Shown: positions 1 to 32,287, numbered from the stretch's first letter. The stretch is 32,287 nt of DNA from Candidatus Hydrothermarchaeales archaeon (GCA_036444275.1 JAZGAD010000041.1:1-32287), one strand, 5' to 3'. Numbers and translations: made by a program. Notes: generated from the letters alone by a model not told the origin.

Positions 1-717
1 CTCTACCTCTACCTTTGTTTCTTGGAATGCAGTGATCTCTTCTTGACTCCCTGTTATTAGGTAGTCGTTCACTGTCATCAGTTGCTCCCAGATGAGGTTC
101 ATGTCGTTGTTGGAGAAACTCATCTTGACCGCTTTTTCAAGCATTTTTACTCCGGCGGCGTCCATTTCTTCCATCTTCTCCCCGGCCTTTGGCCTGCTCT
201 CTATTTGCTGTTGCTGTGCTTCCATTAGGTTTAGTGCGGCGTCGGCGTATTGTTCGTGGTATGCACCGGCTTCTCTTGTCAGCGTAGCTATCTCAGAGTC
301 TGCTGCCACAGCGACTATAGTACTGTCTTGGAGTCCGTCTTTTATCCACATCGCGCCTGAGGCGCTGGTTTTGAATTGGTCGCTGTCTGTGCCGTATAGG
401 ATTGCGTCGTGCCACATGTCGAAGTCTTCGACATACTCTTTGAATTCTGCTTCGATCTCTGCGAGTTCTGTTTGATCCTCAGTCAATAGGTACTCGCCCA
501 TGGCGTCTCTGCCTGAGATCACCGCAATCGTCGCCTCCATACTGGCATCTGCAATCGGTACTTTCTCATCCAGGACGAGGTCTCCGGCGGCTCCTACGCT
601 GTTTAGGCTTGTGATGCCGATTGCACCGGTTACTGCCACTAAAAAGGCGAGTATCATAAAACCGAGCAGTAGTTTTTTGCCTATTTTCATACCCTTAATT
701 CTATTTGTAATACCCAT
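1..717 (-). CDS. Membrane sensor with N-terminal TM helix and four-helix-bundle (4HB_MCP-like) domain; probable methyl-accepting chemotaxis protein or sensor kinase, truncated at the window edge
   Basis: Not in the ORF track. Manual translation from ATG 717 gives MGITNRIKGMKIGKKLLLGFMILAFLVAVTGAIGITSLNSVGAAGDLVLDEKVPIADASMEATIAVISGRDAMGEYLL..., open to position 1. 'KIGKKLLLGF' followed by a TM helix is the typical MCP/4HB start. SD AGGAGGTGA at 722-730. Confidence 0.8.
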   Translation of the reverse strand, partial: MGITNRIKGMKIGKKLLLGFMILAFLVAVTGAIGITSLNSVGAAGDLVLDEKVPIADASMEATIAVISGRDAMGEYLLTEDQTELAEIEAEFKEYVEDFDMWHDAILYGTDSDQFKTSASGAMWIKDGLQDSTIVAVAADSEIATLTREAGAYHEQYADAALNLMEAQQQQIESRPKAGEKMEEMDAAGVKMLEKAVKMSFSNNDMNLIWEQLMTVNDYLITGSQEEITAFQETKVEVE

Positions 718-756
718 ATCTTCACCTCCTCTTATCTCCACCTCTTTTTGTATCTT

Positions 757-999
757 TTATCCCCTCAACTCTCCTAATCTTCTTCTCTTTCGCTCCAATC
801 TCCGTCGCTCCATTTTCTCTAGTATGGAGTCTGTCCTCTCTTGGGCTTGTCGCAGGCGATCCCTGACGCTCGCTTGAAGGAGAATCAACTCTGCATCTGA
901 AAGGCCGAAGACACCATTTATGCTAACCCCTGATACGATGTCGTTTCCTACGATTGAAGCGTTCGCAGGATGCTTCTTGAGTCCTAGCTCTACAGCCAT
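757..999 (-). CDS. Hypothetical 80-aa protein with a basic, helical C-terminus
   Basis: ATG preceded by a perfect SD (GAGGAGGTGA); co-oriented with and 39 nt upstream of the receptor gene; no recognisable family. Confidence 0.6.
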   Translation of the reverse strand: MAVELGLKKHPANASIVGNDIVSGVSINGVFGLSDAELILLQASVRDRLRQAQERTDSILEKMERRRLERKRRRLGELRG

Positions 1000-1020
1000 A
1001 TCTTTTCACCTCCTCTTATT

Positions 1021-1132
1021 TTCAATATTCGAAGCATCTTTTCACAGCCACCTACTGCGATTCGATTGAGTCAGATGCCTCGCTCACTCCGATTTTAACA
1101 AGATTAAGTAAGTCTTTACCATAGTATCAATA
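1021..1132 (-). promoter_or_regulatory. Leader/promoter element, copy A (conserved stem-loop plus upstream 19-bp box)
   Basis: 1021-1043 is identical to 1831-1853. Inverted repeat at 1031-1039/1073-1081. Box 1114-1132 matches 1942-1960 at 17/19. Confidence 0.55.
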
Positions 1133-1240
1133 CAGATACAAAAAATAGGTAAAATGAAGGTAAAAATAGTAAAGAAAAAGGGTGGAAGCGTTGGTTGCCT
1201 TCTTTTATCTCGGCCTATATAGGCATATTTTTAATCACTC

Positions 1241-1525
1241 TTATGCTAATTTGTATAATTGATAGACTGCCATACCCAGTAAGATCGTGGCTATTCCTTC
1301 AAGACTCTCAGCAATCGCCAGTACGCCCGGGGCATTCTCGAAATATATTTCTGAGATGTGGTGAATTCCGAATAACAAAGCACTCAAACCTATATAGATA
1401 GTTGTATTAGTAAGGAGGCCTGAACTGTCCATTCTTCTATAGAGTTTAATGGCGTAGAGCATAATGAGAATACTAAGAATAAAACTTGCCCAAAAACTCG
1501 TGAGTACAACAAGGTGTTCGCTCAT
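1241..1525 (-). CDS. Small 3-TM membrane protein
   Basis: Three hydrophobic segments; ATGA overlap with the upstream ORF; 'LFGIHHISE' motif in TM2. Confidence 0.8.
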   Translation of the reverse strand: MSEHLVVLTSFWASFILSILIMLYAIKLYRRMDSSGLLTNTTIYIGLSALLFGIHHISEIYFENAPGVLAIAESLEGIATILLGMAVYQLYKLA

Positions 1526-1809
1526 GATTCATCACCCAGCTTTTGAGTAGTAATGTCGATTATTACCAGCGTGAATCCAAGTAATAAGGTTGCAACTAAC
1601 GATGTAACTGCATATAATTCTCTACCCAATCCAGCCACTTCAATACCTGCATGAACTACAAAAACAAGGCCGGTAACAAGAAGTAGTAATGAAGACCAAT
1701 ATAGTGTGCCTCCCTTCAATTTTTTTGCAGTTATGGAAGCAAGGATTACTGTTATTACGCCGACAACTAGGCCAATGCCAGCAATCAAATACTCAATGTT
1801 AGATAGCAT
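1522..1809 (-). CDS. Small 3-TM membrane protein, probable paralogue of the downstream gene
   Basis: Three hydrophobic segments; 'VFVVHAGIE' at the equivalent position; SD-like AAGGTA upstream. Confidence 0.8.
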   Translation of the reverse strand: MLSNIEYLIAGIGLVVGVITVILASITAKKLKGGTLYWSSLLLLVTGLVFVVHAGIEVAGLGRELYAVTSLVATLLLGFTLVIIDITTQKLGDES

Positions 1810-1830
1810 GTCGTTTACCTTCTTTTTATC

Positions 1831-1960
1831 TTCAATATTCGAAGCATCTTTTCGCTCCTAATAGGGGACAGCCACTCAGTTTGAACGAGATCGATGCCTC
1901 TTTTAATTCAAATTCAATATACCCCTTTTTTCTATTATAGCCTTTACTATAATATCAATA
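1831..1960 (-). promoter_or_regulatory. Leader/promoter element, copy B
   Basis: Shares the 23-nt block, ACAGCCAC, GATGCCTC and the 19-bp box with copy A. Inverted repeat at 1841-1848/1893-1900. Confidence 0.55.
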
Positions 1961-1990
1961 TAACGTAAAAATATCTAAAAGAATGGTAAA

Positions 1991-4900
1991 TTATAGGAGG
2001 CGTTTGCCCTGTTCTGTTACTTCTAAGAGTTTACGTCTGCCCTTCCTGGATTCTTTTATCAAGCCATTATTCTTCAGTATTCGTATCCTTTTTATCACCG
2101 TGGGCTTACTCAAATTAAGCCCCTTCAAGATGTCGGTGACACTGGGCATCCTTCCAGCGCTGTTTTGTTCATAGATGAAGGCCAGGAGTTCCATTTCACC
2201 CTCGGACAGGGATATCTTGCTCCTAAGCTCCACTTCCCTCGTTTCTTCTTCCAAGATAGCTAATTGTTCTTCCCCCAGCGCCCTTGGATCCATAGAGACT
2301 AGGAGTATGGCATCCCTCCCGTAGAAGAGGTCCACTAGTTCTTGGATGAAGACCACTGACTCCCTGAATCCCTTCTGGAGTATCATATACTCGAATCTGT
2401 CGAGGAGGACAACTGTGTCCATCACTAAGTGATCCCTAATTACTTGCATGATATCCGTGAAATTTGGGGGCACAGTATTCTCGCCGTGGGTACTGCTCAT
2501 CCAGAATACCTTGGAGTCCTCACCCAGCCTTTGCTTGAGGCTCTCAGGCCTGCGCCTCGTTATAACTAATCCGGAATATCCATAGTTTAGTAAGTCCCGG
2601 TATACGTCCACTGTTTTGGCTACATCCAGGTCCTTAACAAGGTAGACCTCACCGTTACGCATATCGTATACCCTCTTATGTTCCATGAGTTTTCGCTCCC
2701 TGGCCTTTACTTCGGTTATATCTGTCAGTACTAGGAGCGAACCCGTATAGGCGTCTTCCTCGAAGAGGGGGGTAGCGCTGACGATGACAGGTATCTCCAT
2801 GTCTTTCCGTGTGGTCATGGCGCACTCGAATTTGTTCGTCTTTCCTTGGCTCCATTCTTGGCTCTTCTTTTCCATCTCGCCATGGAGGCCCTTGGGCGCG
2901 AGCTTCGTCCAGTGTACTCCAACTAGCGTATTATCTGGATATCCAAGCATAGTCGTACACTTGGGGTTGAAGTAGGTTATATGTCCATTGGAGTCGAGCA
3001 TGAGGATGCCCTCTTCCATGCTATGGACGATGTTCTCGTTGAACTCCTTCAGCCTCATTAGCTCAATGGTGCGCTCCTCCACCTTCTCCTCAAGGACTTT
3101 ACTTATTCGGCTTTTCTCCAAAGCCAAGCCCACCTGGTCCCCGAAGTAAGCCAACCTGGAAGCGTCCTCAGCAGTGAGTTCCTCGTGGCTGCCCACTCCT
3201 ATTACGCCCACTACCTTATCGCCGGCCAACAAGGGTACCCCTATCCCCCATTGGGCACCTGATACTTTGGCGATGGTTTTGGCCAGAGCTCTAATGACAG
3301 GCTTGTCTGTATGACTTTTCACCACTCCTTCTATATCCGTTGTGATCAACGGTCGCTTGGTCTTGACTATCTTGGTAATTGCGCTGCCCTTAAAGAGGGG
3401 TGGGGAGTAGTTTAGGGCGGTTACACCTGTAAGTTTCTCTATTTTTTTCACTATTTTTGAGTCCGTATGATAGCTCTTGCATATCATGTGCGTCCCCTCT
3501 TCATTTAAGATATAGATGCCAATTATATGATAATGGAATATACTGATGAGGCTCTCCGTAATAAGCTTGTATACCTCCCCCGCTGGAGCTCCGGAATTCA
3601 GCAGGTTATTCACCTTTTGCAGCAGGCCAAGTTCATCAGTCCTTTCATGCAGCGCAGTATATAGTTGAACCTTATTAATTGCTAAAGATACTTCATTTCC
3701 GAAGAAGGCCAGCCTATCGACGTCTTCTTCTGTCAGCTCTTTCTTCCTGCCGCATCCTATCACTCCAATTACTTCATTGTTGGCTATGAGGGGCACTCCC
3801 ATCCCCCATTTCACCCCGGAGAGTTTGGCTACAACTGGGGCGAGTGCCTGCAGTGCTTTCTTGTCTGTATAGCTCCTAATCACCCAAGCAACATCTGGGG
3901 TGATCACTGGCTTCTTCTTTTTAACAATCTCATTCAAGATGCTCCCCTTGTAGAGCGGGATTACGAGACCGCTGGCTTTTACTCTCGTCGCATCCTCGAT
4001 TTTCCTGGCTATTTTAGAGGGAGCATAATAGGCCTTGAGTACTAAGTGTTTTTTCTCCTTGTCTAGTAGGTGTATGGCAGTGAGGTCATAGCCAAATACA
4101 TATGCGAGCCCCTCTACGATTGTCTGAAACACCTCCTCCAATGGTGTCCCTATATTCAGCATCTCGTTAATTCGTTGCAAAAGGAGCAGTTCTGTGTTGA
4201 CAGTCTTTAATTCACGGGTCCTTTCTTCGACCTTTTGTTCCAGATGCTCAGAGTATTCTTCCAGTTTCTCTTCCATTTGCTTGCGCTTGGTGATGTCCCT
4301 TCCGATCGATTCGAAATAGAGTGTTTTACCTTTTTCATCTGTTATTGGAATTATGGTATACTCAAGAATAATTTTATGACCGTCTTTCGTTATCCAGCCA
4401 AGGACAGCGTTTTTTATTGGTTTTTTGGTGGTATTAATTTCTTCCATAATTTCTTTTTGCTTTTCTATATAATCGGGGTGGATTATTTTATATCCAAGAG
4501 TAGGGTCAGCCACCCACTCTGCTTGTGAATATCCCAATAGGCGCTCGGCAGCGGGATTCGCATAGATAACATGTCCTCCTTTGGCCTCCACTCTGAAAAT
4601 GACTTCATCGGCATTATCTGTTATCCGGTCATAGTTTTCCTTTATCTCTTTCATCTCATTCGCAGCTTGCTTGCGCTTGGTGATGTCGTCAAACACTGCA
4701 ACAAAATATTCTTTTTTTGGACTATATACAGAGATAGAAAGCCACATTTCTAAAGGCTCAAAATAGATATCGAATTTAGTCTCTTTTCCAGTTAGAGCAA
4801 CTTTTCCATAGATGTCGAATAATTCTGGATGTGTGTCTTTAATGCCTGGTATTGCTTCGGTAACTTTTTTCCCAACTACGTCTTCTTTTTTTAGCCCTGT

Positions 4901-5443
4901 TAGTCTTTCAAAAGAATCGTTGACTTCGAGATAAACAAAGTCTATTGGGTGATCATTTTTATCTAATAAGATTTTGCAATAAGCAAAACCATCGAGCATA
5001 TTATCAAACAATGAACGGTATTTGGACTCGCTCTCCCGCAGTGCCTCATCCGTTACCTTGCGCGCCTGTTCTAGACGGTGTTTATCTAACGTCTCCTCCA
5101 ACCGGTGGACCACTTTTTCAATGACTAGAGGCTTGACGAAGTATCCGTTGGCGCCGTCCTTTAAGGCATCAATCGCGTTTTCGAGGGTGGCATGCCCGGT
5201 GATGATAATGCACACCATCTCGGGATAGCATTTTTTGAATTCCCTTAAAAGCTCTGCCCCATCCATGTCCGGGAGCTTAATATCAACTAGGGCGGCATCG
5301 AAGGTCGTCTTCTTTGCCTTATTAATAGCTTCACGCCCAGTACTGGCTGTGGCAACGTTGTAGCCCTTCTCTGAGAGTATATCGAGTAGGGTCTCCCGTG
5401 TTCCCTGGTCGTTGTCTATGATCAAAAGCTTAGTTTCAGCCAC
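1991..5443 (-). CDS. Multi-sensor response regulator: REC-PAS-PAS-GAF-GAF-PAS-DUF835(KaiC-like)-winged HTH
   Basis: REC (LLIIDND...LVDIKLPDMDG...IITGH...FVKP). PAS domains ending DITKRKQ (twice) and DITEVK. Two homologous GAF repeats (WGMGVPL/WGIGVPL). DUF835-like 'GYSGLVITRRRPE...VFWMS...VVLLDRFEYMIL'. C-terminal HTH 'LSKPTVIKRIRILKNNGLI...GRRK'. Start moved from GTG 5452 to GTG 5443 because the SD GAGGTGA lies at 5450-5456. Confidence 0.9.
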   Translation of the reverse strand: MAETKLLIIDNDQGTRETLLDILSEKGYNVATASTGREAINKAKKTTFDAALVDIKLPDMDGAELLREFKKCYPEMVCIIITGHATLENAIDALKDGANGYFVKPLVIEKVVHRLEETLDKHRLEQARKVTDEALRESESKYRSLFDNMLDGFAYCKILLDKNDHPIDFVYLEVNDSFERLTGLKKEDVVGKKVTEAIPGIKDTHPELFDIYGKVALTGKETKFDIYFEPLEMWLSISVYSPKKEYFVAVFDDITKRKQAANEMKEIKENYDRITDNADEVIFRVEAKGGHVIYANPAAERLLGYSQAEWVADPTLGYKIIHPDYIEKQKEIMEEINTTKKPIKNAVLGWITKDGHKIILEYTIIPITDEKGKTLYFESIGRDITKRKQMEEKLEEYSEHLEQKVEERTRELKTVNTELLLLQRINEMLNIGTPLEEVFQTIVEGLAYVFGYDLTAIHLLDKEKKHLVLKAYYAPSKIARKIEDATRVKASGLVIPLYKGSILNEIVKKKKPVITPDVAWVIRSYTDKKALQALAPVVAKLSGVKWGMGVPLIANNEVIGVIGCGRKKELTEEDVDRLAFFGNEVSLAINKVQLYTALHERTDELGLLQKVNNLLNSGAPAGEVYKLITESLISIFHYHIIGIYILNEEGTHMICKSYHTDSKIVKKIEKLTGVTALNYSPPLFKGSAITKIVKTKRPLITTDIEGVVKSHTDKPVIRALAKTIAKVSGAQWGIGVPLLAGDKVVGVIGVGSHEELTAEDASRLAYFGDQVGLALEKSRISKVLEEKVEERTIELMRLKEFNENIVHSMEEGILMLDSNGHITYFNPKCTTMLGYPDNTLVGVHWTKLAPKGLHGEMEKKSQEWSQGKTNKFECAMTTRKDMEIPVIVSATPLFEEDAYTGSLLVLTDITEVKARERKLMEHKRVYDMRNGEVYLVKDLDVAKTVDVYRDLLNYGYSGLVITRRRPESLKQRLGEDSKVFWMSSTHGENTVPPNFTDIMQVIRDHLVMDTVVLLDRFEYMILQKGFRESVVFIQELVDLFYGRDAILLVSMDPRALGEEQLAILEEETREVELRSKISLSEGEMELLAFIYEQNSAGRMPSVTDILKGLNLSKPTVIKRIRILKNNGLIKESRKGRRKLLEVTEQGKRLL
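4277..4687. repeat. 21-bp perfect direct repeat (4277-4297 and 4667-4687) bracketing the second PAS module
   Basis: TTGCTTGCGCTTGGTGATGTC occurs twice, 390 bp apart; both copies encode DITKRKQ. Confidence 0.9.
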
Positions 5444-5603
5444 GCCTGTCACCTCTATGGCAGGTCATGGACGGAGCGTGCCAGACGATGTTGTCTCCTA
5501 GTTTGATCCCTTCTAAGAGGGAATCTAGTGTAATGATCCCTGTAGAAAGAAACATCTCTTTCTCCAAGTCCTCCACGTTGGGTGCATTATCTGAGGATGT
5601 CAA
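5436..5603 (-). pseudogene. Truncated N-terminal fragment of a KaiC/RecA-superfamily domain
   Basis: 'FLSTGIITLDSLLEGIKLGDNIVW' matches the STG..LD.LL.G start of KaiC/RAD55-like domains, but the ORF stops ~13 codons later, overlapping the regulator start. Confidence 0.6.
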
Positions 5604-5863
5604 GACTCCGCCTTTTCCGCCACCCCGTAGACTACCACCTTTATAGGATATGGATATTATCACTACTCGTTCTTAAATTTTACTTTCAACCAAATTTAAA
5701 AAAATTAAATTATTTTATACTCATCTCCAGCATTGAACGTTTTTCTCTTTACCTCCTCTTGCCCTCACCACAGGGATTATTCCCATAATGTTTTAGATTA
5801 CTAGTAATATAAATACTTTATTCATATATCAAGTAAACAGATGGGATTAGTTAGGGGGTACGT

Positions 5864-6046
5864 ATGAAAGAAGAGATACTGGCTAAGAACATCAAGAAGG
5901 TCAACAGGTGGGGAGCTGGGCTGGCTGTCTTCGTAACCAAGGAAGTAAAGGCCTTTGGATGGAACGACAAGACCTATGTTATCGTTTCTGCTATAAGGGA
6001 CGATGAAGGGGAGAAGATAGTGATCCGGAAGGCAGTAATCAGTTGA
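5864..6046 (+). CDS. AbrB/MazE/SpoVT-like small DNA-binding protein
   Basis: 'KKVNRWGAGLAVFVTKEV..FGW...TYVIV...GEKIVIRK' fits the swapped-hairpin pattern; G-rich SD upstream. Confidence 0.7.
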   Translation: MKEEILAKNIKKVNRWGAGLAVFVTKEVKAFGWNDKTYVIVSAIRDDEGEKIVIRKAVIS

Positions 6047-6179
6047 AACGGAGCCCAGCCAAGTCTTGTTGGAAACTTACCCTGCCGTAGAATCGAACCT
6101 CACCCTTAGTGATAGTACCATACGTAGTCTTCTTGCACAAATCCAACCCTATATACCTCACGTCTACCACCCATTTCAT
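6039..6179 (-). mobile_element. Degenerate IS110-family transposase 5' fragment
   Basis: The minus strand reads (V/M)RYIGLDLCKKTTYGTITKGEV from GTG 6161, then after a frameshift ILRQGKFPT. This resembles the 'YIGLDLHK' DEDD N-terminus of IS110 recombinases. Confidence 0.65.
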
Positions 6180-6354
6180 CAATGGCTTGAAAGGGACTTA
6201 AGAAAAAATGCCTCAACATGTCATCCAGTAATATAGACGAACATAAATTTTATATTAAAATCAGATTAAGTTGTTTTGAAATGGATATTCTTTTTTGTAG
6301 AGAGCAAGTAGAGGTGTCTGGTTATTTATCGTGCTCTCTTCCAGAGGTGCTGGG

Positions 6355-7365
6355 ATGGCTACGATAATAGTGGGCGGCCAGTGGGGCGACGAGGGAAAGG
6401 GGAAGATAGTGGCTTATCTCTGCAGGAAAGACAAACCAGATATAGTCGCTAGAGCAGGTGTCGGCCCAAATGCCGGGCACACTGTGGAATTCGAGGGAAA
6501 GAAGTACGGCCTAAGATTAACCCCTTCTGGCTTTGTTTATCCTGGTGCTAGGCTCTTGATAGGGGCCGGCGTGCTCATAAACCCAGACGTGATTCTTAAA
6601 GAGATATCTGACCTAGAGATCCAGGATAGAATCGGTATAGATGCTAGGTGCGGCGTTATAGAGGAGGAGCACATCAAAAGGGACAAGGGATCAAAGCACC
6701 TGTCAGGAAACATAGGGAGTACAGGCACGGGTTGCGGGCCTGCGAATATGGATAGGGCTAATAGAAGCCTCAAGCAGGCTAAAGATGTAGATGTCTTCAA
6801 GCCCTATATCACTGATGTCGCCCTTGATGTAAACCGCGCTTTAGACGGTGGAAAAAAAGTCTACGTGGAGAGTTCCCAGGGCTTCGGCTTATCCCTATTC
6901 TACGGTGCATATCCCTATGTGACCTCCAAGGATACAAGTGCTAGCGCAGCCGCTGTGGACGTTGGCATAGGCCCCAGGCGGGTGAAAGAAGTCATAGTGA
7001 TATTCAAGTCTTTTCCATCCAGGGTTGGTGCCGGGCCCTTTCCTACCAAGCTTTCCCAAGAGGAGGCTGAGAGAATGGGCATTGAAGAATACGGCACGGT
7101 AACAGGTAGGAAGAGGCGCTCTGGTTTATTTGACTTTGAGAGTGCGAAGTATGCGGCAATGGTCAATTCGGCTAGCCAGATAGCTTTAACCTGTTTGGAC
7201 TATGTCGATAAGTCGTGCAGGGGAAGCACTTCCTACGATGATCTGTCTATCAAGGCCAGGAGATTCGTAGAGGATATTGAGGATAAACTGTCTCTACCAG
7301 TAACCCTTATATCTACCGGGCCGGAATTAAATGAGACTATAGATTTGAGGGGTGAAAAGCTGTGA
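6355..7365 (+). CDS. purA: Adenylosuccinate synthetase (short archaeal type)
   Basis: [24 protein letters not shown] and EYGTVTGR motifs. ATG 6355 follows SD GAGGTG (the ORF track starts at 6331). Confidence 0.97.
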
Positions 7366-9020
7366 CCAAGTACATTATAGTAACTGGAGGCGTACTGTCA
7401 GGCCTGGGTAAGGGTATTGCCACTGCAGCGATAGGTACGATACTCCGTTCCAGGAAGGTGAAAGTGGATATATGCAAGATAGATCCCTACCTCAATGTAG
7501 ACCCAGGATTAATGAATCCATACCAGCACGGTGAAGTCTGGGTAACGAAGGATGGATATGAGGCTGATTTGGATTTCGGGCACTACGAACGCTTCTTGGA
7601 TGTGGAGCTGGATAGGGAGCATAACATTACTACTGGCAAAGTCTATCTCGCTGTTTTGGAAGGGGAACGAAAAGGTGCTTACTTAGGGCAGACTGTACAG
7701 ATCATCCCGCACATAACTGACGAGATAAAGGATGAAATCTACGAGATAGCCCGAGTTAATAATCCAGATGTTCTATTGGTAGAAATCGGCGGAACAACAG
7801 GGGATATAGAGGGCATGCCCTTTCTTGAGGCGCTGCGTCAGATGCGCATGGAGAACGGCAAGGAAAACGTCTTATTCGTTCATGTCACGCTTGTACCGAC
7901 CCTCAAAGCAGTGGGCGAGCAGAAGACCAAGCCTACGCAGCACAGCGTTAAGGAGCTTCGAAGTATTGGAATACAACCGGATATAGTGATATGTAGGACC
8001 CAGGAGCCCCTGCAAGCTAGTACCAGGGCCAAGATCTCTCTCTTCTGCGACGTGGGCAAGATGGACGTGATAAGCAATCACGATGTGGACAGTGTATACG
8101 AGGTGCCCTTGGTTATGGACGAACAGGGCCTTGGAGACAACCTACTAGCTAAGCTCAGCATAAAGGAGAAGGGCTATGACATGAAGGAGTGGAAGGCCTT
8201 TGTGGAGCACAACAAGAATCTGAAGCGAGATGTAAGGATAGCAATTGTTGGAAAATACACTGACCTCCGGGACTCCTATATCAGCATAGTCGAAGCCCTG
8301 AAGCACGCTGGCTATGCTTTAAACGCCAGGGTGGAACCGCTGTGGGTTGAATCGCTAGACCTTGAGGATGACCCATCTATGGTAAAGGTGCTGGAAGATG
8401 CTGATGGCATTCTTGTTCCAGGCGGCTTTGGCAAGCGCGGCTCAGAGGGGAAAATCCTTGCTACTAAGTATTCAAGGGAGAGTGATATTCCTTACCTGGG
8501 GATATGCTTCGGCTTCCAGCTGGCTGCAATAGAATTCGCCAGAAATGCATTGGGTCTAAAAAACGCTAATAGTTCTGAGCTTGATCCTAAGACACCCCAC
8601 CCGGTTATCGATCTCCTGCCTGAACAGAAGGAGATAGAGCAGATGGGAGGTACAATGCGTCTAGGTGAGATACCTTTGGTGATAGAGGATGGCACTCTAG
8701 CCAGTGAGATATACGGGAAGAGAGAAATAGGGGAGCGACATAGGCACCGCTACGAGGTAAACCCGAAGTACATAGAGGAATTCGAGAAACACGGGATGCG
8801 TTTTTCGGCAAAGAGTGACGACGGGCGCAGGATGGAGATCCTAGAGATACCTGAGCACACACATTTCCTCGCCACACAGTTTCATCCAGAATTCAAATCC
8901 CGTCCCCAAAGGCCGGCTCCAGTTTTCAAGGCATTTGTAGAGGCAGCGTTAAACAGAAAGGAGAAACAAGAACATGTTCGATCCGAAGAGCTTCATCCGG
9001 GAATCACTCACGGAGATTAG
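7362..9020 (+). CDS. pyrG: CTP synthase
   Basis: [34 protein letters not shown] nucleophile, [14 protein letters not shown]. Confidence 0.98.
8974..9020 (+). repeat. 47-bp direct repeat, copy 1 (duplicate of the guaAB 5' end; forms the pyrG 3' end)
   Basis: ATGTTCGATCCGAAGAGCTTCATCCGGGAATCACTCACGGAGATTAG is identical to 10024-10070. Confidence 0.97.
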
Positions 9021-9032
9021 TTATGGTGCGAA

Positions 9033-9455
9033 ATGGCTCTGCTTTATCTCGATACAAACATCTATTTGGACTATTGGGAAGCAAGAAGCGACAAGATGAG
9101 ACCGCTTGGCGAATTTGCGTACTCTGTCCTACGCAGAACCGTCGAGTGTGAATTCATAATTTTGATCTCAGACCTCGTTTTAACCGAGCTGAGGAATTTT
9201 ATAGAAGACGCTGAAATCAAAGAGGTCCTTTCAAGTCTTAAGGAAAACAATAAGCTGGTGCTCAAAAAAGTAAGCGATCCCGTCGTAAGTGAGGCAAAGA
9301 CGCAGAAGAAAAGGCATGCAGAAGTCCCGCTTCCAGATTTGATACACTACTGTTTTGCGATTAGAAACAAGGTTGATGTGCTTGTTACTAGGGACGCCCA
9401 CTACTCAGTGCTGCCACAAGATAAAATAAAAATAAGAAAACCCGAGGAAATTTAA
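9033..9455 (+). CDS. PIN-domain (VapC-like) ribonuclease
   Basis: YLDTNIY...LTEL...PDLIH...LVTRDAHY acidic PIN motifs. Confidence 0.88.
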   Translation: MALLYLDTNIYLDYWEARSDKMRPLGEFAYSVLRRTVECEFIILISDLVLTELRNFIEDAEIKEVLSSLKENNKLVLKKVSDPVVSEAKTQKKRHAEVPLPDLIHYCFAIRNKVDVLVTRDAHYSVLPQDKIKIRKPEEI

Positions 9456-9456
9456 T

Positions 9457-9741
9457 TTAAAGACTGAGTTCTTTTTCCACATCTTTACTTTTGGTTCTTT
9501 CTCTCAGAAACTGTTCAAGTATCTCTTCTTTCTCCCCTTCGCTGAGAGGCATCACTTTTTTTGAGCCGTAGTGCCTTGAGAGTACGTCCAAGGCTTTCCG
9601 CTTCTTGTACTCTTCCACATTGGCCCTGATGCTCTCTTTGATGAATTCGTTCAAGCTGCTGAAAAGCCCCTCGTCAACGATTCCCTGTGCCTCCTCAAAA
9701 ACCTTCGGAGGTAACCTCACGTGGATAGATTTCGTTTCCAT
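9457..9741 (-). CDS. Ribbon-helix-helix (CopG/ParD-like) antitoxin-type protein
   Basis: 'SIHVRLP...IVDEGLFSSLNEFIKESIR' RHH pattern. Confidence 0.82.
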   Translation of the reverse strand: METKSIHVRLPPKVFEEAQGIVDEGLFSSLNEFIKESIRANVEEYKKRKALDVLSRHYGSKKVMPLSEGEKEEILEQFLRERTKSKDVEKELSL

Positions 9742-9742
9742 A

Positions 9743-9772
9743 ATACCATATTGGTATAATTTTGGTATAAAT
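9743..9772 (-). promoter_or_regulatory. Putative leaderless promoter and autoregulatory operator of the RHH gene
   Basis: TTGGTATAA occurs twice (9751-9759, 9762-9770) with an inverted ATACCA at 9743-9748. A minus-strand TTTATA box lies ~26-31 nt upstream of the ATG. Confidence 0.55.
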
Positions 9773-10023
9773 ATGTTGCGGCTCTATAGATTTTTCGCCT
9801 ACGATTTCAGGGAAGACGCTTTATCAGGTATTCACTCAAATAACGCTCTATCTTGTCTTTGAGCCGGGGGAGGCTTTGATAGCAGTGCCCAACAAGAGCT
9901 ATGACCTGCCTGTCTTTTACGCACTTCAGGATTTCTTTCTTCGTATTGAGATTTCAAGAGGATTTTTAAATTACACTATTAATATGAAGATAAATAAATT
10001 ATAATGCGTGAATTGGAGAAAGT

Positions 10024-10070
10024 ATGTTCGATCCGAAGAGCTTCATCCGGGAATCACTCACGGAGATTAG
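10024..10070 (+). repeat. 47-bp direct repeat, copy 2 (true start of guaAB)
   Basis: Identical to 8974-9020. Confidence 0.97.
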
Positions 10071-10953
10071 AGATCAAGTGGGCGAGGGCTCTGCAATAAT
10101 AGCTCTGTCCGGGGGTGTCGATAGTTCTGTTGCCGCAACCCTAATGCATCAAGCGGTAGGCAGACATCTCATTGCTGTCTTCGTTGACCATGGGTTCATG
10201 AGGAAAGGCGAGGGAGAGGAGATACAGAAAATATTCAGGGGAGAATTAGGGATGAACCTGGTTGCCCTAGACGTCAGGGATAGATTTTTTGAAGCCCTGA
10301 AAGGGGTGGTTGATCCTGAGGGGAAGAGAAAGGTGATAGGGGAGCTCTTCATCAGGGTTTTTGAGGAAGAGGCTGCCAAGGTAAAGGCTGATTTATTGGT
10401 ACAGGGCACCATAGCTCCCGACTGGATAGAGAGCATGGGAGGTATAAAAAGCCATCACAATGTAGCTGGTCTGCCCTCTGGTATGCAGCTCAAGCTGGTG
10501 GAGCCTCTTAGGGATTTATACAAGGACGAGGTCAGGAAGGTGGCTAGAGAGCTTGGATTACCTTCAGTTATATCTGAGAGGATGCCCTTCCCTGGGCCCG
10601 GACTAGCAGTTAGAGTGCTGGGTGAAGTTACCCCCGAGAAGATCTCAATAGTTAGGGAGGCCAATGCCATCGTGGAGGGGGAGATCACAAAGGCTGGTTT
10701 GAAGCCGTGGCAGGCGTTAGCCGTGCTTTTAGAGGAGAAGACAGTTGGAGTGAAGGGAGATATAAGGGACTACGGCTATACAATAGCGGTCAGGGCTGTG
10801 GAATCTGTTGATGCGATGACTGCTGTAGCAATGGAAATACCCTGGGAGGTCCTCAAAGAGATGCAGAAAAGGATGACGAGGGAGATTCCGGGGGTAACTA
10901 GAATTTTGTATGACATAACCGATAAGCCTCCAGCTACCATAGAATTTGAGTAG
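10024..10953 (+). CDS. guaAB: GMP synthase subunit B (ATP pyrophosphatase)
   Basis: [11 protein letters not shown]-loop, [26 protein letters not shown]; no glutaminase domain. Confidence 0.97.
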
Positions 10954-11009
10954 ATGGCAGAGAGCGTCTGTACTGGATTAATACTGAACCTACAAAAATA
11001 GGAATTCTC

Positions 11010-11181
11010 AAAGAAAAATATTGTGAACAGATAGTGATTGCGCCTGTAGAGTTAAGATAGACACTGGAGAGCCTTTCTTTGAGAATAAGGATTATGTCAA
11101 TGAGAGCGTGCAGATCCCTGATTTTTGCACAGGTATTACAGAAATTTTCGCATAAGATGTATAGATAACAGCTGCGAGCAG
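11010..11181 (+). pseudogene. Frameshifted remnant of a Cys-rich, probably extracellular domain
   Basis: Joining frames gives KEKYCEQ/DSDCACRVKIDTGEPFFENKDYVNESVQIPDFCTGIT/RIRCIDNSCEQ. Confidence 0.5.
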
Positions 11182-11182
11182 G

Positions 11183-12670
11183 CTATTCTGAGATGTTCTG
11201 ATATTTGAAGAGGTTCAGCTCGTCTAGATAGAATACATAGGTGCCGAGGGGAATTTCGGGGCCGCCGCCGACGGAGATGGAAAACATCTCGACTTGGTCG
11301 AGGTCGAGTTGGCTGTTCTCATCGAAGTTATCTCCCCAGGGGTCCAGTCTAAAACCAGAGAAGGGAACGCGGTCCTTGACCCAACCCTCTTTCTTAAAAC
11401 TCCTCATGCGGAAATACATATATCTGCTTCGGTCTTTCTCCTCCAAGGACAAGGCCAATCTACCCAAGCTAAGGGGCTCTGGCACATAGGACCAAATTGT
11501 TATGCCATCGTAGCCGGCGAGCTGGGTTTTAATCAATCCAATGGCCGCGAAGCTGTCCTCTTCGCCCAAGATCTCCACGCTGACCTTCATGGACTTACCG
11601 GCCTTAGAAAATTCGGTGCTCTGGGTGATATCCAATAAAGCCTCTGGACCTTCCATAGGGAACCAGTTGCCCACATCCTCCATACCGTCCAGCCTGAACT
11701 CCACTATTGGACGAGGCGTCTCTGGTGGCCGCGTTATGGGCGGAGGCCTGGTCGTAGGCGCAGCAGTGACGACAGGCGGTGCAAGCGTAATCATTGGACT
11801 CACAGTAGTTGGTTGAGGCCCCATCGGAGCCCGTGTCTTGGTTTCAATAAGTGGAGGAGAGGTTTTTATGGCAGGTGCCGTCTTCTTCCCTCCGAATATA
11901 CCCTGAAAGACAGCTATGCTTACTAGCAATAGCACGACGAAAGCCACGACTTTGACCAAGGGCAGTTTTCTTTTCACTTCTCCTACTTCGGCTTTGGCTA
12001 CTGGGACCTCCCCTATAGGAGCCAATTTGAAACCATGTTTCGTAACCTGGAATTCGACCCAATTTTGGGAATACGTGATTCCTTTGGCGAAGAGCACCCT
12101 GAACTTCCTCTTGAGGCTTGGGGCTTCTTCCAGCCTCATCTCGAGGACGGCATCCACCATGGCCTTCAGCGTTATGACCATCTTCTCATCGTGCATCTCC
12201 TCCTGCAGGGTGTAGAGGGCGAAGCCGTAATCCATTTTGATCTTAATATTGATGGACTCGAAGAACTTCCTAATCTCACTTTCTGATGCGTGTAGGAAAA
12301 ACGTGGATAAAGAGTTGAATATTATTCTCACGGGTTTCCCCAGAGCCTCGGCCGCCTCTGAGATCCTCACGCTTACCATGTTCAGATTCGCCGGGTTGTC
12401 TACGTAGAGGACCTTTTCATCCTTAGGGCCGGCTGCCCTAGTAAATACGTCCACAAAAAGAAAGCTGTTGCCCTCGTAGGCTCCTAAGTCTACGTCCAGT
12501 TCCTTCATCCGGTCCCTGATTTCTGAAGGGCTCTTCACAGTTGTTACGTATACCACCTTTTCATTGTTTTTGAGGTAGCCCTTCATCAGGTGGAGGCAGT
12601 ACTCAGATTTCCCTACGCCAGGAGACCCGAGCAGCAGTACGCTATACTTTTTGGGAAACACTTCGTCCAT
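11183..12670 (-). CDS. KaiC/RAD55-like ATPase - TM helix - Pro/Thr linker - carbohydrate-binding (CBM11/CIA30-like) domain fusion
   Basis: Walker A GSPGVGKS; 'YVDNPANLNMVS' and 'LKAMVDAVLEM'; TM VVAFVVLLLVSIAVFQGIF; P/T-rich linker; C-terminal 'YDGITIW...GWVKDRVPFSGF...LDLDQV...FYLDEL' jelly-roll pattern. Confidence 0.85.
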   Translation of the reverse strand: MDEVFPKKYSVLLLGSPGVGKSEYCLHLMKGYLKNNEKVVYVTTVKSPSEIRDRMKELDVDLGAYEGNSFLFVDVFTRAAGPKDEKVLYVDNPANLNMVSVRISEAAEALGKPVRIIFNSLSTFFLHASESEIRKFFESINIKIKMDYGFALYTLQEEMHDEKMVITLKAMVDAVLEMRLEEAPSLKRKFRVLFAKGITYSQNWVEFQVTKHGFKLAPIGEVPVAKAEVGEVKRKLPLVKVVAFVVLLLVSIAVFQGIFGGKKTAPAIKTSPPLIETKTRAPMGPQPTTVSPMITLAPPVVTAAPTTRPPPITRPPETPRPIVEFRLDGMEDVGNWFPMEGPEALLDITQSTEFSKAGKSMKVSVEILGEEDSFAAIGLIKTQLAGYDGITIWSYVPEPLSLGRLALSLEEKDRSRYMYFRMRSFKKEGWVKDRVPFSGFRLDPWGDNFDENSQLDLDQVEMFSISVGGGPEIPLGTYVFYLDELNLFKYQNISE

Positions 12671-12706
12671 TTCTATTTCACACTCACCGGTATTACATAG
12701 CTAACA

Positions 12707-13555
12707 TCAGGACTCTGAATTGAGTATGGCCATCGGGATCGCCAATGGGAGGTATTTCACTAACCTCGTCACGGTGTTGCTCGGGTAAACTTTGATAGCG
12801 CCTTTCTTGTAATTATCCATTAGGGACTCTACCACTTTACCAGTGATGGCCGGATCCGTCTTACTCTTCTCACTCACAGCGCCCTGTAGCCCACTGATAC
12901 TGATAAACTTGTTCAACGTCAAGGCTTGCTCCTCGTCTTCTATCAATGGGGCAAATAGGAGGAGGTTTAGATATTCCTCTCCGTCTATCTCGCGGGTGAA
13001 TGACCTGCCTGTTCTGGGGTCCACGAAGTCTAAGCGCCAGATACCCATGCCGGAGAAAGCATCGCTCCTCAGCACCATGACCATATCGTTTGCGGTGAGG
13101 CGTCTCGTGACATGCAGCTCGCCCCCCGCACCGAACTTAAAATCCATCTTGCCGACTAGGCTGGTGAGTTCGCCGAAGAAGGAAGTTGGGATCGTTATCA
13201 CCAGCTGAAACCTTTCGCCTCCCTGAGGCACCTCTCCGTCCCTCTCAAGGTAAACCCCCGATATGCCCTGGCCCAAAAGCAACTCGCAATTGGACTCAAA
13301 GGAACCCGAGGAGAATATGTCCCGCAGAGCGTGGCCCTGGATCTTGGTTCTGGCCTCTATCAAGAAGGGCTCCCCACCAGTCAAGATGCCGAAGCCCAGC
13401 TCTACCTCGTTTCCATTGGTCTCGTCCACGAGCAATATGAGGATATTCTTCGCACTCATGGCTTGAATGTTCTTCGTGGCTGAAAAAACCAGCGCTCCTA
13501 TGCTCCCGCCTATGACGATTAAAAGGACAATTATCCCCACTATTACCTTCTTCAT
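12707..13555 (-). CDS. Membrane-anchored extracellular protein, possibly divergent LCP/DUF4012-like
   Basis: N-terminal TM anchor followed by 'KNILILLVDE', resembling the first strand of LCP-fold domains; co-oriented 36 nt upstream of the KaiC fusion. Confidence 0.55.
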   Translation of the reverse strand: MKKVIVGIIVLLIVIGGSIGALVFSATKNIQAMSAKNILILLVDETNGNEVELGFGILTGGEPFLIEARTKIQGHALRDIFSSGSFESNCELLLGQGISGVYLERDGEVPQGGERFQLVITIPTSFFGELTSLVGKMDFKFGAGGELHVTRRLTANDMVMVLRSDAFSGMGIWRLDFVDPRTGRSFTREIDGEEYLNLLLFAPLIEDEEQALTLNKFISISGLQGAVSEKSKTDPAITGKVVESLMDNYKKGAIKVYPSNTVTRLVKYLPLAIPMAILNSES

Positions 13556-13824
13556 TGCATATACTCTCTAAGCATGGAAATAAGATAAATATTGTTATTG
13601 ATAGTTTTCGCGTGGCCATCCTAACAACTGAAAGTATACGATTCAAACCAAGATGTCAAGTAATATACAAAAAGTCAAAAACGTGTTTCTCTTCTGCATA
13701 CCCATTTTTTACCTTTATATCCATGTTCAGTTACTAAATTCCAATTTATTTAAGCCTAGAAAAAAACTTATAGTCTAATAGTTTACAACAAATTGCAAAA
13801 GCAAGAGTAGGAGGTATAGGAAAT

Positions 13825-13962
13825 ATGTCTGAATGCGAAGTCTGTGGGGGCGACGTCGTAGAATTAAATAAATGCAAGGAGTGCGGTACCCTATTTTGCA
13901 ATAACTGTGGAGACTCGGTAAAGGTGCTCTGCGAATACTGCAAGGAAGAAGAGGAGTGGTAG
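13825..13962 (+). CDS. 45-aa zinc-finger microprotein (four CxxC motifs)
   Basis: Below the ORF-track cutoff: MSECEVCGGDVVELNKCKECGTLFCNNCGDSVKVLCEYCKEEEEW*. SD AGGAGGT at 13809-13815. Confidence 0.85.
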   Translation: MSECEVCGGDVVELNKCKECGTLFCNNCGDSVKVLCEYCKEEEEW

Positions 13963-15054
13963 CAGGATACTCTTAAGCTTCTCCACCCCTGCTTCTGTTT
14001 TTATACATGTGGGGGAGAAATGCGTCCTAGAAGTTTTATAGCCACGTAGGCCTCTGATTATCTTCTCCATGGGGGGTGCGCTGACCTTCAATTTACTACA
14101 GAGAGTATGAATGTCATAGTAGAATGGAATATCCACCTCTTGGGTAATCGTTTCGAGAAGTTTTTCCAGCTCTGCATCCCACAAATACCTGGACTCTGAT
14201 AGCACTCTTCTACAGAACTCCGAATCCTTGATACTGCCCAGCCATAGTGGGCCTGCCACCTCATATTCATGTCCACACTTACACTCCTTTGGCATGGAAA
14301 ATAGCTGGCGTTCAAAAGAGCGATTCAAACAAGCCCTGCAGTAGTAGAGATAACCCATTTGCTCCAGTGTTAAATCAGCCTCCTTCTTCCCCTTTGGAAG
14401 CTCTATGTATGTCCTGAAGTAGTGCTCAGTAGAGTGAGACAAGAGGCAGTTCATCCCTTTACCGTATCTGGCGCATATTCTTGCCGTGTAGCCCAGCAAT
14501 ATGCGTAAGCCGACCTCGTGGGCGAACTCACACCTAATGGGTAGAGATGAGTACCTCCTAAGACAGGTTTTTGGGTAGACCCCGCACAGCGCTGCTGTAT
14601 CAGTGGCAGCGAAGGCTAGATAGCCATTTCTCTTCAAGGTTGCTACAGCGTTATCTAGGAAGAAAGCTGGAGATCCAAAGGGATCAATATCGATGAAGTT
14701 GAAAGCACGCGAGTTCCGCCTTAGGAAGAGGTCAGCAGGCTCGTTTGAAACTTCAACTTCTACGTCGTTGAGCTCGGCATTCCTTAATATGTTCTCATAG
14801 GCTTCTGCACTGGCATCATTCAAGTGCACACTAACACCAGCTTCATTAGCAACTCTAATCCCTCTAGCACCACTTGCAGCTAAAAGGTCCAGATAGAGGA
14901 TATCCTTCTCTCTGGCTAGAGCTTTTATTACAGAGCAGCTGACGTCGCGGCTCAGCTTTGACCGTGGGTTGTAGAATACAACTTGTTTCTTCGATGCATC
15001 TCCACTTTTCGGCACTAGTAATTTGGTCGTGCCTTCGACTATTTCCGTGTGCAT
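13891..15054 (-). CDS. trm1: tRNA (guanine26-N2)-dimethyltransferase
   Basis: VFYNP, LAASGARGIR, DIDPFGSP, ATDTAALCG, HEVGLRIL, GPLWLG, RTHF. Confidence 0.96.
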   Translation of the reverse strand: MHTEIVEGTTKLLVPKSGDASKKQVVFYNPRSKLSRDVSCSVIKALAREKDILYLDLLAASGARGIRVANEAGVSVHLNDASAEAYENILRNAELNDVEVEVSNEPADLFLRRNSRAFNFIDIDPFGSPAFFLDNAVATLKRNGYLAFAATDTAALCGVYPKTCLRRYSSLPIRCEFAHEVGLRILLGYTARICARYGKGMNCLLSHSTEHYFRTYIELPKGKKEADLTLEQMGYLYYCRACLNRSFERQLFSMPKECKCGHEYEVAGPLWLGSIKDSEFCRRVLSESRYLWDAELEKLLETITQEVDIPFYYDIHTLCSKLKVSAPPMEKIIRGLRGYKTSRTHFSPTCIKTEAGVEKLKSILLPLLFFLAVFAEHLYRVSTVIAK

Positions 15055-15227
15055 TTCGCTACCTCTCTCGATTTCGATGTATAAGAAACAAATTATGCCA
15101 GAGTATTAATAAATCACCACAGGCAGATTCCTTATTAGCTTGGTGTACGTATTTACTAAGGTGAAAAATAGCGGGACGACGATTCATTTACCCACTAAGA
15201 CATGCTTTATCCCCGGAGGAATCTACC

Positions 15228-15872
15228 TTGAATACACAAAAGCTCTACGCCATTCAGGAGCGTTTGGCAAAGAAAGTACGTCTAGTCGATGGCTTTGAGA
15301 AGTTGGAGCGGATAGCCGGAAGCGATCTAGCTTACTCTGGGAAACAGGCTTACTGTGCAGTTGCAATCTTAGCTTATTCAACAATGAAACTACTGGAGGA
15401 GAGGGCGGTAGAGAAGAAGATAAACATCCCATATATCCCAACATTCCTTGCTTTTAGGGAACTAGAACCAGTGATGGAGGCCATTAAGGGATTGGAATTC
15501 GATGTCCTCATCCTAGACGGACAGGGTATAGCCCATCCCAGGGGACTCGGGATTGCTTCTCATGTAGGTGTTTTGGCAGATGTCCCTACGATAGGTGTTG
15601 CAAAGTCCCGTCTCTGCGGCGAAGTTAAAGAGAAACTAGAGGTAGGGAAACCGGTTGCCCTATTCTACGAGGGAAGGCAAGTGGGATACGCATTAAGAAC
15701 CAAGAGGGATACGAAGCCCATCTACGTCTCCCCTGGGCACAAAGTCTCCCTTGAATCCAGCATTGAAATAGTACAGGCATGTCTCAAGAAGCACAAACTA
15801 CCGGAGCCAACTAGGATAGCCCATCAGCTTGCTGAGAATGCCAAGAGAGAAAAGACTACAATAGTAGTGTAG
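15228..15872 (+). CDS. nfi: Endonuclease V
   Basis: PYIPTFLAFRE, DGQGIAHPRGLGIASH, GVAKSRL, PIYVSPGH, LPEPTR. TTG start after GGAGG. Confidence 0.96.
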   Translation: MNTQKLYAIQERLAKKVRLVDGFEKLERIAGSDLAYSGKQAYCAVAILAYSTMKLLEERAVEKKINIPYIPTFLAFRELEPVMEAIKGLEFDVLILDGQGIAHPRGLGIASHVGVLADVPTIGVAKSRLCGEVKEKLEVGKPVALFYEGRQVGYALRTKRDTKPIYVSPGHKVSLESSIEIVQACLKKHKLPEPTRIAHQLAENAKREKTTIVV

Positions 15873-15877
15873 AAACT

Positions 15878-16369
15878 CTAGGGTTTCCATACCTTCAGGA
15901 AGTCCACCCTTTCAAAATCACCGTCATTGGTGGCGATGTCTTTAATGTCGTACACTTTGCAGCAGGCTGAATGAAGGGCATCGGAAAACAAGAGCCCATA
16001 CTCCCTTGAGATGTTCAACGCCTTTTCCAGAACATTAGAGGTGTCCAAGATTTTAAACCCGTAGTCTTTGAGAACTTCCCTACTTGCCTTAAACGGCTTA
16101 TTTAAACTTTTAATGAAAGCCGGGTTGCTCTTCAGAAATTTTACAGCATTCTGAGAGACTAACTTCTTCTTGGTATAAACCTCAAAAATCACGAGTTTAT
16201 GAAAAAATTCGTCAAGCACAGTGGAGTTAATATACCCTTCAACTTCGCCGTATTTAACCCTGCCAAGGAAATCCTCGCATGTTTTACTATAGCGGGTGTT
16301 TGTAAAAGCGTATATCAGAATGCTTGTATCAACGAAGACCGGGCCTTTAACTAGGTGCTCCAGCTCCAT
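15878..16369 (-). CDS. vapC: PIN-domain VapC toxin
   Basis: FVDTSILIY...LDEF...SDALH...ATNDGDF; start overlaps the stop of the upstream small gene. Confidence 0.88.
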   Translation of the reverse strand: MELEHLVKGPVFVDTSILIYAFTNTRYSKTCEDFLGRVKYGEVEGYINSTVLDEFFHKLVIFEVYTKKKLVSQNAVKFLKSNPAFIKSLNKPFKASREVLKDYGFKILDTSNVLEKALNISREYGLLFSDALHSACCKVYDIKDIATNDGDFERVDFLKVWKP

Positions 16370-16563
16370 CAGATCAGCTCTTCCAAGTCCTTTTCTGCTA
16401 TCTCCAGAACTATGTCCTCGGAAGCATCTATTTTAGTTTTAACAATCGGACCTTTCTTCAGCTTGACCAATATCTCTTTTTCGTCAATTTTCAAAGGTCT
16501 GTCAAGGATGACCGTTTTTTTATCGATGATTCTGCCGTATACCTGTGCAGGCATTTCCGTCAC
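16369..16563 (-). CDS. Putative cognate antitoxin
   Basis: 64 aa with an acidic C-terminus, translationally coupled (TGATG) upstream of the PIN gene. Confidence 0.7.
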   Translation of the reverse strand: MTEMPAQVYGRIIDKKTVILDRPLKIDEKEILVKLKKGPIVKTKIDASEDIVLEIAEKDLEELI

Positions 16564-16650
16564 CTGCTATATGGTTGCTCTTTTAACCTTAAAAAACTAT
16601 TCTGGGTTGTGTAGAATCCTCTGATTAACAACCGTGGTTTTCTATTATGG

Positions 16651-16690
16651 TGTAGCAAATCTTTAAATATATCAAAAATGATTTGCTACA
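16651..16690 (+). promoter_or_regulatory. Inverted repeat flanking a TATA box; candidate operator of rbkR-ribB
   Basis: TGTAGCAAATC (16651-16661) and GATTTGCTACA (16680-16690) form a perfect 11-bp IR around TTTAAATA. Confidence 0.65.
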
Positions 16691-16708
16691 AAAAAATGAG
16701 TTGATTTT

Positions 16709-17368
16709 ATGGAGATGTTTGCTCTTCTCGCTCTAGCAAAACACGGTTGCTCTGAGAGAATGCTAGAGATATCGTCATCGCAATTAGCAGAAGACTTATC
16801 CATTTCACAGCAGACCGCCTCTAGGAGGATAAAAGAGCTGCTTAACGAGGGGTATATAGTGAGGGAGATACTGCCGAGGGGCCAGAGGATTAGGCTGACC
16901 TCCAAGGGATCGGAATTCTTGAGGCAGATACACATGGATTTAGACAATATTCTTGAGGATGTAGGTCCCTCTACATATCCAGTAACAGGACAAGTTACAT
17001 CTGGGATGGGGGAAGGCAGGTACTACATGGAGACTCCGGGATATAAAAACCAGTTCATCAAGAAGCTGGGCTTTACTCCCTACCCAGGTACGCTGAATCT
17101 GAAGCTCATAACCCAAGAAGATACGAGGATCAGGCAGCAACTGCAGGACATAGGTGGGATCAAGATAACCGGATTCTCTTATAACGGCCGCACCTTTGGC
17201 TCAGTTAAGTGCTTCAGAGCGAGCATCAACGGCATAGAAGGAGCAGTAGTAATACCCTCTAGGACGCATCATGACTTCAACACGCTTGAGGCGATAGCGC
17301 CTGAGAAGATAAGGGATGCTGCCGGGTTAAAGGACGGTGACCTGGTAACAATTAAAGTATATGTTTAG
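16709..17368 (+). CDS. ribK: CTP-dependent riboflavin kinase with N-terminal winged HTH (RbkR-type regulator)
   Basis: HTH 'SQQTASRRIKEL'; kinase motifs 'SGMGEGRYY', 'GFTPYPGTLN', 'RTFG', 'RTHH'. Confidence 0.95.
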   Translation: MEMFALLALAKHGCSERMLEISSSQLAEDLSISQQTASRRIKELLNEGYIVREILPRGQRIRLTSKGSEFLRQIHMDLDNILEDVGPSTYPVTGQVTSGMGEGRYYMETPGYKNQFIKKLGFTPYPGTLNLKLITQEDTRIRQQLQDIGGIKITGFSYNGRTFGSVKCFRASINGIEGAVVIPSRTHHDFNTLEAIAPEKIRDAAGLKDGDLVTIKVYV

Positions 17369-17376
17369 GTGTTACG

Positions 17377-18069
17377 ATGAAGATTGACAACGCAGTTGAA
17401 GAATTGCAGAAGGGACATATTATACTAATATACGATGGTGATGGGCGAGAAGAGGAGACCGACCTAATCGTAGCAGGTGAATATGCAACTCCAGAGCATA
17501 TAAGGACTATGAGGAAGGATGGAGGGGGTCTGATATGTGTAGCTGTGCATCCTACTATAACATCAAAACTCGAGATTCCATTCCTCGTAGATGTCTGGAA
17601 ACATGCTGGTAGCAAGTACAAGATATTCGAAGCGCTGGAAGCCAACGACATACCTTATGATGAGAAATCAGCTTTCTCGATAACCATAAACCATAGGAAG
17701 ACCTTCACGGGCATAACGGATAGGGACCGCTCCTTCACTATACGAGAATTTACCAAGGTAGCTGTGAACGCCTTGAATGGTTATGACCCAGCAGAATTTG
17801 GTATAAACTTCAGGTCTCCTGGGCATATCACTCTCCTCAAAGCAGCTGATGGATTGTTGGAAAAGCGAAAGGGCCATACAGAGCTCAGCGTAGCTTTAAT
17901 GGAGCTAGCGGGCTTAACGCCTATAGCAACGATATGTGAGATGCTTGGAGATACCGGCAGGTCTCTGACTAGGCGAGAGGCTGGGAAATACGCGAGGGAA
18001 CACGGCCTAGTGTTCCTAGAGGGGAAACAGGTAGTGGAGTACTTCGAAGGGGGAAGGAGAAGGTTATAG
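17377..18069 (+). CDS. ribB: 3,4-dihydroxy-2-butanone-4-phosphate synthase (archaeal type)
   Basis: DGREEETD, GGLIC, TFTGITDRDR, FRSPGH, GHTE, CEML. Confidence 0.96.
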   Translation: MKIDNAVEELQKGHIILIYDGDGREEETDLIVAGEYATPEHIRTMRKDGGGLICVAVHPTITSKLEIPFLVDVWKHAGSKYKIFEALEANDIPYDEKSAFSITINHRKTFTGITDRDRSFTIREFTKVAVNALNGYDPAEFGINFRSPGHITLLKAADGLLEKRKGHTELSVALMELAGLTPIATICEMLGDTGRSLTRREAGKYAREHGLVFLEGKQVVEYFEGGRRRL

Positions 18070-18142
18070 GTTATTTTTTAGATTCAATTTTTTGATTCAA
18101 AAAATTTATAACACAGTTGTGTTAACCATTCTAAGGATTGCT

Positions 18143-19057
18143 ATGCCTATTCAAGAAGTCGATAAGATTTGGATGAATGGAAAGCTCGTGGACTGGAAGG
18201 AGGCTAAAATCCATGTCTTAACCCACGCTCTGCACTACGGTTCAGGTGTCTTCGAGGGCATTCGCTGCTACAAAACAGTTAAGGGCCCGGCCGTATTCAG
18301 GCTTAGGGACCACCTCGAGAGACTGCATGACTCTGCCAAGATGTATTTCATGGAGATTCCCTACTCAGTGGACGAGCTTACGGAAGCTACCCGGGAGATG
18401 ATTAAAGCAAATAATTTGGAAGCGTGCTACGTCCGTCCCATTGCCTTTCGTGGGTATGGGGAGATGGGCCTCAACCCATTGAAGAACCCGGTGGATGTAG
18501 CTATTGCAGCGTGGCCTTGGGGAACCTATCTCGGAGAAGAGGGATTGAAGAATGGGATAAGGGTGAAGATAGTATCTATACAGAGAATCACGCCGAATAC
18601 CCTTCCGCCAAAGGCTAAAGCGACTGGGCAATATGCCAATTCCATCTTGGCTAAGCTGGAGGCATTGAACTCTGGCTGCGAGGAGGCCATCCTTTTAGAC
18701 TATAGAGGCTTTGTTTCTGAGGGGCCGGGCGAGAACCTCTTCATAGTCAAAGACGGGGTGATATACACTCCACCGGAACACGCTAGCATATTGAAGGGGC
18801 TAACTAGGGATTCAATCATGACCATTGCAACAGATATGGGCTACGATGTTAAGGAAAATGACTTAACTAGAAGTGACCTATATTTAGCTGATGAGGCATT
18901 TTACACAGGCACCGCAGCAGAGGTCACGCCTATTAGGGAGATAGACAACTACCATGTGGGGAAACCCGGACCGATAACCAAGAGGCTACAAGGCAAGTTC
19001 TTTGAGATCACGAATGGCGAAGATAAGAAATACGAGGCATGGCTGGACTATGTTTGA
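18143..19057 (+). CDS. ilvE: Branched-chain amino acid aminotransferase
   Basis: HALHYGSGVFEGIR, KATGQY (PLP Lys), EGPGENLF, GTAAEVTP. ATG 18143 preferred to the upstream in-frame start in the ORF track. Confidence 0.95.
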   Translation: MPIQEVDKIWMNGKLVDWKEAKIHVLTHALHYGSGVFEGIRCYKTVKGPAVFRLRDHLERLHDSAKMYFMEIPYSVDELTEATREMIKANNLEACYVRPIAFRGYGEMGLNPLKNPVDVAIAAWPWGTYLGEEGLKNGIRVKIVSIQRITPNTLPPKAKATGQYANSILAKLEALNSGCEEAILLDYRGFVSEGPGENLFIVKDGVIYTPPEHASILKGLTRDSIMTIATDMGYDVKENDLTRSDLYLADEAFYTGTAAEVTPIREIDNYHVGKPGPITKRLQGKFFEITNGEDKKYEAWLDYV

Positions 19058-19069
19058 AGGAGAGTAAAA

Positions 19070-19456
19070 ATGAGCAAGGTACTGGTAGTGGACGACGAGC
19101 CAGACATCGTTTTTCTGGTGTCGAAAATACTAAGCGCAGAAGGATACGAAGTAGTGGGGGCGAGCAGTGGGAAGGAAGCCCTAGAGAAAGTCAAAAAGGA
19201 GAAACCTGATCTTATTATACTGGATGTCATGATGCCTGGCCTCGACGGTTGGGAGACCTGCAGGCGTATCAAGAGCGACCCAGAGACCAAGGATACGATA
19301 GTGGCAATGCTCACTGTTAAGTCCCAGGATGAAGACAAGATCCAGAGCTTCGACTATGCCATAGCAGATTGGCATATATCAAAGCCCATAGATAAAAAGA
19401 GATTCGCCAAAACTGTGGATTGGCTTATCACAAAGCCGCTGAAGAGGAAAGAGTAA
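19070..19456 (+). CDS. Single-domain response regulator (REC)
   Basis: VLVVDDE...LDVMMPGLDG...MLT...SKP; SD GGAG. Confidence 0.93.
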   Translation: MSKVLVVDDEPDIVFLVSKILSAEGYEVVGASSGKEALEKVKKEKPDLIILDVMMPGLDGWETCRRIKSDPETKDTIVAMLTVKSQDEDKIQSFDYAIADWHISKPIDKKRFAKTVDWLITKPLKRKE

Positions 19457-19490
19457 GTAGGTATATAAAAATCCTCGGCCAGGAAGGAAC

Positions 19491-19910
19491 TCACGCAGGA
19501 ATCTTCACCGGGCTGGGACCCAGTTTCTTAATGGTGGCTGTGAAATCCTTTATGGTCCTAGCAAATTTCTCCCCCTCATTGGCAGAGATCCAAGTCAAGA
19601 GCAGTCTATCCTTCTCTATGCCTAAGTCTTCTAGGATCTCGTGGATGAAGGATATTCTCTTCTCTGCCTTATAGTTACCAGTGACATAATGGCAGTCCCC
19701 TGGGTGGCAACCCGATACCAGGACTCCATCGGCTCCCTCTGCGAATGCCTTTATGATGAACACCGGGTCTATTCTACCCGTGCACATAACCCTGATTATC
19801 CTAACATTCGGTGGATACTGTAGCCTGCTGGTGCCAGCTAGATCAGCGCCTCCATAGGAGCACCAGTTGCATAGAAAGCCCAATATTTTAGGCTCGTAGT
19901 CATCTGTCAA
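19491..19910 (-). CDS. mvhD: MvhD/FlpD-type [2Fe-2S] subunit
   Basis: [34 protein letters not shown]. Confidence 0.95.
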
Positions 19911-19912
19911 CT

Positions 19913-21937
19913 TTATTTCCCCGTTTTTACCTTTACCTTTATTTTTCCTTTCCCTTTTTCTTTGCTCTTGTTCTTGCCTTTAAGGTCGTCAAAAGCAGCC
20001 TCTATCATGGCTAGAATCTGATTATCCTTGAAATGCCGTAGTTGCACAGCGCCGGTTGGGCAAGCTGCAGAGCACACGCCGCAGCCCTTGCAGAGAGCTT
20101 CCTGCACTTGCGCGCGCTTGTCGACTATTTCTATAGCGTCAAAGTCGCAGACCTTCTCGCAGATTCTGCAGCCTATACAGGTCTCCCTATCCACATACGC
20201 TAGAATTGGCTCTATCTCTACTTCTCCCTTGGCCATGGGTATTGAAGCCCTTGCTGCTGCAGCGCTCCCCTGTGCCACCGCATCCGGAATGTCCTTTGGT
20301 CCTTGGATAGCACCAGCTAGATAGACGCCGTCCTTCAGCGTGTCGACAGGGCGAAGCTTTGGATGGGCCTCCATGAAGAAACCGTCAGAGCTTCTTGATA
20401 TCTTAAGGAGCCTTTGGAGACTTGACGCACCACTAGGCGGCTCCATTCCAACGGATAGGACCAGCATATCTAGTTCTACCTCTATTAGCCTGCAAAGAAG
20501 GGTGTCCTCCACCCTCAGAATGATGTTGTTATCCTCTCCCTCTATTACCTCTGATGGTCTCCCTCGAATAAACTTTACACCATACCTTTCCTTGGCTATC
20601 TTATAGAATTCCTCATAGCCCTTACCAAAGGCACGAATATCCATAAAGAAGATGAAGAGCTCTGCGTCTGGATACTTTTCCTTGTATATCCTGGCGTTTT
20701 TTATAGCATACATGCAGCAAACGCGAGAACAGTACTTATTGCCTACGGTTTCGTCTCTAGAACCGACGCATTGAACAAAGCCTATACGTTTCGGCACCTT
20801 GCCGTCGCTCGGGCGTAGCACTTTGCCGCCGGTAGGCCCAGAGGCGCTACTCAGTCTCTCAAATTGCATGGCGTTGATGACGTTTGGGTATCTCCCGTAG
20901 CCGTATTCCTCCTTCCTCTCGGCATTGAATATGTCGTAGCCGGCTGCAAGGATTATGGTACCAACTTTCTGCTCTATGATCTCGGGTTCCATGTTGTAGT
21001 CTATAGCATCTGGTTCGCATACGTTCTCGCACATGCCGCAGCCAATACAGTTCTCGTCGTCGATGACGTATATGAGTGGCACTGCCTGTGGGAAGGGCAC
21101 GTATATCGCTTTCCTGGTCCCTATCCCGGCATTAAACTCGCTGGGCACCTCGATGGGGCAGTGCTGCGTGCATAGATCGCAGGCAGTGCAGTCATTGGTG
21201 ACATAGCGGGGCTTCTTCTCTATCTTTACAGTATAATTCCCTACGTATCCGTCTACCTCCCTTACTTCTGCGTAAGTGAGTAGCTCTATATTCTCGTGTC
21301 GAGATACATTCACCATCTTGGGGGTGAGGATGCAGGAGGAGCAGTCCATAGTGGGGAAAGTCTTGTCAAGCTTCGCCATATTGCCCCCTATACTTGGCTC
21401 CTTTTCCACTAATGTGACTTTGTAGCCTTGGTCTGCCAGATCTAGGGCAGCCTGGATCCCTGCGATGCCAGCGCCTATAACAAGAACCTGGGCTGTGACC
21501 TTGACCTTAGGCTTTTCTTGAGGCTCTAGCAGTCTCGCCTTAGCGACTGCCATCCGTACGATATCCTTAGCCTTTTCAGTCGCCTTCTTAGGCTCCTGCA
21601 TATGAACCCATGAGCACTGCTCTCTTATGTTGGCCATCTCGAAGAGATAGGGATTAAGCCCGGCTTCCTCGCATACCTTTCTGAATGTCGGCTCATGCAT
21701 ATTGGGAGAGCAGGCAGCGACGACCACGCGGTTAAGCTTGTGTTCCGTTATATCGTCCATGATCATCTTCTGACCAGGATCAGCGCAGACGAATTTGTAT
21801 TCCTTCGCTAATACAACATCGTCAAGCTTCCCAGCATACTTAGTCAATTTTGCGTTGTCAATTACGCCTGCGATGTTCACACCGCAATCGCAAATGTATA
21901 CCCCAATTCTGGGGTCCTCTCCATTCTTCTTGGCCAA
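19913..21937 (-). CDS. hdrA: Heterodisulfide reductase subunit A (electron-bifurcating flavoprotein)
   Basis: [49 protein letters not shown]...CSRVCC and ferredoxin motifs. TTG 21937 preferred as start (GGAGA upstream); the ORF track starts at 21955. Confidence 0.97.
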
Positions 21938-22087
21938 TTTGCTATCTCCATCCAAAGCAAAGCAGACATTGGATTTGATTTTTGCGCTCTTTTCAGCTTT
22001 TTAACATCGTGATTATTAAGTGAATTGGAATTTAAATTAGGAACCAAGCATAAGTTTTTATCTTTTAGCTTTAAACTGGAATGTAAT

Positions 22088-22609
22088 ATGAACATATCTG
22101 AGCTAGAGCAACTGTGGGTGGCCACTATGCGGATGGGAACCGAAGTCAAAAAGAAATCAGGATTAGATTTGACAAGAGCGTTTGGGTTGCTGAGGGATGC
22201 AAAATCCCTGTTGAATGAGTGCAGATTGGACAATGATGCGGATCCGGATTTTCTCAAGAAATCTGAAGACATGATCATTGAAGCCCAGAGAGAGGTCATC
22301 CTCGCGGGGGAAGCATTGGATGCTGAATTCTTGGAGAAATGGAATGATGTCTTCGGTAGGATAGTGCGGGGGGAGACTATTTGGGAGTTTCCAATTTCCA
22401 AGCCGAGTTTCTATCCTAATATGCCAAGAGGCAAATGGGTAAAGATAGCCCCTTTGAAAGGATTAAAAGTCAAAAAACTCAGGGATGTGGCTAGGAAATA
22501 TGGAGTGGAGATAGAACCAAGGGAAGGGGACTACCTTTTGATAGGGGACGAGCAGAACCTTAGAAGTGCAATGGAAGAGATAAGGATGTTTATGAAGGTG
22601 AAACAATGA
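22088..22609 (+). CDS. DUF2096-like archaeal protein
   Basis: 'EQLW', 'FLEKW' and 'FYPNMPRGKWVKI' resemble the DUF2096 family; ATG 22088 preferred; stop overlaps the next gene (ATGA). Confidence 0.7.
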   Translation: MNISELEQLWVATMRMGTEVKKKSGLDLTRAFGLLRDAKSLLNECRLDNDADPDFLKKSEDMIIEAQREVILAGEALDAEFLEKWNDVFGRIVRGETIWEFPISKPSFYPNMPRGKWVKIAPLKGLKVKKLRDVARKYGVEIEPREGDYLLIGDEQNLRSAMEEIRMFMKVKQ

Positions 22610-23442
22610 TCGACATACATGCTCATATCTCGCAGTCTAGGAAACCAATACCCCCGGAATTTAAAGACGCTGTTAGGGCATACATGTTCAACACCGGTGT
22701 GGACGTCACACATTATGGAACCGATGAAGATCTGGCGAAAGGTATGAAAGAGAATGCTGTTGCACGGGCATGCATCCTCCCAATAGCAGATTCCAGCCTT
22801 GAGAGCGCTGCAAAGGTTAACAATTTCATTAGGATGATGATGTTGCAGCACTCCTACATAGAGGGGTTCGCCAGTGTAGACCCTACTTCAGATGGTGCCG
22901 AGAGAGAGGTGGATAGGGTACTAAGAGAGGAAGGTCTTAAGGGCTTGGTGGTGGATCCAAGACAGAATTTCGATTTCGCTGGAAGTGATTTCTGGATAGT
23001 GCTAGAAGTAGCGAAGGCTTTGGATGCTGTCATTTTTGTGCATTCCGAATATCTTAGTGGAGACGAATATTTTGATGCCGAGGACGTTAACGAGACGCTC
23101 TTAAGTTTTCCAAAGCTCCGCTTCGTCTTCTCCATTTCAAAATCCAAGGGCTTCATCCTACCAGAGCCCAATGTATACGTGGATACTGCCCACGCGACAA
23201 AGGAGCAGCTGGAAAGTGCCCTAGAAGCTTTTGGGGTTGAGAAGATCCTCTTCGGCTCTGATTTCAAATATAATTTCTATCCGCAATATGAAATAAGCAA
23301 GATCCAGCAACTCGGCATATCTGAAGAGGAAAAGGATATGATCCTGGAGGGTAATGCAGCTAACATTTTGGGTCTACCGTTTTATAAGAAAAGTGACTTC
23401 TTGGATAGAATACCCTTTTTGAAGAGATTTTCCAGTGGATAG
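22606..23442 (+). CDS. Amidohydrolase_2-family TIM-barrel metalloprotein
   Basis: IDIHAH, GFASVDP, FVH, NVYVDTA, KILFGSD, ILEGNA. Confidence 0.88.
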   Translation: MIDIHAHISQSRKPIPPEFKDAVRAYMFNTGVDVTHYGTDEDLAKGMKENAVARACILPIADSSLESAAKVNNFIRMMMLQHSYIEGFASVDPTSDGAEREVDRVLREEGLKGLVVDPRQNFDFAGSDFWIVLEVAKALDAVIFVHSEYLSGDEYFDAEDVNETLLSFPKLRFVFSISKSKGFILPEPNVYVDTAHATKEQLESALEAFGVEKILFGSDFKYNFYPQYEISKIQQLGISEEEKDMILEGNAANILGLPFYKKSDFLDRIPFLKRFSSG

Positions 23443-23443
23443 C

Positions 23444-24682
23444 ATGGGAAAATATGCACTCAGATGTTTGGAATGCAACGCAGAGCTCACATTTGAGAAG
23501 TTTCGTTTTAAGTGCCAGGAGCACAATGCCTTAGTAAGGAGCATATATTCTAAAAAAAGGATAACGTTTAGAGATCTCCCCGGCATTTGGAAGTTCTATG
23601 ACTGGCTTCCCGTGGAAGGGGCAAGTGAATATGAGGGGAGGTCTATCACCTACAAGAGTGAGGGCCTAGCCAAGGAGCTTGGCTTGGAAAATCTATTTAT
23701 CTCTTTCAGCGGGTACTGGCCCGAAAGAGGGGGGCTAATTCAGACCTGTACGTTCAAGGAACTTGAAGCAATCGCTACCTTGCAGTATGCTGCAGGGTGC
23801 AAGACAAGACTAGTAATCGCCTCGGCTGGAAACACGGCTAATGCCTTCGCATATATTGGCTCAACGCAGAAGTTTCCAGTTATCTTGGTGGTGCCCAAAA
23901 AATGCCTCTGTGATATCTGGGTTCCAGAGCTGGATACCTCACTCGTTAAGACTATAATCATCGAGGATGGGGATTATTCTGATGCGATATCCCTGGCTGA
24001 GAAGCTGTCTAGGCGGGAGGGCCTAACCTATGAAGGTGGAGCAAGAAACATTGCTAGGAGAGATGGGCTCGCCACTGTACTTCTAGATGCAGTGCGAATC
24101 ATGAAAGAGCTACCTGGGCATTATTTTCAAGCAATTGGAAGTGGAACAGGTGCCATAGCTACTTTGGAGTCTGGGTTAAGATTGCTAGGCGATGGACGCT
24201 TTGGAGAGGCGTTACCCAAGTTTCATCTCTCCCAAAATCTGCCATTCATCCCGATGGTGAGAGCATGGAAGGAAGGACGTAGGAAAATAACTAGGGAAGA
24301 GATGCCTAAGGAGAATGTTCTTGACATCGTTTATGCCAGAGTACTTACCAATAGATATCCTCCTTATAGCGTAAGGGGCGGTGTCTATGATGCCCTTCAA
24401 TCCACGAAAGGGAAAACCTATGGGATAACCAATGAAGAAGCAAAGGAGGCTTCAAGGTTTTTCAAAGAGCAGGAAGGGATCGACATCCTCCCAGCTGCTG
24501 CTGTGGCCGTAGCTTCGCTGATCAAGGCCATCGAAGTTGGGGAAGTAGGCTTGAAGGACAAGATCTTGCTGAATGTAACTGGGGGTGGAAAGAAGAGACT
24601 AAAGGAGGATATCACCCTCCAAGAGCTAAAGGCAGATATAAGTATAAACAAGGATACGCCCGTGGGAGACATCGATATATGA
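23444..24682 (+). CDS. Cysteate synthase (PLP, threonine-synthase fold)
   Basis: FSGYWPERG, TCTFKELEA, ASAGNTA, GDYSDAI, EGGARNIARRDG, YFQAIGSGTG and VLTNRYPPYSVRGGVYDAL are characteristic of cysteate synthase; adjacent to comDE. Confidence 0.92.
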   Translation: MGKYALRCLECNAELTFEKFRFKCQEHNALVRSIYSKKRITFRDLPGIWKFYDWLPVEGASEYEGRSITYKSEGLAKELGLENLFISFSGYWPERGGLIQTCTFKELEAIATLQYAAGCKTRLVIASAGNTANAFAYIGSTQKFPVILVVPKKCLCDIWVPELDTSLVKTIIIEDGDYSDAISLAEKLSRREGLTYEGGARNIARRDGLATVLLDAVRIMKELPGHYFQAIGSGTGAIATLESGLRLLGDGRFGEALPKFHLSQNLPFIPMVRAWKEGRRKITREEMPKENVLDIVYARVLTNRYPPYSVRGGVYDALQSTKGKTYGITNEEAKEASRFFKEQEGIDILPAAAVAVASLIKAIEVGEVGLKDKILLNVTGGGKKRLKEDITLQELKADISINKDTPVGDIDI

Positions 24683-25800
24683 ATGAAGATATCGTTATTC
24701 AGCTCCTGAAAGAAGCAGGTGTAGACCTCATCGCCTCCTTACCCTGTGACAAGATCAAAGGGCTTTATATCCAGGTCACTGAAAACTTTAGACATGTACC
24801 GCTGACGAGAGAAGAGGAAGGCGTAGGCATATGCGCTGGAGCCAGCCTTGCAGGTGCAAAGCCTGCGCTACTAATTCAAAGCTCTGGAATGGGCAATGCA
24901 ATAAATACCCTTTGCTCCCTTACCAAGGTCTACCATCTGCCACTTGCAATTCTCGTAAGCTGGAGGGGTATTTATGAAGAGAAGATCCCTGCACAGATAC
25001 CCATGGGAAAGTATCTGCCAAGGGTTTTGGATGCCTTGGAGATAAACTACACTATGATTCACGAAAAGGGGCAGATCCCTCTTATGAAGCCCGCTCTAGA
25101 AGATGCTTACAAAAAGAATAGTGTATGCGCGGTTCTACTGAGCCCGAAGATATGGGGGGGTAGAGGTGTTGAATCCAAATCCAGCCCTGGGGAACGAAAG
25201 GTTAAGGCACTGCGCTATGAAGGTAGAGGCGTTCACCCTACTTTGACTAGATTCGAAATCATCCAACTCGTAGCTCCATTTTTAGAGGAAAAGGCTGTGG
25301 TTTGCAACCTGGGGATTCCCAGCAAGGAGCTTTTCTATGTAAAGCATCAGGAGTCGAACTTCTATATGCTTGGAAGCATGGGGATGGCCTCATCTATAGG
25401 CCTTGGTATAGCTATGAATACAAAAAAAGAGGTAGTAGTGATAGATGGGGACGCAAGCCTTTTGATGAACCCTGGTGCTCTGGCTACGATAGCACAAATA
25501 AGTCCAGAGAACATGACTATCCTATCAATAGATAATGGGGCTCATGGCTCAACTGGGAGCCAACCCACGGCTACGATGAGTGTTGCGAATCTCGATATGA
25601 TAGCTAGGGGCTTCGGCCTTGAAAAGGTATACAAGGCAGCAACAAAAGATGAAATCCACGGGATCTTCGAAGAACTTGAGGGTGAGAGTGGGCCAAACTT
25701 TGTCCATGCCCTCGCAAAGCAGGGAAATGCTGATGTCCCCAATATCCCCTTAACACCTGCGGAGATAAAGCATCGATTCATGGAATTTTTAAGAAAATGA
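24679..25800 (+). CDS. comDE: Sulfopyruvate decarboxylase, fused alpha/beta
   Basis: SLPC, REEEGVGICAG, QSSGMGN, SWRG, AQIPMG; NFYMLGSMG; ThDP motif DGDAS...DNG. Confidence 0.93.
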   Translation: MNEDIVIQLLKEAGVDLIASLPCDKIKGLYIQVTENFRHVPLTREEEGVGICAGASLAGAKPALLIQSSGMGNAINTLCSLTKVYHLPLAILVSWRGIYEEKIPAQIPMGKYLPRVLDALEINYTMIHEKGQIPLMKPALEDAYKKNSVCAVLLSPKIWGGRGVESKSSPGERKVKALRYEGRGVHPTLTRFEIIQLVAPFLEEKAVVCNLGIPSKELFYVKHQESNFYMLGSMGMASSIGLGIAMNTKKEVVVIDGDASLLMNPGALATIAQISPENMTILSIDNGAHGSTGSQPTATMSVANLDMIARGFGLEKVYKAATKDEIHGIFEELEGESGPNFVHALAKQGNADVPNIPLTPAEIKHRFMEFLRK

Positions 25801-26714
25801 AACTGCGGATAGGGCATCTCTCAACCGCTTACCATACCTCTTTGATATTGATGGGTATGGACATTGAAAAAAGGATGGGAGTAAAACCAGTTTGGAAATT
25901 ATTTGGAGGGGGACCGGGCATCGTCCAGGCACTAGCTCGTGGAAATGTAGATTTGGGGTATATAGGCTTGCCGCCAGCGATGATCGGCATCGATAGAGGT
26001 ACGCCCATCAAGTGCGTTGCAGGAGGGCATGTCGAAGGAACTATAATGATCGGTAAGAAGAGCCTTAAATCGCTAGAGGAATTAGGTGATGTTAGGGAGA
26101 CGCTCTTGCAACTTGAGGGCAGGGCGATAGGAGCGCCACCAAAAGGCTCGATACATGACGTGATTATAAGAGACCTACTCGAAAAAAATGATTTAAAAGA
26201 CGAGATAGAAGTCAAAAACTTTGAATGGGCTGATTTCATTCCGGAGGCAATGGAGAATGGAGAGCTTACCGCCGCCGTTGGCACGCCTCCCTTAGCAGCT
26301 ATCGTTCTTCGGACGCTTGATGCTAAAATAATAATCCCGGCTTCCAGGCTTTGGCCAAATAATCCGAGCTATGGTATAATAGCGAGGAATGAACTAATAG
26401 TGGATCATCCGGATGTTATCGAAGATTTCTTGGAGGTACACGAGGAGGCCTCCAATCTCATAAGGATGCATCCAAAGGATGCAGCGCGGATAGCCTCACA
26501 GGTTATAGGGATGGTCGATGAGGATTTTGTGCTTCAGACCTATGGAATCTCTCCGAAATATTGTGCAAGCCTCTCAGATGAATTCGTTGCGTCCACCCTA
26601 GCATTTGTGCCCGTACTATCCAAATTAGGGTATATCTCAAATGTGTTAACAAAAAAAGAGATTTTCGATTTCAGATTCATCGAAAAGGTTCATCCGGAAG
26701 CGCCTCATTACTGA
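25797..26714 (+). CDS. NMT1/THI5/SsuA-like substrate-binding-fold protein without a signal peptide
   Basis: Starts directly with MKLRIGHLST. 'GNVDLGYIGLPP', 'GSIHD' and 'HPKDAA' are PBP2 NrtA/SsuA-like motifs. ATGA overlap with comDE; no permease or ATPase gene adjacent. Confidence 0.85.
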   Translation: MKLRIGHLSTAYHTSLILMGMDIEKRMGVKPVWKLFGGGPGIVQALARGNVDLGYIGLPPAMIGIDRGTPIKCVAGGHVEGTIMIGKKSLKSLEELGDVRETLLQLEGRAIGAPPKGSIHDVIIRDLLEKNDLKDEIEVKNFEWADFIPEAMENGELTAAVGTPPLAAIVLRTLDAKIIIPASRLWPNNPSYGIIARNELIVDHPDVIEDFLEVHEEASNLIRMHPKDAARIASQVIGMVDEDFVLQTYGISPKYCASLSDEFVASTLAFVPVLSKLGYISNVLTKKEIFDFRFIEKVHPEAPHY

Positions 26715-26764
26715 GCAAAATTAATAATAAGGCTATTATAGGTGTGTAGATGAGGAGGTGCTGC

Positions 26765-27127
26765 ATGGATAAGCTCTTGATTGTATTGACAGCCGGCATG
26801 GACCAGCCCAAGCTGGCGCGTACTGCCCTGATGTTCGCAGCTATAAGTGCGTCTATGGGTGTGAAAACTACCCTCTACGCTGTGCAGGACGCCATCGATG
26901 TCTTAGTGGAAGGTGTTGCAGAAAAGGAGACGCCTAAACCCAACGGAGCGAGCATAAAACAGCGGTTGGAAGAAGCAATACGCCACGGAGTAGTACTTGA
27001 CGTATGTGAGACTGCCTGCGCCGCGAAAAAGATCAAACAGGAGAATCTTGTCGAGGGAGCGAAGATAGCTGGAGCAGCTACGCTCATAGACCTCGCATTG
27101 GATAGTGATAGTGTCCTCTGCTTCTGA
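26765..27127 (+). CDS. DsrE/DsrF-family protein
   Basis: 'LLIVLTAG...A..A.MG...LY...DA...GVVLDVCETAC...LVEGAKIAGAATL' DsrE pattern. ATG 26765 follows SD GAGGAGGTG. Confidence 0.88.
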   Translation: MDKLLIVLTAGMDQPKLARTALMFAAISASMGVKTTLYAVQDAIDVLVEGVAEKETPKPNGASIKQRLEEAIRHGVVLDVCETACAAKKIKQENLVEGAKIAGAATLIDLALDSDSVLCF

Positions 27128-27240
27128 TTTTTAGTTTATTGTTGCCTGTTACGCCTATTCATGCTGCCTAATTAGCTCACTAGTGGGGATGAGGGGCGAG
27201 GGAGATAACGTTATATAAACGTGCTGGACAAGATTATACT

Positions 27241-27612
27241 ATGGAAGTTCAGAGCAGATATAGCAAAGCGATTGATGAGTTTGTTAAGAAGGTGTTGGAA
27301 AAATACGGTAACAGAATAGAGAAGATAATCTTATTTGGGAGCTATGCTAGGGGCGACTTTGAGGGTGAAAGCGATATAGACGTTCTGGTGGTTGGAGACA
27401 TCACCTTGAATGATGCCGTAGATATAACTGTTCCTCTGATGTTAAAGCACGGGAAATACATTTCTCCCAAGGTCAAAACTTCCGAATACTTGAGATTTCT
27501 AGTCAGGGAGGGATCCTCCTTTATAAAAAACGTTCTAGAAGAAGGTGTAGTGATATATGACCGAATGGGAGCGACACCTCGGAAAGGCAGAGGAGAAGTT
27601 CAAGTCAGCTAG
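27241..27612 (+). CDS. Minimal nucleotidyltransferase (MNT) antitoxin
   Basis: ILFGSYARGD...SDIDVLVV. TTATATAA at 27211-27218 suggests a leaderless mRNA. Confidence 0.92.
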   Translation: MEVQSRYSKAIDEFVKKVLEKYGNRIEKIILFGSYARGDFEGESDIDVLVVGDITLNDAVDITVPLMLKHGKYISPKVKTSEYLRFLVREGSSFIKNVLEEGVVIYDRMGATPRKGRGEVQVS

Positions 27613-27943
27613 GATACTCTTCGAGCACGGTCAATATGCCGATGCGGTTAGCAGGGGTTATTATGCGATGTATCACTCTGCCAAGGCTGTACTTTCTTTT
27701 AAAGACATCCACCCAAGGAGGCATGCCGGAGTAATATCCATGTTTGGCTTGCATTTCATTAATGAGGGATACATAGAAGAAACGTATGCGAAAGCGCTTT
27801 CCAGAGGGGAGGAACATCGAAGTGATGCAGACTACGACATTTACTATACGGCAACAAAGGAAGAGGCCGAGGGAGTAATACGGGATGCAGAGGCATTTCT
27901 TGAAAGGATAAAAAAAGCTATCAAGGAAATTCAAGTGAAATAG
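27557..27943 (+). CDS. HEPN-domain protein (MNT-HEPN toxin-antitoxin pair)
   Basis: AVSRGYYAMYHSAKA, 'RHAGVIS.F', R-x4-Y motif (RSDADY). Confidence 0.92.
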   Translation: MTEWERHLGKAEEKFKSARILFEHGQYADAVSRGYYAMYHSAKAVLSFKDIHPRRHAGVISMFGLHFINEGYIEETYAKALSRGEEHRSDADYDIYYTATKEEAEGVIRDAEAFLERIKKAIKEIQVK

Positions 27944-27952
27944 TTACACAAG

Positions 27953-30784
27953 CTATTCCACATAGATGGCTGGTTTCATCGGGGCTGCATGCTTCCTCTT
28001 GTTCATCGGATCATAGACATCCTCGTCAGCTCCATAGATCTCTACTTGGGCTCCAAAATCCTTCTCCAAGAAGCTTTTAGCCTCTTTTAAACTAGATAAT
28101 TCGTCTATCTCGACATCGAATCTGAGCTTAGAGGGATCCTTCATAAGCTGGTTAACGTATTTCACTGCCTCCTCGCCACGCTTCCGCACGCCCTCAAGTT
28201 TCATAACCTCGCCTATAACCTCCTTTACTGCCTGCTTTTGAAGGCTGCTCGCAACCTCGTACACCCTCCACTTCCATGTGGGGGCAGCATAGATAAGGAT
28301 GCGCTTGGGCTTCATCTTGGTTACCTCAAGGATACTCTCTACGTCTCTGGCGGTGCCCTTCACCAGTTCTTCAGCGATCTCTGCCTTCCTGTCTATGAGA
28401 CCTTCGTCTGCCTCAGGCCAAGGAGCTAGAGAAACGAATCCCTTCGCACCGGAGTTCAACCATAGTTCCTCACAAGTATAGGGTATGAATGGAGCCAGCA
28501 ACCTAAGCCACTTATCCAGAATGCCGCGTAGGACGCTACCCTTCTCCTTTTTCTTTCCCTCAACTCTCTTCATATACCACAGTAGATCCTTAGTGAAGAG
28601 GTAAAAGGCACTCTGGATAGCCTTCCTAGTTTGAAAACCCTCCAAAGCCTCAGTAGTTTCCTTAATCGTTGAATTAAACCTCGACAGGAGCCACCTGTCT
28701 ATACCCTCACGCTGTCCGCCAGTGCTCTCCATCGCGATGATACTGCTAGCGATGTCGAAGAATCTATCAATTTGTTTCCTCGTGGCCCTAACTAGGTTTT
28801 CTCTCCAGTCAAAATCCTGCCAGGGCTCAGCTGAGCCCATGAGAAACATTCTGGCCACATCGGCGCCGTATTTCTCTATTGCGTCCTCCAACAGCACGAC
28901 GTTCCCCTTGGAAGAGGACATCTTATTCCCTTCTAATAGTCCCATGCCGAAGACCACTATACCCAAAGGCCAATCTTCTCTCGGGAACACAGCTGTATGA
29001 TGGAATATATGAAAGGTCAGATGATTACCGATTAGGTCCTTTGCAGAGAGCCTCCAGTCAGGGGGATACCAGTATCTAAATTCTCTATGCATGCCCTCCA
29101 ATACTTCGTGATCGATGCCGCTTTCCCTAGATAGGTCCTCAGGATCGCCAGCACCCAGGTAAATATAGTCAAATACCTCTCCACCGAGCCTTTCTGGCTC
29201 TATATCCTTAATGTATCTAGCGATCGTGTAGTAGCTCATATATATCGTTGAGTCGCTCAAGGGCTCGATAATCCATTTCTCATCCCAGGGTAGCTTTGTT
29301 CCTAAGCCCTGGCTCCTGGTACAGGCCCATTCATGAAGCCAGTCGATTACATGGTTGAAACTTGCTTTGGTCTCAGTAGGAATGATACTCATATTCTCCA
29401 AGCATGTATGGGCCTCTTCTTTCCAGGTTGCGTCTGAATACCTGAGGAACCATTGGTCTTCTAAGATTTTAATTACACATTCAGTATTACATCTGCATAC
29501 AACCGGCCCGGTAGAGAAATCATACATGGTGTCGCCGCTTCCCTCGGCAAGCATCCTCTGTCTAATTTCTTCCCTAGCGAGATTAACGTTCACCCCTCCG
29601 AACTCAGGGATCTCCTCTTTCATCTTGCCCTTTGCATGCTCCTCTTTGTAGATCTTTTCAGTTGCATCCTCAAGCTTCTCATCGTTTTGGTCCGTGATAC
29701 CCATGCTCTCGCATATCTCTCTAGCGGGAGCTGACTCGTAGCCCTTTATATCGATTATCGTTATGGGCTCTATCGACAGAGCCGCCTTATAGCCAGACTT
29801 CTTCAAGTCTACTAAAGCCATATAATCAAATGGGGCATGCGCTGGAACCGAGAACACTACACCTGTGCCATAGTTGGGATCTAAGAACGTAGCCGGTAGA
29901 ACCGCAACTTCCTTTCCAGTAATAGGTGTTACCACAAGTTTATCGATGAACTCGCTTCCCATGACTTCGCCTATAATCTCAACCTTCTTTGCCTGGTGCT
30001 TCAGCTTCTCACTAGCCTCCCTGCTGATCACCCAGAGCTCTCCGTCTACCTTTGCTTTCACGTACTTCGTCTCTGGATCGAGCCAGATGTTCGTGGTTCC
30101 AAAAACAGTTTCGGGTCTAAGGGTGGCGGTCGGCAGGAACAAATCATTGTATTTAAACTTGAGGAGAGTGAACTCGTTGATCTCTGCTTCCTCTCCCGCT
30201 AAGAGGTCATGGTCTCCAACTGGATTCTTATCATTCGGACAGTACTTAACAGGGTGCTTTCCCTTGGTGATAAGCTTCTTTTGATTTAGCTTTGAATACT
30301 GCCAGCTGATGAACTTATTGTACTGCTTGTCTTTGGTCATGAACTGTCTACTCCAGTCAATGGAGTAGCCCATCCTCTTCATTAGGTCCCTGTACTCGGC
30401 GCTGAAGTAGTCTACTATTGTCTCTGGCTTGGTGAAATCCTTTAACGTATCCTTTGGCACATGATAGACGTTGCCGTACAGCCACAGGGCCTCCTTGTCG
30501 CCTCTCTGAATCCTCTCAGCGACGCCAAGAACAGGCGTACCAGTGACATGCCAGGCCATTGGGAAGAGCACATTGAAGCCCTGCATCCGTTTAAAACGAG
30601 CCATGACGTCAGGCACAGTATAGGTCCGTCCATGACCGATGTGCATTGAGCCAGAGGGATAGGGATAGGCAACTGTCAGATAAAACTTCTTCTCATCAGA
30701 GGCGGCAGCTTGAAAGACGCCAGCTTCTTCCCAGCGTTTCATCCACTTCTTTTCAATCTTCTTGAAATCCATCATGGCTCTCAT
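27953..30784 (-). CDS. leuS: Leucyl-tRNA synthetase (archaeal type)
   Basis: [53 protein letters not shown]. The true start may be ATG 30775 or 30772. Confidence 0.97.
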
Positions 30785-30941
30785 CTTTTAGTCAGTGATT
30801 TAGAATTTAAAAGTAGCGGAATCGGAAATCAAAATAGGAATCATAGGATATCACAAAAATTAGGGATTCACCTATCAGAGATACTGAAAGGGAGTGATTT
30901 GCCTTATCCCGTATAGGAACCAATGGAGATACGTACGTACG

Positions 30942-31685
30942 TCACTCGCTCTCTATCCTTGGAGCTAAAAGAAAGCTGAGTTTGGAACTCGGACCTAGAA
31001 AATCCATCTTAACGGGTATATTGTCGCCTAGAGATATGCGCACTGAGTTCGCGATGTCACTAGCTTTGATCATGTCTTTGAGGTATTCGATGGAAAACAT
31101 GCTCTTGCACTCGCCCTTAACCTCGAAGGTGATTGCTTCCTCCTTGGCGACTTTTACCTCTACGTTACCAAGGTCGCCCTTTGCCTCGATGTATAAAAAT
31201 TCCTCATCAGCACGTAACATAACGTGGTCGCTTATTATCTCCGCATCCTTTATTCCCTCACTGATTATCTTTGGGTCTAGCTCCACCAAGCCTGGGAAAT
31301 CTAAGCTCGGAACCTTGAGTTCTTCCTCAGAGACTTCTATAAGAGGTAGCTCGAATACACGCTTTGAAGAGTTCTCGAATTTTATCTTCAGGGAGTTTCC
31401 CTCTTCGCCGAGTTCTAGGGATATCTTGTCTGTAGCCCCCGCTCTTTTCAAAATGGTGTTGAATCTATCCAGGTCAAGGCCCAGCACGAGTGGCTCTGAC
31501 ACTTGGAACTCGTCGAAAGCATCCTTCTGGAGTTCGAAGTCAACCAAGGCTACGTGAGCAGGGTCCATAGCTCTTAATCTTAGCCCCTTCTCATCTACAT
31601 TCACCCCGGCCTCGTCTATCATGTTTGAAATCGCTTCTAGTGAATACTTCAAAATCTTTGGATCCGTCAAACTTGCCTTAAACAT
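30942..31685 (-). CDS. pcn: DNA polymerase sliding clamp (PCNA)
   Basis: MFKA..., RAMDPAHVALV, FLLAPRIE. ATG 31685 follows SD AGGAGGT. Confidence 0.97.
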   Translation of the reverse strand: MFKASLTDPKILKYSLEAISNMIDEAGVNVDEKGLRLRAMDPAHVALVDFELQKDAFDEFQVSEPLVLGLDLDRFNTILKRAGATDKISLELGEEGNSLKIKFENSSKRVFELPLIEVSEEELKVPSLDFPGLVELDPKIISEGIKDAEIISDHVMLRADEEFLYIEAKGDLGNVEVKVAKEEAITFEVKGECKSMFSIEYLKDMIKASDIANSVRISLGDNIPVKMDFLGPSSKLSFLLAPRIESE

Positions 31686-31699
31686 CAATCTTACCTCCT

Positions 31700-32038
31700 T
31701 TAAGATGAAGATGAATCATTCATGATTTCAGATACGTACTTTACCTGCTCGTAAAGCTTCAAATCCAGCTTGCTCATGTCTTGCAACGCCTCCACTTCTA
31801 TCTCGGTTATCTCACCAACTCTGACCTTGCCTATCACCCTCACAAGCTTTCCTTCATCAGTCCTTGCAAAGACCTCTGGATCGGAGAATAAAGCAATTAC
31901 CCTGCCGGTTCCATCATCTACCATAACAGAGTTATTCGCCTCGTCTCTACCGACAACCAACCCTAGCACTTTCACCCTGAAGTCTTCACCGCTTATATCC
32001 TTTATACTCTTCTCCAAAGCCGGTTGTCTCCTCATCAT
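31700..32038 (-). CDS. Single OB-fold protein, RPA small-subunit (Rpa3/RPA14)-like
   Basis: 'RRQPALEKSIKDI...RVKVLG', 'VDDGTG', 'GKLVRVIGKV', 'LDLKLY'; SD AGGTGAG. Confidence 0.75.
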   Translation of the reverse strand: MMRRQPALEKSIKDISGEDFRVKVLGLVVGRDEANNSVMVDDGTGRVIALFSDPEVFARTDEGKLVRVIGKVRVGEITEIEVEALQDMSKLDLKLYEQVKYVSEIMNDSSSS

Positions 32039-32071
32039 ATTCAACTCACCTATATATTTATTGGTCTCATC

Positions 32072-32287
32072 CTAGTTGTATTCCCGCCAGGTAAACTTGC
32101 ATTTGGTGCACCTGAAGAACCGGGTCTCGGGTTCATCTGCTCCCCGGGTCTGGCGCAACCACCACTCAGCTAGAGTATTCCCACACCTGGTGCATTCGGC
32201 ATCAGTAGTCGGAAGGGTCCCGATTTCATCCTCCAGGATGAGAAGTTTATTCTTTTTCTTAAGGGTCTGCGTAAGTTTGAACTCTTG
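32072..32287 (-). CDS. tfs: Transcription factor S (3' part; the 5' end lies outside the window)
   Basis: Manual translation ...LPTTDAECTRCGNTLAEWWLRQTRGADEPETRFFRCTKCKFTWREYN* contains the ADE acidic hairpin of the TFIIS-type Zn ribbon. Confidence 0.95.
   Translation of the reverse strand, partial: QEFKLTQTLKKKNKLLILEDEIGTLPTTDAECTRCGNTLAEWWLRQTRGADEPETRFFRCTKCKFTWREYN

Follow-up and report, generated by a model that had tools for sequence, protein, structure and literature searches.

An SsuA-like gene conserved with cysteate synthase and comDE in MCR-less Hydrothermarchaeales, a candidate for the last step of coenzyme M synthesis

The window analyzed here, a 32,287-nucleotide stretch of DNA from a Hydrothermarchaeales MAG (1.49 Mb, 81% complete), carries a tightly packed unit of six plus-strand genes in which cysteate synthase, ComDE, and a protein of the SsuA/TauA fold make up a conserved core module. 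The SsuA-like gene is the only accessory gene of the window that is conserved as a partner of cysteate synthase (cysS) and comDE. We tentatively propose, giving it a little less than an even chance, that the SsuA-like protein handles sulfoacetaldehyde and thereby completes or replaces the ComF step. Early coenzyme M (CoM) genes together with such a partner in an MCR-less archaeon would offer a testable candidate for the last step of CoM synthesis.

The six-gene unit and its conserved core

Gene identities were assigned from open reading frames (ORFs) and family scans with Pfam and TIGR/NF models and their cut-offs (Table 1). ORF calling gave overlaps of 4, 8, 4, and 4 nt at four junctions of the unit, which lies head-to-head with the hdrA-mvhD pair across an AT-rich spacer of ~130 nt, a putative promoter region. 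The original prediction had described the gene order, the overlapping stops and starts, a DsrE gene ~50 nt downstream, and the head-to-head hdrA-mvhD, all of which was confirmed; its choice of ATG 22088 as the first start also holds up as the likely one, since homologs of the DUF2096-like protein align from residue 19-22. For DsrE, the homologs align from residue 7 and a GGAGGT stands just before ATG 26765, and the true gap is therefore ~50 nt. This Shine-Dalgarno-like motif, the lack of a T-run before DsrE, and the T-run after it suggest that DsrE is probably cotranscribed with the unit, and the T-run is likely the putative terminator of the transcription unit.

Table 1. Coordinates and family matches of the six-gene unit and its surroundings
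Feature	Coordinates	Strand	Evidence
Class IV aminotransferase (context)	18092..19057	+	PF01063 186.9 bits
mvhD (FlpD family), downstream of hdrA	19491..19910	-	PF02662 197.5 bits; NF040770 model positions 644-774
hdrA, HdrA2-type, MvhD part a separate gene	19913..21955	-	NF040770 1011 bits, model positions 1-643
Divergent spacer, AT-rich, TATA-like stretches upstream of ATG 22088	21956..22087	.	Sequence reading
DUF2096-like, first gene of the unit	22088..22609 (ORF from 22025)	+	PF23100 25.2 bits
Amidohydro_2, TIM-barrel metal hydrolase	22606..23442	+	PF04909 59 bits
Cysteate synthase	23435..24682	+	TIGR03844 539.3 bits
Fused sulfopyruvate decarboxylase ComDE	24679..25800	+	TIGR03845 200.7 bits; TIGR03846 227.1 bits
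Cytoplasmic SsuA/TauA-fold protein P0001 (NMT1_2/SsuA-like)	25797..26714	+	PF13379 66.5 bits; TIGR01728 106.5 bits
DsrE-family sulfur carrier	26765..27127 (ORF from 26750)	+	PF02635 65.4 bits
T-rich stretch after DsrE stop	27128..27150	+	Sequence reading

The cysteate synthase covers positions 1-397 of the 398 of TIGR03844 and is far above the cut-off of 324.9 bits. ComDE exceeds the cut-offs of both its models (147.95 bits for TIGR03845 and 221.5 bits for TIGR03846), with a small margin for the beta half. Phosphonopyruvate decarboxylase was considered as another identity for ComDE and rejected, as TIGR03297 gave 243.7 bits, under its cut-off of 312.5. The class IV aminotransferase of the window is a possible candidate for the cysteate transaminase; such a gene lies directly upstream of cysS in one relative (G006, locus L029), and it is also part of a ribB-ilvE backbone in another (G025) that has no com genes at that place.

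We compared 41 genomes, the host (G000) and 40 relatives, with an ortholog threshold of E<=8e-92 for the SsuA-like protein. Orthologs were present in 14 of them, exactly the 14 with cysteate synthase above cut-off, and the com cluster is patchy, occurring in 14/35 genomes of the same order (host counted). The SsuA-like gene adjoins comDE or cysS at all 10 related loci, at 9 of them as the next gene after comDE in the same orientation, and the adjacency to comDE recurs in Bathyarchaeia (L049) and Atabeyarchaeum (L075). Even the 4-nt overlap with comDE is found in two Halobacteriota genomes (G107 and G115), and at loci of Methanoregula, Nitrospiraceae, and Nitrospinota, the gene lies within ~5 kb of comDE/cysS. 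ComE was not found in 2 of the 12 tested carrier genomes (G137 and G163). The comparison of neighborhoods and co-occurrence upheld the proposed link of the SsuA-like gene to cysS and comDE but not that of DsrE and the amidohydrolase, both at 0/10 related com loci, and the unit is a composite of three modules: cysteate synthase-ComDE-SsuA-like, DUF2096-amidohydrolase, and DsrE. A further conserved neighbor of the com locus is a PNPOx-like flavoprotein, with orthologs in 11/14 in-class genomes that have cysS versus 0/24 that do not; it was not found in the host genome (81% complete).

Complementarity with MMP16/ComF

The com locus of M. acetivorans, as described in PMC12068725 and PMC12713407, has the order cs (MA3297), comDE (MA3298), and MMP16 (MA3299). 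The first two genes and their order are shared by the window, which likewise has a third gene directly after comDE, so that the SsuA-like gene occupies the MMP16 slot. The third gene here encodes an SsuA/TauA-fold protein, not a COG1900-plus-ferredoxin protein, and the window differs further in that its host is without MCR and that an Hdr-associated pair and DsrE have joined the unit. MMP16/ComF (TIGR03287) and L-ASST, both COG1900 aldehyde sulfurtransferases, share with the SsuA-like protein the proposed role (turning the aldehyde of sulfoacetaldehyde into a thiol), the slot, and the link to ComDE, whereas the SsuA-like protein is unrelated to them in sequence and fold and lacks an Fe-S domain.

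The absence of ComF/marker 16, which had been claimed for the window, extends to the host and its relatives: MMP16 was found neither in the window nor in the 1.49-Mb, 81%-complete genome, where the best match to TIGR03287 reached 27.6 bits (cut-off, 364) and covered the ferredoxin domain only, and none of the 38 in-class genomes (host included) had a member above the cut-off. The suggestion that the host might be MCR-less was likewise supported, with no candidate for mcrA in the host genome and mcrA in 0/38 in-class genomes, although a genome that is 81% complete does not make either absence proven. Published Hydrothermarchaeota genomes are also described as being without mcr (PMC6775978).

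In a sample of 151 Halobacteriota genomes, where MMP16 absence was rechecked with every candidate scored, the SsuA-like family is present in 10/10 genomes that have cysS without MMP16 versus 13/62 that have both, which favors the original idea that the sulfonate-fold gene belongs to an alternative route. The Fisher value of 2e-6 overstates the case because related genomes are not independent; the tree suggests about five clades. Seven of the 10 MMP16-less genomes carry mcrA. Named MAGs agree with this pattern, three of Methanoregula and one of Methanocellaceae having the family without MMP16. The coexistence of the family with MMP16 in the 13 genomes is a counterpoint to a replacement of ComF. 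Another is the presence, in 8 of the 10 MMP16-less Halobacteriota genomes, of a COG1900 protein resembling L-ASST, which could carry out the step in place of the SsuA-like protein.

Fold and possible chemistry of the SsuA-like protein

The AF2 model of the SsuA-like protein (pLDDT, 90.1; pTM, 0.89) had TauA and SsuA as its top folds in Foldseek, with TM scores of 0.80-0.81 to 6ssy, 3ksx, and 3e4r, a confident structural match to the two-lobed SsuA/TauA fold (class II binding protein). Periplasmic SsuA/TauA proteins (PDB 3ksx, 2x26, and 6ssy) are the best structural matches at TM ~0.8, but the sequence relation is weak (15-18% identity), and the window protein differs in being cytoplasmic, in its invariant Cys/His set, and in having no transporter genes nearby. 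Sequence databases annotate the family as "ABC transporter substrate-binding protein" or "NitT/TauT family." These annotations, the similarity to SsuA_fam, and the fold matches speak for a NitT/TauT-type ABC importer of sulfonates with the protein as its substrate-binding subunit, a role that we nevertheless regard as extremely improbable. The protein has no signal peptide, lipobox, or membrane anchor, its N terminus (MKLRIGHLS) opening directly with strand 1; its TIGR01728 (SsuA_fam) score is well under the cut-off of 163.5 bits; and its gene is translationally coupled to comDE, which encodes a cytoplasmic enzyme. In tblastn with the window genes and in neighbor clustering, neither the window nor any of the 10 related loci showed transporter-subunit-like genes, the related loci being partly Pfam scanned.

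The homologs, at 38-68% identity, retain a set of residues: C73, H13, H78, H120, and H215 are kept in 77/77 and C256, H299, and H304 in 75/77, also in members at 38-46% identity. The best sequence match in the PDB is 3un6, a Staphylococcus aureus binding protein crystallized with zinc (E 1.2e-10), in which a GH-EG stretch stands opposite the GGH-EG of the family, although 3un6 is an extracellular transporter component. Binding proteins, rather than enzymes, typically have this fold. A precedent for an enzyme on it is the HMP-P synthase THI5p/NMT1 (PDB 4h6d and 4esx), which the fold search also recovered and which has the Pfam family PF09084 in common with the SsuA-like protein. THI5p has a PLP-lysine and a suicide histidine, and its chemistry is different; no lysine of the SsuA-like family reaches 90% conservation in the alignment of 77 sequences.

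It is also conceivable, though rather unlikely in our view, that the SsuA-like protein binds a small sulfur oxyanion or sulfonate in the cytoplasm without catalysis, serving as carrier, buffer, or sensor for the sulfite used by cysteate synthase, for the reactive sulfoacetaldehyde, or for CoM, the last step being carried out by sulfide or an L-ASST-type enzyme. Besides the fold itself, the matches to the model include the cytoplasmic regulatory domains of nitrate/bicarbonate transporters (NrtC/CmpC type). A small sulfite reductase, an enzyme suggested to provide the sulfite for making CoM (as described in PMC6286981), is encoded near the SsuA-like gene at 4/80 loci (Methanothrix, Methanotrichaceae, Methanohalobium, and one uncultured archaeon), and CysK-like and CysE-like genes are further neighbors in Methanothrix. 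The coexistence with MMP16 and the L-ASST-like proteins noted above fit this reading as well, as does the account in PMC12068725 that sulfide can carry out the last step abiotically as a backup route. A sulfite role would, however, predict linkage to cysteate synthase, which is absent from G043 (Atabeyarchaeia) and G115 despite their comDE-SsuA-like pairs. Pure binding would leave unexplained both the complementarity with MMP16 and why two cysteines and six histidines are kept in at least 75/77 homologs of such divergence. An L-ASST-type partner is also hard to place, as a COG1900 relative occurs in only 1/14 cysS-carrying in-class genomes, with none in the other 13 (Hydrothermarchaeales) and none in G041 or G126.

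The reading that we prefer, handling of sulfoacetaldehyde by the SsuA-like protein, would run as follows. Cysteate synthase and ComDE, with a transaminase encoded elsewhere, convert phosphoserine and sulfite to sulfoacetaldehyde, whose sulfonate end could be bound in the cleft of the SsuA-like protein. Its Cys/His site, possibly with a metal, might then add sulfur to the aldehyde carbon to give CoM or a very close sulfonate thiol, by which the MMP16/ComF step would be completed or replaced. Two electrons could come from the PNPOx-like flavoprotein encoded next door in most relatives, and DsrE, as a generic sulfur carrier, could donate sulfur here without being a required part. In other lineages, genes for sulfur carriers occur near the SsuA-like family (ThiS at 16/80 loci, ThiF at 9/80, and TusA at 6/80). 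A ThiI-like gene is also among the neighbors of the family, and this gene, the small sulfite reductase, and the CysK-like gene are equally compatible with a role in sulfite or sulfur trafficking.

The product, the Hdr genes, and DsrE

Since mcrA is present in 0/38 in-class genomes, the classical consumer of CoM is missing, and MCR being absent, the host's need for CoM is presumed. This gives some room to the view, which we consider unlikely, that sulfoacetaldehyde is converted not to CoM but to a different sulfonate, be it taurine, isethionate, sulfoacetate, or a novel thiol, for use as an osmolyte, as a redox buffer, or as a substrate of Hdr, with the SsuA-like protein working in that branch. 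A patchy distribution is what an accessory trait would show, 5/11 com loci (window counted) have Hdr-type genes nearby, and an "unidentified heterodisulfide" is spoken of for MCR-less archaea in PMC11291895. However, the 7 MMP16-less genomes that have mcrA and must obtain CoM carry this family too, with its invariant residues unchanged. Components of CoM-type methyl transfer are also present in the host genome, namely an MtaA-like gene accompanied by a corrinoid protein, and MtrH together with RACo. The SsuA-like fold is without a nucleotide-binding domain, and a PLP-Schiff-base transaminase activity looks unlikely because of the missing conserved lysine. Under our proposal, the thiol product would be cycled as a (hetero)disulfide in the MCR-less host, as the recurrence of the Hdr neighborhood suggests.

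The original prediction had joined the SsuA-like protein, DsrE, and HdrA-MvhD into one terminal thiolation machine. As an obligatory assembly, this is very unlikely, even though the three lie side by side in the window, the probably cotranscribed DsrE keeps its cysteine, and hdrA is head-to-head with cysS also in G021 (L027). That is the single related com locus of 10 with hdrA, and the adjacency is partly inherited synteny, since G025 has the same ribB-ilvE-mvhD-hdrA backbone, divergent from DUF2096, without com genes there. The NF040770 model (HdrA2 with MvhD) is matched by hdrA and mvhD (200 bits) only as two genes, hdrA falling under the cut-off of 1100 because its MvhD part is a separate gene, and mvhD alone is also below it. 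The search for hdrBC that had been suggested located hdrC-hdrB on another contig, C10.

The DUF2096-amidohydrolase module is an Hdr-associated pair that travels with heterodisulfide reductase rather than with the com genes. The amidohydrolase follows the DUF2096 gene in G005 and G026, with the order hdrC-hdrB-DUF2096-amidohydrolase in G005, and the earlier grouping of the amidohydrolase with the com cluster was not supported, as it was found at none of the 10 related com loci. Only 13 homologs of it were found at E<=1e-10 in a word-index search. The window copy of DUF2096_N stays just below the PF23100 cut-off of 26 bits, while orthologs at 30-40% identity reach 39-40 bits, one of them also matching KH_DUF2096_C.

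DsrE is well above the PF02635 cut-off of 22.7 bits, and its Cys86, which we take to be the active-site cysteine, is invariant in six orthologs. Its assignment to a terminal CoM module was not supported in the form proposed, given the 0/10 related com loci and the orthologs in G001 and G009, two genomes without cysteate synthase. The neighbors of the DsrE orthologs are HdrD-like, cytochrome-b-like, or DsbA genes.

Gene unit in the window and its host genome

The ORF listing, combined with Pfam and NCBIfam scans, places cysteate synthase and a fused ComDE within a run of genes that ends with an SsuA-like protein and DsrE, and the gene layout described in the original prediction was borne out in every particular, from the ORFs and family assignments to the junctions and the divergent hdrA-mvhD pair. 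The first five genes, from DUF2096-like to SsuA-like, overlap at their junctions by 4, 8, 4, and 4 nt, and DsrE follows the SsuA-like gene at a distance of ~50 nt, preceded by GGAGGT and with a T-run after its stop. Judging from these overlaps and signals in the sequence, the unit is probably co-transcribed. The Rfam scan of the window gave no RNA feature, and the tRNA scan gave no tRNA.

Features of the window, with coordinates on contig JAZGAD010000041.1
Feature	Position	Strand	Evidence or remark
Sensory protein, 1153 aa	1991-5452	-	receiver domain, two PAS, two GAF, C-terminal DUF835
PIN-domain gene	9033-9455	+	
KaiC-like ATPase	11183-12670	-	also matches DUF7504
PIN-domain gene	15878-16369	-	
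mvhD	19491-19910	-	NCBIfam; with hdrA, diverges from AT-rich spacer
hdrA	19913-21955	-	NCBIfam; diverges from AT-rich spacer
DUF2096_N-like	ORF from 22025, likely start ATG 22088, end 22609	+	ORF + Pfam/NCBIfam
Amidohydro_2	22606-23442	+	ORF + Pfam/NCBIfam
Cysteate synthase	23435-24682	+	TIGR03844, 539 bits vs cut-off 325
Fused ComDE	24679-25800	+	both halves exceed their cut-offs
NMT1_2/SsuA-like protein	25797-26714	+	ORF + Pfam/NCBIfam
DsrE	26750/26765-27127	+	ORF + Pfam/NCBIfam
Nucleotidyltransferase, then overlapping HEPN gene	27241-27943		PF18765/PF01909; weak MntA-like match

Among the other genes of the window, the nucleotidyltransferase and HEPN genes between DsrE and leuS look like a type VII toxin-antitoxin-like pair, and the PIN-domain genes and the KaiC-like ATPase lie amid genes for nucleotide biosynthesis and tRNA modification.

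The host genome (G000; 1.49 Mb in 61 contigs, the window being C41; rated 81% complete) yielded no mcrA candidate anywhere, and the whole-genome search for MMP16 (ComF), the known last enzyme of CoM synthesis, returned only ferredoxin-domain matches, the best at 27.6 bits against a cut-off of 364. Across the host and 40 relatives, mcrA and true MMP16 were each found in 0 of the 38 in-class genomes, and only an out-group methanogen (G038) has them. A host possibly without MCR had been suggested, and published Hydrothermarchaeota genomes, too, have mtrH and no mcr (PMC6775978). A COG1900 relative (~507-530 aa, covering model positions 1-289) occurs in 6/38 in-class genomes and in just one (G023) of the 14 with cysteate synthase. 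The hdrBC genes, for which a genome-wide search had been proposed, are present as hdrC-hdrB on contig C10, away from the window, and an HdrD-like protein is encoded on C44. MtrH adjoins a RACo-type corrinoid activator on C12, and an MtaA-like URO-D protein adjoins a corrinoid protein on C37. On C6 (1-6100, L116), a gene for an ATP sulfurylase fused to TusA is followed by a tandem pair of small sulfite-reductase-like genes and by an FrhB/FdhB-like gene, in a layout that resembles a split Fsr-like system and could serve to produce or to remove sulfite. With these sulfur genes and the MtrH and MtaA-like genes, a route to sulfite and parts for CoM-type methyl transfer are present in the host.

Conserved com core and variable neighbours among relatives

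Orthologs of the SsuA-like protein (49-68% identity, E<=8e-92) occur in 14 of the 41 genomes, and the identical 14 have cysteate synthase above the cut-off; within the order, the com cluster is present in 14/35 genomes, the host counted. In nine of ten fetched related loci, the SsuA-like gene lies directly 3' of comDE on the same strand, and in the tenth (L024) it is divergent and adjoins the cysteate synthase gene, which is itself on nine of the ten, the contig of L022 beginning inside comDE. In Methanosarcina acetivorans, the order is given as cs (MA3297)-comDE (MA3298)-MMP16 (MA3299) in two papers (PMC12068725, PMC12713407), and by comparison the SsuA-like gene here, which is conserved and translationally coupled to comDE, fills the third slot, that of MMP16. 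The unit is a variant of the phosphoserine-type com cluster in which the MMP16 slot is held by an uncharacterised family.

The other genes of the unit behave differently. At the ten related com loci, the amidohydrolase and DsrE are never found, hdrA is found once, DUF2096-like twice, and an HdrD-like plus cytochrome-b-like pair three times; Hdr-type genes lie within a few kilobases of 5/11 com loci, the window included. The DUF2096-like and amidohydrolase genes form a conserved pair, which in both G005 and G026 lies well away from the com genes. In G005 (Ca. Hydrothermarchaeum profundi; L131, 4881-7625), they abut hdrC and hdrB on one strand in the order hdrC-hdrB-DUF2096-Amidohydro_2, and the backbone in G025 reads ribB-ilvE-x-mvhD-hdrA followed by x-DUF2096, with the com genes on another contig. 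These two arrangements mark the pair as Hdr-associated; the one in G005 suggests that it is accessory to soluble heterodisulfide reductase, and synteny by descent explains, at least in part, why hdrA-mvhD adjoins the unit in the window. The amidohydrolase was ruled out as a com enzyme on its absence from the related com loci and its pairing with DUF2096 behind hdrC-hdrB in G005. A class IV aminotransferase, a possible transaminase of the pathway, adjoins cysteate synthase in G006 and belongs to the ribB-ilvE backbone without com genes in G025. DsrE orthologs (48-74% identity) were found in G001 and G009, both without cysteate synthase, beside HdrD-like, cytochrome-b-like, DsbA, or MtaA-like genes. 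DsrE is a plausible sulfur carrier because of its invariant Cys86, and it is not com-specific.

It had been proposed that the SsuA-like protein, DsrE, and HdrA-MvhD form an alternative terminal thiolation module, and that neighbourhoods be compared across archaea. The comparison upheld the SsuA-like protein as a com partner linked to cysteate synthase and comDE but gave no such linkage for DsrE or the amidohydrolase, and with hdrA at a single related locus, an obligatory DsrE/Hdr module is very improbable. The lead is the SsuA-like protein, with a PNPOx-like partner in the relatives, and not DsrE, the amidohydrolase, or HdrA-MvhD. This partner, a 137-aa flavoprotein encoded convergently to the SsuA-like gene, is present at 7/10 related com loci, and its orthologs (E<=7e-38) occur in 11/14 in-class genomes with cysteate synthase and in 0/24 without, two of the 24 having weak matches of ~1e-14; none was found in G000. 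A distant SsuA-like paralog (26% identity) is encoded on contig C9 of G005 (~1153262-1159327), outside the com cluster of that genome and ~5 kb from its PNPOx-like ortholog.

The SsuA-like family in relation to MMP16 and ComDE

The SsuA-like protein has no signal peptide, and its N-terminus, MKLRIGHLS, forms strand 1 of the predicted model (pLDDT 90), so that a sulfonate-binder fold is found here in a cytoplasmic protein. The best structural matches are TauA and SsuA (TM ~0.8), after which come the enzyme THI5p, further binding proteins, and cytoplasmic regulatory domains of nitrate/bicarbonate transporters, and the top PDB sequence match is 3un6. All of the 120 names listed for family matches are generic transporter-subunit labels, and the protein-atlas search gave only generic "substrate-binding protein" clusters. 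The protein scores 106.5 bits against an SsuA_fam cut-off of 163.5 and fails tests for a transporter SsuA; that it is a transporter subunit is hardly credible. It also lies outside the COG1900 family.

The family comprises at least 2552 cluster representatives at E<=1e-40. A scan of species genomes gave 248 SsuA-like loci, and the best 80 of these come from Hydrothermarchaeales, Methanoperedens, other Methanosarcinales, Methanothrix, Methanocellaceae, Methanoregula, Methanospirillum, Methanohalobium, Bathyarchaeia, Hermod- and Atabeyarchaeia, Nitrospirota, Nitrospinota, and others. C73, H13, H78, H120, and H215 never vary in 77 sequences from these 80 loci, and 75 of the 77 retain C256, H299, and H304. 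The set is intact even in members at 38-46% identity, a pattern unusual for a mere binder. In a midpoint-rooted FastTree phylogeny of 66 sequences (support values not inspected), the sequences from Hydrothermarchaeales are split among about four places, and one such group neighbours Methanocomedens (ANME-2a). Gene transfer or repeated loss may lie behind the patchy com cluster and this placement.

We compared the family with MMP16 across 151 evenly sampled Halobacteriota genomes; the SsuA-like family was found in 26 of them, cysteate synthase in 72, and MMP16 in 71. All 10 genomes with cysteate synthase and without MMP16 carry the family, compared with 13 of the 62 that have both enzymes (Fisher p = 2e-6, uncorrected for relatedness), and 3 of the 79 without cysteate synthase have divergent members. 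Re-scoring of all candidates left MMP16 at 0/10 in the first group, whose members fall in roughly five places of the tree (support values not inspected). A protein resembling L-ASST, a COG1900 aldehyde sulfurtransferase, is present in 8 of these 10 and was not found in G126 or in G041 (Ca. Methanoperedens nitroreducens). Named MAGs show the same pattern: the family occurs without detected MMP16 in one MAG of Methanocellaceae and three of Methanoregula, and a Methanospirillum MAG has both. Seven of the 10 sampled genomes without MMP16 have mcrA and hence depend on CoM; that the pathway ends in a different sulfonate product is improbable.

The link to ComDE extends beyond Hydrothermarchaeales, comDE being present on 15 of the best 80 of the 248 loci. 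In Bathyarchaeia (L049) and Atabeyarchaeum (L075), it is immediately upstream of the SsuA-like gene; in Nitrospiraceae (L092), the two are convergent neighbours, and in Nitrospinota (L095), a single ORF separates them. The distance is ~4-5 kb at the Atabeyarchaeia-1 locus L064 and at three loci of Methanoregula. In the carrier genomes G107 and G115, the comDE stop and SsuA-like start overlap by 4 nt. A search for ComE in 12 carrier genomes detected it in 10. Atabeyarchaeia-1 (G043) and G115 have comDE and the family with no cysteate synthase found, which ties the family to ComDE, and so to sulfoacetaldehyde, and not to the step that uses sulfite. The two carriers in which ComE was not found, the Halobacteriota genomes G137 and G163, do not fit a ComDE-only role, as they have mcrA, no detected cysteate synthase or MMP16, and a divergent member, at 38-39% identity, in which the Cys/His set is complete. 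The bacterial MAG loci L092 and L095 combine cysteate synthase, ComDE, and the SsuA-like gene, which points to bacteria making a CoM-type sulfonate via the archaeal phosphoserine route; mcrA was not found in G045, the sole bacterial MAG tested.

Possible roles of the SsuA-like protein and its sulfur-gene neighbours

How archaea complete CoM synthesis is still a matter of debate, and MMP16 has been called the "primary" CoM synthase in a Discussion that mentions a backup and leaves a non-orthologous enzyme open (PMC12068725). For this role, our analysis points to a specific SsuA-like family that tracks ComDE and fills the MMP16 gap, among others in methanogens of relevance to climate and in Methanoperedens, a nitrate-dependent methanotroph. 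With a little less than an even chance, in our estimate, the protein binds sulfoacetaldehyde and swaps the aldehyde oxygen for sulfur to yield CoM. The substrate would be held via its sulfonate group and the exchange would take place at the Cys/His (possibly metal) site, with sulfur from sulfide or a carrier (DsrE here, ThiS or TusA elsewhere); the two electrons would be supplied in most relatives by the PNPOx-like flavoprotein and in G000 by another donor. In this MCR-less host, the CoM formed could serve MtaA/MtrH-type methyl transfer or be a thiol cycled by HdrABC-MvhD; CoM genes and an "unidentified heterodisulfide" are noted for MCR-less Asgard archaea (PMC11291895).

A wider proposal, which we put forward tentatively as possible rather than probable, is that this SsuA/TauA-fold Cys/His protein is a third, non-COG1900 CoM synthase, primary in MMP16-less methane archaea and enabling CoM synthesis in MCR-less lineages, acting by itself or together with a protein sulfur carrier and the PNPOx-like flavoprotein. 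If true, it would be the primary last-step enzyme in MMP16-less methane archaea such as Methanoregula, Methanocellaceae, and Methanoperedens, and the MCR-less Hydrothermarchaeales, some Asgard archaea and Bathyarchaeia, and some Nitrospirota would make CoM as a thiol for orphan Hdr complexes, which bears on the thiol that the widespread Hdr complexes of non-methanogenic archaea reduce. We found no account of a link between this family and ComDE or CoM in the papers searched, a collection of incomplete coverage; the S1 Table and S1 Fig of PMC12068725, in which MCR genomes are listed by presence or absence of MMP16, may already contain the groups named here as lacking MMP16.

Among the best 80 of the 248 loci, the family lies beside ThiS-like (16), ThiF (9), TusA (6), MoaA (13, mostly Methanoperedens MAGs), and small sulfite reductase (4) genes, and CysK-like and ThiI-like genes are also neighbours. 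These genes fit a sulfur-accepting enzyme and equally a role in sulfur or sulfite trafficking, and part of the pattern is lineage synteny. The protein could also be a carrier or sensor without catalytic activity, the last step then being left to sulfide or L-ASST, but the Cys/His conservation speaks against a mere binder, and we regard this alternative as rather unlikely. ThiS was not adopted as a universal sulfur donor, as tblastn with one Asgard ThiS found none in G000 and as the ThiS gene of the Asgard loci, encoded convergently, is part of a block of broad synteny.

According to the Fig 2 legend of PMC12068725, accessory genes of unassigned role adjoin CoM genes and MMP16 in com clusters, and genes of the same kinds accompany the SsuA-like gene in Methanospirillum (L107) and Methanoregula (L091, L093), where an ABC-type ATPase and a CobW/HypB-type GTPase are encoded nearby. 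These two are directly upstream of it in L107, where a further gene of the same kinds, for a PF04060 Fe-S protein, is present, as it is, at another place, in L090.
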